Below are positions 1 to 64,000 of a stretch of 64,000 bases of DNA, piece after piece (the stretch's first letter is position 1; each line of letters begins with the position of its first letter). A program made the translations under genes and the position numbers. Below the pieces are notes generated by a model, which saw nothing but the letters and a program-made list of their open reading frames with translations, ran no database searches and had not been told where the DNA came from. The stretch spans positions 1 through 64,000 of the forward strand of contig CAWDPO010000036.1 in the NCBI GenBank assembly GCA_963804165.1, in the 5' to 3' direction. This stretch comes from an uncultured delta proteobacterium (GTDB lineage: Bacteria > Desulfobacterota > Binatia > UBA9968).

Positions 1-102
1 ATCGTTGCAGCTTACGGATCCAACTATGATCGCTTGGTGCAGATCAAAAAACGCTACGACCCGGATAATATTTTTCACTTGAACCAGAACATAAAACCGT
101 AA
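1..102 (+). CDS. C-terminal end of an FAD-linked oxidase (BBE domain), partial
   Basis: Frame 1 reads [30 protein letters not shown]-stop, the typical berberine-bridge-enzyme C-terminal motif. Confidence 0.85.
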
Positions 103-392
103 GGCGCATTTTGGTTTTATCGTGGGAATCCGTCGCAAAGAACCGATACGGCCAAAGCGACAATCGAATCCTCGACGCCCGGGTTCTGTTGAAAGGAAAC
201 CGTCGACTAAGAAACAAGAGCCGGACTGCCTTAGCAGCTCGGCTGACTACTGGATTGAGACCAATGAGCACAGTGAAGATCAAAACCGCGACGGCGGCGG
301 AGAAGGGTCCCGTTGTCAGCACGATCATGCGTGCATGCAGCGCGATTCCTGCGACGCGCCGACACCGAGATTGTTTGATGAAAGGAACGGAC

Positions 393-809
393 ATGAAGAA
401 GTTGGCTATGATCGTTCGGGACGACGGTTACGACAAATTACTTACGCCGCTGACGTTCGCTTACACGCAGGCGAAGGAGGGAGTCGAGGTCGACATGCTG
501 TTCGTACTCTGGGCGGTGCGCGCGCTCACCGAGGCGGGCGCACAGTCGGTCATCGTTGAGGGCCGCCACGCGGCGGAGACGGAATGGTTGCGCCAGCGCA
601 TGGCGGCCGACGGCGAGCCGACGGAAATTTACGACTACTTGAAGCTCCTAAAGGGCACCGGAAACGTCAGGCTTTACGGTTGTCGTTTCGCTGCCGCCAC
701 GTTCGATGTAGACGAGTCGAATCTTGTGCCAGAGGCAGAAGGTATCGTCGATCCCAGTTGGTTCTTGACCGAGAAAGCGTTGCAAGCGGATCATTGCCAG
801 TACTTCTGA
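393..809 (+). CDS. DsrE/DsrF/DrsH-like family protein
   Basis: AAGGA RBS before ATG 393; KKLAMIV start, [10 protein letters not shown] segment and conserved Cys in LYGCRFAA. Confidence 0.7.
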
Positions 810-991
810 GGATCAGCTAAAGCAATCGTCGCGTCCGATCTATTTCCGCCGCAGCGTCGCAGCGCTCGAAGATAACCAGCGTCTGCTTCCGCAAGTCGCG
901 GCCTTTTGCATCGTCGTTTGCACGCCGCGTCGGTGCTAGAGCGAGATTTGAGACAAGACGGAATCCGTTATGCGGCGATTATCTTTATTAT

Positions 992-1969
992 CTAAGCGAC
1001 GCGGTTTCGGTCGCGGCCCTGCAAAAAGGCTGCGATATTTTCCTTCACTTCTTCGAGCAAGCGCTCGCGCGCTTCGCGCGCGCTCCAGGCGGTATGCGGG
1101 GTGACGATTAGGTTATCCAATTCTTTGGCCGCGAGAATGATCGGGTGATCGGCGGGGGGTGGCTCTTTGCTGATGACGTCGAGGGCAGCAGCAGCGATTT
1201 GCCTCCTGCGCAGCGCGTTGATGAGCGCTACCTCATCGACCAGCGCGCCGCGCGCGGTGTTGATCAAGAACGCCGTCGGTTTCATCCATGACAATGTCTG
1301 CGCGTTGACTAGATGCCGTGTTTCCGGCGTAAGGGGGCAGTGCAGCGAGACAATGTCAGACTCGCGGAGCAATTGATCCAGGGAAATTCGACCCTTCGGA
1401 ATTGCTCCAGCCGGCCCGGGACGGACCGCAATTAAGACTTCAAGTCCGAAGCCGCGCGCCATCTGCGCGACCGTCCGGCCGATGTTTCCGTAGCCGACGA
1501 TGCCGAGTTTTTTGCCGCGTAGCTCGATCGTGGCATAGGTGAGCAAAGAAAAGACCGGACTCTTCTCCCATTCGCCGCGCTTGACGGCGTCGCCGTATAT
1601 TCCGGCACGGGTCGTTAATTCAAGCATCAGCGCCATGGTGAATTGTGCGACCGATTGCGTCGCGTAGCCCGGCACATTGCACACTTTGATGCCGCGCGTT
1701 GCCGCTTCCTGGCGGTCGATGATGTCGGTGCCGGTCGCTGCCACGGCGATGAGTTTCAAGTCCCGCGCTTCGGGTGAACTCAAGACAGTTCTATCGAAGA
1801 CGACTTTGTTCGTGACCGCGACGTTATGACCGGCGAGTTTTTGAATCGTTTCGGCAGGGCTCGTGACTTGATGAATCGTGCAATGCCAGGTGTCGGTGAA
1901 GCGTTTCAGCGAGATATCGCCGTAAGTCGCCGCGTCGAGAAAGACGACGCGGGTTTGCTGCCCGTTCAT
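992..1969 (-). CDS. D-2-hydroxyacid dehydrogenase (glycerate dehydrogenase/HprA-like)
   Basis: VFLDAAT, GIVGYGNIG, SLHCPLT, INTARG and TPHTAW motifs; ATGA overlap with the mazG stop. Confidence 0.9.
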   Translation of the reverse strand: MNGQQTRVVFLDAATYGDISLKRFTDTWHCTIHQVTSPAETIQKLAGHNVAVTNKVVFDRTVLSSPEARDLKLIAVAATGTDIIDRQEAATRGIKVCNVPGYATQSVAQFTMALMLELTTRAGIYGDAVKRGEWEKSPVFSLLTYATIELRGKKLGIVGYGNIGRTVAQMARGFGLEVLIAVRPGPAGAIPKGRISLDQLLRESDIVSLHCPLTPETRHLVNAQTLSWMKPTAFLINTARGALVDEVALINALRRRQIAAAALDVISKEPPPADHPIILAAKELDNLIVTPHTAWSAREARERLLEEVKENIAAFLQGRDRNRVA

Positions 1970-2799
1970 GCCGGAGTTTTCTCCCGAGCTTCGACCTTCT
2001 TTGCTTCTTCCCAAAATCGATCCATTTCTTCTAACGACGATTGATCGAAACTCTTGTCGGCTTGCTGCAGCTTGGCTTCAATGTAATGAAAGCGCCGGGT
2101 GAAGCGGTCGATGGTTTGCGCCAGGATCTCTTCCGCTTCGACGTCGAGGAACCGGGCGAGATTGACGAGCGAAAAAAGCAAATCGCCCAGCTCTTCACCG
2201 GTACGCGCTTTGTCGCCGGACTCGGCTGCGTTCTTGAGTTCGCGGATTTCCTCCTCGACCTTTCCCCAAACCGGTCCAATGGCGGGCCAATCGAAACCCA
2301 GATGCGAAGCTCTTCGGGTAACGCTTTGGGCGCGGGCTAGCGCCGGCATCGCTTTGGGCACGTTGCCCAGCGCCGATTTTGATTCGCCGTCTTTCCTTTC
2401 GCTTACTTTGATCTGCAACCGTTGCTTCAACACAGAAGCGGTGTCTTCGGGTATCGGTTCGCCGGCGAATACGTAGGGATGGCGGCGGACGAGCTTGTCT
2501 GTGAGTTGAGTAATGACATCCTTGGCGGTGAATCTGCCTTCTTCGGCGGCGATCTGGGAGTGAAAAATCACTTGGAGCAAAACATCGCCCAGTTCTTCTT
2601 TTAACTTTTTGGGATCGCCGTCGTCCAGGGCGTCGATGAGCTCATAGGTCTCCTCGATCAAGCAAGGTTTGAGAGAAAGATGGGTCTGCTCCTTATCCCA
2701 GGGACAGCCGGTTTCACTGCGCAGCCGCGCCATCACGTCCAGCAATTCGCCGAACTTTTCTTCAGTTTCTTTGTTGTTATTCACGAGTCGTACCTCCAC
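1966..2799 (-). CDS. mazG: Nucleoside triphosphate pyrophosphohydrolase MazG
   Basis: GCPWDKEQT, EELGDVLLQ, RRHPYVF, GFDW and second EELGDLLF motifs. Confidence 0.95.
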   Translation of the reverse strand: MEVRLVNNNKETEEKFGELLDVMARLRSETGCPWDKEQTHLSLKPCLIEETYELIDALDDGDPKKLKEELGDVLLQVIFHSQIAAEEGRFTAKDVITQLTDKLVRRHPYVFAGEPIPEDTASVLKQRLQIKVSERKDGESKSALGNVPKAMPALARAQSVTRRASHLGFDWPAIGPVWGKVEEEIRELKNAAESGDKARTGEELGDLLFSLVNLARFLDVEAEEILAQTIDRFTRRFHYIEAKLQQADKSFDQSSLEEMDRFWEEAKKVEAREKTPA

Positions 2800-2889
2800 G
2801 GCCGTTGCGGCTTTTCTTGGCGCCCGGCACTGTGGTAGATCTTACGTGCCGCGTGTTTTGAAGTCCAGAAGAAGCGTTGGAGGAAAACG

Positions 2890-3738
2890 ATGCCCAGTGT
2901 GACGATTGACGGAATCGATACCTATTATGAAACTCATGGCACAGGGGCGCCAATTCTCATGTGCGCGCCCGGTGGTTTCGACGCGACCATCGACAAGTGG
3001 CGCACGGCGACGGCGTGGACGGGCATGGATGCGATCGAAGCGCTTGCCGGCGAACATACGGTCATTCTGTATGACCGGCGCGAGTGCGGCCGATCCGGCG
3101 GGCGAGTAGAAAGATTGAACTGGGCGAGTTACACGCGGCACGGCAAGGCGTTGCTCGATCATTTGAACATTGACTCCGCTTGGATCATGGGTGGTTGCAT
3201 GGGCTGCTCGGTGGCGCTAGCTTTCGGGGTACATTATCCCGAAGCGACGCGCGGTCTCGTGCTACATTGGCCGGTGGGAGGCTATCGTTGGAAAGTGAAC
3301 TGCCAAGAGCGCTTTTTGCGCCATTACAACTTCGCCAAGCAAAATGCTTTGCAGGGCGTGGTCGAGCGCGCGCGCGGCGGCAAAAGTTTTTGGATGGACT
3401 CGGAAGGAGGACCGTGGGCGACTGAGGTTTCGCGCAATCATACATTCGCGGACAATTTCGCCAGCCAGGACTTAGAGCGGTATTTGGCAATCATTCTCAC
3501 CAGCGGCCGCAGCTTATTCGACCGCGACACCGCGCCCGGTGCCGAGCCGGAAGAAGTCATGGGCATCAAAGCGCCGTCGCTGATCATTCCTGGCGACGAT
3601 CCATCGCATGCTACTTCAGGCGCGCACTACTTGCGCGAACTGCTGCCTAAATCGGAATTCTGGAACGTCATGCCGCCGGAACAGACGACGCACAAAGTTT
3701 GCGATCGGGTGCTGGAGTTTTGCCACGAGCATCGTTAA
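2890..3738 (+). CDS. Alpha/beta fold hydrolase
   Basis: YDRRECGRS, GGCMG nucleophile elbow (Cys instead of Ser), GDDPSH; GAGGA RBS. Confidence 0.8.
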   Translation: MPSVTIDGIDTYYETHGTGAPILMCAPGGFDATIDKWRTATAWTGMDAIEALAGEHTVILYDRRECGRSGGRVERLNWASYTRHGKALLDHLNIDSAWIMGGCMGCSVALAFGVHYPEATRGLVLHWPVGGYRWKVNCQERFLRHYNFAKQNALQGVVERARGGKSFWMDSEGGPWATEVSRNHTFADNFASQDLERYLAIILTSGRSLFDRDTAPGAEPEEVMGIKAPSLIIPGDDPSHATSGAHYLRELLPKSEFWNVMPPEQTTHKVCDRVLEFCHEHR

Positions 3739-3832
3739 TTGAGGATGCAGGTTTGCCGTTTTGGGTGTGGACCGAGGAAAAAAAATTTGATAGAGCGATT
3801 CAAAACGTTGAGAATTTCTAAGGAGGACGGAT

Positions 3833-4555
3833 ATGGATGTGACGAGTTCGACGGTTCAACTTAACACTCCAGATGGAAAGATGGACTCCTACGTGGCGCA
3901 GCCAAAGGACAGCGGGAGCTATCCGGGCATTGTCGTCATTCAGGAAGCTTTTGGGGTCAATAGCCATATAAAAAAAGTTACCGAACGGATCGCCGCCGAG
4001 GGCTACGTTGCCATCGCACCGGATATTTTTCATCGAGAAGCGGAACGCATTATTCCATATTCGGAGATGCCGAAGGCGATCGCGACTTTGCAGCGGGTGG
4101 TCGATGGCAAGGCGATGGAAGACGTCGGCGCTGCAATTGCCTATTTGAAATCTCAAAGCAACGTCAAGTCCGGCTCCCTCGGTGTTATCGGCTTTTGCAT
4201 GGGTGGGCGGCTGACGTATTTAACGGCGGCGCATCACGCCAGTGACATCAAGGCCGCAGTGCCGTATTACGGCGGTGGCATTCCAATGGGCAATCCGAGC
4301 CCGCTATCGCGCACCGGCGAGATCAAGTGTCCAATGTATTTATTCTTCGGCGCCAAGGATCAGTTGATCCCCGCGGATCATGTCAACCAGATCAAGGCGG
4401 AGCTCACGGCGAAAAAGGTTGATTTTAAGATGGAAGTCTATCCGGATGCGGGCCATGGTTTCTTCTGCGACGAGCGCGGCAGCTACCACGAGGCGTCGGC
4501 GAAAGATGCTTGGGAAAAGACCAAGTCGTTCTTTGCCCAGCATCTAAAGAAGTAA
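3833..4555 (+). CDS. Dienelactone hydrolase family protein
   Basis: QEAFG, GFCMGG and AGHGF motifs. Confidence 0.92.
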   Translation: MDVTSSTVQLNTPDGKMDSYVAQPKDSGSYPGIVVIQEAFGVNSHIKKVTERIAAEGYVAIAPDIFHREAERIIPYSEMPKAIATLQRVVDGKAMEDVGAAIAYLKSQSNVKSGSLGVIGFCMGGRLTYLTAAHHASDIKAAVPYYGGGIPMGNPSPLSRTGEIKCPMYLFFGAKDQLIPADHVNQIKAELTAKKVDFKMEVYPDAGHGFFCDERGSYHEASAKDAWEKTKSFFAQHLKK

Positions 4556-4658
4556 TCTCGCAGCCGATTTATTTTTGGGAGAGGAAGGGGAATCGCCTTT
4601 CCTCTCCCTTTTTTTATTTTTACACGGTACATTGAGCGGAACAGGCAAGGTTTACCTC

Positions 4659-5555
4659 ATGGCGCAAAACAAGGTTAAGGAACAGGTGACTTTGGGGCTC
4701 ATCCAAATGAGCGCCGGCGAGACTCCATCGGCGAATCTCGCCAAGGCCATCGTGCGTGTCGTCTCAGCGGCGAAAAAGGGCGCGCAGATCGTTTGCCTGC
4801 AGGAACTTTTTCGCTCGCGGTACTTTTGCCAAAGCGAAAATCAGCGGAATTTCAAATTGGCCGAGCCGATTCCCGGCCCGACGACGGAGGCGCTGGCGGC
4901 GGTAGCCTCGGAGCGGGAGATCGTCATTATTGCGTCGGTGTTCGAACGAAGGTCGGCGGGCATCTACCACAACACAGCGGTTGTCATCGATGCCGATGGA
5001 TCGACCGCGGGAATGTATCGCAAGATGCATATTCCCGACGATCCGCTTTACTACGAGAAATTTTATTTCACGCCGGGCGATCTCGGCTTTCCCAGCTTCC
5101 AAACCCGCTACGCAAGGATTGGCGCTCTGGTCTGCTGGGACCAATGGTTTCCCGAGGGTGCCCGATCGAGCGCATTGTCGGGGGCGCAGATTCTCTTTTA
5201 TCCGACCGCGATCGGTTGGATTCCCAACGAACCGCGACCCGTGGCGCAACGCCAGCGCGATGCTTGGGAGTTGATCCAGCGCTCGCACGCCGTCGCCAAC
5301 GGAGTTTATGTGGCTTCGGTCAATCGGGTGGGGCGCGAGGGCAAAATCAAATTTTGGGGCAATTCGTTCGTCGCCGGTCCGTTCGGTGAGATGATCGCGC
5401 ATGCCGGCGCCGAGCGAGAAGAGATTTTGCTCGCCAAGTGCGATCTCGGCAAGATCGAAGAGACGCGCCAAAGTTGGCCGTTCCTGCGCGACCGGCGCAT
5501 CGATGCGTACGGACCGCTACTGTTGCGCGCAGTGGAAGAGCGCAAGCGCGATTAA
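4659..5555 (+). CDS. aguB: N-carbamoylputrescine amidase (carbon-nitrogen hydrolase)
   Basis: LQELF, YRKMHIPDDPLYYEKFYF, VCWDQWFPE and WPFLRDRR motifs; adjacent to agmatine deiminase. Confidence 0.88.
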   Translation: MAQNKVKEQVTLGLIQMSAGETPSANLAKAIVRVVSAAKKGAQIVCLQELFRSRYFCQSENQRNFKLAEPIPGPTTEALAAVASEREIVIIASVFERRSAGIYHNTAVVIDADGSTAGMYRKMHIPDDPLYYEKFYFTPGDLGFPSFQTRYARIGALVCWDQWFPEGARSSALSGAQILFYPTAIGWIPNEPRPVAQRQRDAWELIQRSHAVANGVYVASVNRVGREGKIKFWGNSFVAGPFGEMIAHAGAEREEILLAKCDLGKIEETRQSWPFLRDRRIDAYGPLLLRAVEERKRD

Positions 5556-5582
5556 GTTCCAGCCCTTTGATTCCGTCGTTCC

Positions 5583-6653
5583 ATGAGTTCTTCAGACACA
5601 AAACCCGTGACGCCGCGTTCTCTCGGCTACTCGATGCCTGCCGAGTGGGCACGACATCGAGCGACTTGGCTGTCCTGGCCGCACAATCAAGAAACCTGGC
5701 CGACGCAACTGGAAAAAGTGCGCGATGTCTGGATTCAAATGATCTGTGCCTTGTCACCCCATGAGCGAGTTGAGCTTCTAGTGAACGATGAGCCGACCGA
5801 GCGGGAGGTCGCCGCGCGATTGGCTAGAGCGCGCGCCGCGATGGAAAACGTGACGCTGCTCAAAATTCCCACGGTCGATGTCTGGATGCGCGACTATGGA
5901 CCGACTTTCATCACGCGTAACGGACCGGAGAATTCATTGGCGCTCAACGATTGGATCTTCAACGGTTGGGGCGGAAAATATAAGGCCTACGAAGAAGATG
6001 AACTCATTGCCAGGGCAATCGCAGAGAAACTAAAAATTCCGGTCTTCGACCATAAGATTATTCTAGAAGGCGGTTCCATCGAGGTGAATGGCGCTGGCAC
6101 CTGCATGACCACGGAACAGTGTCTTTTGAACAAGAACCGTAATCCGCGCTTGAGTCGCGCTGAGATCGAGGAATTCCTTCACGGCGCCCTGGGGGTGAGT
6201 CATATGATCTGGCTCGGCGAGGGCATCGTCGGCGACGATACCGACGGCCATATCGACGATATTGCGCGCTTCGTCAATCCAACTACGGTGGTCTGCATCG
6301 TTGAAGCGAATTCAAAAGATGAGAATTACGGCTTCCTGCAGGAAAATTACGAGCGATTGCAGCGCGGCACGGATCAAAACGGCGATAAACTCTCGATCGT
6401 GAAATTGCCTTGCCCCCAACCCGTATACTACGACGGCGCGCGTTTGCCGGCGAGTTACGCGAATTTTTATGTTGCGAACGGCGTCGTGCTGGTGCCGATT
6501 TTCGATGACCCCCATGACGCCGAGGCTCTCGGGGTCCTGCAGGAGTTGTTTGCCGACCGAAAGATCGTCGGCCTGCGCTGCAATGAAGTCGTCGCGGGCT
6601 TGGGCGCAATTCACTGCGTGACGCAACAGGAGCCCGTCCCGTTTTTGTCGTGA
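5583..6653 (+). CDS. aguA: Agmatine deiminase family protein
   Basis: MPAEW, WMRDYGP, LEGGSI, DTDGHID and GAIHCVTQQ motifs. Confidence 0.92.
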   Translation: MSSSDTKPVTPRSLGYSMPAEWARHRATWLSWPHNQETWPTQLEKVRDVWIQMICALSPHERVELLVNDEPTEREVAARLARARAAMENVTLLKIPTVDVWMRDYGPTFITRNGPENSLALNDWIFNGWGGKYKAYEEDELIARAIAEKLKIPVFDHKIILEGGSIEVNGAGTCMTTEQCLLNKNRNPRLSRAEIEEFLHGALGVSHMIWLGEGIVGDDTDGHIDDIARFVNPTTVVCIVEANSKDENYGFLQENYERLQRGTDQNGDKLSIVKLPCPQPVYYDGARLPASYANFYVANGVVLVPIFDDPHDAEALGVLQELFADRKIVGLRCNEVVAGLGAIHCVTQQEPVPFLS

Positions 6654-6861
6654 ACTTGCGGCTCGCGCGGCCGAAACTCTTTCTCGATCGAGGCGTGTTT
6701 CCCCGCGGTCGCCGCCGCAGCCGAAGGACGCTTACGCTTTGGGATTGTCAGAGCCGCGATTCATGAGCAAGCCGGGTTCGCCGGAATCCCTGCTTTGAAC
6801 TAAGCTCTTTAGCTGCGCTCACCCATGACGACCGACCTATGGAATAAAAGTCGCTGAGCCC

Positions 6862-6889
6862 TTGACAATTTTTCGCACTGACCTATTCT
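6862..6889 (+). promoter_or_regulatory. Putative sigma70 promoter (TTGACA-16-TATTCT)
   Basis: TTGACA at 6862-6867 and TATTCT at 6884-6889, 10 nt before ATG 6900. Confidence 0.55.
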
Positions 6890-6899
6890 AGCCGGTGTT

Positions 6900-7112
6900 A
6901 TGGGTCAGCTCATCCAAATCAACGAACTGCACCAGGCGCGCCGCCGCCGCTCCGAAAAAGTGAGCATGGAACAGTGTGTGGAGCTGTTGGAATGGAACCT
7001 AAAAAAGAGCGTGGACGATTATTTCATTTCTCCCCGCGAAGAACGCTCCATACGCGCGACGCAGATTCGTAAGCTCAGTGAGATTTTGGAGTACGCCGTA
7101 AGACTGCTCTGA
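6900..7112 (+). CDS. Small hypothetical protein (70 aa)
   Basis: Helical-looking ORF directly after a promoter and 17 bp before rmuC. Confidence 0.65.
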   Translation: MGQLIQINELHQARRRRSEKVSMEQCVELLEWNLKKSVDDYFISPREERSIRATQIRKLSEILEYAVRLL

Positions 7113-7129
7113 TTGCGCCACGGTTCATC

Positions 7130-8254
7130 GTGGAACTGTCAAACTCCCTCGTCCTGGTTCTCCTCTTATTCCTGGGTTTAGCTCTCCTCGGTTGGATTTT
7201 GCTAGTCCGATTAGAGTCGCTTCTCCAAAAAAAAAGAGAAGACCCGTCGCTGCTATTGATGCAGCAGCAGATCGGCGAGCTGCGCGTTCAATTCAGCCAG
7301 GTCTTGGACAACAACGCTCAATCGATCCAACAACAGTTGGGACAAATGCTCAACCACGTCAACGAACGGCTCAAAGAGAACACCGAAGTCTTGGCTAAGA
7401 CCCAGCAGAGTTTGGGCGAACGTTTGGACAATGCCGCGCAAGTCGTCGGCAATGTTCAACGGAGCCTGGGCGGGCTCGAAGAAGCCAATCGAAGAATTTA
7501 CGAAGTCGGCAAGGATATCGCTTCACTCCAGGAAATTTTACGGGCACCCAAACTCAGGGGCGGATTGGGCGAATATTTGCTCGAAGACTTGCTGGCGCAA
7601 ATTCTGCCAGCGGAGCACTTTGTCATGCAGTACCGATTTCAGAGCGGCGAAAAAGTCGACGCGGTGATCAAGCTCGGACCGTCGCTGGTTCCCGTGGACG
7701 CGAAATTTCCCTTGGAGAACTTCAAGCGAATCGTGGAAGCCGCGAACGACGACGAAAAGAGCCGGGCAAAAAAGCAATTCATCGCGGATGTGAAGAAGCA
7801 TATCGACGCCATCGCGACGAAGTACATCGTGCCCGACGAAGGCACCTATGATTTTGCACTCATGTATATTCCGGCGGAGAATGTTTATTATGAAACGATT
7901 ATTCGTGATGACGCGCCGGCCGAGAAGAGCCTTTCCCAACATGCGATGGCCCGACGCGTGATGCCAGTTTCGCCGAACAGTTTTTATGCGTACCTTCAGG
8001 CCATTGTTTTGGGTCTGAAGGGCATGAAGATCGAAGACCGCGCCAGGGAAATTATCCAGTACCTTGGCCGTCTTCAAGGTGATTTTGCCAGATTCCGCGA
8101 CGAATTCGCGTTGCTTGGCAAACATGTGGGCCACGCTCAATCGAGCTATCAAAGTGCCGACCGCCGCTTGGAACAATTCGGCCAAAAGCTCCAGGTCGCG
8201 GAGGCAGATCAGCGAGAGCCCTCCGAGCCTCAAGCTGTGAGCCGGCCAGGATAA
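7130..8254 (+). CDS. rmuC: DNA recombination protein RmuC
   Basis: N-terminal TM and coiled coil; PKLRGGLGE, VDAKFPLE, DFALMYIPAENVY and VSPNS motifs. Confidence 0.92.
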   Translation: MELSNSLVLVLLLFLGLALLGWILLVRLESLLQKKREDPSLLLMQQQIGELRVQFSQVLDNNAQSIQQQLGQMLNHVNERLKENTEVLAKTQQSLGERLDNAAQVVGNVQRSLGGLEEANRRIYEVGKDIASLQEILRAPKLRGGLGEYLLEDLLAQILPAEHFVMQYRFQSGEKVDAVIKLGPSLVPVDAKFPLENFKRIVEAANDDEKSRAKKQFIADVKKHIDAIATKYIVPDEGTYDFALMYIPAENVYYETIIRDDAPAEKSLSQHAMARRVMPVSPNSFYAYLQAIVLGLKGMKIEDRAREIIQYLGRLQGDFARFRDEFALLGKHVGHAQSSYQSADRRLEQFGQKLQVAEADQREPSEPQAVSRPG

Positions 8255-8289
8255 AAGTTCGGATTAGGAACGAGGGGGAAAAGAGTCAC

Positions 8290-9732
8290 GTGCGGTTAAC
8301 TTTGTTTTCCCGCCTCACCATCGGCTATCTTGCTATTTTCCTGATCGTGGCGCTCGCGAGCGGCAACGCGGTGCTGCAGCTGCGCCACTTTCGTGAGCTC
8401 ACCGAGACTATTTTAAGCGTCGACAACCGGATTATCGACCACGAGAAAATGCTTGCCGACCTGCTGTTGGCACAAAGCCGCGCTGAACAAAAGTTTGCCA
8501 TTACGCGAGATGAGACATTTTACCAACAATTCATTGGTCTCAAATCCGACTTCGGCGCGCAGCTCGAGAGCGCCTTTGCCCTAAACGACTCGGCGGCTTC
8601 CCCGATCCTGAAAAGCGTTCAGCAGGATTTCCGGCGTTATGACGAATTAGTCCAAGCCGAGGCCCGCTTGGTGCGTACCAACAAGCCCTACCCACAGGCT
8701 CAGATAAAGCAGGACAAAGATGTTTTGGTCGATTCGCTTCTGGCTTCTTTTGAGCAGTTAAGACTGAACCAACAACAAGCGACCCGCTCCAAGGTGACGG
8801 ATCTTGCCGCGGCTACGGATCGAGCCCGCGAAGTATCCGTGACGATCGCCATCGCCTGCCTGCTGGCGATCATTGCCATGTCCCTGTTGATCACCAAAAG
8901 CATCACGCGTCCGATCGGGTTGTTGAAGAACAAGACTCGTGAAATTGCCGAGGGCAACTTCGACGGCAAGCTCCAGGTGACTTCACCACCGGAAATCGGG
9001 GAATTGGCCACTGCGATCAATTCGATGTGCGAAAAATTGCACGAGCTCGATCGCATCAAGGCGGATTTTTTTGCCGCGATGTCGCACGAATTGCGCACTC
9101 CTTTGACTTCGATCAAAGAAGGAACCGGCCTGTTGCTCGACGGCGTCGGCGGCGAAACATCGGAAAAGCAACGCAAGCTTTTAGGAATCCTGGCCGAAGA
9201 AAGCAATCGACTGATCAGCCTGGTCAATTCGCTTCTAGACTATTCCAAGATGGAAGCCGGCATGATGGCGTACGATTTCGAGATCAGCGGCGTCGACCCA
9301 CTGATTAAACGTGCCATCGCAGAGATTATCCCTTTGGTCGAGGCGAAGCAGATCCATCTTGAGAGCGCAGTGGAGGAATCGCTGCCCACGATCCGAGTCG
9401 ATCCTGAGCGGATGCTTCAGGTCCTGCGAAACTTGCTCGCCAACGCGGTGAAGTTTAGCCCGAAGGGTGGCCAGGTGAGCATCACGGCAAAACCGGCCGA
9501 TGGCAAATTGGAAATTTCTGTGAAAGACTCTGGACCTGGCATACCCGCGGACAGTTTGGTGTCTATTTTTGAAAAATTTAACCAAGGAAGTCACCAAGGC
9601 CCGCATGCCCGTCAGGGAACCGGATTGGGCTTGGCGATTGCCAAGAGCATTATAACATCGCACGGCGGCAAAATATGGGCCGAAAGCCAATTAGGCAAAG
9701 GCAGTACTTTCATTTTTGTATTGCCCTGCTAA
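8290..9732 (+). CDS. Sensor histidine kinase (2 TM, HAMP, HisKA, HATPase), GlrK/QseE-like
   Basis: SHELRTPL, NLLANAVKF, DSGPGI and GTGLGL boxes. Confidence 0.92.
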   Translation: MRLTLFSRLTIGYLAIFLIVALASGNAVLQLRHFRELTETILSVDNRIIDHEKMLADLLLAQSRAEQKFAITRDETFYQQFIGLKSDFGAQLESAFALNDSAASPILKSVQQDFRRYDELVQAEARLVRTNKPYPQAQIKQDKDVLVDSLLASFEQLRLNQQQATRSKVTDLAAATDRAREVSVTIAIACLLAIIAMSLLITKSITRPIGLLKNKTREIAEGNFDGKLQVTSPPEIGELATAINSMCEKLHELDRIKADFFAAMSHELRTPLTSIKEGTGLLLDGVGGETSEKQRKLLGILAEESNRLISLVNSLLDYSKMEAGMMAYDFEISGVDPLIKRAIAEIIPLVEAKQIHLESAVEESLPTIRVDPERMLQVLRNLLANAVKFSPKGGQVSITAKPADGKLEISVKDSGPGIPADSLVSIFEKFNQGSHQGPHARQGTGLGLAIAKSIITSHGGKIWAESQLGKGSTFIFVLPC

Positions 9733-10283
9733 TATTTCTTTCCGGCTGCACCGTGTGGCAAGAATCGAGCCGGGGGCGGGAAATGCGCGACTCGCTCCTC
9801 GTGGCCGATGACTTGTTTGCGCGCGGAGATTTTGACGGATCGTTAAATGCGTTTCAGAAAATCTTCGACGCGGCGCACGACCGCCCACCGGCGGACAGAG
9901 CGGCATACAGCATCGGTCTGATCTATGCTCATCCGCAAAATCCCAACAGGGACGTGCAAAAGGCGAGGAGGTCTTTAGATCGGATCATTCGCCAGTATCC
10001 GGATAGCCCATGGGCGGAACAGGCCCGGATATGGGTCGGAGTGTTAGACGAAACCGAAGAGTCGAAGCGTGAAATTGAACAGGTGAGGCGGGATCTCGAG
10101 ACTTCGAAAGAGGAAATTGAAAAGAAACGGCTTGCGATTGAAAAGTCTAAACAAGAAGTCGATAAGTCTCGTCTCGAGCTCGAGAAAACCAAACAGGAAA
10201 TCGAGAAAACCAAGCAGGTGATTGAAAAGTCCAAACAAGTGGACATCGAAATCGATCAAAAGCGACGCGATCGCGGAAGATAG
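9675..10283 (+). CDS. TPR-like lipoprotein with coiled-coil tail (QseG-like position)
   Basis: Lipobox LSGC, YPDSPWA motif and EIEKTKQ heptad repeats; lies between kinase and regulator. Confidence 0.75.
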   Translation: MGRKPIRQRQYFHFCIALLIFLSGCTVWQESSRGREMRDSLLVADDLFARGDFDGSLNAFQKIFDAAHDRPPADRAAYSIGLIYAHPQNPNRDVQKARRSLDRIIRQYPDSPWAEQARIWVGVLDETEESKREIEQVRRDLETSKEEIEKKRLAIEKSKQEVDKSRLELEKTKQEIEKTKQVIEKSKQVDIEIDQKRRDRGR

Positions 10284-10291
10284 AAATTATC

Positions 10292-11716
10292 ATGTCTAAA
10301 GGTCGTATTCTGGTTGTCGACGATAATCCGAATCTCTTGGAGCTGATTCGAATGCGGCTCGAGTCTGCGGATTTTGATGTGACCGCGATGGCGGACGAGG
10401 AGCAGGCGACGCAGACGCTCAAAACACAAGTTTTTGATCTCTGTATCGTTGATCTCATGCTCGCCAACGGCGACGGTCTGACATTAATGGACGAGTTTCG
10501 CGGCATCCATCCCGATGTGCCGACGATCATCCTGACCGCTCACGGCAGCATTGAGAACGCCGTGGAGGCGATGCGGCGCGGCGCTTACAGTTATGTGACA
10601 AAGCCCTTCGAACCGGCGGATCTGTTGCTGCAGATCGAGCGAGCGTTGGAGAACCGCAAATTAAACTCCGAAATTAAGAGGCTGAAGGACATCCTCAACG
10701 AGCGTTACGATTTTGCCAACATCATCGCGCGCAGCAGCAAGATGCGCGCCATCCTGGACGTGGTGACGCGCATCGCCAAACTTGACTCCACCGTGCACAT
10801 TCACGGTGACAGCGGCACGGGTAAGGAACTGATCGCCAAGGCGATTCATATCTCCAGCGATCGAAAGGACAAGCCCTTCGTCGCCTTGAACTGTGCGGCG
10901 CTACCGGAAACATTATTGGAAAGCGAGTTGTTCGGCCATGAGAAGGGAGCGTTTACCGGCGCCGTGAAAAGCACCCGGGGACTGTTTACGCAAGCGCACG
11001 GCGGCACGTTGTTTTTGGATGAGATCGGCGACATGCCGCGCTCCACGCAGTCGAAGTTATTGCGCGTCCTGCAAGAACGGCAGTTTTATGCCGTGGGCAG
11101 CGAGGTCCCGATTGAGGTGGACGTCCGAGTGATCGTCGCAACCAACAAGGATTTGGAAGATCAGGTTCGAAAGGGGCTGTTCCGCGACGATTTGTTTTAT
11201 CGGATTCACGTCATTCCCATCTTTTTGCCGCCGCTGCGCGAACGCAAAGACGATATCATGCCGCTGGTCGAGCACTTTCTAAGAAAGTACAACGAGCACA
11301 TGAAAAAAGACGTGAAAGGCCTGACTCCTGAGGCGCTGCGTAAACTCATGCTGCATGACTGGCCGGGCAACGTGCGGGAACTGGAAAACACAATTGAGTA
11401 CGCTGTGGCGATGACTCCGAACGAGACGGTTACCGAGGACTATATCCTACAAGGCAAGGGCATCGCGCCGGAACGCGGACAAATCTTCGTTCAGGATAAG
11501 GCCGACGAATCGAACTCCGGGCTGCGGCCGCTCAAAGACGCGCGCGACGCTTTCGAAAGAGACTATCTCATTCAAGTTTTGTCAATGACGGAGGGCAACG
11601 TCAGCCAAGCCGCGAAACTCGCTGGTAAGTACCGGGCCGACTTTTATGATTTGCTCAAAAAACATGACTTAAAGGTGCACGAGTTTAAGAAATCAAAACC
11701 AGGATGGCCGAACTGA
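10292..11716 (+). CDS. Sigma54-dependent response regulator (NtrC family, GlrR/QseF-like)
   Basis: Receiver domain, GDSGTGKE, GAFTGA, LFLDEIGD, WPGNVREL, and C-terminal HTH GNVSQAAKLAGKYRADFY resembling GlrR. Confidence 0.93.
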   Translation: MSKGRILVVDDNPNLLELIRMRLESADFDVTAMADEEQATQTLKTQVFDLCIVDLMLANGDGLTLMDEFRGIHPDVPTIILTAHGSIENAVEAMRRGAYSYVTKPFEPADLLLQIERALENRKLNSEIKRLKDILNERYDFANIIARSSKMRAILDVVTRIAKLDSTVHIHGDSGTGKELIAKAIHISSDRKDKPFVALNCAALPETLLESELFGHEKGAFTGAVKSTRGLFTQAHGGTLFLDEIGDMPRSTQSKLLRVLQERQFYAVGSEVPIEVDVRVIVATNKDLEDQVRKGLFRDDLFYRIHVIPIFLPPLRERKDDIMPLVEHFLRKYNEHMKKDVKGLTPEALRKLMLHDWPGNVRELENTIEYAVAMTPNETVTEDYILQGKGIAPERGQIFVQDKADESNSGLRPLKDARDAFERDYLIQVLSMTEGNVSQAAKLAGKYRADFYDLLKKHDLKVHEFKKSKPGWPN

Positions 11717-11864
11717 GGACCGCCGGCGGGGCCGAAACTTGGAAGCAACCGGATCCCAACAGTTTCCTCAATAGTCCATTTCCATTCTCCGACTCTCCCA
11801 CGAAGTAGCTTTTTTATCTCTCAATCCCGCGCCCTCAGTCGAAGCGAGCGCCAACGTATTTGCA

Positions 11865-11882
11865 TGCAGGTTAAACCCTGCA
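11865..11882. promoter_or_regulatory. Palindromic putative enhancer (bEBP) site TGCAGG-N6-CCTGCA
   Basis: 6-bp perfect inverted repeat about 70 bp upstream of a GG-N10-GC promoter. Confidence 0.5.
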
Positions 11883-11953
11883 GTTTTCTTGGGGGATATT
11901 TCTCAATCGTAAAAACAGCAGCAATATTAAGTTTTGACGTTTCCGCCGGTTGC

Positions 11954-11969
11954 TGGAACATCGTTTGCT
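11954..11969 (+). promoter_or_regulatory. Putative sigma54 -24/-12 promoter
   Basis: TGGAACATCGTTTGCT = GG-N10-GC, 32 nt before ATG 12002. Confidence 0.65.
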
Positions 11970-12001
11970 CTGAACGTATTAAAACTGGAGGAGGCCGGCG
12001 A

Positions 12002-12430
12002 ATGTCACATGATCACTCAGTGCTGATCGTTGACGATGATGAGGGACTGGCGCACATCATAGAGCTCATCCTGCGCCAAGAGGATTTCGGAGTCCGGACC
12101 GCATGCAACGGCACGCACGGATGTGCCGCTTATTTTCGCCATCCCACCGAGTGGGTGATTACCGACATTCAAATGCCTGAACTCGACGGTTTGCAAATGA
12201 TGCAGTGTATTCGCTCCTTCAGCCCAGATGTCAAAGCCATCTATATGAGCGGCGAACTGGATAGATACCACGCCCAACTGGAGCAGGAGGTATCGGAGTT
12301 TGGCGCCCGGGTTCTAGCCAAACCCTTCACGAGAAGCGAATTGATCGGACAAATAACCGCTGAACGATGCAAGGATACTCAAAGCGCATCGAGATCATCC
12401 GGCGCAAGACACGTGACGAAGGAGGATTAG
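12002..12430 (+). CDS. Single-domain response regulator receiver
   Basis: VLIVDDD, ITDIQMPELDG, MSG and LAKPF motifs; GGAGGAGG RBS. Confidence 0.88.
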   Translation: MSHDHSVLIVDDDEGLAHIIELILRQEDFGVRTACNGTHGCAAYFRHPTEWVITDIQMPELDGLQMMQCIRSFSPDVKAIYMSGELDRYHAQLEQEVSEFGARVLAKPFTRSELIGQITAERCKDTQSASRSSGARHVTKED

Positions 12431-12432
12431 CG

Positions 12433-12774
12433 ATGCGACGAAAGATCATTGTCAGTACAGGGTTGCTGGCCATGATATTCATGATCGTTGGTTGCTCTGC
12501 GCCGATTTCGACCCGCGAGCAAGGTGGACTGATCGGCGCCGGCTTGGGAGCCGGTACCGGCGCGATTATTGGCAGCACCGTAGGGCACGCTGCGGTAGGG
12601 GCCCTGATCGGTGGACCGGTGGGACTGATCGCGGGTGCTTTGATGGGTGATCATCTCATGGGGCTCGACCGGACCCGGCAACATCAATCGGTTCAGAGCG
12701 ACCAGAACCAGCAAGAAATAGAGAGATTACGCCGTGAAAACAAACGTTTGCAAGATCAGCGGACTGAATGGTGA
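12433..12774 (+). CDS. Glycine-zipper lipoprotein
   Basis: Lipobox IVGC, GGLIGAGLGAGTGAIIG zipper and coiled-coil tail. Confidence 0.85.
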   Translation: MRRKIIVSTGLLAMIFMIVGCSAPISTREQGGLIGAGLGAGTGAIIGSTVGHAAVGALIGGPVGLIAGALMGDHLMGLDRTRQHQSVQSDQNQQEIERLRRENKRLQDQRTEW

Positions 12775-13014
12775 GGGGTTCCCCTGGTTGGCCGCTTCGC
12801 GATAAAACAAAGTGCGACAATTATCCTGCATGTCTGTATGGAATTTACTTCAGTGAGACATTGAGAATTCTGACATAATTAGGATAAAGCTTTAAGATTT
12901 AATTAGATACCATTGTCAGTGAACATGGTATGAATTTTGGTTAATGGCAAAGCCGTGCAATTTCATCCATTCCGCAGCGAAAAGGGACACGTTGGTCAGT
13001 ACATCACGGGTGTG

Positions 13015-13326
13015 ATGCGGAGTATGTCGACCACAACGTTGACAAAATCGGATTGGCCGCTACCTCTCGATGTTCTCGATGCTGCCGTATTGGCGACGCA
13101 GAGTGAGATCACGCAGCTGATTGTGCAGCACAGTGCGGACCGCCGCGAACTGGTCGTTACTGGGAATGGAGTCGAATCGCGTAGCGGAGAATTAAATTCG
13201 CTCATAGAGTCCATGTCGCGGGTGGAGGACGCGCGGGATGAGGAAGACGAGGCGATGACGGAGGTGCGGGAATATCTAAGAATTGCCGTATTGGAGAATC
13301 GGTTGAGCACAGAGGAATTAACGTGA
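13015..13326 (+). CDS. Hypothetical protein
   Basis: ORF upstream of the OmpA-like gene; start uncertain. Confidence 0.45.
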   Translation: MRSMSTTTLTKSDWPLPLDVLDAAVLATQSEITQLIVQHSADRRELVVTGNGVESRSGELNSLIESMSRVEDARDEEDEAMTEVREYLRIAVLENRLSTEELT

Positions 13327-13355
13327 GGCTATTAACATTTCACAAGGAGGAATTT

Positions 13356-14132
13356 ATGAATGGGTTTGCCTCTATTGGGGCCAAGTATTTTATCGGAGCC
13401 GGAGTCGTCGGATCGCTTTTGCTGACGCAAGGCTGCATCGCGACGCGTGATTGGGTTAAGGAGCAGATGGACCCGTTGGATGGCCGGGTATCTCAAACGG
13501 AAAGCCGGATTTCAAAAACGGAAGGGGACATCTCGAGCCTGGGCGGTCGCATGAGCGGTGTCGAGGGTAAACTGGGCCAGTTCGAGGGACGATTGGGGCA
13601 GGTCGATGGCAAGGCTGAAAAAGCGCTTAGTGCCATCGCCAACCTTCGCCTCGAGCGCAAGGTTGTCATCGACATGAAAGACGGCGCAAACTTCGCGTTC
13701 AATTCGGCGAGTCTGCCGGCTTCAGCTCAACGCGAAATCGATAGCTTTCTCAGCGATCTCAAGGGCGACGTTACAGGGAGCGATGGCGCGATTTTCGTGA
13801 TCGCAGGGCACACCGACAATGTCGGCAAAGACGATTACAACTACGAGCTGGGCAAGAAAAGAGCGGATGCGGTCAGCCGCTATTTGATTACGCAGAAAAA
13901 ACTCGATCCCATGCGGGTGATGCCGGTTTCGTACGGAGAGAGCGCTCCGGCGAACGACAACACGTCGCCGCAAGATCGCGCGAAGAATCGCCGCGTTGAG
14001 ATTCTGGTATATCGCGACGGAATCACTTCTGAGCCGGCGGTGGCGACGGCGCCGCCCGCAACACAGCCGACGGAGCGTCCCGCGCAGCAGTCTCAGGAAC
14101 AGACACCCAATAATCGGTTGTCTCAACGTTAG
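13356..14132 (+). CDS. OmpA-family peptidoglycan-binding lipoprotein with N-terminal coiled coil
   Basis: Lipobox TQGC; GHTD, NYELGKKRA, SYGE and NRRVEI motifs; AAGGAGG RBS. Confidence 0.9.
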   Translation: MNGFASIGAKYFIGAGVVGSLLLTQGCIATRDWVKEQMDPLDGRVSQTESRISKTEGDISSLGGRMSGVEGKLGQFEGRLGQVDGKAEKALSAIANLRLERKVVIDMKDGANFAFNSASLPASAQREIDSFLSDLKGDVTGSDGAIFVIAGHTDNVGKDDYNYELGKKRADAVSRYLITQKKLDPMRVMPVSYGESAPANDNTSPQDRAKNRRVEILVYRDGITSEPAVATAPPATQPTERPAQQSQEQTPNNRLSQR

Positions 14133-14163
14133 ACAATCGTTACGGACCGAGGAGGTCAGGGTC

Positions 14164-14196
14164 AAAAAAGGCGGAGCATCATGCTCCGCCTTTTTT
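14164..14196. terminator. Bidirectional intrinsic terminator
   Basis: AAAAAAGGCGGAGCAT-C-ATGCTCCGCCTTTTTT between convergent genes. Confidence 0.85.
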
Positions 14197-15130
14197 ATTG
14201 ATACAGTTGATCTATGTAGCCGCTATCGTCCAACTGACGGACAAAGTGGGTATCCCACAGTCCCAACGGATTATAGCTTGAGATCTCAGGGTTGCGCCGC
14301 AGGGCCAATTGAAAGACGTTAGAGATCGCGTTCAGCGACGGGTAAGGTTTGGTTTCCAACGATTGAGCCCATTCTTCGTAAAGAGTCTCCACCTCTGCGT
14401 CGGACTGGAGCTTGAGGATGGGCGTCGCATGTTCCTTCAGAATTTCCAGGGTCTCGCGCTTGCACGTGCGAAAGAAGTGAATCGCGTCGACAAAACCTTT
14501 GGTGAGTCGGCGAATCTCGTCTTGGTGATTCTTGACGAAAGTCATGGTTGTCGTCAGAGTTACGCCGCGGATCATCGGGATCGCTCGTACCGTGATGACA
14601 TGAGCGCCGGCTTTGGCGGCACGAGCATCATGGGGGATGGTCACGAACGTTCCAGCGAACTCGCCGTCGACCACTCGCTGCCAGCGCTCTTCCGACGAAC
14701 CACGGAATTCGATCAGCTCGATATCGCCGCGGTCTACATCTAAACCCTCTTGCTTTAAGAAAAGCCAAATGTTAAGGCCGGCGTGGGACGTCAACTTGTC
14801 GGCGGCAATTTTCTTGCCGCGCAAATCCTGCACCGAGCGAATCCCCGGAGTCACCACGAGCTTATTTTCAGTCCAGTTGTTGGTCGCTTGAGCGAGATGA
14901 ACAAAATCTTCGCCATGGTTGGCGTTTCTGACGTAAAGGTTATGATGGTTGCCGGAGATCAGATCGACGTGGCCGTTCTTCAAAGACTCAACCGCTTTTT
15001 CACGAACTAACTGCGGCGATGTATCGACATCGAGCCCGTTCTTCTGCCATGAGCCCGACTTGTCGGCGACTAACCAAAGTGGCGCGTGGGAATTTGATCG
15101 GTAAATAATTCTTAGTCTACGATTTGCCAT
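14195..15130 (-). CDS. NMT1/THI5/TauA-like substrate-binding protein (no signal peptide seen)
   Basis: DLRGKKIA motif and C-terminal DTHFVRQLDDSGYIDQLY shared with paralogues in this window. Confidence 0.8.
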   Translation of the reverse strand: MANRRLRIIYRSNSHAPLWLVADKSGSWQKNGLDVDTSPQLVREKAVESLKNGHVDLISGNHHNLYVRNANHGEDFVHLAQATNNWTENKLVVTPGIRSVQDLRGKKIAADKLTSHAGLNIWLFLKQEGLDVDRGDIELIEFRGSSEERWQRVVDGEFAGTFVTIPHDARAAKAGAHVITVRAIPMIRGVTLTTTMTFVKNHQDEIRRLTKGFVDAIHFFRTCKRETLEILKEHATPILKLQSDAEVETLYEEWAQSLETKPYPSLNAISNVFQLALRRNPEISSYNPLGLWDTHFVRQLDDSGYIDQLYQ

Positions 15131-15209
15131 GAGCCTTTCCTTTCGTTATTGCTATGGGAGGCTGGAAGCTTGATAGCATTATCAGGTTGTGCTTCGCCAG
15201 CGGAGGAAA

Positions 15210-15683
15210 CTAAGAACGTAAGTGCAAGCCTAACCAGAGCGTAATAGCGGCGAAAAACAGTATGCCCCAATTGGCGCTTGTCAGACGGCGAATAATCGAA
15301 GCGAGCTGCTCAGCCGTCACGATGTCGCCGCCTTCGTGACGCCTGACGAAGCGATGTCCGATTCCCAAAGCTTGGTAGACGCTGAAGATGACCAGCAAGA
15401 AAGCAAAACTGAGCTTGACAAACAGAATGTAGCCGAGCTCTTTGATGAACGTCTCGCGATAAACGGCTTTGAGCTCGGTTAGCTGAAAAGCGCCGCTAAA
15501 AAGAATGATGCCGAGGGCGCCTACTTGCAGTGGGTTGTAGAATTTGAGCCCGCGAGCAAGGAATTGAACTCTGTCCTCGTGTTTATCGAGAACAGCGACG
15601 GATGGAAGAAGCATCAGCCAAAATCCAACCACCGCCCCGAGGTAAACGATCAGTGCTATGAGGTGGAGCCAAGCGTAGAGCAT
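15210..15683 (-). CDS. CopD/DUF4149-like 4-TM membrane protein
   Basis: WLHLIA...LGAV, four hydrophobic helices, LFVKL motif. Confidence 0.6.
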   Translation of the reverse strand: MLYAWLHLIALIVYLGAVVGFWLMLLPSVAVLDKHEDRVQFLARGLKFYNPLQVGALGIILFSGAFQLTELKAVYRETFIKELGYILFVKLSFAFLLVIFSVYQALGIGHRFVRRHEGGDIVTAEQLASIIRRLTSANWGILFFAAITLWLGLHLRS

Positions 15684-15693
15684 TGGGGTAAGC

Positions 15694-16515
15694 TCAACCC
15701 CAGGCGAAGCGCGATCCCTTCTTAAACGGTTTACCCGCGGCGTCGTAATTGTCGCCGATGGCTTCGAGTTGCTGACGAATCTTTTCCAGTTCTTGCTGCT
15801 GATGCGTTTCAAATGCCGCGGCTTCTTTAGCCCGTCGCTCGAGGAATTCGACCCGCTCGCGTTCGCGCTGCTCAGCGAACTCCCTTTGTTCTTTCTCCCA
15901 TCTCTCGTAGGAGCCTTTGAGCAGGGTTCGAATATGATAATTCAAGTTGTCGCGCACGACCATCGACTTGTTGCAATTGTCACAAAAAATGACATTGCCG
16001 ATCACGAAGTTCTTGACGTTCTCTACCTGCACGGCGTTGCACTTGAAGCAGCGCAGTGGAATGTTCCAGGAGTCGATCTCGGGAAGCTGAATATAGTTAA
16101 CGTCGGCCTCAGCGAATGAAGCCGTTGGTGCTTGGGCGAGCGGTGCGCTCGGCGCGGCGGCCGCATGCGCTGGCGTGGCGCCGGACGCCGCAGTGGGAGC
16201 CTTGGCGGCCGGCGCGGGCTTTCCCTCACCTTTGCGAAATCTCGATTCGAAATTTTCCGGAAAGCTGACTTCCGGGTGGAGTTGGCGGGCGCGGGCCATC
16301 AGCGCCTCTTCGGTTTCGATATTGTTCGGATCCGTGACGCAAACATCCACCGGACAAACCGCGGCACAGGCTTCGTAGTCGTGGAAGCCGACGCATTCCG
16401 TGCACAATTTTGGATCGATGACGTAGACGGGATCGCCCTGCGAGATCGCGTTGTTCGGGCATTCCGGCTCGCACGCGCCGCAATTGATGCAATCGTTCGT
16501 GATCATCGTGGCCAT
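15694..16515 (-). CDS. YfhL-type 2x[4Fe-4S] ferredoxin with C-terminal Zn-ribbon and coiled-coil extension
   Basis: CINCGACEPECP and CTECVGFHDYEACAAVCP, then an Ala/Pro linker, CFKC...CDNC and a charged helix. Confidence 0.8.
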   Translation of the reverse strand: MATMITNDCINCGACEPECPNNAISQGDPVYVIDPKLCTECVGFHDYEACAAVCPVDVCVTDPNNIETEEALMARARQLHPEVSFPENFESRFRKGEGKPAPAAKAPTAASGATPAHAAAAPSAPLAQAPTASFAEADVNYIQLPEIDSWNIPLRCFKCNAVQVENVKNFVIGNVIFCDNCNKSMVVRDNLNYHIRTLLKGSYERWEKEQREFAEQRERERVEFLERRAKEAAAFETHQQQELEKIRQQLEAIGDNYDAAGKPFKKGSRFAWG

Positions 16516-16672
16516 TAATCCGATCCTCCCAAAGCAAAAAGGAAATTGAACCCCGGCGTGAAAACAGGTTTATGGTAAATGAAATCCGCCAGTGTTGCAA
16601 ATCTGCAGTGTGCCGGTTCTGATTTCGTCGAGCGGCATCGTTGGTATTGCCGGCAAACAGCGCTAGGCTGGC

Positions 16673-17638
16673 ATGATGATCGGTACCTCCGGTGAGTTTG
16701 CGGATCGATTCTTGATCGGCACTTGCGGTTACTCTTATCCCGGCGACCCGCCGAATGGATGGAGTGGAGTGTTCTATCCGAAGAGCCGGGCGAAGCGCAT
16801 AGACGAACTGGAATTCTACGCGTCTTATTTCAATGCAGTTGAGATCAATTCCACTTTCTATCGCCCGCCAAGCGCTGAAATGGCGAAAGGGTGGGCGGAG
16901 CGAACGCCGCCGGGATTCGTTTTTGCCGTAAAAGTCTGGCAGAAATTCACCCACCCCGCCAAGCTAGGCGGTGAAGCGATGACGTCCAAGGAGCCGTGGG
17001 AGCGCTTTGATTCGCAGGACATCGAGCGCTTCAGCGCGGGGATTCAGCCGTTGGCTGAGGCTGGCAGACTCGGTCCATTGCTTTTTCAATACCCGGCAAG
17101 CTTCGTTTGCGACGCCATGAACCTCGAGCGGCTGGCATCGGTTCTTTCGGCATTCGAGAAGTACCCTAAAGTGGTCGAGTTGCGCCATCGCAGCTGGAGC
17201 GACGACCCCGACCGATTTCATGACGTTCTCGCCCGTTACGGCGCAGCATGGGTATTTATCGATGAGCCCAAATTCTCCACGTCCGTAAGGCAGGAGATTG
17301 CCGCGGATGGCGCTCTTTCTTACATCCGTTTACACGGGCGCAATCATCAAAAGTGGTGGAAGCACCAAGATGCCTGGGAGAGATACGATTACTTTTATGC
17401 CGGTGAAAATATTCGTCGTCTCGCTGCTCGCTTGAAACAGCTCGCCGGTAAGTCTCCAGTCTCTAAGTTCTACGTTTTTTTTAACAATCACGCCCGGGGG
17501 CAGGCGGTGGCCAACGCATTGATGCTTAAAGGAGAACTTGACCCCGAGCACAGCGCCTCCGCTCCCCGCGCCCTCTGGGACGCATTTTCCGAGGTCCGAG
17601 CCTTTGTTGCGGGAGAAGATACCGATCAACGCGCGTGA
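16673..17638 (+). CDS. DUF72 family protein
   Basis: IGTCGYSY, VEINSTFY, LFQYP, VELRH, YIRLHGR and FFNNH motifs. Confidence 0.9.
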   Translation: MMIGTSGEFADRFLIGTCGYSYPGDPPNGWSGVFYPKSRAKRIDELEFYASYFNAVEINSTFYRPPSAEMAKGWAERTPPGFVFAVKVWQKFTHPAKLGGEAMTSKEPWERFDSQDIERFSAGIQPLAEAGRLGPLLFQYPASFVCDAMNLERLASVLSAFEKYPKVVELRHRSWSDDPDRFHDVLARYGAAWVFIDEPKFSTSVRQEIAADGALSYIRLHGRNHQKWWKHQDAWERYDYFYAGENIRRLAARLKQLAGKSPVSKFYVFFNNHARGQAVANALMLKGELDPEHSASAPRALWDAFSEVRAFVAGEDTDQRA

Positions 17639-17661
17639 ATTGGCGGGTCGTTGCAGGAGAA

Positions 17662-18063
17662 TTACACACCCGGCGTATGCCGGGTGACGTCCACTAATTC
17701 GATCTTATAGCCGTTTGGGTCCTCGATGAATGCGATGTGAGTGTTGCCATGGGCCATGGGGCCCGGTTCGCGCACGATTTTCGCGCCCTGGGCGCGGAGC
17801 TCGTCGCAGGTCTTGTAGATATCGTCCACACCCAAAGCTAGATGCCCGAAAGCGCTGCCCAAATCGTAATGGTGAGTGTCCCAATTGTACGTCAGTTCCA
17901 CGACCGTGTTGTCGGCTTCGTCGCCGTAACCGACAAAGGCCAGGGTGAATTTGCCGGACGGATATTCGCGTTTGCGCAGCAGCTTCATACCCAAGACGTC
18001 GCAATAAAACTTGATCGATTCGTCAAGATTATTGACTCGAATCATCGTGTGGAGAAACTTCAT
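17662..18063 (-). CDS. gloA: Lactoylglutathione lyase (glyoxalase I)
   Basis: LHTMIRV, ELTYNW, FGHLA and FIEDPNGYKIEL motifs. Confidence 0.95.
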   Translation of the reverse strand: MKFLHTMIRVNNLDESIKFYCDVLGMKLLRKREYPSGKFTLAFVGYGDEADNTVVELTYNWDTHHYDLGSAFGHLALGVDDIYKTCDELRAQGAKIVREPGPMAHGNTHIAFIEDPNGYKIELVDVTRHTPGV

Positions 18064-18272
18064 CGCATCCTCCTTGCCGCGCTAGCTGATCTTAGTGCCG
18101 GGCTGGTTTTTACGAACGGGCTTAGGCTGGACTGGGTTGAACGGTCGTCAAACTCAAGATCCGAACTCGTCACGGTCTCAACTTAACAACTGCGACCGCG
18201 CGCGGCAACAAGAGCGTATCGTCGAAATTGTTCGCCACTTGGCGGGTGGGGTAAACTGGGTTATGATCAATC

Positions 18273-19301
18273 ATGCTTAATTCACGATCTTTAAGTCGGC
18301 AAAATTTCTTCATTACGTTGGGTCTCGCGTTGGTTATAACCGTAATCGCCTTCAAGCAAGCCGGCGCCGCGGAGAACGTGAGGAAATTGCGCTTGGCCTA
18401 TGCCGGCTGGGAAATCGGCACCGCCGTGGCCTACATCGGGGTCGACGCTGGGCTTTTCAAAAAACACGGACTCGAAATCGAAGAGCTGCCGATCCGCGAC
18501 ACCCTTACGGCCGGCGTGCAATCTCTTATCGGCGTGGATTTACTGATTGGTTTCGGCAATCCTTTGGCTGTGCTTCAACCGGTCGCCAATGGTTCCGACG
18601 TCACCGTGATCGGCTCCCATGTCAGTTTCGATCAGTACGGCATGGGCGTGGGATCGGCCATCGGCTCTGTAAAGGATTTGAAAGGGAAAAAGGTCGGCGT
18701 GTCGGCGCTTGGGCGCGCGGTCGGATCTGGTCGCCCGCGTCATGCTTCGGCGCGCCGGTTTGGATCCCTCAAAAGATGTCGAAATGGTGGCTGCCGGTTT
18801 GGCCCCCGCTCGAGCGCTGGCGTTGTCAAAGAATCTTGTCCAGGGCGTGCCCTTCAATGAAAACGTCGCTGCCGAAGCGAAGAAGCTGGGCATCAAGATG
18901 ATCGAAATGAAGTCCGTGCCGGTAGTGACGGATTTGTTCATGACGACGCGCGGGTTTATCAAGCGGGAAGAGATAACGATACGGCGATTCATGCAGGGCT
19001 ACGCCGCGGCAATCCAATATTTCGTTTCAAAAGGGATGCCAGCTTGTCGATCCTCAAGAAATATTTTCCCGGCAATCAGGGCGTCAGCGTGGATACCATG
19101 TACAACGCCTTTTCGGCGCAACTGCGACCGTTGCCGGAGCTGAATAGCGAAGCGATTCAGGCCCTCGTCGACGTCGGCGCGGCGGTCGACCCGCGCACGA
19201 AAAAGCTCAAACCCGCCGATATCATCGAGCCGCGCTTTTTCGATGAGCTCAAGAACAGTAAGTTTTTGAAAGACCTCTACACCGAAAAAGTAAGTCTCTA
19301 A
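18273..19301 (+). CDS. NMT1/TauA-like substrate-binding protein, split by 2 frameshifts
   Basis: Overlapping ORFs 18273-18860, 18709-19143 and 19044-19301 join into one SBP (signal peptide, DLKGKKVGVS). Confidence 0.8.
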
Positions 19302-19448
19302 GCCAGCGCCCTCCGAATCAATTACGCGTCCCACGTTGCGGCGCAAATCCGGCGATACGGTTTTGCGCCTGTCACACCGCTCAGCCGCAGCGGCTGGAAC
19401 TTTCCGGGCATCTGCTATGCACCGGAAAGAAATCAGAGCGGAGGATCA

Positions 19449-20195
19449 ATGAGACTCAAAGATCAAGTCGCCATCGTTACCGGCGCGGGCCGCAATATCG
19501 GCGAAGACATCAGCAAATTGTACGTTGAGGAAGGCGCAAAAGTCGCCGTCGTCGACTTGGATCCAGGACGGGGAAGCGGCGTCGCCGCGGAAATCAACCG
19601 AAAAAACCCAGGCAGAGCGATCTCGATTGTTTGTGACGTGGCGTCGCCGTCTTCGGTCGACAGCATGGTAGCGACCGTGGTCAAGCAATTCGGCGGCGTC
19701 GATATTTTGGTCAACAACGCCGCATGGACGGATCACAAAACGCTTTTCGATATCACCGAAGAAGAGTGGGACCGGGTGATGAACGTTTGTCTCCGCAGCG
19801 TTTGGTATTGCACTCGCGCGGCAGCCAAAGCGATGATCGAGCAAAAGCGCAAAGGCAAAATCATCAACATTGCTTCCACGTCCGGCCACTGGGGCCGCAA
19901 AGAGGCGACAGCGTATACAACGGCGAAGGCCGGCGTACTGAATCTAACCCGTTCCATTGCCGTCCAGCTGGCGCCTGAAGGCATTCGCGTCAATTCGATT
20001 TCGCCGAATCGCATCGGCTCGCCCGTCGGGCAGCAGGAAGTGCCGGAAAATCGCTTCGTCAAAAATCTCGCCGGACGGCGCGGCGTGCCGATGGATATCG
20101 CCAAAGCGGCGGTTTTTCTCGCCTGCGATGAATCGGATTTCATTTACGCCGTCGATCTGCCGGTGGACGGCGGCGCGCTGGCGATCCGCGATTAG
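19449..20195 (+). CDS. SDR family oxidoreductase
   Basis: TGAGRNIG, NNA, YTTAK and VDGG motifs. Confidence 0.93.
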   Translation: MRLKDQVAIVTGAGRNIGEDISKLYVEEGAKVAVVDLDPGRGSGVAAEINRKNPGRAISIVCDVASPSSVDSMVATVVKQFGGVDILVNNAAWTDHKTLFDITEEEWDRVMNVCLRSVWYCTRAAAKAMIEQKRKGKIINIASTSGHWGRKEATAYTTAKAGVLNLTRSIAVQLAPEGIRVNSISPNRIGSPVGQQEVPENRFVKNLAGRRGVPMDIAKAAVFLACDESDFIYAVDLPVDGGALAIRD

Positions 20196-20332
20196 TCGCT
20201 GATCCACGTTTCGCTTTTACGAAAAGGGCAGTGCGGAATTGACGTTCTTCGCTGCCTTTGCCATTTCTCGAAGCTGCGTTGACAGTTTCTCGTTTCTCCA
20301 GAAAGGCTCGCTGCGCTGAAAGGATCTCGACC

Positions 20333-21389
20333 ATGGGCGAAACTTCATCGGGTTCACCAAGCCAGCAAATCAATCGATCATTCAGCTCGACGCGACGTTG
20401 CAGTCGACTCCCGAGACCGTTTTGTGGGGTTATATCGCGGCCAATCTGCCGCCGGCGTTGACGATCAAGTCAGGGCAGATCGTCGAGATCGAGGCGCTGT
20501 CGCATCAGGGGCTGACGACCACCAAAGATCCGGAGAAATTTTTCAGTGCCTACGGAATCCCGAACATGAAGTTCTCGCCGACGCCAAGACGATTTATGCG
20601 GAAGTGAAACGGCCCAAGGGCGCAAGCGTGCATATTCTCACCGGCCCCATTTACGTCGAAGGCGCGGAACCGGGCGATACGCTGGAAGTGCGCGTGCTCG
20701 ACATCAAGTTTCGCGTGCCTTACGGCGTCAATAACACCGGGCCCGGCAAAGGCGTATTGCCGAAGCTATTAAAGGAGCCAGCGGCGAAGCTGATCCGCAT
20801 CGATCTCGAGACGACGCGTGGCGCTATTTTCCGATGAGATTCAAATTCCGCTCAATCCTTTCATGGGCATCATGGCGGTGTCGCCGCCGACCAGTTTGGG
20901 CATGGTGTCGTCGACGCCGCCGGGCGCGTGGGGCGGCAATATCGATCTCAAATTCACCGGCATCGGCTCGTCGCTGTTTTTGCCGGTATTCAACAAGGGC
21001 GGGCAGTTTTTCACCGGCGACGGCCATGCCGTGCAGGGCGACGGCGAGGTCGACGGCGGCGCCATCGAAATTTCGCTCAAACCGACGCTGCAATTCATCG
21101 TCCACAAGGGCAAGACGATCAAGCAGCCGCGGGTGGAAACCGCGACGGATTATCTGACCACCGGTCTTGAGTCGATCTAAACGTCGCGACGAGAATCGCG
21201 CTGCAGGAAGCGGTCGATTTCCTCCAACAGGAAAAAGGCATGAGCGCGGCCGATGCCTACGCGCTGTCGAGTCTTGCGGTCGATCTTGGCATCGGCGAAG
21301 CGGTCGACATCGTCAATCTCGTCTATGCGAAAATTCCCAAGAAAATTTTCAAAAGCAATCCGGAGTTCTGGTATCGGCCCGGTGCGTAA
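20333..21389 (+). CDS. Acetamidase/formamidase family protein, several frameshifts
   Basis: AAGGA RBS before ATG 20333; fragments HILTGPIYVEGAEPGD, GGNID, GDGHAVQGDGEV and DAYALSSL in successive frames. Confidence 0.8.
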
Positions 21390-21527
21390 GAAGGCGAAGT
21401 TCCGCTGCTTCGGCTCAAATGCCAGTCGTTATGTGAGCCCGCGGTTTGCGCAATAACAGACTTCGCACGCGCCTTGAGATTGCACTCAATTCGGGGATAG
21501 ATAAGGCAGTTCATCAAGGAGAAAGTT

Positions 21528-22621
21528 ATGGACATCGCGCCGCTCAATCAAAAAACCGGTTACGTGCGCTGGATGAAAAACCAAGGGCTACCGATACACA
21601 CTGGCCATGGCATGGCCGATCTGCGCGCGCTCGAAGTCGCGCCTTACGCGCGCCTGGGCGGCAAGGCGGCGTTTATTCAACTGCACGGCATGCAGGGGAT
21701 CACCGGCGGCTACATCGGTGAGATTCCGCCCGGCGGCGCGCTCAAACCGGAGCGTCATCTGTACGAAGAAGTGATCTGCATTTTCAACGGCCAGGGCGCC
21801 ACCGAGCTTTGGGACGATCACGGCAACAAGAAAATGTTCGAGTGGAGCAAGTGGAGCCTGTTTGCGCCGCCGATGAACACGACGCATCGCTTGGTCAACG
21901 GCTCGCGCGAGCCGGTGCGCTTTCTCGCCGTCACCAACGCGCCGCTCGCTTTCGATATTTATCGCGACGAGAATTTCGTCTTCAATTGTCCGTACAGTTT
22001 CAAAGACCGCTACTACGGCGAAGAGGATTATTTCGAAGTCGGCAAGAAGCGCTACGTCAGCGGCCTGATCAATATTTGGGAGACCAATTTCATTCCCGAT
22101 ATCAAATCGGCGATGCTCGAGAGCCTCGAAGTCAAAGGCGCCGGTTTGCGCTTGGCGCAGTTCGAGATGTCAGGCAATGCTCTGGTCGGTCACCTCGGCG
22201 AGTGGCCGGTGGGCAAGTATCACAAGGCGCACTATCACGGGCCGGGCGCGATCATCGTCGGCACGCAGTCGGTCGGTTACGTGTTGCTGTGGCACAAACA
22301 GTGGGGCATGCATCCGTACACGCGACGGCCATGAAGACAAAGTCATCGATATCAAATGGGGCGAAGCGAGCATCTACTGCCCGCCCGGCGATTGGTTTCA
22401 TCAGCATTTCAACACCGGCAAAGAACCGGCGCGTCATCTTGGCCGTGCGCTACGGCAGCCGCATTCATCCGCTGGGCTTCAAAGTTTCGCACCAGAAAAC
22501 CGACGACGACGTATTTCGCAGCGTCGACGAAGGCGGTTGGATGATTCCTTACGAGAACGAAGATCCCGAGATTTCCCGGCGCTATCAAGCGGCGCTCAAG
22601 GCGAACGGAGTCATTTTCTAA
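21528..22621 (+). CDS. Bicupin-domain protein, frameshifted near 22320 and 22440
   Basis: ERHLYEE, YHKAHYHGPGA and WFHQHFNTG cupin motifs. Confidence 0.75.
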
Positions 22622-22626
22622 GATAC

Positions 22627-22743
22627 CGTTTCAATCGTTCCAATCGTTCAAGTCGTTCCAGGCGTTAGAATCCGGAAGTCGAAGTTTTCGCGCATTTGTT
22701 TTTTAACGGTTGGAACAATTGGAACGACTGGAACCGTTGGAAC
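22627..22743. repeat. Inverted 9-mer tandem repeat cassette
   Basis: About 4 x CGTTCCAAT-like units, a spacer, then about 4 x TTGGAACGA-like units. Confidence 0.8.
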
Positions 22744-22763
22744 ACTTCTTTTGAAGAGGAACT

Positions 22764-24356
22764 ATGTCCTACTACAAAGACGTCCGCGAGTATCTGAAAA
22801 CACTGGAAGAGAACGGCAAGCTGGTGCGCGTCTCGCGGGCGATCAATAAGGACACCGAGATGCATCCGCTGGTGCGGCTCCAGTACCGCGGCTTGCCGGA
22901 AGAGGACCGCAGGGCCTTTCTGTTTGAAAATGTCATTGACGTCAATGGACGCAAATACGACATGCCCGTCGCGATTGCGTGCTACGCCGGCACGACCGAA
23001 ATCTACGCGCTCGGCATGCAATGCAAGAAAGAAGAAATCTACGGCAAATGGACGAACGCGCAGGCGCATCCGATCGAGCCGGTTGCGGTATCGTCCGGGC
23101 CGTGTCAGGAGCGGATGATCGAAGGCACTGAGCTTAAACAAAAAGGGTTAGACATGCTGCCGGTGCCGATTTCCACTCCCGGGTTCGACAACGGACCGTA
23201 TACTACTTCGTCGCATTTTGTCACGCGTGATCCGGAAACGGGGCAGTACAACATGGGTAACTACCGCGGCCAGATCAAGGCGCCGGATCGCATGGGCTGT
23301 TTCGCCGGAAATTTTTCCGGCCTGCGCGCGCACTGGAACAAATGCCGAGCGTTGAAGAGGCCGTTGGAGGTCGCGTGCGTGATCGGCGTGGCGCCGCAAT
23401 CTTGTCTTACGCCGCTGTGGCGCGCATCGCGCCGGGATTGAATGAGTTCGCAGTCGCCGGCGGCATTTCCGGCGAGCCGGTCGAGTTCGTCCAATGTAAG
23501 ACCATCGATTTAAAGGTTCCTGCGCATGCGGAAATCGTCATCGAAGGAGTTATTCCGACCGACGAGGGCGAGTGGGAAGGGTCCGTTCGGTGAGTTTCCC
23601 GGCTATATGGCGCATGAAGGCGATCGGTTTCTTCGTCAACGTCAATTGCATCACGACGCGGAAAAATCCGATCTACGTCGCTTTTCTGAGCCAGTTTCCA
23701 CCGAGCGAGAGCAGCAAGATTCGTGGCACGGCACCGAAGGCGTCGTGCGACGGCGGCTGGCGGACGCGGGCATGGACAATATTCTCGACGTGGCGATCCA
23801 CGAAAGCAGCGGCAGCTGGGGCTACTTCGTCGTCAAGATCAAGAAAGAATCGGCGCAAGACTTCGATAAAATTATCGGCGCCGTCCGCTTGGGCGCGGAC
23901 GCCGGCAAAATTCTCGTCGTCGTCGATGAAGACATCGACGCGCGCGACGCGGACTCGGTCAACTGGGCGTTGACGTTCAATATGCAGCCGCACCGCGACG
24001 TGCGGATTCTTGACGCCGGCATGATGGGGCTTGATCCGTCCATCGTGCCGTCGGAAGATTTCGGCGGCGCGCGCTCGGCGCTGCAAAAAACCGGCAAATG
24101 CACCGTGCTGTGCATCGACGCAACCCGCCCATGGGCCTACAAACCGACGTCCCTGCCACGCCGCGAGTTCATGGAACACGCGATGGAAATCTGGAAACAG
24201 CTGGAGCTGCCGCCGCTCAAAATCAAAGCGCCGTGGTACGGTTACGAGCTCGGCTACTGGTCCGAGCGAAATCGCGAAGAAGCGGAGCTGGCGCTCCAAG
24301 GAAAACATTTCGAGATCGGCGAGCGCGCGAAGCAAGAGCGGAAGAAACTGGATTGA
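22764..24356 (+). CDS. UbiD family decarboxylase, several frameshifts
   Basis: RAFLFENV, NMGNYR, AEIVIEG, EGPFGEFPGY and VVVDEDID motifs across frames. Confidence 0.85.
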
Positions 24357-24384
24357 TTCGCTGAACTTAATATTTCTTCCGTCG

Positions 24385-24592
24385 CTAGTGTCCTGTCTCA
24401 GAAGTTCGCGACATAACTCTCGCGTCATTCCGTCGGAAAATCTCCCCCTCCCCTCTTTGGCAAAGAGGGGTGAGAATCGCACGGAGAAAATTGCCCCTTT
24501 GAAAAAGGGGGATTGAGGGGGGGATTTGAGTTCAACTTCAGTGGCTGCCATCGTTTGAACTTTTTAAACGAACTTCTGAGACGCCACACTAG
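24385..24592. mobile_element. MITE with IS630-like terminal inverted repeats and internal REP-like hairpins
   Basis: 24385-24408 CTAGTGTCCTGTCTCAGAAGTTCG matches the reverse complement of 24569-24592 at 21 of 24 positions; no transposase inside. Confidence 0.75.
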
Positions 24593-24633
24593 CTTCGCCT
24601 ACTCATATGCGTCATTTTATAGTCTCTTTTCGC

Positions 24634-25911
24634 CTAGTCCGGGCGCGCACCCAGAATTCGGTCCGCTTCTTGCGCATCGATAATCGCTTGCTGATAGTCC
24701 TTCTGCTCCAGATTCGCCCACGCGCTGTCTAATTTGATGCCGGCGTTCCGTAGATTTGCATCGGTGCCTTCGGCGCGCTGTTGGGCATGTTCCAGTTCCA
24801 CTTCAACCACGCGAATGGCAACGATCGCTTCGTTGCTCGTCGGACCGCCGGCAATCGAGTGCCACTTCACGGCAACTAGCGTCGCCAGTATCGCAGCCCA
24901 GATTGCACCCAGATACGCGAAAGGGGATTGCCTGCCGAGCATGCCTTTTAGTACAGACACCTTTTCTTTTTCCGAACTGGCTGGCAATTTCGCCGTTCGT
25001 CGCGGTTGCATAGCGAGGGAAGCGATGACCGAGAGCGCCAAGACCGCACCGATAACCCCCAACGATGCACCGATGGGAATTTTATAGACATCCACGAGCA
25101 TCATCTTGGTGCCGACGAAAGCGAGAACAAGCGATAGGCCCACTTTCAGATAAGTGAACATCTCCATGGCTCCGGCGAGCATGAAATAGAGTGCGCGCAG
25201 GCCAAGGATCGCGAACACGTTCGACGTGTAGACGATGAACGGGTCTTGCGTGATCGCAAAGATGGCGGGAATCGAATCCACCGCAAAAATTACGTCGGTA
25301 GTTTCAATGACGATCAGGACGACCATCAAAAGCGTGGCCTGGGTCTTGCCCCCGTCCCGGATAAAGAACTTTTGTCCATGATAGCGCTTGCTGATGGGCA
25401 TCCAGCGCTCAAATAGGCGCACGACGGGATTTCGTTGCGGCTCTAATTTTTCCTCGCCCTGCAGAAACATTTTGACGCCCGTGAAGACCAGGAACGCGCC
25501 AAAGACGTAGATCATCCAGTGAAAATTGCCAATCAGGGCGGCTCCGGCGGCGATAAATATCGCGCGTAAAACGAGCGCGCCGAGAATGCCCCAGAAGAGA
25601 ATGCGATGCTGATATTCGGCCGGCGTCGCGAAATATTGGAAGATCATCAGGAAAACGAAAAGATTATCGACGCTAAGAGATTTCTCGATCACGTAGCCGG
25701 TGAGAAATTCCAGCGCCTTCTCCTGACCCCACGCGAAATAGATGCCCAGGTTGAAGAGCATCGCGAGGGAAACCCACACCACGCTCCAAGTCGTCGCCTC
25801 TTTGATCGATACCGAATGAGCCTTGCGGTGAAAGACGCCCAGATCGATGGCGAGCATGCCGAGAACAAATACGTTAAACGCGATCCAAAGAAATATCCGG
25901 TCCGAATCCAT
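24634..25911 (-). CDS. TerC/Alx family membrane protein with C-terminal extension
   Basis: EKSLSVDNLFVF, DVIFAVDSIPA and SNVFAILGLRALYF motifs; GAGGAGG RBS before ATG 25911. Confidence 0.92.
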   Translation of the reverse strand: MDSDRIFLWIAFNVFVLGMLAIDLGVFHRKAHSVSIKEATTWSVVWVSLAMLFNLGIYFAWGQEKALEFLTGYVIEKSLSVDNLFVFLMIFQYFATPAEYQHRILFWGILGALVLRAIFIAAGAALIGNFHWMIYVFGAFLVFTGVKMFLQGEEKLEPQRNPVVRLFERWMPISKRYHGQKFFIRDGGKTQATLLMVVLIVIETTDVIFAVDSIPAIFAITQDPFIVYTSNVFAILGLRALYFMLAGAMEMFTYLKVGLSLVLAFVGTKMMLVDVYKIPIGASLGVIGAVLALSVIASLAMQPRRTAKLPASSEKEKVSVLKGMLGRQSPFAYLGAIWAAILATLVAVKWHSIAGGPTSNEAIVAIRVVEVELEHAQQRAEGTDANLRNAGIKLDSAWANLEQKDYQQAIIDAQEADRILGARPD

Positions 25912-26003
25912 GATTCCCCCCTCCTCAGTCGATTGCTGAAACTCCGCGGCCGCGCACGGACGGGTCCACCGTAAATAGAAAGTTGCGTCGAGGAATGGAG
26001 AAT

Positions 26004-26315
26004 CTAGATTCTTAGGATGTAATGAAAGGGGTGGGGATCGACAAAGATTGTCCGTGTCTGACATGACAACGGAATTGGGGTCCTCGACCGAAAGCCAGAT
26101 AGGATTTGAGCGATTGGCGCTCGGGCGGAGTCATTTCGGCGGCCACGAGATCGTTTCGATCCCGTAGTTCGGTAAGTCTGTTCATCTCGCTCTTCCGAGG
26201 AAGCGTCTTCTCGCGCAGTCGAACCGGCGATCGGTTGGAGCGGATCGGTGTGGCTTTCGGTTACACTGAAAGCCAGGAGGAGCATGAGAAACGAGGCGAT
26301 GAGAGACCGCTTCAT
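26004..26315 (-). CDS. Small protein with signal peptide upstream of TerC
   Basis: MKRSLIASFLMLLLAFS N-terminus, low-complexity middle, C-terminus HPFHYILRI. Confidence 0.55.
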   Translation of the reverse strand: MKRSLIASFLMLLLAFSVTESHTDPLQPIAGSTAREDASSEERDEQTYRTTGSKRSRGRRNDSARAPIAQILSGFRSRTPIPLSCQTRTIFVDPHPFHYILRI

Positions 26316-26475
26316 GCCCTAACCGGCTAGCAATTCAAAACCCTTAAATCAATACCTCTGATTGCAAGGAATACAATGGAGGAATGACGGGCTGCGACGC
26401 TTGGCCGAAGCGCGACCGGCGATGTAGCGGAGTCAATGGGGTGACGCCGGTTGGCCGCCCCTGCTGCTGATCATG

Positions 26476-28120
26476 TCAGTCTCTCATTCGTGAGTAATTG
26501 ATTTCCCGGCTTGTGATGAATTCGAGCAGCGCGGCCTTGCCGTCATCTGTGACTTTCCGCGCGCGTTGGAGCGCGGGCACGATTTGATTCGGCTCTTCGA
26601 CCCGTTCGGACCAGCCGCCAAGGGATTTTGCTAAATCAGCGTAGTTGCCGAGGATGTTCATCGTGCCATAGCGTTCGTGCGATGCGTGCATGCTGTGCGT
26701 TTCTGCGGCCATAAAATTATTGTTCAATACGATCGTCAATATCGGGATGTTGTTGCGCACGGCAGTTTCGAAATCCAAACCGGTCATGCCAAAGGCCGCG
26801 TCGCCCATGAAATTGACACAAAATTTTTCCGGCGCCGCCAACTTGGCGCCGATGATCAATCCCAATCCGCCGCCGAGCGCGTGGGATTTGCCCCAGCCCA
26901 GATAACTGCGCGGCGTCGGCGCTTGGTAAAACGGCACCAGTTGATTGCGCGGGCTGCCGGAGTCATGGGTGACGATGACGTCTTTTCGGTCGAACAAGTT
27001 CATGAATTCCCACATGACGCGATAAGGCGTCAGCGGTTTTTCATTGGACGTGAGCTTGGGCATCCATTCCTTGAGCCATTCGTCCTTGACTTTTTTTATG
27101 TCCGCAGCCACCGTGCCCTCAGGATCGCGCTTCTTGCCGCCCAGAATATCCTTCGCCGCTTCGACGAATTGACGCAGCACCAACTTCGCATCGCCCAGGA
27201 TCGGATAATCCGACGCGTATTGCTTGTTGATGTCGCGCTCATCGTTGGTCGCGTGAATGATCATTTTGCCCGGCGGGATCGTCGCCGCGGTAATGTTGTG
27301 CTTGGTCAAACTCGTGCCGATCGCCAGAATCACATCGGCTTTCTGTAAAAAAGTATGCACGGTGCGCGGCATCACGCCTGAGCCGGTACCGAGCGAAAGC
27401 GCATGGTGCTCGGGAAAAGCGCTCTTGCCTTCCAGCGGCGTCGACACCGGAAGCTGCGCCAGCTCGGCGAGCTCGATCAATTCGTCGGTGGCCTCGGCAT
27501 ACAACACGCCTTGCCCGGCGATGATCATGGGATTTTTCGCTTGCAACAAGACTTTCGGCCGCTTCTGATACATCGCGCACATTGGCGCCGCTGGTCGTGC
27601 GCTTCACCGGCGTGTAGTTCACCGCACCGGAAAATTCTTCGACGGCGATGTCGCCGGGTATTTCCACCATCACCGGCCCGGGACGGCCCAGCTTGAGATA
27701 GGTAAATGCGCGCCGCAGGATTTCCGGCGTTTGATCGGCCACGGTAATTTCTTCGATCCATTTTGAAATCGGCGCGAAGGCCTGTACCGAACGAAAAAAG
27801 TGAAACACCTGAGAGCTGCCGCGCGGGTGACCCACAGGCAAGCAGAGCACCGGGACAGAGTCTGAATATGAAGTCGCGACGCCGGAAAATGCGTTCTCGG
27901 CTCCAGGCCCCGCCTGCATGGTAAACACGCCGATGCGCCGCCCGTTGTTCACGCGGGAGAAACCATCCGCGATGCCGACGCCGACCCGCTCCTGGCGGCA
28001 GACGATCGGCCGGATGCCCGCGCTCGCCGCGGCTTCGATCAACGGATTCGTCGGATAGCAGGAAAGAAACTCAACGCCTTCGCGCTTGAGGATCTCGGCA
28101 ATCACGTCGACGACTCTCAT
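26476..28120 (-). CDS. Thiamine pyrophosphate-requiring enzyme (acetolactate synthase-like), frameshift near 27570
   Basis: CRQERVG, GPGAEN, GRPGPV and GDAAFGM...LNN TPP motif. Confidence 0.88.
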
Positions 28121-28146
28121 GGGACCTCCCTTGGCAACCTGCCGGC

Positions 28147-29429
28147 TCACACGTCGGCTGTTTCCCAATATTTTTCCTTCTTTAGTTGTTCCGTGACGTA
28201 CAGTTTCGGATCCACTGTCGATGGAATTTTCGTCGCGATGCAGGCGACGTGGCGCACATCGTTTTGCGCCTCGGTTTGTATGACATGGGGCGGCTCCTGG
28301 CCGCCGTCGACGGCGCGAACCGTGCGTAAAAGGAAGCGTCGCACGGCGATTACGGTCATGTCGCTGACGCCGAGATGTTCTTGAGAGCGGTCGTAGATCG
28401 GACCCATAGCTTTCCGTGGCGCAGGAGTCGTGAACGAGAAAGATCTGTCCCATGCCCGTGAAGTTCTCCCGCTTCTGCTGTTCGCGGTCTTGCAGATAGT
28501 TGTTCTGCCAGGTTGCGCAGCTTGCGAAAATCCGCGCCAATCTCTTCGTCATGCTGTCGCTCATCGTCACGGATCGGGCGATCACGCCGAAAGTGAATGT
28601 TGTAACGCATGCTCTGGGCGTCATCGATGGGGACATGGGAGTGGATCGTGTAGCCTTCGGGATTCCCTTTCAAACCGCCGGTGGGAATAAAGCCGTGGCA
28701 AGGCAGGACGATATTCGACACGCGCAGGTAAATCGGTCTCGGCATCGATCTTACGGCAGGATAGCATTCTGACGCCGTAATCCATTTCTATCCCTTCCAA
28801 TTGAGGCGCCGAATCCGCCGCGTACAAAGCGCCGTCGCCACCGCCGCGCTGGCGCTCGCCGGTAAAATTCTTGTGCAGGACGGAAAGATGCGATGAATCA
28901 CATTCACCCTCGAGGCCCTGCAACCAGCTGCAATCTTGAACGGACTTGCTGACGTACAAGTGATCCAACGGAAGATTCATCCACTCATAATTCGGCAGCA
29001 GCGGCACCTTCTCCTTAGGACCGAGGTAGCTCCACACAATCCCCGCGGCTTCTTTGCACGGGTAGGCGGTGTGATGCACTTTGTCCTTCAATGTGCTCCC
29101 GGCCGGCTCTGCCGGAGTCTCCAACACGTTGCCACCGGTGTCGTACTTCCAACCGTGATAAATGCAGCGAAGTCCGCACTCTTCATTGCGGCCGAAAAAA
29201 AGCGAAGTGCCGCGGTGTGAACAATGCTCGTCCAGGAGACCGATGCGTCCTTGGCTGTCACGAAAGGCTACGAGGTCCTCGCCAAGCAAACGCACGCGCA
29301 GGGCGGGCAGTCCGGCTCCGGAATCTCACTCGACAGCAGCGCGGGAATCCAATACCGGCGCATCAGACGGCCCAACGGTTTTTCAGCGCTGACCTGAGTG
29401 AGGAGATCGTTTTCTTCGCGGGGGAGCAT
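28147..29429 (-). CDS. Rieske non-heme iron oxygenase alpha subunit (phthalate 4,5-dioxygenase-like), several frameshifts
   Basis: MRRYWIPA, CSHRG...CIYHGW, EGECDSSHLSVLH and EHLGVSD motifs. Confidence 0.88.
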
Positions 29430-29469
29430 GGTGTTTCCCTCTGGTTTATTTTTTGGCCGGACAATCCGG

Positions 29470-30538
29470 TTACGATCGAGCGAACAATTTGAGTTTGTCC
29501 GCCGGTAGCCGCACATAAAACTGCGTCGCCGGCGCGGCGCTCTGCGTCGTTTTGAAGCGCAGCTTTTTGCCGTTCACCAGTACATCGCACACGGTCAGCT
29601 CGCCGAGAAAGGTCGACGAAACCATCTCGGCGGCAAATTCATTCTCCAGACCCGTGGATGCCGCCGACAGCTGAATTTCCTCGGGGCGAATGGCAACGCT
29701 GACGTTGGTCAGCTTGGAATCGGCAATCGGACAGCTGATCGGTCCCAATTCGGTTTGAATTTTGCCGCCATTGCTGACGACGCCGTCCAACAAATTTGTC
29801 GAGCCAAGAAATTCGCAAACCTCACGACTCGACGGCGTGTCATACAGCTCCCGCGGCGGCGCACATTGCAAGACTTTGCCTTTGCTCATGACCGCGACCC
29901 GGTCGGCCAGAGCCATCGCTTCGACCTGGTCGTGAGTGACGTAGAGCACCGCGATGCCGAATTTTCTCGAGAGGTTCTTGATTTCGTCGCGCACTTCTTC
30001 GCGCAAGCGGGCGTCGAGATTGCTCAGTGGCTCGTCCATCGAGCAGCACCTTCGGCTCCACGGCGAGAGCGCGCGCCAGCGCGACCCGCTGCTGCTGGCC
30101 GCCGCTCAAGAATGGCGCCGGGCGGTCGGCAAGTCCGCCAAGCTGCACCAGCTCCAGCGCATTCAGGACTCGCTTCTTCACGTCGTTGGTGGAATATTTA
30201 CGGGGCCCATTGACCAGGGGAAACGCCACGTTTTGATACACCGTCATGTGCGGCCACACGGCGTAGGACTGAAAAACCATACCGAGTCCGCGCTCCTCGG
30301 CGCCGATGAAGAAATTGCGCTCGGCGGAGCTGACGAGATGATTGTTGATGACGACTTCACCGCCGTCCGGCTTCTCCAGTCCGGCGACACAGCGCAGCAA
30401 AGTTGTTTTGCCCGACCCGCTCAGACCGAGAAGCACGAAAAACTCCCGTTCGCCGACGTCGATGGTGACCGCATCGACGGCGCGCACCGAATCCGTGCCA
30501 GACTTGAATATTTTTAGCAGGTTTTTTATCGCAATCAT
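29470..30538 (-). CDS. ABC transporter ATP-binding protein (PotA/FbpC-like, TOBE), frameshift near 30040
   Basis: GLSGSGKT, LSGGQQQR, DEPLSNLD and VTHDQ motifs. Confidence 0.9.
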
Positions 30539-30654
30539 TGATAGGCGGCCCGCGTGACGTTTGATACGGAGCCGCGAAATTCAACCGCATTCTTATCTCG
30601 CTCCACTGGGGATTTGCAACCGGACTAGCGCCGCAACGGGCGCGGTGCGATTTG

Positions 30655-31429
30655 CTATCCCTTGGAGAAGTGCAGGCGCCAGTAGTAATTCACCAGACCG
30701 ACGTATTCGTGGATCGAAGCGGATATTTTTGGCGCGACCACTTCTTTTGGGAAGAAATCGAAGGGCGAGAACTCGAACTGGCCGACGGTGAAGTCGCCCG
30801 GCGCGGCGATCGGCTCGGGCGTCCGTCGGGAAAAAACCAGCATGCTGCGCGGCATGTGCAGCGCCGACGTGACCAACAGATAGCGTTTCCAGCCGTGCTG
30901 CGCGAGGATCTTTTGACTTTCCACGGCGCTCTCAAACGTGTCGCGGGAGTGTTCTTCGCCGATGATGTCGCTTTTCGGAACCCCCCAGCGAATTAAAAAT
31001 TCGCGTGCAATTCTATTTTCATCCTTCGCGGAGGTGAACGGGTCAACATGTCCCCCGGAAATTATGATCGGCTTGGGAAGGATTCGGTACAGACGCCACG
31101 CTTCGTCGAGACGGCGAAACATACGCTCGTCGACCGACGGAAACGGAATCAGCCCTTCGGCGGCGACGCTGCCGCTGGTTAAAACCACGATCGCGTCATA
31201 GGGGGCGGCTTTAGTCGGATCGATGAGCGGCGGATAACGCGATTCCAGTTGATAGCGCAGCACATAATTCACCGGAACGCTGTGCAAAGCGACAAATCAG
31301 TAAAATGGCGATCAGCAATAACCTGCGCGTCCATGTTCTACGCCAGAAAATCAGCACCGCCAGCAGCATGATCAACCATGGCATCGGCGGCAGGAGCAAC
31401 GCTTTCAAAAACTGTTTCAGAACGAACAT
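30655..31429 (-). CDS. YdcF/ElyC (DUF218) family protein, frameshift near 31290
   Basis: N-terminal TM; IIISGG, SRDTFESA, LVTSALHMPRS and HEYVG motifs. Confidence 0.88.
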
Positions 31430-31443
31430 GGGGGGGTGCGGAA

Positions 31444-31515
31444 GTTGCTAATTTCTGGTTTCTAGTTGAGAGAAGTTCGGATCCGAAACTAGCAGCTAGA
31501 AACTTAAACAGAAAC
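31444..31515. repeat. Inverted 7-mer tandem repeat cassette
   Basis: GTTTCTA-like units followed by AAACTAG-like units. Confidence 0.6.
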
Positions 31516-31517
31516 CC

Positions 31518-32162
31518 CTATTCCGCGTCCGGTTGCTTTTCCGGCGCGGCGTCGGCAAAGGCGGGGATGGCCAAACAAGCTGTTTCGATGCTCAAGATAT
31601 TTGGGTATTGAGACAGGTCGCAGCCGTAGCGCCGCGCGTTGCCGAGCTGCGGGATAAGGCAGATGTCGGCGACCGTCGGCGCGTCGCCAAAGCAAAATTT
31701 GCCTCGCTTGGGCTGCGCGAGGATCATTTGCTCAAGGGCTGAGAGTCCGAGGTCGATCCAGTGCTGCGCCCAACGGTTCACTTGCTCGTCGGTCTGGTTG
31801 TATTCTCTTTTTACATAATTCAGTACCCGTAGATTTTGGATCGGATGGACTTCGCACGCGATCACCATCGCCATACTGCGCACCAGTGCTTTGTCCGCCG
31901 GGTCTTTGGGGAGCAGCGGCGGCTGTGGGTGTCTTTCTTCCAGATATTCGATGATGGCGAGCGATTGCGTGAAGATCTTTCCGTCGTCTTCCAACGCCGG
32001 TACCAGCGCTTGCGGATTGATCGCCTTGTAGGCTTCAGTCAATTGTTCGCCGCCGCCGCGCCGAAGATGGATTGGACTCTGCTCGTAGCTTAAGCCTTTC
32101 ATGTTGAGCGCGATGCGGACGCGATACGAGGCGGAACTGCGGAAGAAGGTATAAAGTTTCAT
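31518..32162 (-). CDS. maiA: Maleylacetoacetate isomerase (GST zeta)
   Basis: FRSSASYRVRIAL, NPQALVP, QSLAIIEYL, HPIQNLRV and PEKQPDA motifs. Confidence 0.93.
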   Translation of the reverse strand: MKLYTFFRSSASYRVRIALNMKGLSYEQSPIHLRRGGGEQLTEAYKAINPQALVPALEDDGKIFTQSLAIIEYLEERHPQPPLLPKDPADKALVRSMAMVIACEVHPIQNLRVLNYVKREYNQTDEQVNRWAQHWIDLGLSALEQMILAQPKRGKFCFGDAPTVADICLIPQLGNARRYGCDLSQYPNILSIETACLAIPAFADAAPEKQPDAE

Positions 32163-32283
32163 GATAAGAAACCTCTGCGAATCTCTTCAACGGTGTTCCG
32201 GCGGAGAATAAACCGTCAGGCGAGCATAATTCACGGTGAGGGACTAACGGTGTGTTGAAGTGCCTTGCCGCAGTGTCCCAGAG

Positions 32284-33252
32284 CTACGCTGCCAATTCCA
32301 CCGACGTGACGAAAGGCAATCCGCTCACGACTTCGCGGACGCCGGCGTCGTCGATCAGCAGCAACGAGCCGTCGGAAGTGCCCGCCACCATGCCGTTGCC
32401 TTCGGGAGCGGGGCACATGTGCATGACGCCGCCTTTCAGGTTGTCGGTGATTTTCTCCCAGGTTGCGCCCTTATCGCCGCTGCGAAAGATCGCCGCGATC
32501 GCGCCTTCGTCACGCAGCCATAGATTCGGCCGTCCTTTTGCGGCGCCAAGATAAACAACCCCTCTTTCGTCCTCGGCGACGCAGATGCCGTAATCGTGGC
32601 TGGTCGTTGAGTTGTTTTCCCAGTGGGCTGCACGATCCAAACTGCGGAACGAAGCTTCGCCGCACGCCGCATAAACCATCCCTGGATTTGCTTCGCTGGG
32701 GAGCACCTCGTGCACGTCCATATCGGTCAGTCCTTCGTTCGCCGGCTGCCAGCTGTAACCGCTATCGTCGCTGATCAGCATGCCGCCCACTTCGATGCCG
32801 GCATAGAGCCGCGCCGGGGCCACCGGATCATAGGCAAGATAACGCGCACGCGATTGTAGCTCAGGACTCGGCGGAAAATTCGCTCCCGCGCTGTTTTTGC
32901 GCACGCCTTCGAGTTCTTCCCAGCCGCCGTTCTTGCTGCGATAAACCGCTGAAGGAATCGTTCCCACCATGACGCCGCCATTGAGCGCCAGCGCCGAGAA
33001 GAGCATCATCCTTGGAGTATTCGGCTCCGACCGCTTCCAATCCTTTCCCGCATTTTCCGTATAGAATAGCCCGGAGTGCTCGCTACCGGCATAGATCTTT
33101 TGGGGATTGTCCGGATCGATGGACATGCAGGTCAGGGTCCAATAGGTCAAATCGCGCTTGGTTTGCCGAAATGCTTTGCCGTCTTGCTCGAAGCGATACC
33201 ATCCGGAAAAGGTGGCGACGTGGAGGGCTTTCTTGCCGTTTGATCCAGCCAT
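32284..33252 (-). CDS. BNR/Asp-box beta-propeller protein
   Basis: Repeated SxDxGxSW/TW motifs; no signal peptide. Confidence 0.75.
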   Translation of the reverse strand: MAGSNGKKALHVATFSGWYRFEQDGKAFRQTKRDLTYWTLTCMSIDPDNPQKIYAGSEHSGLFYTENAGKDWKRSEPNTPRMMLFSALALNGGVMVGTIPSAVYRSKNGGWEELEGVRKNSAGANFPPSPELQSRARYLAYDPVAPARLYAGIEVGGMLISDDSGYSWQPANEGLTDMDVHEVLPSEANPGMVYAACGEASFRSLDRAAHWENNSTTSHDYGICVAEDERGVVYLGAAKGRPNLWLRDEGAIAAIFRSGDKGATWEKITDNLKGGVMHMCPAPEGNGMVAGTSDGSLLLIDDAGVREVVSGLPFVTSVELAA

Positions 33253-33338
33253 AGTAATCTCCTTTGACGATTTACCGCGAGAATTTATGTTTCTTTTAAC
33301 TCCTTCTGGGTGATTTTCGCAAACGGGGGGACAGCAGA

Positions 33339-33743
33339 TTAAGCTTTGGCCCTGAGCTCGAACTGAACCTGTTGAATCGCCTCTTCAAGCCAAAGGTGAA
33401 AACGTTTGGCGGCAGGTGCGTCGCCAAACTCGCGTGACCTCGCCTGCAAGAGGATATCAAGCGTCGTTGCCCTCGCGAATGTGACGAGACCATCCAGAGC
33501 CTCCTGCCAAACTTCTTCTGCCTCATCGTTCAGAGCTTCAGCCAAAATGGGTATGACAGCGTCCTCGCGGCGTTCCCAGGCGGCTTTGATTAAAAAAGCC
33601 CGAACATCGGGCTGCGGTTCACCGCGGAAGACGTCGATGATCGCCGGCAACACCTCGCCCGTCATCTCGATCAGCCTAAAGAATGCGGTCTCCGTATCGC
33701 CGCGGCGAAATTGTTCGACCGCGGCTCTGACTTCCATTTGCAT
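33339..33743 (-). CDS. HEAT-repeat protein
   Basis: VIPILAEALNDEAEEVWQEALDGL. Confidence 0.65.
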   Translation of the reverse strand: MQMEVRAAVEQFRRGDTETAFFRLIEMTGEVLPAIIDVFRGEPQPDVRAFLIKAAWERREDAVIPILAEALNDEAEEVWQEALDGLVTFARATTLDILLQARSREFGDAPAAKRFHLWLEEAIQQVQFELRAKA

Positions 33744-33749
33744 CGACGT

Positions 33750-34382
33750 TCAGCGAGCCAAGATATCGATCAGCTCTTTCGAGTCGACGATTTCGGCGAA
33801 ACGCTCCATGCGCGTGAGTGCGGCGTTGTGGCCTTCCTCGGTGTAGGTGCCGACGCAGTCGCGCGGGATAACCATGAAGTAGCTGCGGTTGAAACCTTCG
33901 CGCACCGTCGCTTCGACACCGCCGTCGGTGGTGCAACCGATCATCACGATGGTGGTGATGCCGAGATTGCTCATGATCGTTTCGAACTCATTGCCGATAA
34001 ACATCGTCGGACGGCGCTTGTCGATCACCGTATCTTCGGGTCGCGGTTTAAATGGCTCCATAATATTCCAACCAAAGCTGCCGTGTAGGCGGCGCGGCTT
34101 GAGTTTGCTCGGATGATCGACCTTTTGATCTTTCATGCCGCGACGGATCCAGACCGCCGCTTCGTCCTTCCATAGAAAAGGCGTCTGCCGCGTGTACACG
34201 ATTTTTATCTGTGCCTTTGCAGCCGCATCGATCAGCGGCGGAGCATTGCGAATCAAAGCGTCTTTGTTAAACGAGCCGCCGGCTTGGTCGTTTTGCATGT
34301 CCCAGACTAAAAGCACGGTGCGCTTGGGATCGACGATGTCACTTAGTTCATTCGGTATCTGTCTGCTTTCGAATTCGAGCAT
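33750..34382 (-). CDS. Cysteine hydrolase (isochorismatase family)
   Basis: LLVWDMQND, IDKRR and GCTTDGGVEATVR; the usual catalytic Cys position appears to be Gly. Confidence 0.85.
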   Translation of the reverse strand: MLEFESRQIPNELSDIVDPKRTVLLVWDMQNDQAGGSFNKDALIRNAPPLIDAAAKAQIKIVYTRQTPFLWKDEAAVWIRRGMKDQKVDHPSKLKPRRLHGSFGWNIMEPFKPRPEDTVIDKRRPTMFIGNEFETIMSNLGITTIVMIGCTTDGGVEATVREGFNRSYFMVIPRDCVGTYTEEGHNAALTRMERFAEIVDSKELIDILAR

Positions 34383-34396
34383 TTTCCCTCCCTATA

Positions 34397-35398
34397 TTAT
34401 CGGACCAATCCAAGATCCTTACGCACCCGGTCGAGAAAGCTAAAGTCGACCACTTGCTCCACGCTGACCGGCCGCGCAACTTTTGCGTTGGTGCGCATGA
34501 GTTCGATCAAATACTGGACTTCCTCGTTCGTCACCCGCGCTTCCTTCGTGACGACGCGCAGCGAATAGCCGAGCATTTGCTCGGCCAGCTTGCTGTCGCT
34601 GACTTTGTGCTGCTTCATGATGATCTGCACGACCTCGTCGCGGTTCTTGGGCTCGGACAGGAACAGCAAGCCGCGCAGCGATGCGCGCACCATGCGATAG
34701 ATCTCATCCGGGTTTTCGCGAATTTTGCGTTCGGTGGCGCCGAACCCGTTTTGTGGAAATTGCGCGATGTCGCCCATGAACGTCAGCTCGTTGTATCCCT
34801 TCGCCTTGGCGAAAATCACCGCCGGCACCGGGAGCACCGTCGCATCCACCACGCCGCTCTCCATGGCGGCAAAACGACTCGAAGTCGAACCTCCCATGGG
34901 AAGCACTCCAGCATCCTTTTCCGGATCAAGACCGTAGTGCCGCAGGACTTCCTTCGCGAGAATCGTCGCCGTGCCACCCGGCGAACTGCCCGCGATCTTC
35001 TTTCCTTTGAGATCGCGCGGATCTTTAATCTCCTTGCGGCTGACTAAAAAGAGCAGCGGCTTGCCGACAGTGACAATTAAGAGTTTCATCGGGCTGCCCT
35101 GAACAGCGGCGCCGACTACGCCGGTGACTGCGCCATTAATTTCGATCTGGCCGGTCAAGGCCGCCGAGTTGACGACGTTGGTCGGCATCAGGACGATCTC
35201 AAGATCGATACCTTCGTCTTTGTAATAGCCTTTGTGATACGCAACTTGGAGCGGCAGGTAACCCACGTGCGTTTCGGATACGCCGATGCGGACTTTTTTC
35301 GGGTTGGTTTGGGCCTCGGCTGAAGGAGAGCCGGTAACGAGGGCCGCAATGATCGTGAGAGAGAAGACCACGGCTTTTAAGTCGACGCGAAATTTCAT
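34397..35398 (-). CDS. NMT1/TauA-like substrate-binding protein
   Basis: Signal peptide; KGYYKDEGIDLE, DLKGKKIA and VDFSFL motifs. Confidence 0.88.
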   Translation of the reverse strand: MKFRVDLKAVVFSLTIIAALVTGSPSAEAQTNPKKVRIGVSETHVGYLPLQVAYHKGYYKDEGIDLEIVLMPTNVVNSAALTGQIEINGAVTGVVGAAVQGSPMKLLIVTVGKPLLFLVSRKEIKDPRDLKGKKIAGSSPGGTATILAKEVLRHYGLDPEKDAGVLPMGGSTSSRFAAMESGVVDATVLPVPAVIFAKAKGYNELTFMGDIAQFPQNGFGATERKIRENPDEIYRMVRASLRGLLFLSEPKNRDEVVQIIMKQHKVSDSKLAEQMLGYSLRVVTKEARVTNEEVQYLIELMRTNAKVARPVSVEQVVDFSFLDRVRKDLGLVR

Positions 35399-35430
35399 CG
35401 CTATCTCCTCATGTCTTCGGCGCATTCAGC

Positions 35431-36432
35431 CTATCTTGTGCCGCGCAGTTCTTTGCGCGCTCTGTCGAGGAAACTGAAATCGACGACCTGGGCGGAGCTG
35501 AGGGGCTGCGTAACGTTGGAAGTTTCGCGCGTCAAGTCGATGAAGTACTGCACCGCTTCCGGAGTGACGACAGCGTCTTTGGCCAAACCGCGCTTCAAGT
35601 ATCCCAACATCTCTCCGGCGAGTTTGGTGTCGTCGACGCGCCATTGTTTCATCATGGTGTCGCGCGCCAGATCGCGGGTCGCCTCGTCCGTGACGAACAG
35701 CAAGCCGCGCAAGGTGGCGCGCACCATTTTATAGACTTCTTCGGGCTGCTGTTGGATCCGCGTCACCGACGTGCCAAATCCGTTCTGTGGAAAACTGACC
35801 ACGTCGCCCAGGAAGATCAGCTCGTTATAGCCCTTGTGGAGCGCGATAATATTTTCCGGCACAGACAGCAGCGAGGCGTCCACAACGCCTTGCTCCAACA
35901 CGGCCAGGCGCCCGGCGCCCGAACCCCCCATCGGCAAGACCTGCACGTCTTTCCCCGGTTCGAGACCGAAGTGTTTGAGCGCCTGATAAGCGAGAATCGT
36001 CGCCGAGCCGCCGGGGGAGCTGCCGGCAACCTTCTTGCCTCTGAGATCACGCGGGTCTTTGATCTCCTTGCGACTCATAAAAGACTGCAGCGGCTTTGCG
36101 ACCGTAAAGATCAAAATCTTCGCCGGGTAATTTCTCGCCGCGGCGAGTGCCAAACCCGTGAGCCCAGCGCTGTAGTCGATCTCGCCCTTGAAAAATGCAT
36201 TGTTCGCGGCGGCGAGGGACATCAGGATGATCTCGAGATCGATGCCTTCGTCGCGATAGAAACCACGATGGTAGGCGGCGTAAATGGGCAGAAAGCCGAC
36301 GCTGGTTGCGGCGATGCCCAGACGAACCTTTTTAAGATTGGACTGTGCGTCAGTGTTTGACGGCGTGAGCGCCGCATAAAAAAGTGCAAAGTAACAAATC
36401 AATGCTCGTGCGCGGTAACTACATTGAGGCAT
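35431..36432 (-). CDS. NMT1/TauA-like substrate-binding protein (tandem paralogue)
   Basis: Shares SRKEIKDPRDL, GSSPGG, FPQNGFG and VDFSFLDR with its neighbour. Confidence 0.88.
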   Translation of the reverse strand: MPQCSYRARALICYFALFYAALTPSNTDAQSNLKKVRLGIAATSVGFLPIYAAYHRGFYRDEGIDLEIILMSLAAANNAFFKGEIDYSAGLTGLALAAARNYPAKILIFTVAKPLQSFMSRKEIKDPRDLRGKKVAGSSPGGSATILAYQALKHFGLEPGKDVQVLPMGGSGAGRLAVLEQGVVDASLLSVPENIIALHKGYNELIFLGDVVSFPQNGFGTSVTRIQQQPEEVYKMVRATLRGLLFVTDEATRDLARDTMMKQWRVDDTKLAGEMLGYLKRGLAKDAVVTPEAVQYFIDLTRETSNVTQPLSSAQVVDFSFLDRARKELRGTR

Positions 36433-36480
36433 GGGCTCGCCAGCGCCTTACTTCTTTTCCCTCGCGAGACCGGCCCTCGA

Positions 36481-36562
36481 TGTCATTCTGAGCCGGAGGC
36501 GAAGAATCTCGGCTTCGTCACTATCTGAAAACACAGGATGCTTCGCGTTGCGCAGCATGACA
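36481..36562. repeat. REP-like palindromic element (TGTCAT...ATGACA family), empty copy
   Basis: TGTCATTCTGAGCCGGAGGCGAAGAATCT ... GGATGCTTCGCGTTGCGCAGCATGACA. Confidence 0.8.
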
Positions 36563-36644
36563 TTCATGTGATCGTCGCGATTCGACATAGTGCGGTTAGA
36601 GGAGCAAATAAGTGCTTGCTGGCCAATTCTTCATTGGCAATGTG

Positions 36645-37820
36645 CTACCTCGCGTGGTGACCGTACAGATAGTGCTGCCGTAAGAGATCCTTTCCGTAGT
36701 CGTTGCCGTTGGGCGTGCGCACGATGACATGGATATGATCTTTGTACGGCTTGGTCTTTTCGCGGAAAGCGATGCCGCGCTGGTGGTCGAACTCGACGAT
36801 GATCACAGGGCTTTGGACCCGGTAGTAGAACGTACTGTCGTCCGCCATGCCGCCCATCCAGCAAAAATAAGTGTTCTTGAGATGCTGCTTCACTTCTTCC
36901 ATCTTCAGTTGGGCATGCCCGCTGCGCATGCGCGCGACGTGGTATGCGACGAGATCGAGCAGGAGGTCGTGTTGCTGGCTGGACAATTCACCGTAGCGGA
37001 TACCGCTGTAGTCGAGCACCAGGTTGTCGCGGAAAGCCGTGGTAAAATCCTGGCCCGCGGTCTCCGGAGCGATGACCGTCTTGGCGCGCTGCGCGTCCGA
37101 AAGGGTGCGCGCCAAGGCGCGGCCACGATCTTCGTCGTCTTTGAAAATTTTCAAGCCGGCGTACTTTCCCGTTGTGGCGTGCACAGGTTCCGCGCCGAGA
37201 AATGTCGGCGTGACGACGACCTGATCGCCGAGCACGAAATAATTGATGATCAGATGGTGGCCATCCCATTGCCAGCCCCACGGTGCCGTCGCCGAAGGAT
37301 TGCCCATGATACTCAGCCAGTAGAGGTCCTCGCCGTATTCACTAAGCCTGCCGGTCATTTCCAGCACCGTCTCGTTCAGGTGCATGATATTGAGGGCTTC
37401 TTCGAAACCGTCCCGGCTCAAGCTCTCACGCAGCAGCGCGAAAGCATGGTCGCGTTGAATGTCATTCATCTCGAACAGCGGCGTGCCATGGCGCATGAGA
37501 GTCGGATGAATGTTACTCCACTTGCGCCATTGGTCGGTATCAATAGGAAAAAGTGTTTTGGCGCGCTGCTCAGAATTCAGCGATCCCAGGAATGCCTCTG
37601 CAGCTTCTCGAATCGTCTGCGTCGAAGCGCCGGTTTTTTGAATCCCGTACAAACCGGGAATGACCATGCCGTCGCTGGTGATGCCCTTGAAAGGCTCGGC
37701 CGCAGCCACGAGAGATTTCTCCACATAGTCTGGTCCTCCGCCTTTGGTGTGGAGCGGTCGATTGGGACCGCGCTCGGTGCACGTTTCGGACAAGCCGCGT
37801 GTGCGTGGATCGCTGCTCAT
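36645..37820 (-). CDS. DUF3500 family protein
   Basis: RKWSN, PWGWQWDGHHL, TPTFLGAEP, YYRVQSP and HIHVIVRTPNGNDYG motifs. Confidence 0.88.
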   Translation of the reverse strand: MSSDPRTRGLSETCTERGPNRPLHTKGGGPDYVEKSLVAAAEPFKGITSDGMVIPGLYGIQKTGASTQTIREAAEAFLGSLNSEQRAKTLFPIDTDQWRKWSNIHPTLMRHGTPLFEMNDIQRDHAFALLRESLSRDGFEEALNIMHLNETVLEMTGRLSEYGEDLYWLSIMGNPSATAPWGWQWDGHHLIINYFVLGDQVVVTPTFLGAEPVHATTGKYAGLKIFKDDEDRGRALARTLSDAQRAKTVIAPETAGQDFTTAFRDNLVLDYSGIRYGELSSQQHDLLLDLVAYHVARMRSGHAQLKMEEVKQHLKNTYFCWMGGMADDSTFYYRVQSPVIIVEFDHQRGIAFREKTKPYKDHIHVIVRTPNGNDYGKDLLRQHYLYGHHAR

Positions 37821-37901
37821 AGCTTTGATTCTCCTCGTGCCTTTTCGGTGCGTATCCGGAGTTCTTCTTAGTGCCGGAGCGGAACGGAAGTCAAGAATAG
37901 A

Positions 37902-38111
37902 TTAGCGGGCGGGGCCGGTTGACTCGTACTCTTCGAGCGCGCCGGGAGCCGGGCAGAAAGGCAAACAGTCGCCGCAGCCGGTGCATTCCTGCTCCAGCAC
38001 TTCGTACATGTGATGGATGTCCTGCATCTTCGGGTGGACAGCGTGCTCGGGGCAGACTTCGCGGCAGAGGCCGCAGGCGATGCAGAGGCTTTCGACGATT
38101 CTGACTTTCAT
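37902..38111 (-). CDS. 2x[4Fe-4S] ferredoxin
   Basis: CIACGLCREVCP and CTGCGDCLPFCP. Confidence 0.9.
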   Translation of the reverse strand: MKVRIVESLCIACGLCREVCPEHAVHPKMQDIHHMYEVLEQECTGCGDCLPFCPAPGALEEYESTGPAR

Positions 38112-38329
38112 GGTTGGTTGAGTGGAGAGTTCATGCCTCGATAAGGTTAGCACGAACGGAAAAAATCATTCGCAAAATAATCCGTTCACGCCGAGCTTGT
38201 CGAAGCGTTCTTCCTATTTCGATCCGCCTCTGCCTGAGCAGTTGATCGGCTAGTGACTTGCCGTGAATTTCCGCAGTTTGAATCATCAATCGTTTAATTC
38301 TGTGATTTCACTCCGAGACTGTGTCGCAA

Positions 38330-38404
38330 TGTCATCCTGAGGCGACAGCCGAAGGATCTCGCTTTCGCAAGTCGCTGCAAAGACGAGATGCTTCGCATTG
38401 CTCA
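38330..38404. repeat. Left part of a REP-like element interrupted by the IS110 element
   Basis: TGTCATCCTGAGGCGACAGCCGAAGGATCTC...GAGATGCTTCGCATTGC-TCA; continues as TCA-GCATGACA at 39718-39728. Confidence 0.85.
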
Positions 38405-38609
38405 TCTATGAAAGCTTTGTCAAGGTGGCTGATATTCACATATCGATATTCCGTCAAAGGTTTTGAACAAACTTACTCATATCGTCCGTAGTCCTGCGCA
38501 CCCGATGTTATCGGACTCATCTATTCGCCGTCTAAAGCGGCAGAGGAAAATGCCACAGGGCTGTCGCAATCAGCATTCGAGCCTTGTTTGGCTCATGAGC
38601 GAAACGCGC
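38405..38609 (-). ncRNA. Putative bridge/seek RNA in the downstream non-coding end of the IS
   Basis: Segments matching target and donor junctions flank hairpins (see findings); transcript ends unknown. Confidence 0.7.
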
Positions 38610-39650
38610 TTAGCCCCGCGTGGACGACATCGGTTCCCGATAGGACTCTCCCTTCTTAAGCATCCAGAAAGCCGCCTCGGCCAAGTGTCGGGCGACCGCC
38701 ACAATCGCTTTGCCATGACCGCGCCTGGCTTTGACGTTTTCATACAGCCGGCTGATATGTCGGTACTGGCAGCGCTCGCGGTTGAGCACCGCGCTGTTGG
38801 CCGCCTCGACGAAGGCCCACTTGAGATACAGGTTCACATCTTTGCGCACCCGCCCGTAGCGGATCTTGCCGCCACTGGAGTTCTCTCGCGGTACCAGTCC
38901 CGCATAGCTCGCCAACTGTTCGGCTCGGCCAAAGCGTTCGATGGTGCCGATCTCAGTCCAAATCACCACCGCCAGCATTTCACCGACCCCCGGCTCACTC
39001 TTCAAGTAGGTCGTCTGGGGGCAGGGAGCAAACGCTGCTTGCATCTTTGCTTCGATGACCTTGAGATTGGCTTGTACATGATCGAGTTCGTCAAGCATCA
39101 ACTTCAGCGCTTCGCCGGTATGAGGGGGCAGTTTAGCCAGCAGTCCTTCGAGGATCTGTCGTCCCTGCTTGCCAAAGGCGTCGCTGATTCCGTCCACCTT
39201 AAAGCCGTACTTACTTATAGTGGCGTGAATCCGATTCTTGAGTTGGGTGCGTTGATTGCTCAACACCATGCGGGTGCGCGGCAACTCCCGAGCGTCGCGC
39301 ACCGCGGACGGGGGAATCCAGACCGTCGGCAGGGTTCCTGCCCTCTGCAAACGGTTCATTCCTTTGGCATCCAACTTATCGCTCTTGTTGACGCTGCCGA
39401 TCATCAGCTTGGCCAAGCGTGCATTGACCAGTTGCGGACTCCCTTTTCCAGCTTCGATCTCATCGACTACCCAGTACCAGTTCCCAACCGTCTCCACCGC
39501 CACGGGAGTTCCGGGATTCCACTTCTTGGTAAAGTTCTCGATGGTTCCACCAACGTGCGCGAGTTTGCACTCATAGAGCTTATCGCCCTTGTCGTTTTCC
39601 ACTCGCGCCCAGCTGTAGTGCTTGTGAACATCCAATGCAATGTATTCCAT
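38610..39650 (-). CDS. IS110 family DEDD recombinase/transposase
   Basis: IALDVHK, VAVET and KSDKLDA (DEDD RuvC-like); PGVG and GLVPRENSSGGK (catalytic Ser); KAIVAVARHL; GAAGGAGG RBS. Confidence 0.95.
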   Translation of the reverse strand: MEYIALDVHKHYSWARVENDKGDKLYECKLAHVGGTIENFTKKWNPGTPVAVETVGNWYWVVDEIEAGKGSPQLVNARLAKLMIGSVNKSDKLDAKGMNRLQRAGTLPTVWIPPSAVRDARELPRTRMVLSNQRTQLKNRIHATISKYGFKVDGISDAFGKQGRQILEGLLAKLPPHTGEALKLMLDELDHVQANLKVIEAKMQAAFAPCPQTTYLKSEPGVGEMLAVVIWTEIGTIERFGRAEQLASYAGLVPRENSSGGKIRYGRVRKDVNLYLKWAFVEAANSAVLNRERCQYRHISRLYENVKARRGHGKAIVAVARHLAEAAFWMLKKGESYREPMSSTRG

Positions 39651-39830
39651 TTGCGATTTCCTCCTTCACCCGCCAGTCTAGTCACTGACGCTGTGGATTC
39701 CATCGCTTTCATATTAATCAGCATGACACTAATGGTCGCTCGTTGGTTGCGGCACAGAAGGGGAGAAGGTCGGAGCAATCCGTACGATCAAATTCTCGCA
39801 CTGTGGCCAACCTTTGCCTTTCCTCGTCAC

Positions 39831-40949
39831 TCAGCTCGCCGCCAAAAGTCGCTCGTGGCCCTTCTTCGAAATCGGCGCGAGTTGGGATGTGACCAACGAC
39901 CAGTTTTCGCCGTTATCCTCGCTGCAGTATACCTCGCCGCCGGTGGTGCCGCCGAAAATGGAGCAGTTACCGTTCGATTCTTCAAGACAGAGCGCGCCGA
40001 ACTCATGTTTCAAACTCTCCGGCAATCCGCCGCCAAGCCGTTGCCAGTTTTTTCCGCCATCTTTGCTGCGGTAGATTTTCCCTTCCGCGCGCGCCGCCAG
40101 ACCGGCCTTTCGCCACGTCGTCGGGTTGTGCTCCGCGGCGGCGACGAACATGAGATCGGGATTTTTCGGATTCCACGTGAACCCGTCGGGATAAACGTCC
40201 GCCGCCCAATCCGGGCTCATCCAGCGTTCCCAACTGCCGCCACCGGTATTGGTGACGTACAGTCCTGCGCCGCCCGTGACATAGATTCTTTGCGGATCGC
40301 GAGGATCGATCAAACAGCGGTGCACATCGTAGAAATGTTCGACGGGACGATTTTTATCCGTGAGCAACCCAACCGTATTCAACTCCGTCCAACTCTCTCC
40401 CTCATCGGTGCTTTTCAAAAACGCACCTTGCTCGATGCAAGCATAGATGGTTTTCGAATCTTTGGGATCGAAGGTGATGAATTTCGTGTGTGCCACGTGC
40501 GGCGCCGCTGGAAAAGTCCATTGGGAAACCGTCGGCACGGAGCGGAGCGACGGGATTTCATTCCAATGCAGCCCCAAGTCTTCACTGACGAATAAGTGGG
40601 CCGGCTGGGTGCCGGCGTACACGCGGACTTTGCCGTTGACGACGTTGGACGCCAAGCTGTAAACGTCGTGGATCGGGATGCCGTTGTCGCGGCGTTCCCA
40701 AGTTTTGCCGCCGTCGGTGCTCGCGTGAACAGAGCCGAAAAATGCGCCGGCGAACATGGTGCCGCTCGTGCGCTCGAAGATGATTGCGCTGATATGCTGG
40801 CCGCGCAGCGCGCGCTGGGCTTCACGCCACCTGCCGTTAGTTTCACGCTCGAAGAGCGCCAACCCGTCTTGGGTTCCGACCCAGAGTTGCTGCGACCGTT
40901 CGCTTGACGAGTAAACGTTTGTGCCGCCATGAGAAAGTCCGACCGCCAT
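39831..40949 (-). CDS. BNR/Asp-box beta-propeller protein
   Basis: STDGGKTW, SEDLGLHW, STDEGESW, SKDGGKNW and SEDNGENW repeats. Confidence 0.8.
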   Translation of the reverse strand: MAVGLSHGGTNVYSSSERSQQLWVGTQDGLALFERETNGRWREAQRALRGQHISAIIFERTSGTMFAGAFFGSVHASTDGGKTWERRDNGIPIHDVYSLASNVVNGKVRVYAGTQPAHLFVSEDLGLHWNEIPSLRSVPTVSQWTFPAAPHVAHTKFITFDPKDSKTIYACIEQGAFLKSTDEGESWTELNTVGLLTDKNRPVEHFYDVHRCLIDPRDPQRIYVTGGAGLYVTNTGGGSWERWMSPDWAADVYPDGFTWNPKNPDLMFVAAAEHNPTTWRKAGLAARAEGKIYRSKDGGKNWQRLGGGLPESLKHEFGALCLEESNGNCSIFGGTTGGEVYCSEDNGENWSLVTSQLAPISKKGHERLLAAS

Positions 40950-41158
40950 AAATCACCTCCGGCTAAGGATTGAGTGTCTTTTTGAGCAAGACTTGCTCGA
41001 ACAGTTTGCACTGTATCAACCGCGCTTCTTCGCCGTCAATGGGTTGTTTTGCGCTGGTCGTGCCGGAGGCCAATCGAATTATGTGAGCGATTTAAATCTG
41101 ACCTTCCGGGTGCCACAGGACTGGGCGCAACCCTATGCAGACGCCGACTCATGCCTGG

Positions 41159-42166
41159 CTATTTCAGCCGTCCTTCCTTGCGCAGCTCCAGCTGCGCCTG
41201 CTTGAGGATTTTATCGTTGATCACTCGGTCTAGAGTAAAGTTTTTATCGACAACGCCGGCGCGGATGTCTTCGTCGAGCATGATCTGGATGCCGTCATGT
41301 GCCACCGAGAGGTCGGCGGCGTACCCGGGGCTGAAGAGATCGTAGGAGCGATTGATGAGTTCCGGTTCTCCTGGGAGACCGCTGGCGATGCCGATTTGGA
41401 TCGCTTCTTTCTTGTTGTGCTTTGCCACTTGCATTCCCAAAATCATCGCTTTGAGAAAGCGCTTCGACGTCTCGGGGTATTTCTGCAGCATCTCCCCGCG
41501 CGTGACGAGGATACTCTGGGGGATGCGTAACGCCTCGTTCAGGTTCACGATCATCGGGTATCCCTTGTCGAGGAGCCTTATTGTATCCTCGGCCGTGAAA
41601 GGTGCGGCCGAGATGACTCCTCGTTCGAGCGCGATGGCGCGCAACGCGGTTCCGCCGATGGCTCGGAGCGTGACATCGCGATCCGGATCGATATTGTGTC
41701 GCTTGAGGAATATTCTAATTGCGAAATCCGAGTAAGCGCCGGCGCCGGTAACGCCGATGATTTTGCCGCGCAGCTCTTCGATGCTCTTGACTTCTTTGCT
41801 GCCGAGCAAGGTGTAGTTCGTGTAGTTCGATAATGAGGCAAGGATGTGCAGGTCGAGGCCGCGGGCGTTACCGCGGATCGGCGCCTGGGCCCCGCCGATG
41901 CTGCCAAACTCCACGTTGCCGGAGATGAGAGCGGCGATTGCCGTCGGTCCGCCGCGCACAAAGATTTGCTCGACACTCAAACCCTGGTCTTTGAAAAAGC
42001 CTTTGGCGATGGCAATGCGGTAGGGGAGCTGGTTGTTCCACGAGAGACTGACGAAAACGATGCGCAGGTTTTTTTTCTCTTGAGCGTGGATACCCGGAGA
42101 GTCGAAAAATAGGGCGGAGAGGGCCAATAAGACGAACATGAAACTCGAAAATTTGGTTCGGGTCAT
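41159..42166 (-). CDS. NMT1/TauA-like substrate-binding protein
   Basis: Signal peptide from MTRTKFSS; KGFFKDQGL and ELRGKIIGV motifs. Confidence 0.88.
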   Translation of the reverse strand: MTRTKFSSFMFVLLALSALFFDSPGIHAQEKKNLRIVFVSLSWNNQLPYRIAIAKGFFKDQGLSVEQIFVRGGPTAIAALISGNVEFGSIGGAQAPIRGNARGLDLHILASLSNYTNYTLLGSKEVKSIEELRGKIIGVTGAGAYSDFAIRIFLKRHNIDPDRDVTLRAIGGTALRAIALERGVISAAPFTAEDTIRLLDKGYPMIVNLNEALRIPQSILVTRGEMLQKYPETSKRFLKAMILGMQVAKHNKKEAIQIGIASGLPGEPELINRSYDLFSPGYAADLSVAHDGIQIMLDEDIRAGVVDKNFTLDRVINDKILKQAQLELRKEGRLK

Positions 42167-42293
42167 GAGCTGTTCTACCGTTTCACTTTGATGATCGATG
42201 GGCCGATGCCCTTGGCGCGACGGTTCAGCAGTGTCGAGATTGCGCACGCAGACGCGCAGCACTTCGCCTCCCGCTACCGCATCCTGTTGCCCA

Positions 42294-43268
42294 TTAGCGT
42301 TTACTCTCAAGTTCTTCCTTGACCTCGCGCATCAGTTTTAAATTCATCACTTTTTCCGGCGGAATGTCTTCCTTGATTTTAAGAGGAGCCTTGACATCGT
42401 ATTCCATCAAATTCTTGATTCCCTGCGCGGTCGGGAGACCCGGGACGCCTTCCGGCAGCGACTTGGCAAAGCGGCGGATACCTTCGATGACCAAGGGCCG
42501 GGTCATGTTGCCCATGGGAATCTTCTTCATGGCGATATCCGCGGCTTCCTCGGGGCGCTCGCGGATGAACATCAGCGCCCGAGCCATCGGGCGAAGCCAT
42601 CTTTTGATGTCATTTGGCCGTTCGGCGATCATCTTGTCCGTGGCGACAAAACCCTGGAAGGGGTACGGGAACAAATCGCCGACGAACGCGAGGGTACGCA
42701 ATCCTTCCTTCTCGCCGAGCAAAGATTCATCGGCGTTGACTACCGCCGCGCTGAACGCGCCGGTCTTGAGCGATAGTATCGTATTGGTCGTATTGCGCGA
42801 AGGCATCGCCACCCGGCTGATGTCGCGCCCGGAGACTCCTTCGCGCTCCACCAGCATGGTGATGAGCGCGTCCTGGGTATCGCCGACGGTGCCGACGGCC
42901 ACCCGTTTGCCTTTGAGATCGGATATTTTTTGGATATCCGCCGCGGCCAACAGGTACCAAGTCACTTTCTCGGTTTGAAACATTATGGCTTTGATCGGCG
43001 CGCCGCGCAGCGCCGCGCGCATGCCCGTGCCGCCTGCGCCGCTATACTCGACGTTACCGCTCACCAAGGCGGCAATAGCGGTGCTGCCCGGAATAACGAT
43101 TGTTTGGTTGTCCAAACCTTGGTCGCGAAAATAGCCTTTTACCTCGGCGACGGGGACGCTGAGGTAATTCAGCGTCGCTCGCGGAATGACGGTCCTGACT
43201 TGTTCGCCCAAAGCCGCTGATGCCAGTAAACTAACGAACAAGCCGATTGCGATTTGCACCGCCGTCAT
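42294..43268 (-). CDS. NMT1/TauA-like substrate-binding protein
   Basis: Signal peptide; KGYFRDQGL and DLKGKRVAVG motifs. Confidence 0.88.
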   Translation of the reverse strand: MTAVQIAIGLFVSLLASAALGEQVRTVIPRATLNYLSVPVAEVKGYFRDQGLDNQTIVIPGSTAIAALVSGNVEYSGAGGTGMRAALRGAPIKAIMFQTEKVTWYLLAAADIQKISDLKGKRVAVGTVGDTQDALITMLVEREGVSGRDISRVAMPSRNTTNTILSLKTGAFSAAVVNADESLLGEKEGLRTLAFVGDLFPYPFQGFVATDKMIAERPNDIKRWLRPMARALMFIRERPEEAADIAMKKIPMGNMTRPLVIEGIRRFAKSLPEGVPGLPTAQGIKNLMEYDVKAPLKIKEDIPPEKVMNLKLMREVKEELESKR

Positions 43269-43419
43269 AAGAGTAGGCTCCGATCAGATTACAGTTTCCG
43301 CCGATTCAATACCGGTCGTTAAGCATATAAAGACAAGGCTCAACTTCGTCAAGGACAACGACGGAGCGAATTTGTATAATGCGTTGATAAGTCATACGCA
43401 AAATCGCTGGAGGCAAGCT

Positions 43420-44406
43420 ATGGCAATGGCACGAGTGCTAGTGGAGGAATTTCAACCGGAAGTGCTCAAGTGGCTGCGCGAACGCGTTGAGCTGGTGGTC
43501 ATCAATCCGTGGCTGGAACCGCAGCGCTGGGAATTGGAACTCACCCGCGTCGACGCGGTGATCAGCCGCAAAGGCAAGATCACGCGCGAACAGATGGAAC
43601 GTAACGGCGGGCGTCTCAAGATCATCGCCCGCACAGGCGTCGGCGTCGACCCATCCAGGGTCGATCTCGAAGCCGCCAAGGAGTTCAAGATCTGGGTGAC
43701 CAACCAGCCGGGAAGTAACGCCGTGTCGGTGGCCGAGTTGGTTTTCGGTCAGATGATTGCGCTCGTGCGCCACACTCATGAGGCGCATCGTGCGGTCAAG
43801 GAAGATCGCTGGAGCGATTATCTCAAATTCATCGGCGCCGAGCTTGCGGGCAAGACGATCGGTATCGTGGGACTGGGCAACATCGGCATGCGCGTCGCGC
43901 TGCGCGCCCGCGCATTCGAAATGGACGTTTTGGTCGATGATCCCTACATACCGGAATCCCACGTAACTGCTCTGGGCGGCAAATGGGTCGGACTCGAAGA
44001 GTTGCTGGCGGAGGCGGATTTTGTGACGATTCATTGCCCGCTCAACCGAGAAACGAGAGGCATGATCAGCCGGAAAGATCTCGCGCTCATGAAGCGGTCG
44101 GCATTTCTGATCAATGCGGCGCGCGGCGGTATTATAGACGAGGAGGCTTTGGGCGCGGTCTTGCGCGAAAGGAAGATCGCGGGCGCCGCTTTGGATGTCG
44201 TCGCCGACGAACCGCCGGCTAAAAACCATCCGCTCATTCAACTCGACAACGTGCTCTGGACGCCGCACCTTGGCGCGGTGACCTTGGAAGCGTCCGAACG
44301 CGGCGAGTGGGGCGCTGCGGAAGAGGTGATTCGAGTGCTGGAAAGCAAGCGTCCGAAAAATCCGGTGGTCGATGCCGACGAAGCGAGGTTGCTGCTGCCG
44401 GCTTAG
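43420..44406 (+). CDS. D-isomer specific 2-hydroxyacid dehydrogenase (SerA-like, no ACT domain)
   Basis: ARTGVGVD, GLGNIG, HCPLN, INAARGG and TPHLG motifs. Confidence 0.9.
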   Translation: MAMARVLVEEFQPEVLKWLRERVELVVINPWLEPQRWELELTRVDAVISRKGKITREQMERNGGRLKIIARTGVGVDPSRVDLEAAKEFKIWVTNQPGSNAVSVAELVFGQMIALVRHTHEAHRAVKEDRWSDYLKFIGAELAGKTIGIVGLGNIGMRVALRARAFEMDVLVDDPYIPESHVTALGGKWVGLEELLAEADFVTIHCPLNRETRGMISRKDLALMKRSAFLINAARGGIIDEEALGAVLRERKIAGAALDVVADEPPAKNHPLIQLDNVLWTPHLGAVTLEASERGEWGAAEEVIRVLESKRPKNPVVDADEARLLLPA

Positions 44407-44411
44407 CTCAA

Positions 44412-44483
44412 AGTGAGGAGCGAGAAGTCAGGAGTGAGCAGTGAGATCCTAACCCCCTGACTCCTCACTCTTTACTCCTCACT
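44412..44483. repeat. Inverted 7-mer tandem repeat cassette
   Basis: 5 x AGTGAGG-like units then 4 x CCTCACT-like units between convergent genes. Confidence 0.75.
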
Positions 44484-45624
44484 TTTTGATCGAGCGGCGG
44501 AGGGTTTCCTTGATCGCTGGCGGCATGCTGAGGAAGTCTGCGACGATAGCTTGAATGGACGCGCCGAAGATCGGCGTGATTTCCAGCTTGCTTTTCTCGG
44601 CGTCCGCTAAGAAATTCTTATCGCTAAAGGTTTTTACAAACGCAGCCTCAAGAGCGGCCGCGCGCTCGGCCGAGACGCCCGGCGGCAGCATATAGACCTT
44701 GCCGAATTGATTGGGTGCGCTCGTGCCGTAGCGCAGCAGCGACCTGTGCGTCTCGTCTTTCGTCAGCTCAGGGATAGTCGGAATGCCGTTCGTGGGGAGA
44801 TCTCGCAGTGGCTGATCAGTCAACTGAGCGAGCACCAGCCATTCTCCCGACTTGAACTTGTCCAAAGCTGTGGGCTTGATCGTGCTCCAGGGATTGAAAA
44901 ATCCGCCGATCTCGCCTGCGTCGATCGCCAAACGGATATCGGCGCTGCCCTTGTAACCGGAAACGATTTTCATGTTCGCGTTCAGGAGCGTCGCGCAGCA
45001 GGGCCGGAGCGTGCTCCAGCGTCGAATTGGGTATCGCGCCGATTATGGTTTGCTTGGCATTGGGTCCGATGACTTCGCTGAATTTCGTGATGCCGGACTG
45101 CCGCGCGACGATCATCACATAGGTTTCATTCACCGGCACCGCCAGATAGCGAAACTTCGCCATGTCGAAGTGCACTCCCGAGCTTTCGAAGAGCTGCTCG
45201 AGAATCGCCGCGCCGTTGAGCATGCCGATCTCCGTGCCGTCCTTGGCGCCGCTGTTGAAAATGTGGTTGCCGGCGATGATGCTGCCCGCGCCGGGCATAT
45301 TACTGACGGCGAGAGTGGGATTGCCCGGGATAAAGCGGCCGAGATGACGCGCGATCAAACGCGAATAAACATCGGCGCCGCCGCCCGGCGGAAAGCCGAC
45401 GACGATGCGCACGATCTTGCCACGATAGAAATCCGCCGCTGCGCGTTCATTGAACGTTGCGGCGGTCGGGTTTTGTGTTGGCAGTGTGGGCGCCGGCAGA
45501 TATAGTGAAAGCCAGAAAAAGCAGCGACAAAAAGATTTGGCAGCTGCGACTCACGGGCCTTTAGCAGGCGGCCTGTCTCAATCGAGCCATTCAAATTAGC
45601 GTTAACAAAATTCGTAGCGGTCAT
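44479..45624 (-). CDS. Tripartite tricarboxylate transporter substrate-binding protein (TctC/Bug-like), frameshifted; start uncertain
   Basis: IVVGFPPGGGADVYSR, NMPGAGS and GYKGSADIRLA motifs in successive frames. Confidence 0.8.
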
Positions 45625-45639
45625 CTGAGTTTCGCTCCC

Positions 45640-45744
45640 GTCATCCTGAGCCGGAGGCGAAGGATCTGCTTTTATCGGGCTGAAAGCAGATCCTTCGTCG
45701 CAGAGTTTACGCTGAGCAAAGTCGAAGGGCTCCTCAGGATGACA
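45640..45744. repeat. REP-like palindromic element (TGTCAT...ATGACA family), composite empty copy
   Basis: GTCATCCTGAGCCGGAGGCGAAGGATCT...AGATCCTTCG...CTCAGGATGACA with an internal ACGCTGAGCAAAGTCGAAGGG unit. Confidence 0.8.
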
Positions 45745-45832
45745 TGCTTCAGCAATTTATTGTTAGTTTGACGAATAGCTTAGTGAAGTGGCGGTTTAAC
45801 GCCGAAGTCGCCGAACGGTAACTGATACGGTT

Positions 45833-46542
45833 TTATCGCAGCGCGCCTTTGCCGACTTCGACCGTGCCGTTTTGGCGCAAGCGCACCACGTTGACGGTTC
45901 CGGTGTATTCCGGCGAGCCGGAGTAATGGGCGGAGATCTTGCCATCGCCGACCGGAGTCGACTGGTTCCAATGTCCGAGGGCGACGTAGTCGGCGCCGGT
46001 GGCGGCGAGCTCTTCAGGATGAATCAGCCAGGAGCCGATCAGCCGATTCGGATCGCGCTCTTGATCGACGTAATGACCGTGGGCTGCGGCAAGCTGCCAG
46101 CGCGTTGTGCGCGGGCGCGGGTTGGCCAGCGGCGACATGTCGGTGTAATCGAAATGCGCGTGGCCCCAGATTTCCAACTCAAACTCGTCGAAGATGGCCG
46201 CGTGCTCGACGTTCAGGCCGAGAATACGGACATTGGGGATTAGCCCGAGTCCGGCTCGACGATAGACCGAGTCGGGAGTGAGCGGGTCGTGATTCCCCGG
46301 CAAGATGACTACAGGGTTTCGGTATTCGCGCAGCATTTGTGCGGCGCGTTCGAGCAGCTCAATCGGCTGGCGATGGTTGTCAAACGAATCGCCGGCGAGC
46401 AAGACCACGTCCGCCCGACGTCCGCGGCTGCCGTCAATACCTTTGGTAGCACGGCCAATCGATCTTTGTCGCTGAAGCTGTCATCCGTGCCAAGATGAAG
46501 ATCCGAACTGTGAACGATCGTTACTTCTGGGTGTGAAGCCAT
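45833..46542 (-). CDS. Metallophosphoesterase (SbcD/Mre11-like), frameshift near 46410
   Basis: HSSDLHLG, AGDSFD, PGNHD, AHG, ALGHW and YSGSPE motifs. Confidence 0.85.
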
Positions 46543-46616
46543 GGCTGCATCCCGATGAATTATCTCGTTAACGCTATCAAATAGGGGCAAGAAAATGAAA
46601 GCGAAGGCCAGAAACA

Positions 46617-46643
46617 GCAACGGGCCGCGAGGCGGCCCGTTGC
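46617..46643 (-). terminator. Hairpin, probable terminator of the small secreted protein gene
   Basis: GCAACGGGCCGC-GAG-GCGGCCCGTTGC followed by TGTTTCT on the minus strand. Confidence 0.6.
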
Positions 46644-46710
46644 CAGGAGCGAGTGGAAGGAGTTGTTTAAGAATGATTACTTGGTCTTGGCTTCAGTTTT
46701 GGCCTTGGCT

Positions 46711-46983
46711 TTATCGTGTCTTAGCCTTGGTCGGTTCCTTACCCTCGATGCTGGTGGCGGTCATCTTGTATTTGATCATCACCCGATCGCCCTTTTTGAT
46801 ATCGCCGCTGGTCTTTGTGTTTTTGTCCCGGGCGATTTCCCAGTTTTCAGTGCCCTTTTTGACGATGATGACATCGTCTTTAACATCGATCACAGGCCCG
46901 GTAACCTGATAATCCTTTGCTATGGCCAACGATGCCGCGCTTAAAAAAAGCGCCGCGACAAAAAATCCAAATGTACGTTTCAT
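46711..46983 (-). CDS. Small secreted OB-fold-like protein
   Basis: Signal peptide; YQVTGPV...IKKGDRVMIKY; AAGGAGG RBS. Confidence 0.75.
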   Translation of the reverse strand: MKRTFGFFVAALFLSAASLAIAKDYQVTGPVIDVKDDVIIVKKGTENWEIARDKNTKTSGDIKKGDRVMIKYKMTATSIEGKEPTKAKTR

Positions 46984-47234
46984 GGGCTTTGCCTCCTTAG
47001 GTTAATGGACTGGTTAGTTGGTTCAATCGCTCTTGTTTCCGTTAGTCAGAACGGTCTTGATTCTTAGCGTTGCTTATAGCGCGAAAATTCGTGAATGAGA
47101 AATTGAAAAATGCGCAAAGTGATAAAATCAGGACGAAAACTCAGCCTTGCGAGGACCTTGTGGGAGAACCGATCGGAAAGCCAGGCTGATATTTAGAATT
47201 ACCGAATACGCGAACTACTTGGCTGGCACTTTCC

Positions 47235-47264
47235 TGAGCAAGGCGGGGAGGGCCGCCTTGCTCA
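47235..47264. terminator. Strong hairpin downstream of the Lys/Glu-rich protein gene
   Basis: TGAGCAAGGCGG-N6-CCGCCTTGCTCA. Confidence 0.55.
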
Positions 47265-47285
47265 CGACGAACGTGAATCGAAGAC

Positions 47286-47476
47286 TTACTTCTTTTCTCT
47301 TCTTTGGACTTTTCGCTCTTGGTCGTCTCGCCCTTTTCGCTCTTCGACTTTTCGCCCTTGGACTTTTCACCCTTTTCCGATTTCTCGGATTTGGACTTTT
47401 CATCCTTCACATCTGCGGCATAGGCGGCGGATGCCAGGAACATGGAAGCAACTAATACACCTAGAAAACGTTTCAT
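47286..47476 (-). CDS. Small secreted Lys/Glu-rich repeat protein; probable 1-nt indel just before the stop
   Basis: MKRFLGVLVASMFLASAAYA signal, KSEKGE repeats; adding one A gives EKKK-stop at 47286. Confidence 0.65.
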
Positions 47477-47710
47477 TAGGTAATCCCCCTTCGTGGATTT
47501 GTGTTGTTTACTGTTGGAACGAAAAAAAATCATCGTATCGCCCTCCACTCGATACGGCCTCAATTTTTTCGTTCTGCTGACTTGGACGCGTGACTACGAC
47601 TTTTCATTCACGCCGGTTGTGGTTTATATATGAAGTAATTGATTTACTCAAGGCTAAAGTCGTAGCCATGCGAGGTTAACTTCGCGATAAATAAGGGGGA
47701 GGGTTAGGAA

Positions 47711-49168
<1,458 letters not shown>

Positions 49169-49189
49169 GGAGTTGAATTCACCAGAAGA

Positions 49190-49331
49190 ACAAATCCAAA
49201 ATTCGAAATCCAAAACAATTTCGAATCTCGGAAAACGAAATTCCTAGACAAACGCAATCCGGGTTTGAGGGTTTACAACTGGAATTTAGGCATTCATTTT
49301 GTTCGGATTTCCAGCTTCGGACTTCGAAATT
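49190..49331. repeat. Degenerate inverted 7-mer cassette
   Basis: AAATCCA/AAATTCG units on the left, CGGATTT/CGGACTT/CGAAATT units on the right. Confidence 0.65.
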
Positions 49332-49346
49332 GCCGATGAAAGGTCG

Positions 49347-50519
49347 TTACGGTCGCTCGGCCGCCAACGGTTCGTAAATCGTGTTGCCGCGCACGGCAAA
49401 TACCGGCGTGATCGTCTGGTGTGCGGGAATCGTGCCTTTCTGCGAGTCGATGGCTCTCCACTCTCGATCGTCGATTTTCAACACGGAAATTTCCGCCGGC
49501 TGACCAACGTGGAGAGTTCCCATCTCCGCTGACCGTCCGAGCAGCTTCGCTGCATTCGCCGTCGCCATTTCGATTACCTGATTCAACGAGAATCCCAGCG
49601 CCATCAGTTTCGCCATCGTCGTCGGCAGATCGTACACGGGTCCAGCGCGGTTGCCGCGGTGGCCGTCGGTGGAGACACCGTCGGGATGGAGACCTTGATC
49701 GAGGACTTTGCGCGCAACATCGAAATTCAAATTGTGTAACCCATGGCCGACGTCCATCAGGACGCCGGATTCTTTGGCGTCGCGCACCTGCGGCCAGAGT
49801 TTGCCGTTGCCGTCGAGCAAACCGCCCGGATGGACTGTGAACATATGCGTGACGATATCGCCGGCGCGCAAATATTTAAGCACGTCGCCGACGTGCACGG
49901 GCGCGGTGTCTTTCGTCCAGCTCTCGCCGACGTGCACGAGCAGCGGCAGTTTCAAAGAGTCGCCGAGCTTGCGCGCTCGCTCCAGCGGCTTCAGCCCCTG
50001 CGAGCCGAGCGCGCCGCCGGTGGCCATGATTTTTATCCCGACAATGATATCGCGATTGGCTTCGACCGCTTGCTCGATCTTGGCCTCATCGATCAGCCGG
50101 GGATCGGCGAGAATGCTGTAGCCGGGACCGCTAACGCCGCCGAGCGTGGAAAGATTGATGTAGTTCAGCACGCGCGTTTTGGCATTGTCGGTCACATAAT
50201 TGCGAAAGACATTCAGCAGTGTGTGACCTGCGCTGCCCGCGTCGACTACAGTGGTTACGCCTGAGCCAACGCCGAAAATATCCGGATCGACGCCGAAAGC
50301 GCCGAGCCCTTTCATCAAATGTAGATGAACGTCGATCAATCCCGGCGTGACGACGTGATCTTTGACATCGATCACCGTCGCGCCGTCGGCTTCCAGATTC
50401 GAACTGATCGCGTTGACCTTTCCGTCGACCACACGGACGTCTAAAATGCCATTCCTGCCCGCCGCGGGATCGATCAGACGGCCGCCTTTGAGCAGAAAAT
50501 TAGTCGACTGTTGATTCAT
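49347..50519 (-). CDS. Dihydroorotase-like metal-dependent amidohydrolase/deacetylase
   Basis: PGLIDVHLH, GVTTVVDAGSAG, GDIVTH, DVGHG and STDGH motifs. Confidence 0.88.
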   Translation of the reverse strand: MNQQSTNFLLKGGRLIDPAAGRNGILDVRVVDGKVNAISSNLEADGATVIDVKDHVVTPGLIDVHLHLMKGLGAFGVDPDIFGVGSGVTTVVDAGSAGHTLLNVFRNYVTDNAKTRVLNYINLSTLGGVSGPGYSILADPRLIDEAKIEQAVEANRDIIVGIKIMATGGALGSQGLKPLERARKLGDSLKLPLLVHVGESWTKDTAPVHVGDVLKYLRAGDIVTHMFTVHPGGLLDGNGKLWPQVRDAKESGVLMDVGHGLHNLNFDVARKVLDQGLHPDGVSTDGHRGNRAGPVYDLPTTMAKLMALGFSLNQVIEMATANAAKLLGRSAEMGTLHVGQPAEISVLKIDDREWRAIDSQKGTIPAHQTITPVFAVRGNTIYEPLAAERP

Positions 50520-50529
50520 AGCCCAAGGT

Positions 50530-50595
50530 CTCGTGGTCGTGTTCGTGACTCGTGTTCGCTGGATGGAGTTCCGCAAGCACGCTCACGATCACGAC
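50530..50595. repeat. Inverted 6-mer tandem repeat cassette
   Basis: About 4 x NTCGTG units then CACGCT/CACGAT/CACGAC units. Confidence 0.6.
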
Positions 50596-50596
50596 A

Positions 50597-51771
50597 TCAC
50601 GTCGTGTAATATGCGTTTTCCTTAATATAGCCCTCGGTCAGATCGCAGCCCCAGACACGCGCGCCGGCTTTGCCGATGCCGAGGTTGACCCCGATCGTCA
50701 CTTCAGATTGTCCGAGATATCGCCGTAGCGCTTCGAGATCGCAATCCACGGGAGAGCCTTTTTTGAAAACATTCGTATCGCCGAAACGGATGGTCACCTT
50801 TGCCGGCTCGACCGTCGGATCAAAAGTTTTGCCGACCGCCATGATCACACGGCCCCAATTGGGATCACAACCGTACACAGCGGTTTTCACCAGTGGCGAA
50901 TTCACGACAGTCTTCGCGACGCGCTTTGCCTGGGTTGCCGACTTGGCGCCCTTGACGTCTACGGTGATCAGTTTGGTCGCGCCCTCGCCGCTGCGCGCGA
51001 TTTCCTTGGTGAGATACTCGCACACCTGCAACAATGCTTTTTCGAACTGCGCGAGTTTCACACTGCCGGCAAGACCGTTGGCCATCAACACCACGGTGTC
51101 GCTGGTGCTGGTGTCGGTGTCGATGCTCATCGAATTGAACGTCCGATCGACGACCCGGCGCAGCATCGGGCGCATCGCCGCTTTCGGCAACTCAGCATCG
51201 GTCATCAAGTAAACGAGCATCGTCGCCATGTTCGGCTCGATCATACCCGCCCCTTTGGCAATACCGGCGATGACCGCGGAACCGACCCGACACGAAAAGT
51301 ATTTTGGATACTTGTCCGTCGTCATGATCGCTTCGGCGGCGAGCTTCAGATTGTTCGGCTTCAATTCGCTCTCGAATGCCGCGTAGCCCCGCGCGGATTT
51401 TATCCATCGGCAACGGGCGGCCGATCACGCCGGTGGAAAACGGCAAAACGTCGTAGGAATCTGATGCCCAGCTCTTCACCGACGATGCGACAGGTCTCGA
51501 TGGCGTTATCGATGCCCTGCTTGCCCATCGCCACGTTGGCGTTCTTGCTGTTGATCACCAATGCCTGAGCAAATCCGTTGGCGATGTGCTTGCGCCCGAC
51601 AATGACCGGCGCGCCGGGGAAACGATTGCGCGTGAACATCGCCGCCGCGCGCGCGCGGACGGTCGAGTAGATGACGGTTAGATCAAGCGTGCTGTCCTTG
51701 ATGCCGACGTTTTTCGCCAACGATAGAAAACCTTGAGGATGATGAAACTCTGCGGGCGGATTGTGTTGCAT
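50597..51771 (-). CDS. argJ: Ornithine acetyltransferase ArgJ, frameshifted near 51365 and 51460
   Basis: FSTGVIGRPL, IMTTD, AKGAGMIEPNMATML, DTSTSDT, GEGATK, DPNWGR and GCDLTEGYIKENAYY motifs. Confidence 0.92.
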
Positions 51772-51899
51772 TGTTAACTGACGACTCCTAAATCATTTCC
51801 GACTTGAAGCAGAGACTAGCATAGAGAATCGATTAAACGGAATAGAATTGGAGGCGTATATCGTCGAGCCGGCGCGGCTAATATTCGGAAGGAACGCCG

Positions 51900-52622
51900 T
51901 CACCTAGGCGTACGCACTCTGCACACGAAATAAAGCCGTTCCGACCGATCCGAGGCCTTCGCACCGAAAGGATCGAGCACTTTGACTTCCTTAAAATGAC
52001 TCTGCAGGGAACTAACGATTTGTTGTTTTGGAAAGGCGATCTCACTGATCTTTTCGTGGAACAAACTGTAACTATTCCCATTTTGACGTTCAAAGATTTT
52101 GACATCCCATTCGAATGCTCCTCGTCGTCCCCCGGTCACTTTGACAATGGCCAGATCGTGACCGATCCATCTCTCCCAGGCGGGACCATTGACGAGCCGT
52201 TGTAGTTTGCCGAGTGTGTTGACGTCAAAAATAAAAACGCCGTCGTCTTTTAAATGCAATGCAACACGGCAAAATACTTTTCGCCAATCCGCGAAGCGGA
52301 GCAGGTGATTGATCGAGTCGAATACGCAAACGATTGCGTCAAATTGTCGTGCAATGTGGAAGCTGGTCATGTCTTGGCGGAAGAAGCGCACGTGCGGCAG
52401 CTTCTTCCGGGCGATGGCGAGCATCGGACGAGAACAATCGAGGCCGGTGACGTCATAAGACGCCGAGAGAATGCCCAATATGCCGCCGGTGCCGCAGGCG
52501 ATCTCCAAAACGGTTTTTGCCTGTGGACTGTAACGGTTGGTCAAGCTGCGAATATAAGTCGCGGCCTCCGAACGATCGCCCATAACCCGGTCATAAAATC
52601 GGTAGAATTTGTCGTAGGACAT
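51900..52622 (-). CDS. Class I SAM-dependent methyltransferase
   Basis: VLEIACGTG and FDAIVCVFDSINHL motifs. Confidence 0.9.
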   Translation of the reverse strand: MSYDKFYRFYDRVMGDRSEAATYIRSLTNRYSPQAKTVLEIACGTGGILGILSASYDVTGLDCSRPMLAIARKKLPHVRFFRQDMTSFHIARQFDAIVCVFDSINHLLRFADWRKVFCRVALHLKDDGVFIFDVNTLGKLQRLVNGPAWERWIGHDLAIVKVTGGRRGAFEWDVKIFERQNGNSYSLFHEKISEIAFPKQQIVSSLQSHFKEVKVLDPFGAKASDRSERLYFVCRVRTPR

Positions 52623-52624
52623 TC

Positions 52625-52730
52625 GAGATTACGCGGTTTCGGCGTCGGCCTTTCTGAATGAACCCCAGCTGCAGATATAATCGAATCGCTCTTTCATTGG
52701 CGGTTTCTCTTTGCACTGCCATTAGATGGG
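52625..52730 (-). pseudogene. Possible GNAT C-terminal remnant
   Basis: NERAIRLYLQLGF motif without an intact N-terminal part. Confidence 0.4.
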
Positions 52731-52866
52731 TGCGTCTTCGTGACAAGCTTCTCGAACAAGTATGCTTAACATTCATTTACCGAGGAAGGAATTCTAGAGG
52801 CGCAAAGGTAATAAAAGTCTAATCGGTGTGCTTCCATATCTGGGCGAGGAGGACGAATCATCAGTT

Positions 52867-53547
52867 TCAGTGCTGAACTTGGCTCACCATGCTCTGGCCA
52901 GGGCAATAGACATAAGTGTGGCGGTCATAAGTTTTCTTGCCGGATCGATCCGTGGCGGTCCAGTAAATTTCCAGGCAATGCAGCGTGCCCTGATAACTGA
53001 AATCGATGCGCTGGATGGTTATGGTCTCCACTCGTTCCGTTACGGTTGTGTCCCAGACCTTATAGGTGAAAGTTTTCGACTCGCCTTCCTTCCACAAGCC
53101 CAGGGAAAACTTCAATCCGCCGGAATATGTCCGCGTATCTCGGCCCGGCCTGCCGTCAAACAGCCGACCGAGGCCGGTTTGGTTTTGATTGATTGTGAAG
53201 AGCTGTGTCTTGTCTTCGCCCTTTCTCTCGTCGGGATTGATTCTTTCGTAAACCGTCGCTGTCTGCCCGATCACAGGATGTTTCCACTCCGTCGGTCCTT
53301 TGATGTAATACGTTGAAGTACGGTGGCGATACGTGCCGTCGACCGGCGTCATTCTCAATTCTCTTTTCCCGTCCCAGTCCACTCCCGTCCAGAGCTCGAC
53401 CGGGATGTAGCGTTCCTTGGTTTGAGGATTGATCGAATCCCCCCAAACATTGGATTCGGCGGCGCATACGGAAGTCGGCGCCAATAAGACGAGGCTCATT
53501 AGCGAAAGAGCCAGTGACGTGTTCAACCGATTTATCAGAACGTTCAT
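52867..53547 (-). CDS. Hypothetical secreted beta-rich protein
   Basis: Signal-like N-terminus, 226 aa ORF, YVYCPGQSMV C-terminus. Confidence 0.7.
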   Translation of the reverse strand: MNVLINRLNTSLALSLMSLVLLAPTSVCAAESNVWGDSINPQTKERYIPVELWTGVDWDGKRELRMTPVDGTYRHRTSTYYIKGPTEWKHPVIGQTATVYERINPDERKGEDKTQLFTINQNQTGLGRLFDGRPGRDTRTYSGGLKFSLGLWKEGESKTFTYKVWDTTVTERVETITIQRIDFSYQGTLHCLEIYWTATDRSGKKTYDRHTYVYCPGQSMVSQVQH

Positions 53548-53578
53548 GGCTTTCTTCCAATCGAAGGGAACCCTCGGT

Positions 53579-54070
53579 TCAGTCCATGATACGACGTCCC
53601 AAAATTATCAGATCACGTTCGATACCGTCTAGTTCAGCGACTGCGGGCAAAACTGCCCAGCGCTCAAACCCAAAGCTTTCAAACAAATGCAGGCTTGCTT
53701 CGTTGTGGCCGAAGATGAATCCCAGGAGCGTTTTTAGACCGAGTAGAGGCGCGCGCTCGACGGCCCTGGCTAGCAGTGCCCGCCCGATTCCTTGTCGCTG
53801 CAGCGTGTACGTGACTCCGGCGACGAAATCATTGCCGGCTGGCTCAGTTTTCAGTCCTTCTACGGGGCGTCCGGCGTACCACGCTACCGCTGAGATCAGC
53901 GTCAACTGCAACCCAGAGTGGACGTTTCTCCGGATCGTGATCGCGGAACCAGTCACGCCGACTTTCAGTGGATACCGGCTCAGTATCTGCGGTGGCGGTG
54001 CGCCCTGGTACCGACGCATTATAAATTGCGACGATGGCCGGAAGGTCACCTTCCATGGCATCGCGAATCA
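53579..54070 (-). pseudogene. GNAT acetyltransferase (YncA/Pat-like) with its central segment inverted
   Basis: Minus strand gives [17 protein letters not shown]...PLWVAV and [11 protein letters not shown]...[14 protein letters not shown]; the missing middle lies on the plus strand at 53801-53902. Confidence 0.8.
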
Positions 54071-54213
54071 TCGTCGTAACTGCCGTCTTTCTCTCAACGA
54101 ATGGTTTATTCGTTAAGGCTAAGTGTCTCCGTTGCGCCGTCAAGCCTCATCCTGTTTCAGATGGTGCTCTTACGCGTTAGTGCCCAATTTGGGTCCCTCG
54201 GTGGAACGTGTCA

Positions 54214-54825
54214 CTAACCGCCTGAACCGAATTTGATCAACTCGATCGCACGTTTGTTTCCGGCTGCGTCGCCTTCTAACACGTTCATCTCATATTTGAC
54301 GACGCTCGTCGTTTGAGGGCTCCAATAGTAAACGAATATCCAGTGATCGACATTCTTAAACCGCGCCTCACGATCGAGCTTAAAGGCCTTGAAGGTGCCG
54401 GCGCCAATCGTCACTTCGGCAAAGTCCGTGACTTTCGTTACAGCTCTCACACTGCGATCAACCTCCCTACGCCGTGGTCTGAACGTGTAGTTCGTGGTCC
54501 AGGATTTGCCTTTGAAGAGTGGAAATTGGAGATGCTGGAAAGCGGTTTGGTCGACTAGTCCGGTCAGAACACTCGCTCCGGAACGGAGCTCATTCTTTTG
54601 ATACGTTTCCAGTTTGAAAATTTTGAACTGTCCATTGGAATATGCGATTTCATAGATGCCGTTCAGCTCTTTTTCCGTTTTCATATACTCGCCATGCTCG
54701 ACAACCCGGTATTGCCAAAAGTCTCCGTCGACGAAGTTCGGACCCTCAGCGTGCTCCCGTCCGAAAAGATCCACGCAAGCGAGGAGCAAACCCGTCACAA
54801 CGAACGAAAGAGCAAAACGTTTCAT
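54214..54825 (-). CDS. Hypothetical exported protein (possible lipoprotein)
   Basis: Signal with LLAC; GDFWQY, LQFPLFKGKSW, VTIGAGTFKAFK and YYWSP segments. Confidence 0.7.
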   Translation of the reverse strand: MKRFALSFVVTGLLLACVDLFGREHAEGPNFVDGDFWQYRVVEHGEYMKTEKELNGIYEIAYSNGQFKIFKLETYQKNELRSGASVLTGLVDQTAFQHLQFPLFKGKSWTTNYTFRPRRREVDRSVRAVTKVTDFAEVTIGAGTFKAFKLDREARFKNVDHWIFVYYWSPQTTSVVKYEMNVLEGDAAGNKRAIELIKFGSGG

Positions 54826-54837
54826 GACACTTCCGGT

Positions 54838-55725
54838 TCAATCACTTTTCTTACGTAGGATTTTCCAGACAGCGCTCTTGATTTTCATGTCCGGGTCGTC
54901 GAGAAGCGGCTCAATTTCTGCGCGAAGTGATTGTCGAGCGACTTCTCCCAATTCCTCCGCCAGTCTCTTAAGAGCCAATTTTCGGATGCGAGCGTCCTTG
55001 TCACCCAGGCATTTCCGGTACACGCCGACGTGGTTTCGGACTTCAGTGACCCGTCCCAGACAAACCAGAGCATCAAAACGGAGTTCTGGATCTTCATGCT
55101 CTAGGCATTTGAGATAGACTTCTGTGACTTTTGCTTGCTTCGAGTGAAATCGCCACAGGTTAAACAGGATGATCCTCTTCTGTTCAAAGGGACCATGGTC
55201 GAGCCGGTCCAAAAGCAGGTCCAAGATTCTATCATCCCTGAGATTACACAGAGCATTGACGGCGGTTTGCTGAACTTCAGAATCGCTATCAAAGAGCCGC
55301 TCGATCAAAGACGTTGCTGCGTGGGAATTTCCCTCCCATCCCAGCGCGAAAGTTGCATGAAGCCTCCGCTCCGCATGTGAGCTGCCGATCTCTTGCAGCA
55401 ATCGATCCACAAGTGGTTGAGAATTCTTTAACAGTGGACTGATTACACTCAGCTGAATCGCCGCATCATGTCGGATTTCCTCACTCTCGGAAGGATCGGT
55501 CATCAGATCGTACAGAGGCCAAACTACAGCCTCTTTGGCAAAGCTCCCGAGAAGCAAAATGATCTCCCGTTTGAGATCTTGGTCAGCCAGCTTCATAGCT
55601 TTGAGAAGCAGAGGAATGGCTCGATCACTTTCATCAAAGAAGGTTTCCACCGATTCAATATAACTCCTGGCCTTTTTGAGAATGGTTTCTTTCGAATCAA
55701 ATTTGATTACCCGATTCTGCTTCAT
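54838..55725 (-). CDS. HEAT-repeat protein
   Basis: Repeated LxDxDxxVR/IR..A..AL units. Confidence 0.8.
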   Translation of the reverse strand: MKQNRVIKFDSKETILKKARSYIESVETFFDESDRAIPLLLKAMKLADQDLKREIILLLGSFAKEAVVWPLYDLMTDPSESEEIRHDAAIQLSVISPLLKNSQPLVDRLLQEIGSSHAERRLHATFALGWEGNSHAATSLIERLFDSDSEVQQTAVNALCNLRDDRILDLLLDRLDHGPFEQKRIILFNLWRFHSKQAKVTEVYLKCLEHEDPELRFDALVCLGRVTEVRNHVGVYRKCLGDKDARIRKLALKRLAEELGEVARQSLRAEIEPLLDDPDMKIKSAVWKILRKKSD

Positions 55726-55728
55726 TGG

Positions 55729-56418
55729 CTAATGCCGCACTCGTTGCAACACCTCGGTCAGGCTACCGATAGAATCGCCCTGCCATTCTCGAGCTTCACG
55801 AAGAAGGTCACTACGATTGTCCTGCGACGAGTTTCGAATCAGCACGGGATGCAGGCCGACATTGGCGGCGGCGGCCAATTCGTAGTTTTCTCCGTCGGCA
55901 ATGTAGAGGCAGAGTTCAGGCGTGATACCGAGGCCCTCGCATGCAAGATGATAGATACGCGGGTCAGGTTTCTTGAGGCGTTCACGGGAAGAGAAGATGG
56001 GGCTTTCAATCAAATCTGCGAATTCTGTTTCAGGCCAGAGGATCGGGATTTCGATTGAGCAATTGCTGAGCAGGCCAATCTTGTAACCCTCGTTTTTCAG
56101 TCGTGCGAGCGTTGCTACGGCATCCGGTCTCGGGTCGAGAGCTTGTTTTATATGTCGCAATCGAATTTCCACAGCCTTCGTCATTTGTTCCGCAGTAACC
56201 TGCACACCGATATTGTCGCAAACATATTTTATGCTGGCTTCCACAGTCTGAAAGGTTCCGTTCGTTCGCATCTCCGAACTTTGTCGCCATACCTGTACGA
56301 ATTGTTCAGGAGGGACTTGGAGGGCGGCGGGCAACTCTGTATGAATTTGGCCAACCGACGACACGAAGCCGTCCACCAAAGTGCCGAATAGATCGAAGAT
56401 GATTGCATGAAATTTCAT
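55729..56418 (-). CDS. HAD-superfamily hydrolase
   Basis: IFDLFGTLVD, LLSN and KPDPRIY motifs. Confidence 0.88.
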   Translation of the reverse strand: MKFHAIIFDLFGTLVDGFVSSVGQIHTELPAALQVPPEQFVQVWRQSSEMRTNGTFQTVEASIKYVCDNIGVQVTAEQMTKAVEIRLRHIKQALDPRPDAVATLARLKNEGYKIGLLSNCSIEIPILWPETEFADLIESPIFSSRERLKKPDPRIYHLACEGLGITPELCLYIADGENYELAAAANVGLHPVLIRNSSQDNRSDLLREAREWQGDSIGSLTEVLQRVRH

Positions 56419-56520
56419 GATGACGTGATGACGGAGACCAGTTTTAACTACTACCTACGGAATATCTCGGGGCACAATTCAAGTTGAGACTCAGAGCCGT
56501 GTCCGGGTATTGACGGATTG

Positions 56521-57093
56521 TCAACGGGTCTTTGAATACACAAAGCAGTCCCTTGGTTCGGGCGACAGGTTAGGATGAACGATGTAGCGCCTAAGAGCTC
56601 CTTCTCGTTGCATCCCTGCTTTTTCGAGGACGCGCGCCGAAGCTGTATTCTCGACATCGCACAGGGCCCAGACGCGGTAGATGAAATTCAGATTGATCGC
56701 CCAGTCGAAAATCGCCATGGCGGCCTCGGTTACATATCCACTGTTCCAGTAGTTGCGGCTTAGAACATATCCGATATCGGCGGCATGTTCACGCACGCGA
56801 CAGGCGATCATGCCGATGACGCGGTCTTCCTCGGCCCGTGTAATCGCCCAAGTGTACTCCTCGCCCGTTTCCCACTTATCGAGCAGCGACTGCAAAAACG
56901 GCGAAAGGTCCCCTTTATGTTGATATGGCCGCCAAATGAGATAACGCGTGACTTCGGGATCGGCTGCGTAATTATCGAAGATGTCGTCTGCATCAGTCAG
57001 ACGCGGGCGGCGGAGCACGAGTCGCTTCGTCGTAATCAATTCCGGCGGTGATAGTAAATCGGCCCGTGCTATTTTGGAATCGCTGGTCGTCAT
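56521..57093 (-). CDS. GNAT acetyltransferase (RimJ/RimL-like)
   Basis: TKRLVLRR, IGYVLSRNYWNSGY and NTASARVLEKAGMQREG motifs. Confidence 0.9.
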   Translation of the reverse strand: MTTSDSKIARADLLSPPELITTKRLVLRRPRLTDADDIFDNYAADPEVTRYLIWRPYQHKGDLSPFLQSLLDKWETGEEYTWAITRAEEDRVIGMIACRVREHAADIGYVLSRNYWNSGYVTEAAMAIFDWAINLNFIYRVWALCDVENTASARVLEKAGMQREGALRRYIVHPNLSPEPRDCFVYSKTR

Positions 57094-57098
57094 GGGGC

Positions 57099-58292
57099 CT
57101 AGAAGACATCCATTGTCGGAAACTTTGCCTCGCCTCGGATGCAATCCCACAAATAGACGGCGAGACCTGGGTCGCCCGTCCAGAGCGAGTAGCGGCGTTG
57201 ACCATATTCGAGCGCGTGGCGTTCACTTTGCTCGATGGCGTGCATCGCAAAGGCACGGGCCCGTTCCAGCCACTTCACATCACCTGTCCGTCGATAAAGC
57301 TTGAGGAAAGCGTAACCGTTGCCTGCGGTGCCGTGACAAAGGTTGGGGCCTTTCGTGAGCGGGCCGGCTTTCCAGGTGAGCTCGCCACCCTTGATCAATA
57401 ATTGATCGAAAGTTGCATTTATGCCGGACGGCAAGTCTGCGAGACAGGTAATCATCCCGGGTGCACCGTGACAGTGTTGTACGAGATAGCCTGTGCCGCC
57501 AAAACCCGCGGGCCAGTTGGCATAAACATCGTCGGCTTTTGCGGTATGCGTAAGAGTGTCCGCCGCGCGCGCATAGATGAGGGACAGCGTTTGCGACTCA
57601 AGCAACTTACGGCCGCGAACAATCGACAAAACATTAGCTGCAAAACCGTGAACGGCTCCAAGATAGACGCTTGACCTCCCGTAGAGGTCCTGGATCCAAA
57701 CGTAGCAGTCGTGCGCGGTACTTTCCTTCAGTTCAAGTAGAATCTGTCGAGCACTCTGCAAATAGACTTCCCTCCAGCGTTCCTCCCCAGCAAATTCGTA
57801 CATGAAAAGAGCGGCCAACATCGTTCCCGGGGCCCCCCACATGAACTCTCTCGCAGGATTTTTTATGTTTCCTTCAACGGCTCGAAAAATTTCGTCCGCG
57901 AGAGCTTTACGCGGCGAGAGACGCCATTGGAGCAGCAGAATTCCGACGTCGCCCATTAAATACGAAAACGTATTCGGTGCAGAAAGTTTCAAGTCGATGC
58001 GATTTTTTGCCGCCAGGTCGGTCAGAGCATTTGAGTAGTCACGCTTGAGCTTTGTTGCGCCGATCTCGTTGAGATAATGCAAGGCCCAGATAACTCCTGC
58101 CGCTCCGAAATAAAGCATTTTAAATGGTTCGGTATGCGTCGGCTCAAGCTGATCGAGCGGGTGGACCGGCCAGAGTTTCTGCGAATCGAAACACGCATGA
58201 GTGTCGCGGACTATGCGATCGATCGCGTCGTGAGCTCGTTCTTCATTCCAACCTGCCTCGATGAGAGGTTCGTGCCTTGCTTTGTCGTACAT
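57099..58292 (-). CDS. LanC-like (lanthionine synthetase C-like) protein
   Basis: LYFGAAG, MWGAPG, GAVHGFA, QHCHGAPG, NLCHGTAGNGYAFL and SLWTGDPG repeats with Zn ligands. Confidence 0.9.
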   Translation of the reverse strand: MYDKARHEPLIEAGWNEERAHDAIDRIVRDTHACFDSQKLWPVHPLDQLEPTHTEPFKMLYFGAAGVIWALHYLNEIGATKLKRDYSNALTDLAAKNRIDLKLSAPNTFSYLMGDVGILLLQWRLSPRKALADEIFRAVEGNIKNPAREFMWGAPGTMLAALFMYEFAGEERWREVYLQSARQILLELKESTAHDCYVWIQDLYGRSSVYLGAVHGFAANVLSIVRGRKLLESQTLSLIYARAADTLTHTAKADDVYANWPAGFGGTGYLVQHCHGAPGMITCLADLPSGINATFDQLLIKGGELTWKAGPLTKGPNLCHGTAGNGYAFLKLYRRTGDVKWLERARAFAMHAIEQSERHALEYGQRRYSLWTGDPGLAVYLWDCIRGEAKFPTMDVF

Positions 58293-58301
58293 AATTTGAA
58301 T

Positions 58302-60236
58302 TTACAGGTTCTCGATCTGTACCGGCTCCACCGAATCGGCTAGTTCGAATCCGAAAACCTTCGAATAGAAATACAACTCGGCCTCGAGCACCCGCTTGAT
58401 GTTTTCCGCCTTGCGGAAGCCGTGCTGTTCGCCTTCGAACGCAAGATAGGCGACGGGGAGTTTCTTGGCACGCACGGCGTCGACCATTTTCTCGGCTTGG
58501 TTGGGCGGGACGACTTTGTCTTCCAAGCCCTGGAAGAGAATCATGGCGCAATTGAGACGGTCGGTGAAGTGGATCGGCGAGCGTTCGATGTACAGGTCGC
58601 GCCGCTCGGGGTAGGGTCCGATCAAGCGGTCGAGATAGCGCGACTCGAACTTGTGGGTATCTTTGGCCAGCGCTTCCAAGTCGCTGATGCCGTAGTGGCT
58701 GGCGCCGGCTTTAAAAGCATCGCGGAACGTGAGCGCGCAGAGTGTCGTGTAGCCGCCGGCGCTGCCGCCGCGGATGGCGAGACGCTTGCCGTCGACTTCG
58801 CCGCGTTCGGCAAGATGGCTCGCGCCGTTGACGCAGTCGTCGACGTCGACGATGCCCCATTGGCGGTTGAGTCGTTCTCGGTAGGCGCGCCCGTAGCCTG
58901 AGCTGCCGCCGTAATTCACGTCGAGAACGGCGATGCCCCGGCTCGTCCAGTATTGAATCGAATATTTGAGCGACGCCGAACTCGACGATGTCGGTCCGCC
59001 GTGACTCATGACTAAAAGCGGCGGGTTTTCGCCTTCCGGCGCTGTATAATCTCGATTCTGCGGGGGATAGAAATTGCCATGCGCGGTAAGGCCGCGCTCA
59101 GTGGGAAACTCAACGGCTCGCGGAGAGGAAATATATCCGGCGTCAACGTTTGCTTCCCGCGACCGGCGCAGGACTTCAAGACGTTTCACCGTCAAATCCA
59201 ATGAGACAATGGAAGTCGTATCGGTCGAAGATGCGCCGATGAACAGCACGCGATCACCAGCAGATTGAACTTGGGAGATCGTGGTGAACGGGACTTCGAG
59301 GGTCCCCAACGTTCCTGTCGCGGTCTCCAACGTGGCAAGGTAATCACTGCCGTCCTTGGTATAGCTACAGACAATTTGGTGTTTGGATACAAAGCTAAAA
59401 AGGCTCGTGCCGAAGACCCACTGAGGTTGGCCGAACTCGGCATCCAACGGGAAAAGCGGTTCGACTTTGGATTCTTTCAACCGATAGAGATTCCACCAGC
59501 CGGTGCGGTCGGACACGAAATAGAGAACTCCGTCTGGCGACCATTCAGGCTGGAAAATCGATTCGTCGATGCCGCCTGCGATACATTTTTTCTCAGTCAC
59601 CGAGCCGTCGTCGTCGAGCTTGCCGACCCAAAGCTCCGTGCCGTTCCACGGCATGTTCGGATGATTCCAGGTGAGCCACGCCAGTCGAGAGCTGTCGCGA
59701 CTCAGACGCGGCGATGAATAAAAATCATTTCCAAAGACGACGATTTTGCCAGCGTCGTCGCCGTTTAGATCGACACACGCGACTGTATTGACAGCTTCGC
59801 CTGGCCCGGAATGATCCTCGCGCACGCAGTAAAGGAAATTTCTGCGCCCGTCGATTTGACCGTCGGCGTAGCGCATCGCGGATTGTGTGGTTAACTGCCT
59901 TGGTTCAGAGCCGAGTTCTTGGAGATAGAGGCGCTGATCGGTGAAATTGGAAAAAACAATTGTTCCATTGGAAACCGCGTAATCGCCTCCGCCATACTCG
60001 TGCACTCGCGTACGCGCATTGAATCCTGCCGGCGTGACATCCGCCACACTGCCCTCTTTTGAGCGTCGGACGATGACTTTTCTGCCGCCTTCCTGTGCGC
60101 GCCGTTCGATCCAATAGATGTCGTCGCCGTCGAATCGGACTTGTTCCAATCCGAGCTCGCCGCCGGCGACCAGATCTGCCGTAATGGGTGACTTCCAGGA
60201 GCCGTATGGGGATACACTCGACACCATCGCTCTCAT
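58302..60236 (-). CDS. S9 family peptidase (prolyl oligopeptidase/acylaminoacyl peptidase-like)
   Basis: [26 protein letters not shown] and EQHGF motifs. Confidence 0.93.
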
Positions 60237-60246
60237 GACAGGGCAA

Positions 60247-61371
60247 CTAGATTCGCAGCAGTTTCCGCGCGTTACCGTGTAGCATTGCTTCGCGCTCGCT
60301 GTCAGTGCAGTTCATCGTTTTAATCTTTTCCGCGGCCATCCAGTCGCCAAGATCAAAGGGATAGTCGGTGCCGACCATGACGTGCTCCGCGCCGACCATA
60401 CGCTTCAAATATTCGACGGTCTCGACGCGGTAGACGAGGTTATCGAAATAAAGGTTCTTTAAATATTTGCTTGGTGGTTCTTTGGCCGGCATTCGCGAAG
60501 CGCCGCTGCCGCTACGGAAACCGCTATCAAATCGACCGAGGTGATAAGGAAAGAAGCCGCCGCCGTGGAGCAGGGCAAGTTTCAAATTGGGAAAGCGGTC
60601 GAATACTCCGCTGTAAATCATATAACCGACAGAGAGCGTGGTATCGGCAGGATTGCCGCAAACGGTGCGCAGCCCATACGCGCCTATTTTGTCGCTGCCG
60701 AGCACCCACTCCGGATGCATGATCATGAGCACATCGAGTTCCTGAGCCTTGGCCCAGAAGGGATCGAATTCTTTGTCGTCGTAATATTTGCCGACGACGT
60801 TAGACGCGATAGTTACGCCGGACATCTTAAGATCGCGAATCGCGTGCTCCAACACACGTGCGGCGCGCGGCGGATCTTGCAGAGGGACGGTGGCGATGCC
60901 GACAAAGCGGTCGGGATGCCCCTTCGCCAGACTCATGATCGCTTCGTTGTAGAGCTTCGACCAGGTTTCACCGCGGGTCCCGTCGAGTTCGTACCCGACA
61001 CAGGCGGTATGCACTTCGACGGTCGCAATCCCAATATTGCCTTTGGTCATAACCTCAAGACGATTATTGATTTCCGTCATGCGCGGATCCGGTCTCAAGC
61101 GGTTGCCCTTGGGAAATTGAATTTGAAACGGATTATCTTTGGCGTCTTTTGGCGGAAAATATTCGACGCCGAGTGCCTTGCCGTTGGTTTTGACTGCTTC
61201 GATCAGCTCCAGCGGAATGTAATGATGGTGAATGTCGATCGCGGAAGACATACTGCGACTCGTCATCGACGTGGTCGCGCATCCGGCCAATAAGCCGGAC
61301 GAGGCAACTGCGGTCTTCGCTGTAAGTTTTAGAAAATCGCGTCGCGTTAGACCTGAAATCTCCTTGTTCAT
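60247..61371 (-). CDS. Amidohydrolase-2 (ACMSD-like) with Tat signal and lipobox
   Basis: LTRRDFLK and LAGC; IDIHHH, MHP, LHGGG and GTDYPFD motifs. Confidence 0.88.
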
Positions 61372-61388
61372 CGCTTGCCTCCTATTGG

Positions 61389-61414
61389 AGGACGGGTTAC
61401 AAGCCCGCCCCTAC
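61389..61414 (-). repeat. GTAG-type REP
   Basis: Minus strand GTAGGGGCGGGCTTGTAACCCGTCCT (GTAG plus hairpin), overlapping the stop of the upstream gene. Confidence 0.65.
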
Positions 61415-62217
61415 GATAGAATAAAGTTTCTAATCGCCTCATGCGCGGCAGTCGGATTCGTCGCTAAATAGTGATGACCCTCGCCTTTCAGTACGACGAG
61501 CTTGGCGTCGGGAATTTCGCGCGCCAGCTGTTGCGCTGCATCCCAGTGCGTCCGATCCGCGGCCCCGTGGCGCTCGTCGTCGCCGACGAGGACGAGCGTT
61601 GGTACGCGGATTTCCTTCAAACGATCGGTGTGGTCGTGTTCCTGACGCGCTAAGACGAAGTACAGATAGTTTTCCAGCGGCGCGATCCCGGACATTCTGA
61701 CTTGGAGAAATTTTTCGATCAGCTCCGGATGCGCCGCCACGAACTCTTTTGTCCAACCGGTCTCGATGGTGTGCTCGCGAATGTAACCTTCAAAGCCTTG
61801 GCGCGTCATGTCGCGGCACATCGCGAGCGGAATGCCGTGGGCGCCTGGATGCGAGGTGCCGCTCGAAGCCAGAATGAGCTTCTTGACCCTCTTGGGATAT
61901 TCGATCGTTAACAGTTGCGCGACGACTCCGCCCATCGAGTGTCCACAGACGATGGCTTGCTCGACATCCAAATAATCCAGCAGCGCCGCGGCGTCATCGG
62001 TGAACATCTTGATCGAATATTTCTGGATCGTTTTGCTCGACTTGCCGGTGCCACGGTAGTCGAAGACGATGACTTCATGGTCGCGGGAGAAGTTTGGGAT
62101 CTGATGAAACTTCCACGCCTGATGGTCGAGGCCGGTCACGCTGCAGAACAAGAGCGGCGGTCCATCACCGTGAACTTCGTAGTAGATCTCGGTATCTTTG
62201 AGATTCAAATGAGGCAT
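61411..62217 (-). CDS. Alpha/beta fold hydrolase
   Basis: DYRGTGKS, GHSMGG and GEGHH motifs. Confidence 0.9.
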   Translation of the reverse strand: MPHLNLKDTEIYYEVHGDGPPLLFCSVTGLDHQAWKFHQIPNFSRDHEVIVFDYRGTGKSSKTIQKYSIKMFTDDAAALLDYLDVEQAIVCGHSMGGVVAQLLTIEYPKRVKKLILASSGTSHPGAHGIPLAMCRDMTRQGFEGYIREHTIETGWTKEFVAAHPELIEKFLQVRMSGIAPLENYLYFVLARQEHDHTDRLKEIRVPTLVLVGDDERHGAADRTHWDAAQQLAREIPDAKLVVLKGEGHHYLATNPTAAHEAIRNFILS

Positions 62218-62226
62218 GGTCTTATC

Positions 62227-62249
62227 AGGGCAGCATGCTGCGCCCCTAC
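62227..62249 (-). repeat. GTAG-type REP
   Basis: Minus strand GTAGGGGCGCAGCATGCTGCCCT. Confidence 0.6.
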
Positions 62250-62253
62250 CTCC

Positions 62254-63297
62254 TTACTTAAGACTTGCGCCGTAGGTGGCGTACAATTTGTCGATAAAGC
62301 CGCTGTCTTCGAGTTTGCGCATGAGCCGGTTGTCGATGACGTCCTCGGGTTTGACTTCGCCGACCTTTGGATTGCGCGATTTTAAAAGCCGCTGGGCGTT
62401 GCGCAGCCCTTCGAGGGACGCGAAGGGTTTTCTATCGACGCCGCGCACGAGATCCAAGTACGCGTCCTCGGCGCCCAATGCGTCGACCTTGAGCCAGCGC
62501 GCGAGGGTTTTAATGACCACCGGTTTGTTCTTCGGCGCAAGGGAAAAGACCAACGCCTCGATCTCGCCTTTGAGATAGGCCTCGGCGACATCGGGACGTT
62601 GCTGCAACATCGCGTTCGGCACCACCATCGATTGTCCGATCAATAAGGATTTGAGATCGGTGTACTCGCCGAGCACGGTCATGCCTTTTTGTTTGAGCTG
62701 TTTGGTAAAGACGCCATCGACGGCTGCCGCGTCGCACAGGCCGTTCTCGACACATTGGACCTGCACGGCTTGATCGCCGATGACCTGGAAGCGGATGTTG
62801 TCGCGCTGCTGGTCCAGGCCGAGGTGTTCGAGCCAGAGCAACACGCCCATCCAACTGGTGCCACCGATGCTGGTCACTGCGAAAGTCTTGCCGCGCAGTT
62901 CTTCGGCACGCTTGATGTTGGGCCGCACGACGAGATCGTAGGTGTTGCGCGTGTTGAAGGCGGCGAGAACTTTAAAATCATGGCCGGCGGCAACCGCCGC
63001 GAGCATGGCGCTGCCGCCGGTGCGACCAATGTGAATGCTGCCCGCGGCCAGTCCGGCGACCAATGTCGGCGCGCCGCGGATGAAAATCGGCTCGACGTCG
63101 ATGCCGTACTTGATAAAAAAGCCCTGCTCTTGGGCGAGCCAGAGCGGCACGATCCGGGCGGTGAAGGTGGCGTATCCGACGGCATATTTTGCCGGCGCCG
63201 CGGCGGCGAAGGCGTCAATTGCATTTACAATAAGCGTCAACGAACAAAAGACAATCTTGAGAGCGAGAAGAACACGAGAGCGATTCATAGAACTCAT
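62254..63297 (-). CDS. NMT1/TauA-like substrate-binding protein
   Basis: Signal peptide; PLWLAQEQGFF, ELRGKTFAVTSIGG and LEDSGFIDKLY motifs. Confidence 0.88.
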   Translation of the reverse strand: MSSMNRSRVLLALKIVFCSLTLIVNAIDAFAAAAPAKYAVGYATFTARIVPLWLAQEQGFFIKYGIDVEPIFIRGAPTLVAGLAAGSIHIGRTGGSAMLAAVAAGHDFKVLAAFNTRNTYDLVVRPNIKRAEELRGKTFAVTSIGGTSWMGVLLWLEHLGLDQQRDNIRFQVIGDQAVQVQCVENGLCDAAAVDGVFTKQLKQKGMTVLGEYTDLKSLLIGQSMVVPNAMLQQRPDVAEAYLKGEIEALVFSLAPKNKPVVIKTLARWLKVDALGAEDAYLDLVRGVDRKPFASLEGLRNAQRLLKSRNPKVGEVKPEDVIDNRLMRKLEDSGFIDKLYATYGASLK

Positions 63298-63352
63298 TCC
63301 TTTTGTGATCAGGTATCAGTGCCGAGCCAACTGCACAAGGAAAAAAATTAAG

Positions 63353-64000
63353 CTAGGGCTTCGAACTTATCCCTTGCGCGGCGTAGGCCTTGTCGATGAA
63401 GCCGCTTTCATCGAGCCGGCGAATGATGCGGTTGTCGATGACGTTTTCAATTTTGACTTCGCCGACTTTCGGACTTCTTAGTGCCATCAGACGCTGCACG
63501 TTGCGCAGTCCTTCGGGAGACGGATAGGGTTTGCGGTCCATGGCGCGATGGAGATCGGCATAGCCTTCTTCCGCAGCGGCAGCGTCGACTCTGAGCCGGC
63601 GCATGAACGTTCTGATCACGGTCGGCTTGTTTTTTGGCGCAAGCGAGAAGGCGATCGCCTCGATTTGAGCTTTCAACAAATTTTCCACCATATTGGCGCG
63701 CTGCTGCAAGAATTTGCCTTGCACGACGATCGCCTGGCTGGTGAACAGATGCTTCAATTCGGAATACTCGCCCGCAATGTTGAAGCCTTTCTGTTTCAGA
63801 CGGCGGCTAAATACGCCGTCGAGCACGGCAGCGTCGATGGTGCCGTTTTCCAGTGCTTGCATCTGAATACTTTGATCGCCGATGACTTGGAGCTGGATCT
63901 TGTCGCGCTGCTCATCGAGACCGAAATGCTCGAGCCAAAGCATGATGCCCATCCAAACCGTGCCGCCGATGCTGGTGACGCCGAAGCGTTTGCCGCGCAA
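63353..64000 (-). CDS. NMT1/TauA-like substrate-binding protein, 5'-partial (tandem paralogue)
   Basis: RGKRFGVTSIGG, QVIGDQ, DRKPYPS and LDESGFIDKAY match the neighbour. Confidence 0.85.
   Translation of the reverse strand: MRGKRFGVTSIGGTVWMGIMLWLEHFGLDEQRDKIQLQVIGDQSIQMQALENGTIDAAVLDGVFSRRLKQKGFNIAGEYSELKHLFTSQAIVVQGKFLQQRANMVENLLKAQIEAIAFSLAPKNKPTVIRTFMRRLRVDAAAAEEGYADLHRAMDRKPYPSPEGLRNVQRLMALRSPKVGEVKIENVIDNRIIRRLDESGFIDKAYAAQGISSKP

Follow-up and report, generated by a model that had tools for sequence, protein, structure and literature searches.

An IS1111-type insertion sequence in a REP-like palindrome of an uncultured Binatia bacterium: predicted guide RNA, target subtypes and occupancy of the arms

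The window analysed here (the whole 64,000-nucleotide stretch of DNA from an uncultured Binatia bacterium) contains a REP-like palindrome in which one arm is interrupted by an insertion sequence, together with sister palindromes that are vacant. This arrangement raises the question of what brings such an element into one arm of a repeated palindrome, and of whether occupancy of the repeats follows complementarity to the element's guide, as the original prediction had proposed.

Extent, ends and family of the element

The element lies on the minus strand, within the right arm of the palindrome, and its parts and surroundings were delimited as follows:

38405..39720, minus strand: insertion sequence, 1316 bp including one core copy; unique part 38405-39718
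38610..39650, minus strand: transposase gene, 346 aa, intact
38407..38415: sub-terminal inverted repeat of the right end, TATGAAAGC on the plus strand
39705..39713: sub-terminal inverted repeat of the left end, GCTTTCATA on the plus strand
38403..38404: core copy at the right end, CA on the plus strand and TG on the transposase strand, from 58 relatives
39719..39720: core copy at the left end, CA on the plus strand and TG on the transposase strand
38331..38361, plus strand: left REP-like arm, C-type (GTCATCCTGA...GAAGGATC), vacant
38385..38404, minus strand: inner part of the right arm, G-type; right target flank AGCAATGCGAAGCATCTC after the TG core, transposase strand
39721..39728, minus strand: outer part of the right REP arm; left target flank TGTCATGC, transposase strand

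Removal of 38405-39720 joins ...GATGCTTCGCATTGC-TCA to GCATGACA, and on the transposase strand all 28 nt of the rejoined right arm recur unchanged in a vacant arm at another place in the genome (G000:C25:3524), which confirms the precise insertion that had been claimed. Both ends are common to the copies in the genome, four of them at 98.9-100% identity and six at 80-83%, and the same junction motif ends all 10 full-length copies and one partial copy. TCA is read at 38402-38404 and again at 39718-39720, and had been taken for the exchange core. However, the core common to 58 relatives is TG on the transposase strand (CA on the plus strand of the window), the third letter of TCA being a guided target position that by chance equals the first base of the element. 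With the exchange point set within TG, the short asymmetric terminal extensions come to 6 + 3 bp, a placement that is ambiguous because TGA is common to target and element.

Membership of the IS110 family was borne out by matches of the transposase to Pfam PF01548 (DEDD_Tnp_IS110; E 2.1e-10, residues 5-148) and PF02371 (Transposase_20; E 3.4e-21, residues 215-291), both above the cut-off, and to NCBIfam NF033542 (IS110 family RNA-guided transposase; 232.5 bits, cut-off 140; model positions 1-342 of 343). Within the family, IS621 had been cited for comparison, but the IS1111 group (ISPa11) is the closer relative. The marks of this group named in PMC11187229 include gene layout, sub-terminal inverted repeats, and protein size together with a GL-P----SG motif. 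Here, 205 nt lie downstream of the gene (38405-38609) versus 70 nt upstream (39651-39720), as in the IS1111 layout; the sub-terminal inverted repeats (TATGAAAGC / GCTTTCATA) are 9 bp long, within the 7-17 bp of the group, the right-end repeat being conserved beside the junctions in relatives; and the transposase, with 346 aa in a range of 330-350 aa, carries the serine motif GLVPRENSSG (GL-P----S(T)G) at residues 251-260. The SG of this motif aligns with the SG of IS621, and the D-x-x-D pair aligns with IS621 in a weak stretch only. We consider it very probable that 38405-39720 holds an intact element of the IS1111 group, within the RNA-guided DEDD transposases of the IS110 family, with a seekRNA and with REP arms as its targets.

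A predicted guide RNA and its match to target flanks and element ends

The non-coding end downstream of the gene holds most of a predicted guide RNA, whose guides are listed here with two promoter-like hexamers near the ends of the element:

38479..38630, minus strand: predicted seekRNA / bridge RNA (model R1), beginning within the last transposase codons
38595..38604, minus strand: 5' loop strand UUUCGCUCAU, complement of top strand A-TG-AGCGAAA; right target guide
38568..38578, minus strand: 3' loop strand GAAUGCUGAUU, sense of the left flank ATGC, TG and the element's first bases; left target guide
38515..38526, minus strand: putative donor guide, junction strand GAAUAGAUGAGU, sense of the right end (ATAGA-TG-AG)
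38418..38423, minus strand: TTGACA, a -35-like hexamer near the right end, by direct reading
39711..39716, minus strand: TAATAT, a -10-like hexamer at the left end, by direct reading; with the former, a putative circle-junction promoter

Model R1, built from the genome's own copies, matches 67 of the 80 relatives' loci, directly after the stop codon and on the same strand, and the predicted RNA has four parts: a stem that closes it, a stem-loop for target binding, a multiloop for donor binding and a third hairpin. In the R1 alignment 90.5% of the cells are paired, compared with 30-46% in controls with the partners slid, and both partners vary in 29 of 34 pairs, counts that lean towards the R1 structure because the alignment was fitted to it. 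The minimum-free-energy fold of the 3' end alone was not distinctive (z-score -1.12); the RNA structure rests on covariation instead. A search of Rfam over 36000-46500, with E up to 1, gave no family except a chance snoRNA match.

The guide ATGC-TGA-GCGAA was read as the original prediction had stated, and the two loop strands stand in the order of IS1111 seekRNAs, with the top-strand complement 5' of the bottom-strand match. Among relatives the loop keeps one frame, within which the letters are hypervariable. With junctions placed by inverted repeats alone, the left guide matched the left flank at 4.17 of 5 positions, compared with 1.41 after permutation (35 distinct pairs), and the right guide matched the right flank at 3.50 of 7, compared with 1.89 (38 distinct pairs); in both cases, none of 2000 permutations scored as high. 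The putative donor guide matched the last 4 nt of the right end at 3.30 of 4 positions (permuted, 2.39; 1 of 2000 as high), over 10 distinct pairs only. Support for a putative left-end donor guide was weak, at 3.35 of 7 matches to the left end (permuted, 3.02; 18 of 2000 as high).

In the predicted RNA, encoded in the 205-nt non-coding end, one internal loop bears two short guides, its 3' strand matching the 4 nt left of the exchange point and the TG core, and its 5' strand being complementary to TG and about 7 nt to the right. The second module of the RNA, a multiloop around a small hairpin, would match the element's own ends. In the likely cycle, which presupposes that the RNA is expressed, the element would be excised as a circle, and the joined ends would set TTGACA and TAATAT 17 nt apart as a putative promoter, no promoter-like site having been found in the integrated element. 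The complex of transposase and RNA would then insert the circle, by recombination at TG, wherever the DNA fits the guides; in this genome such DNA is found in single arms of REP-like palindromes.

Target arms, subfamilies and occupancy

Two vacant sister palindromes in the window allow comparison with the occupied one:

36481..36562: vacant sister REP, with GCA in place of the occupied copy's TCA
45640..45744: vacant sister REP with C-type arms, CTCC-TCA-GGATGACA; both guides mismatched at position -2

The GCA of the first, and the CTCC-TCA-GGATGACA of the second with its mismatch to both guides, had been described in the original prediction, and both descriptions agree with our reading. The left arm of 36481-36562 is T-type and constitutes a vacant V2-cognate site (ATTC-TG-AGCCGGA; V2 is described below), and its right arm is G-type, with C instead of A directly after the TG core. 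The suggestion that this copy was spared by a change in its core did not hold, as its TG core is intact and the mismatch falls on the first guided position to the right.

In the 7.5-Mb genome the 10-mers GTCATCCTGA, GTCATTCTGA and GTCATGCTGA occur 101, 92 and 49 times, respectively (242 arms in all), in numbers that exceed the chance expectation of about 14 per 10-mer at uniform composition. Each arm is a small hairpin (ATxCT...AGyAT) of one of three subtypes, in which x is G, T or C. Of 142 arms, 137 have complementary letters at x and y, indicating that the hairpin is kept by compensatory change, and the TG core lies at its stem-loop boundary. By a crude measure, 12 of 16 and 17 of 24 vacant arms with the 9-mers lie outside open frames of at least 150 codons. 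The target is a REP or BIME-like repeat, that is, a short imperfect palindrome present in many copies, mostly intergenic and often in inverted pairs. A search for a REPIN-RAYT link, in which the repeats would flank a Y1 (RAYT) transposase gene, gave 18 PF01797 matches in the genome, 0 of 18 with an arm of this family within 1.2 kb. In the literature, one of four 11-mers from the arm motif is printed in 190 papers, and the 15 matches listed were primers or unrelated.

Two subfamilies of the element reside in this genome, V1 (four copies, left guide ATGC) and V2 (five copies and one decayed copy, left guide ATTC), which differ in their guides and, through two compensatory pairs, in the inner stem. 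All four V1 copies lie in GTCATGCTGA (G-type) arms and all six V2-type copies in GTCATTCTGA (T-type) arms, and none of the 101 GTCATCCTGA (C-type) arms in the genome is occupied by V1 or V2. Under random placement among the 242 arms, the corresponding probabilities are (49/242)^4 = 0.0017 for V1 and (92/242)^6 = 0.0030 for V2. Guide position -2 is G in V1 and T in V2, the same letter as in the occupied arm subtype, and a Nitrospirota relative (L027) with the guide ATCC lies in a GTCATCCTGA arm. At 81% completeness and in 46 contigs, the genome gives lower bounds for copy and site counts. All copies were found in the same family of arms, as proposed when these palindromes were first put forward as the target set. 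The two outcomes named in advance as refuting that proposal did not arise: copies at unrelated sequences were not seen, and there are uninterrupted arms that carry TCA once.

Two further observations concern the copies themselves. The intact V1 copies differ from one another at 1-4 nt and the V2 copies at 0-5 nt, a sign of recent activity. At the occupied V1 sites the right guide fits 4-5 of 7 positions only, and at the V2 site C14 it fits 3 of 7.

No orthologous empty allele was found among 11 loci of relatives, which are species-level only, their flanking genes being about 77-83% identical. The element is absent at this spot from all 11 loci. An uninterrupted REP-like element occupies the same spot in three of these relatives (G013, G006 and G003), and in G013 alone one arm is G-type and carries TCA once; the remaining eight loci have no repeat or other repeats, the G005 stretch being without the arm motif. 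The REP flanks are too diverged for alignment-based proof of orthology. Contigs of X1-X4 that match 37900-40200 are short fragments of the element and of REP arms, none of them with a joint from 38404 to 39721. Each of the 20 sequencing runs listed shares at most 0.30 of the sequence words, and none of them is on record as RNA.

It is very improbable that the halves of the palindrome belong to the element, or are made by it, instead of forming a pre-existing target. The same arm motif does stand beside related Nitrospirota and Binatia elements, in 6 of 80 loci and always at the left junction, but more than 130 arms occur without any element, the spacers, partner arms and outer flanks vary among copies, the arm sequence is unrelated to the element ends, and the three related species mentioned above have an uninterrupted REP and no element at the same intergenic spot. 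We find it equally hard to credit that the protein alone picks the site and that the matches between loop and flank are by-products. Nothing specific in favour of this was found, and the loop letters covary with the flanks over 35-38 distinct elements in a constant loop frame. Moreover, the V1 and V2 transposases are 88% identical, yet their targets differ exactly where the guides do, and experiments on four IS1111 members have demonstrated dependence on RNA (PMC11187229).

For RNA-guided insertion into pre-existing arms, the guide match is necessary but not sufficient for occupancy, contrary to the proposal that occupancy follows guide complementarity. Cognate arms are vacant in 17 G-type and 59 T-type cases, and the best 13-nt guide matches lie outside REPs, mostly in long open frames, and are vacant as well. 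For V1, no insertion is found at either of the 2 perfect 13-nt sites or at any of the 15 with one mismatch, whereas the occupied sites carry 2-3 mismatches. With cognate arms and better non-REP matches vacant, the guide match does not predict occupancy. The near-cognate ACGC-TGA-GCAAA singled out at 45709-45720 is present, but it is not special, being one of 1626 sites in the genome with 3 mismatches to the 13-nt guide-derived target. The idea of the repeats as a safe harbour goes beyond what was observed: most of the better matches outside REPs fall within long open frames, so that the pattern is accounted for just as well by selection acting once the element has inserted.

Such selection, rather than targeting, has in our estimate a slightly better than even chance of being the reason why only REPs are occupied. 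The RNA would lead the element to any site with about nine matching letters, and insertions into genes would be lost while those in neutral extragenic palindromes would persist. Among V1 sites, both perfect matches and 13 of the 15 with one mismatch are covered by open frames of at least 150 codons, as are 20 of the 22 one-mismatch V2 sites and 66 of 83 vacant non-REP ATGCTGAGC sites, although the measure is crude because it was made without gene calls. The difference in occupancy between REP arms (3 of 19) and intergenic-like non-REP sites (0 of 17) reaches a P of only about 0.14; on the other hand, 8 of these 17 sites are another repeat with the same 9-mer, and 0 of the 8 is occupied. A less likely cause, to which we give a minor share of probability, would be a 'dual match' of sequence and structure, with the arm hairpin as a second determinant that bars the element from better-matching non-REP sites. 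The compensatory letters of the arms and the position of the TG core at the stem-loop boundary are consistent with this, as is the presence of 10 of 10 copies in repeat arms after GTC and of none in the 83 + 57 non-REP 9-mer sites. The same geometry appears in 8 of 36 distinct relatives' targets, compared with 1.95 after shuffling (0 of 1000 as high), and a target stem-loop has been reported to gate ISPpu10, of the IS110 group (10.64898/2026.03.19.712850). Nevertheless, the geometry is absent from the other 28 of the 36 targets, the ISPpu10 stem-loop is arranged differently, lying 5' of the left target, whereas here the stem is formed between the left target and sequence past the right one, and selection after insertion accounts for the same counts.

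Separately, the target hairpin was considered as a universal rule of the clade and rejected, since with only 8 of 36 targets showing it, it cannot be a general requirement.

Relation to known elements and significance

The element is an ordinary IS1111-type element, closest to ISPa11 and to other seekRNA/bridge-RNA elements, and the accepted mechanism is unchanged. Like ISPa11 of Pseudomonas aeruginosa, an IS1111 member described in PMC11187229, it has a DEDD transposase of 330-350 aa with the GL-P----SG motif, sub-terminal inverted repeats, a long non-coding end downstream of the gene, and a REP, potentially folded, as its target. The likeness described here is one of features; the host and the REP family are different, the core is TG, and here two co-resident subfamilies split the REP subtypes between them. 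IS621 of E. coli (IS110 group; PMC11208160; PDB 8wt6) belongs to the same superfamily and likewise targets REPs through RNA-guided recombination with a 2-nt core and separate target and donor modules. However, IS621 has its RNA upstream of the gene and no long inverted repeats, and its protein resembles this transposase only in the C-terminal domain (E 2e-11, residues 214-337). The predicted donor module is here a multiloop, unlike that of IS621, a form noted by Durrant et al. for many IS1111 members.

ISPpu10 and ISPpu9 of Pseudomonas putida (10.64898/2026.03.19.712850, PMC12288879) also use one position of a REP, with REPs often in convergent pairs, and for them too the target hairpin is discussed as an extra determinant, but they belong to the IS110 group, not to IS1111. 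In the IS1111 member ISEc11 (PMC11187229), a circle intermediate is described whose joined ends form a promoter, and the TTGACA and TAATAT of the present element, 17 nt apart, are candidates for the same role. The target of ISEc11 differs, being a short linear sequence and not a REP, and the promoter proposed here is read from the letters of the two ends.

The three arm subtypes (G, T and C) and the guide variants might also be read together as a lock-and-key series, a speculative reading that is on the whole improbable. One change at guide position -2 may have turned a single lineage into two subfamilies that live in the same genome and share out the arms; the C-type lock may be used by a relative in another phylum, with the hairpin as a second determinant; and, since the same 30-nt arms are targeted in Nitrospirota and Binatia, target and element may have spread together. 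If this reading were true, the arm hairpin would bar the element from sites in genes that match better.

The locus provides a clean natural example for programmable RNA-guided recombinases. V1 and V2 represent natural reprogramming with internal controls, in which the guides differ, the stem is compensated and the matching subtypes are occupied. They also show where the guide reaches its limit: hundreds of genomic sites satisfy its effective match of about nine letters, yet only palindrome arms are occupied, so that selection can be tested against a structural gate for an IS1111-type element. For annotation, the gain is a covariance model and a junction rule for a clade that extends across several phyla of soil bacteria.

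Insertion site and family placement

The insertion sequence at 38405-39720, inside the right arm of a REP-like palindrome, is a recently active, ordinary IS1111-type element with a guide RNA, located in a REP. Direct reading found TCA at both 38402-38404 and 39718-39720, and deletion of 38405-39720 restores an arm in which ...GATGCTTCGCATTGC-TCA joins GCATGACA, as originally noted; the readings then given for the site at 45709 and for the uninterrupted sister elements (36481, 45640) also agree with the sequence. The element contains one long frame:

38610-39650, minus strand: transposase open frame, 346 aa, the single long frame within 38405-39720

Its assignment to IS110 is borne out by the presence in this frame of both Pfam domains of IS110-family transposases and by a score of 232.5 bits (cut-off 140) against the NCBIfam model 'IS110 family RNA-guided transposase'. 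In its layout the element follows the IS1111 group and not IS621: it has non-coding ends of 70 nt upstream and 205 nt downstream of the gene, 9-bp sub-terminal inverted repeats, and a 346-aa protein with the motif GLVPRENSSG. A long downstream end, sub-terminal repeats and protein size and motif are features of the IS1111 family according to Siddiquee et al. (PMC11187229), and a matching layout is given by Durrant et al. (PMC11208160). Resemblance of the transposase to the solved IS621 protein is confined to the C-terminal domain.

Two subfamilies in three subtypes of REP arm

In the source genome, an assembly of 46 contigs (7.5 Mb, completeness 81%) with the window as its contig C36, four copies at 98.9-100% identity (subfamily V1, including the window copy), six at 80-83% and one fragment were found. 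Three V1 copies are intact and 1-4 nt apart, and the one on contig C20 is frameshifted. Five of the six more distant copies, intact and with mutual differences of 0-5 nt, form the sister subfamily V2; the sixth (contig C30) is 48 nt from V2 and has a premature stop. The outer flanks differ wholly among copies, indicating separate insertions, and the junction is identical for every copy: ...GC-TCA, element, then GCATGACA in 4/4 V1 copies, and ...GC-TCA, element, then GAATGACA in 6/6 V2-type copies, the copy at a contig end being readable on its GAATGACA flank only. On C20, the frameshifted V1 copy (85271-86588) and an intact V2 copy (89974-91289), which reaches the contig end, lie 3.4 kb apart. 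A truncated third copy (C22:28901-29690) stands at GTCATTT-TGA, a fourth left-flank variant, and its RNA end is absent.

The palindrome arms GTCATCCTGA, GTCATTCTGA and GTCATGCTGA occur 101, 92 and 49 times in the genome, with about 14 of each expected by chance. Each is a hairpin ATxCT...AGyAT, with y about 10 bases beyond x and the two letters complementary in 137 of the 142 arms in which both are readable; arms are named G-, T- or C-type by x. G-type arms contain all four V1 copies and T-type arms all six of the V2 type, while C-type arms hold none; by our own arithmetic, random placement among 242 arms has a probability of about 0.0017 for V1 and 0.0030 for V2-type copies. In the REPs at C17:220343, C3:196993 and C20:86661, one arm carries a V2 copy and the other is a vacant V1-cognate arm, and the reverse arrangement also occurs; among the copies and arms of this genome, no REP with both arms occupied was seen. 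None of the 18 PF01797 matches in the genome (e.g. C15:112517-112879) has a GTCATxCTGA-family arm within 1.2 kb, and thus this REP family has no evident RAYT-type partner.

Guide RNA, exchange core and putative circle junction

For V1, V2 and the decayed copy, the non-coding stretches at the 3' end were aligned, a six-helix structure was written and a covariance model was built. Among 80 loci encoding transposase relatives (39-85% identity, several phyla), the model matched 67, each match starting at the gene end on the same strand. Paired cells amounted to 90.5%, versus 30-46% with partners slid; the alignment was fitted to the model and is therefore biased toward the structure, but the margin is large nonetheless. 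Changes on both sides were detected in 29 of 34 pairs, and the fold of a single 3'-end sequence was not distinctive alone. V1 and V2 differ by two compensated pair changes in the inner stem, in the left guide (ATGC versus ATTC) and in the right guide (AGCGAAA versus AGCCGCG).

In the internal loop of the first stem-loop, the frame is constant across the relatives and the inner letters are hypervariable: CGC-G, about seven variable letters and mostly CAT on the 5' side, and G, five variable letters and TGA(T/A)T-GCG on the 3' side. With junctions placed from the inverted repeats only, the left guide matched its flank at 4.17 of 5 positions (permuted 1.41; 35 distinct pairs) and the right guide at 3.50 of 7 (permuted 1.89; 38 distinct pairs), values reached in 0 of 2000 permutations; some right guides are one position off register in this simple count, so that their true fit is better. 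This comparison indicates that the exchange core common to the relatives is TG (CA on the window plus strand). Relatives differ in the letter following TG, which the guide reads; hence the TCA proposed as core comprises the CA/TG core plus one guided target letter, coincidentally the same as the element's first base.

Past the second small hairpin, one strand reads in the same sense as the right end of the element and covaries with it (3.30/4 versus 2.39 permuted, 1/2000 as high, only 10 distinct pairs available), and the strand expected to read the left end fits only weakly. These results agree with the multiloop location of donor-binding letters in many IS1111 members, as noted by Durrant et al. 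(PMC11208160).

A simple scan of the integrated element revealed no promoter-like site. In the end sequences, the right end and TTGACA are separated by 13 nt, and TAATAT begins 2 nt inside the left end; in a circle, they would stand 17 nt apart with the TG core between them, and the joined ends may act as a junction promoter, an arrangement resembling those described for ISEc11 and others.

Occupancy, selection and related elements

The original inference that occupancy follows guide complementarity holds only in part: most cognate arms are vacant (17 G-type, 59 T-type), as are better matches. One vacant arm is identical over 28 nt to the arm restored in the window. Across the genome, the 13-nt V1 target has 2 perfect, 15 one-mismatch and 220 two-mismatch sites, all vacant, whereas the four V1 occupied sites have 2-3 mismatches and those of V2 have 1, 1, 2, 2 and 4. 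Among GTCATxCTG sites, occupied ones come high in the ranking by right-guide match (one-sided Mann-Whitney P ~0.003 and ~0.004), with samples of four and five occupied sites against a vacant set mixing REP and other sites. Almost all better non-REP matches lie inside open frames of at least 150 codons, and selective loss of insertions in genes is therefore a sufficient explanation for occupancy of REP arms only. The arm hairpin might conceivably also play a structural role in targeting, like that reported for ISPpu10; however, the same geometry is present in only 8 of 36 relatives' targets. Another repeat, TTC-ATGCTGAGC-..GTCGAAGCATTC, found in eight places (e.g. C6:51953, C15, C45), has the V1 9-mer preceded by TTC and not GTC, and 0/8 copies are occupied in this genome.

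No orthologous empty allele was found among sequencing runs or relatives, but paralogous vacant arms fill the internal-control role originally envisaged. Three related species have an uninterrupted REP-like element at the same intergenic spot, with a G-type arm, ...TTCC-TCA-GCATGACA, in one of them (G013). The spot seems to be a repeat collector. At four relatives' loci (L014, L017, L019 and L023; the L017 genome is flagged unpublished), it holds other G+C-rich palindromes, of the CCCTCGCCC...GGGCGAGGG kind, and the REP family is absent. The stretch separating the REP from the upstream gene holds an 83-aa frame (37902-38153, minus strand) with 82-89% DNA identity in four related species, above the neighbouring genes.

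The REP arm recurs in other phyla, which is unusual for REPs. A Nitrospirota relative (L027) with guide ATCC is inserted in a GTCATCCTGA arm; four further Nitrospirota loci and one Binatia locus lie in T-type arms, and these four Nitrospirota elements have guide ATTC. The left junction (position 624) coincides exactly with GTCAT(T/C)CTGA in L027-L029, L087 and L101 (Nitrospirota) and L083 (Binatia). Two other relatives (L040, L043) are inserted beside ...TTCGAATCCCGT-TG-GGG, and to our reading the left part of this resembles the end of a tRNA gene at the T-arm. Another IS110-family element in the source genome, ~1.44 kb long, whose transposase has 26% identity to the one studied, is present in four copies 98.7-99.8% identical (C34:114862-116304, C34:140334-141774, C15:59115-60556 and C6:244229-245671); three have flanks ...CTG / TCGAAGG-like and the fourth ...CCCTA / AAGGGC, and it is apparently site-specific as well, with a different short repeat as its target.

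REP targeting by this family of elements has been known since 2003-2006, and ISPa11 already represents such a REP-inserted element. The added value is modest: two co-resident subfamilies divide REP subtypes via one guide letter, guide match by itself is clearly demonstrated to be no predictor of occupancy, and the same arms serve as targets in other phyla.

What the first reader, a model, noticed from the sequence alone, without database searches (positions are those of the whole stretch)
38405..38609. Readable bridge/seek-RNA in the IS110 downstream end, with guides matching a REP target and the element's own junction
Seen, read on the minus strand just after the recombinase stop: UUCGCUCA (38603-38596), U, hairpin GAGCC-AAACAA-GGCUC, GA, then AUGCUGA (38576-38570). 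AUGCUGA equals the left flank plus core of the reconstructed empty target (tgtcATGC-TGA-gcaat). UUCGCUCA is complementary to core plus right flank (TGAGC perfect, 6 of 8 overall). A second module with the same layout follows: U, hairpin GCCG-CUUUAGA-CGGC, GA, then AUAGAUGA (38524-38517), which equals the element end plus core (ttcATAGA-TGA), i.e. a donor guide. Known: IS110/IS1111 DEDD recombinases use a non-coding RNA with target- and donor-binding loops, located downstream of the gene in IS1111-type elements. Inference: this is an intact RNA-guided recombinase with a TGA/TCA core, programmed against a multicopy palindrome, and probably reprogrammable. I cannot tell whether this element is already catalogued, and I could not identify the right donor guide by eye.
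Basis: partly seen in the sequence, partly recalled or inferred. Interest (0 to 1): 0.92.

Follow-up and report, generated by a model that had tools for sequence, protein, structure and literature searches.

The report
IS1111-type insertion sequence with guide RNA
This is a 1.3-kb jumping gene of a well-known family that carries, just after its recombinase gene, a small RNA spelling out the repeat it inserts into and its own ends; it is a clear but expected example.

Summary
Window 38405-39720 (minus strand) is a 1316-bp IS1111-type member of the IS110 family. It has a 346-aa DEDD/Ser recombinase gene, 8-bp subterminal inverted repeats and a 205-nt downstream non-coding end.

That end encodes a structured RNA with strong covariation support in 35 homologues. 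It starts inside the last codons of the gene. It holds a target loop (RTG, hairpin, LTG) and a second module (RDG candidate, hairpin, LDG).

Across homologues, with ends called independently of the guides:
- LTG equals the left flank at 146 of 160 positions (permuted mean 47.8).
- RTG complements the right flank at 189 of 273 (102.7).
- LDG equals the right end at 144 of 160 (114.2).
- The RDG candidate is weaker, 163 of 273 (127.4).

The same genome holds 4 copies of this element and 6 of an 83%-identical sibling. The sibling's guides differ exactly as its repeat-arm target differs.

Corrections: the core is TG, not TGA. A right donor guide candidate lies at 38552-38543.

This architecture is published (seekRNA, bridge RNA), so it is a new member of a known kind. 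No RNA or transposition data exist.

The parts
38405..39720 (-). Whole insertion sequence, 1316 bp counted with one copy of the TG core (TG at 39720-39719; the second TG is at 38404-38403)
   Evidence: Boundaries come from comparing 4 near-identical copies and 6 sibling copies in the same genome. Similarity stops at these bases.
39705..39718 (-). Left end: ATTAAT 39718-39713, then subterminal inverted repeat ATGAAAGC 39712-39705. TAATAT 39716-39711 would be the -10 of a circle-junction promoter.
   Evidence: Sequence reading. The inverted repeat with 38415-38408 is seen in homologues. Junction spacing of 17 nt was computed.
38610..39650 (-). Recombinase gene, 346 aa, IS110-family DEDD/Ser enzyme (D7, E53, D91, D94; G251-L-V-P-x4-S259-G260)
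   Evidence: Pfam PF01548 and PF02371. NCBIfam NF033542, 232.5 bits against a cut-off of 140. IS621 8wt6 E 2e-11 with the SG motif aligned. Residue positions.
38554..38620 (-). Target module of the RNA. P1 is 38620-38612 with 38562-38554. P2 is CGCG 38608-38605 with UGCG 38568-38565. These enclose the internal loop and hairpin 1.
   Evidence: RNAalifold and pair counts on 35 sequences. MFE of the 71-nt stretch gives the same helices.
38596..38604 (-). Right target guide (RTG) UUUCGCUCA, complementary to the top strand of core plus right flank; U 38595 is a linker
   Evidence: In this copy it pairs with TG plus AGC contiguously, and with 4 of the 7 bases beyond the core.
38579..38594 (-). Hairpin 1, GAGCC-AAACAA-GGCUC
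   Evidence: 5 pairs, all with compensatory changes among homologues. The sibling element has GGGUC/GACCC.
38570..38576 (-). Left target guide (LTG): AUGC 38576-38573 plus core UG 38572-38571, then A 38570
   Evidence: Identical to the left flank ATGC-TG in 4 of 4 copies. The sibling has AUUC with flank ATTC in 6 of 6 copies. Family-wide result.
38543..38552 (-). Candidate right donor guide (RDG) CAUUUUCCUC, 5' of hairpin 2
   Evidence: Pairs with 7 of 10 bases of the left end GATTAATATG (my reading). Family-wide: 163 of 273 against 127.4 permuted. Weaker in the independent subset (64 of 112 against 57.9; 266 of 20000).
38527..38541 (-). Hairpin 2, GCCG-CUUUAGA-CGGC
   Evidence: 4 pairs, 3 with compensatory changes
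38516..38524 (-). Left donor guide (LDG): AUAGA 38524-38520 plus core UG 38519-38518, then AG 38517-38516, which match the target's right flank
   Evidence: Equals the right end CATAGA-TG. LDG tracks the right end in relatives (144 of 160 against 114.2). The +1/+2 bases track the target, not the donor.
38502..38514 (-). Hairpin 3, CCGAU-AAC-AUCGG
   Evidence: Weakest helix: 75.2% of cells paired in the MAFFT alignment. Present in the centroid fold of the sibling.
38405..38423 (-). Right end: TTGACA 38423-38418 (-35 of the predicted junction promoter), subterminal inverted repeat GCTTTCAT 38415-38408, terminal AGA 38407-38405
   Evidence: Conserved in close relatives.
38330..38404 (-). Right part of the target repeat: TG, then AGCAATGCGAAGCATCTCG (38402-38384), a spacer, and the second arm CGAGATCC..CTCAGGATGACA (38361-38330)
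   Evidence: Arm census. The uninterrupted form occurs elsewhere in the genome.
39721..39728 (-). Left part of the split repeat arm, TGTCATGC

Best explanation
Window 38405-39720 (minus strand) is an IS1111-type insertion sequence of the IS110 family. Its recombinase is most likely guided by an RNA made from the downstream non-coding end, probably co-transcribed with the gene and then processed. The RNA's first module (about 38620-38554) is a stem (P1, P2) closing an internal loop. [quoted passage not shown] This directs insertion at TGTCATGC-TG-AGC.., one arm of a palindromic repeat present in many copies. The second module has the same layout around hairpin 2. LDG (38524-38518) equals the right end plus core, and a partly complementary RDG (38552-38543) faces the left end, so the RNA would also hold the circularised element's junction. 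Recombination would happen at the shared TG. Shown here: the anatomy, the conserved RNA structure, and the match and covariation of guides with flanks and ends. Inferred from published relatives: that the RNA is made, binds the enzyme, and dictates target choice.
For: Protein family: Pfam PF02371 (75.9 bits) and PF01548 (41 bits); NCBIfam 'IS110 family RNA-guided transposase' 232.5 bits against cut-off 140; IS621 and ISCro4 structures are the only PDB matches, with the catalytic SG aligned.
Element anatomy: short left end, 205-nt right end, 8-bp subterminal inverted repeats.
Copies: 10 full-length copies in the genome. 4 are type A at 99.0-99.9% identity, 3 with an open 346-aa frame. 6 are type B at about 83% to A, 5 with an open frame.
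RNA structure: 24 pairs; 92.8% of cells paired against 74.4% shuffled; 141 double-change cells against 38.5; 0 of 500 shuffles; slid controls at most 26.
Distribution: a covariance model finds the RNA at exactly the 10 copies in the own genome and directly after the gene in 73 of 80 related loci.
Guide and flank tests: ends were called from the inverted repeats only, and elements were deduplicated by guide. LTG 146/160 against 47.8; RTG 189/273 against 102.7; LDG 144/160 against 114.2; RDG 163/273 against 127.4. No permutation of 20000 reached any of these. For elements not used to build the model: LTG 61/72 (0 permutations), RTG 59/91 (1), LDG 85/95 (0), RDG 64/112 (266 of 20000).
Natural retargeting within one genome: A has LTG AUGC with flank ATGC in 4 of 4 copies; B has AUUC with flank ATTC in 6 of 6. 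B's RTG matches TGAGCCGC in 2 of 5 right flanks and 5-7 of these 8 in the other 3.
Core: CG in L027 and L040 in LTG, LDG and right junction together.
Independent boundaries: in a six-copy Acidobacteriota element, copy comparison gives GGGG-TG-[IS]-TG-ACGTGTC, with LTG GGGGUG, RTG AGACACGUC and LDG AUACAUG.
Empty site: the reconstructed 33-nt site occurs uninterrupted at 5 other loci with at most 4 mismatches, best 2.
Order of guides: the top-strand match lies 5' of the bottom-strand match, as published for IS1111-type seekRNAs (PMC11187229, section 9).
Against: No RNA, RNA-protein or transposition data exist for this element.
The RTG of this copy matches its four occupied sites only moderately, at 4-5 of the 7 bases beyond the core. 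Five non-repeat sites matching the ideal right flank at 7 of 8 are unoccupied. So pairing beyond core+3 does not by itself explain site choice; repeat structure or selection against genic insertions must add to it.
The RDG candidate is only partly complementary, with a conserved mismatch at the fourth base of the left end, and is weak in the independent subset.
For ISEc11 the short 82-nt seekRNA without the second module sufficed for transposition (PMC11187229, section 10). That questions whether module 2 is needed.
The permutation tests keep column make-up but not phylogeny. For LDG and RDG, where ends and guides are both conserved within clades, part of the excess can be shared ancestry.
Three automatic right-end calls (L021, L049, L072) look wrong and were left in the counts.
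Confidence: 0.9

Rival explanations
1. Only the first module is a guide. The element uses a short seekRNA (about 70-80 nt, P1 to P1) for the target, recognises its own ends through protein contacts with the subterminal inverted repeats, and the second module is precursor, scaffold or processing signal rather than a donor-binding loop.
For: The short 82-nt ISEc11 seekRNA supported transposition better than the long form, and the authors state the role of the long RNA is open (PMC11187229, sections 10 and 14). RDG complementarity is partial, and in the independent subset is barely above permutation (64/112 against 57.9; 266 of 20000). The 137-nt fold is not notably stable (z -1.24).
Against: LDG equals the right end plus core and changes with it among relatives (TAGA, GATA, GAGA, TACA, GAGG; core CG in L027 and L040): 144/160 against 114.2, and 85/95 against 68.1 in the independent subset. 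Module 2 repeats the layout of module 1. Durrant et al. predicted donor-binding bases in IS1111 bridge RNAs (PMC11208160, section 12).
Confidence: 0.2
2. The element and its RNA are relics. The matches are real but the copies are no longer mobile, and the RNA is not made in the linear, integrated state.
For: No sigma-70-like promoter was found in the linear element (0 sites). One A copy (contig 20) and one B copy (contig 30) have broken frames, and a truncated fragment lies on contig 22. One A copy (contig 17) has an extra base inside LDG.
Against: 3 of 4 A copies and 5 of 6 B copies keep the full 346-aa frame and are 99.7-100% identical to one another at different loci, which indicates recent movement. 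Joining the ends would create TTGACA-17 nt-TAATAT, the kind of junction promoter described for this family (PMC12288879 introduction).
Confidence: 0.08
3. Chance resemblance: short AT/GC words in a non-coding tail happen to match the flanks, with no RNA function.
For: Each individual match is short (6-9 nt), and the whole 208-nt tail does not fold better than shuffles.
Against: Structure covariation, guide and flank covariation over 32-40 distinct elements with 0 of 20000 permutations reaching the observed values, and the A/B pair in one genome.
Confidence: 0.02

Closest known systems
IS1111-type seekRNA elements (ISEc11, ISPa11, ISKpn4, ISPst6; Siddiquee et al. 2024, PMC11187229)
   Same: Recombinase of about 340 aa with the GL-P----SG motif. 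Long non-coding region downstream of the gene. Subterminal inverted repeats. An RNA whose top-strand-complementary segment lies 5' of the bottom-strand-complementary segment, with the two matches overlapping at the insertion point. Natural retargeting between relatives (ISEc11 and ISXne4 there; types A and B here). ISPa11 also targets a repetitive extragenic palindrome.
   Different: Different host lineage: the relatives found here are in uncultured Binatia, Nitrospirota, Chloroflexota, Acidobacteriota and similar genomes. Different target repeat and guide sequences. I could not align it to the published seekRNAs, because no sequences of them were available to the tools and supplements are closed. 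No experimental data here.
IS621 / ISCro4 bridge RNA systems (Durrant et al. 2024, PMC11208160; Hiraizumi et al. 2024, PMC11208158)
   Same: Same enzyme family (PDB 8wt6 E 2e-11, 9t56 E 2e-10). Four-guide logic (LTG and LDG identical to the top strand left of the core; RTG and RDG complementary to the top strand right of it). Dinucleotide core included in every guide. Repeat target.
   Different: The RNA lies downstream, not upstream, of the gene. The order of guide strands within each loop is reversed. The core is TG rather than CT. There are 8-bp subterminal inverted repeats. The bases that track the non-cognate DNA sit next to LDG (and perhaps LTG), not next to RTG and RDG as the IS621 handshake guides do. 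The N-terminal domain is too diverged for a significant pairwise match.
ISPpu9 / ISPpu10 of Pseudomonas putida (PMC12288879; preprint 10.64898/2026.03.19.712850, listing only)
   Same: IS110-family elements inserted at one position of a repetitive extragenic palindrome, several copies per genome, preferring paired repeats.
   Different: These belong to the IS110 group (no subterminal inverted repeats, RNA upstream). The downstream Ssr9 RNA of ISPpu9 is a separate, dispensable module. Here a covariance model found no orphan copy of the RNA (10 hits, all at the 10 elements).

Membership tests
IS110 family, IS1111 group insertion sequence | DEDD RuvC-like N-terminal domain plus C-terminal Tnp domain with the conserved G(L)-P----S/T-G serine | tested here: met
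   PF01548 at 41 bits against cut-off 29 and PF02371 at 75.9 bits against 21.3. NF033542 at 232.5 bits against 140. G251-L-V-P-R-E-N-S-S259-G260 aligned to the SG of IS621. D91 and D94 are aligned to the IS621 NKTDTVDA motif only in a weak stretch. D7 and E53 are assigned by motif position, which is inference.
IS110 family, IS1111 group insertion sequence | Longer non-coding region downstream of the gene; short left end | tested here: met
   The left end is 68 nt from the core to the ATG (39718-39651). The right end is 205 nt (38609-38405).
IS110 family, IS1111 group insertion sequence | Subterminal inverted repeats of 7-17 bp | tested here: met
   ATGAAAGC 39712-39705 and GCTTTCAT 38415-38408, set back 6 and 3 nt from the core. 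The same repeats occur in relatives.
IS110 family, IS1111 group insertion sequence | Site- and orientation-specific insertion without a target duplication other than the shared core | tested here: met
   10 of 10 full copies lie at GTCAT(G/T)C-TG-A.. in the same orientation relative to the repeat arm. Only TG(A) is shared by both junctions.
IS110 family, IS1111 group insertion sequence | Circular intermediate with a junction promoter | not testable with these tools
   Only the sequence prediction is available: TTGACA, 17 nt, TAATAT on joining the ends.
seekRNA / bridge RNA | Conserved secondary structure of the non-coding end | tested here: met
   24 pairs, 18 with compensatory changes, 0 of 500 shuffles. 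The covariance model hits 73 of 80 related loci.
seekRNA / bridge RNA | [quoted passage not shown] | tested here: met
   RTG 38604-38596 lies 5' of LTG 38576-38571. The order is as stated in PMC11187229 section 9.
seekRNA / bridge RNA | Guide segments covary with insertion flanks among relatives | tested here: met
   LTG 146/160 against 47.8 and RTG 189/273 against 102.7, 0 of 20000 permutations. Independent subset: 61/72 and 59/91.
seekRNA / bridge RNA | Donor-binding segments matching both element ends | tested here: inconclusive
   LDG is clearly met (144/160 against 114.2). The RDG candidate is partial (163/273 against 127.4; independent subset 64/112 against 57.9, 266 of 20000).
seekRNA / bridge RNA | RNA is made, binds the recombinase and is required and programmable for transposition | not testable with these tools
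   No experimental data. See Tried and rejected for the run search.
seekRNA / bridge RNA | Match to a curated RNA family model | tested here: not met
   Rfam 15 gives only two chance matches in 38000-40000 (E 0.94 and 2.9). Rfam appears to hold no model of this RNA. The published covariance models were not available.

The most novel reading that the evidence does not exclude
In this widespread IS1111-type clade the long RNA is a true two-handed bridge RNA, and it works as a mirror image of IS621. The second module reads both element ends (LDG firmly, RDG with a conserved mismatch). The one or two bases after the LDG core track the target's right flank, not the donor's: 54 of 88 against 32.8 permuted, while LDG+2 matches the donor in only 1 of 36. 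That would be a 'handshake' placed on the bottom-strand-pairing guides, and it would suggest that strand exchange starts on the other strand than in IS621. Two sibling elements in one genome would then be a natural pair of orthogonally programmed recombinases dividing up the arms of one repeat family.
Probability: 0.3. Interest if true: 0.55.

Novelty: new member of a known kind. Interest (0 to 1): 0.33.

Why it matters
It adds a cleanly delimited, multi-copy, apparently recently active IS1111-type element from an uncultured lineage. Its RNA can be read base by base, and it has a ready-made natural control: a sibling with different guides and correspondingly different repeat-arm targets in the same cell.

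The comparative set assembled here comprises 73 related loci with the RNA and 32-40 distinct guide sets with called ends. It gives sequence-level support for a donor-reading module in IS1111-type RNAs. The role of that module is stated as open in the experimental paper on seekRNAs.

For genome engineering it offers more compact recombinase and RNA pairs, including TG- and CG-core variants. It does not change the current picture of how these elements work.

Tried and rejected

Rfam has no family for this RNA.

Search for public RNA runs holding the element: no RNA holder was listed. This is no evidence either way.

Sigma-70 promoter and terminator scan of the linear element found 0 sites of each. 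I therefore assume co-transcription with the gene, as the published work proposes.

Orthologous empty site: the upstream gene is found in 25 of 31 related genomes searched, but the intergenic spacer is not conserved. In the 4 loci I read (L094, L095, L097, L098) one holds other repeat arms without an IS and three hold none. No exact empty site was obtained. I used paralogous uninterrupted repeat arms instead.

Plasmid collection: no match to the element. An exact-protein look-up gave only the name 'transposase', for 3 of 10 cluster members. ISfinder could not be consulted, so whether the element has an IS name is unknown.

tRNA idea: the left flanks of L021, L026, L028 and L031 looked to me, from memory, like tRNA T-arm sequence. 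ARAGORN found no tRNA in these loci, nor after in-silico removal of the element in five loci. The idea is dropped.

IS621-type handshake guide next to RTG: the linker U before hairpin 1 is complementary to the last base (A) of the right end in 38 of 44 elements. Both are nearly invariant, so nothing can be concluded.

Supplements of the two 2024 papers (their lists of elements, targets and covariance models) are closed. They may already list relatives of this element.

Full report
WHAT IS THERE. On the minus strand, window 39720-38405 is a 1316-bp element. It runs as follows:
- core TG (39720-39719) and a left end of 68 nt with ATGAAAGC at 39712-39705;
- a 346-aa open frame (39650-38610);
- a 205-nt right end that finishes with TTGACA (38423-38418), GCTTTCAT (38415-38408) and AGA (38407-38405);
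- a second TG (38404-38403).

The protein matches Pfam PF02371 (75.9 bits) and PF01548 (41 bits). It matches NCBIfam NF033542 'IS110 family RNA-guided transposase' at 232.5 bits against a cut-off of 140. Its only solved relatives are the IS621 and ISCro4 recombinases (E 2e-11 and 2e-10), with the catalytic Ser-Gly aligned at S259-G260. A long downstream non-coding end plus 8-bp subterminal inverted repeats are the features that separate the IS1111 group from the IS110 group (PMC11187229 section 6; PMC11208160 section 12).

THE OBSERVATION.

COPIES AND TARGET. The genome (7.5 Mb, 46 contigs) holds 10 full-length copies and one truncated fragment.
- Four are 'type A', including the window's. They are 99.0-99.9% identical, and 3 have an open 346-aa frame.
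- Six are 'type B', about 83% identical to A. Five have an open frame, and four of the six are 1316-1317 of 1317 identical to one another.

All ten sit at GTCAT(G/T)C-TG-A.. in one arm of an imperfect palindrome. Arms of the form TGTCAT[G/T/C]CTGAG occur 15, 65 and 49 times in the genome. The 33-nt site rebuilt from the window's two flanks occurs uninterrupted at 5 other places with at most 4 mismatches, best 2. So the flanks are target, not element. An exact orthologous empty site could not be found, because the spacer is not conserved in congeners.

THE RNA STRUCTURE. I aligned the region from 35 elements: the window, type B, and 33 of the 80 related loci fetched. RNAalifold and explicit pair counting give six helices with 24 pairs. 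92.8% of cells are paired against 74.4% in shuffles. There are 141 cells with changes on both sides against 38.5. None of 500 shuffles reaches this, and sliding the partners by 1-3 columns gives at most 26.

Helix P1 pairs 38620-38612 with 38562-38554, so the RNA starts in the last codons of the gene. P2 (CGCG 38608-38605 with UGCG 38568-38565) is invariant. Alone, this 71-nt module folds at -33.9 kcal/mol (z -3.81, 0 of 200 shuffles). The 137-nt form is unremarkable (z -1.24, 25 of 200).

A covariance model built from the alignment hits exactly the 10 copies in the own genome, with no orphan. It also hits directly downstream of the gene in 73 of the 80 related loci. By the table, five of the seven without a hit are cut within the gene.

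DO THE LOOPS READ THE DNA? I called element ends in relatives from the inverted repeats only: ATGAAAG-like and CTTTCA-like words with fixed spacing, never from the guides. Of 73 loci with the RNA, 54 gave a left end and 57 a right end. The own genome added 10 left ends and 9 right ends. After keeping one element per distinct guide string, the counts were as follows:

Guide tested | n | Observed | Permuted mean | Permutations reaching observed (of 20000)
LTG, 4 bases 5' of the core, identical to left flank | 40 | 146/160 | 47.8 | 0
RTG, 7 bases, complementary to right flank | 39 | 189/273 | 102.7 | 0
LDG, 5 bases, identical to right end | 32 | 144/160 | 114.2 | 0
RDG candidate, 7 bases, complementary to left end | 39 | 163/273 | 127.4 | 0

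For elements not used to build the model the figures are 61/72 (0 permutations), 59/91 (1), 85/95 (0) and 64/112 (266 of 20000). Three automatic right-end calls (L021, L049, L072) look wrong and were kept. An earlier, smaller run gave the same picture. These permutations do not correct for relatedness. That matters little for LTG and RTG, where the test is literal identity to many different targets. It matters more for LDG and RDG.

Individual cases make the same point:
- L042 (82% protein identity) sits in GCCTC-TG-AGCAGGC and carries CCCUCUG and GCCUGCUCA.
- L013 and L014 sit in AACC-TG-GATGCCG and carry AACCUG and CGGCAUCCA.
- L022 (TG) and L027 (CG) share a target family and differ in the core in LTG, LDG and right junction together. 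L040 likewise has CG.
- A six-copy Acidobacteriota element has boundaries from copy comparison alone: GGGG-TG-[IS]-TG-ACGTGTC. It carries GGGGUG, AGACACGUC and, for its end CATACA-TG, AUACAUG.

THE A/B PAIR. Within one genome, type A has LTG AUGC and left flank ATGC (4 of 4 copies). Type B has AUUC and ATTC (6 of 6). Their RTGs differ (..UUUCGCUCA against ..GCGCGGCUCA), and hairpin 1 differs by two compensatory pairs. P1, P2 and the whole second module are nearly identical, as are the element ends. B's RTG pairs with 6 of the 7 bases beyond the core in two of its five readable right flanks. A's pairs with only 4-5 of 7. This is the same kind of natural retargeting described for ISEc11 and ISXne4 (PMC11187229 section 10).

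1. The core is TG. The base after TG at the right junction is not A in 21 of 57 called junctions of relatives, while the left end keeps TGA.
2. The RNA starts upstream of 38612.
3. The missing right donor guide is most likely CAUUUUCCUC (38552-38543), immediately 5' of hairpin 2 and mirroring the RTG's position. It pairs with 7 of 10 bases of GATTAATATG. In more distant relatives the same position reads ..CAUCA or ..AUUCA opposite left ends TGATG.. or TGAAT... A mismatch at the fourth base is conserved.

WHAT PAIRING DOES NOT EXPLAIN. Among 3772 ATGCTG sites in the genome, the occupied type-A sites score 5-6 of 8 against the ideal right flank. Five non-repeat sites scoring 7 of 8 are empty. 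Either repeat structure adds to recognition, or insertions elsewhere are lost by selection. I cannot tell which.

A HANDSHAKE-LIKE SIGNAL. The two bases after the LDG core match the first two bases of the target's right flank in 54 of 88 positions, against 32.8 permuted (0 of 20000). The second of them matches the donor's own continuation in 1 of 36 (first seen). In IS621 the bases that read the non-cognate DNA lie next to RTG and RDG (PMC11208158, section 11). Here they lie next to LDG. This is the basis of the novel reading. It is statistical only.

EXPRESSION. No sigma-70-like promoter is found in the linear element. Joining the ends would give TTGACA, 17 nt, TAATAT. That fits the junction promoter described for the family (PMC12288879 introduction; PMC11187229 discussion).

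COMPARISON AND VERDICT. The architecture, its location, the order of the guide strands and the repeat target are all as published for IS1111-type elements. Durrant et al. predicted a bridge RNA in 93.0% of catalogued IS1111s. This is therefore a new member of a known kind, well supported by sequence and without experimental evidence. I could not check ISfinder or the papers' supplements for a name. Papers seen: PMC11187229 (outline and sections 6, 9, 10, 13, 14); PMC11208160, PMC11208158, PMC13604230, PMC12288879 and PMC13626964 (passages only); others in search listings only.

Noticed in passing
window 38330-38404 and 39719-39728; genome-wide: The target is a palindromic repeat whose arms come in three variants, TGTCAT[G/T/C]CTGAG, with 15, 65 and 49 copies. 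Rfam's chrB-a model touches the second arm weakly (E 0.94), probably by chance. Very similar arms (TGTCAT[T/C]CTGAG..GAAG[A/G]ATCT) flank related elements in Nitrospirota genomes (L015-L017, L075, L089), so this repeat type spans phyla.
   Followed up: partly
L027 and L040 (related loci): Two relatives use a CG core instead of TG. LTG, LDG and the right junction all read CG. L027 otherwise shares the target family of L022, which has TG.
   Followed up: partly
G000 contig 20: 85263-86609 and 89964-91290: A type-A and a type-B copy lie about 3.4 kb apart on one contig. The A copy has several single-base insertions and a frame broken at 129 aa, which could be assembly error rather than decay.
   Followed up: no
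G000 contig 17: about 396001-396143: This type-A copy has an extra C inside the LDG (AAUAGCAUGAG) and a one-base change in the loop of hairpin 2. Its recombinase frame is intact.
   Followed up: no
G000 contig 22: 28901-29700: A truncated, internally deleted type-B-like fragment lies in a repeat arm reading GTCATTTTGA.
   Followed up: no
L063: 2530-2672 (+) and 3085-3248 (-): Two hits of the RNA model face each other about 400 nt apart, which suggests two elements tail to tail.
   Followed up: no
L021, L026, L028, L031: The left flanks resemble a tRNA T-arm (resemblance recalled from memory). ARAGORN finds no tRNA there, nor after in-silico removal of the element.
   Followed up: yes
window 38131-38289 and 39831-40949: The element lies in the spacer between two genes that stay neighbours in congeneric genomes. 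The spacer itself is not conserved, and in one congener (G006) it holds other repeat arms.
   Followed up: partly
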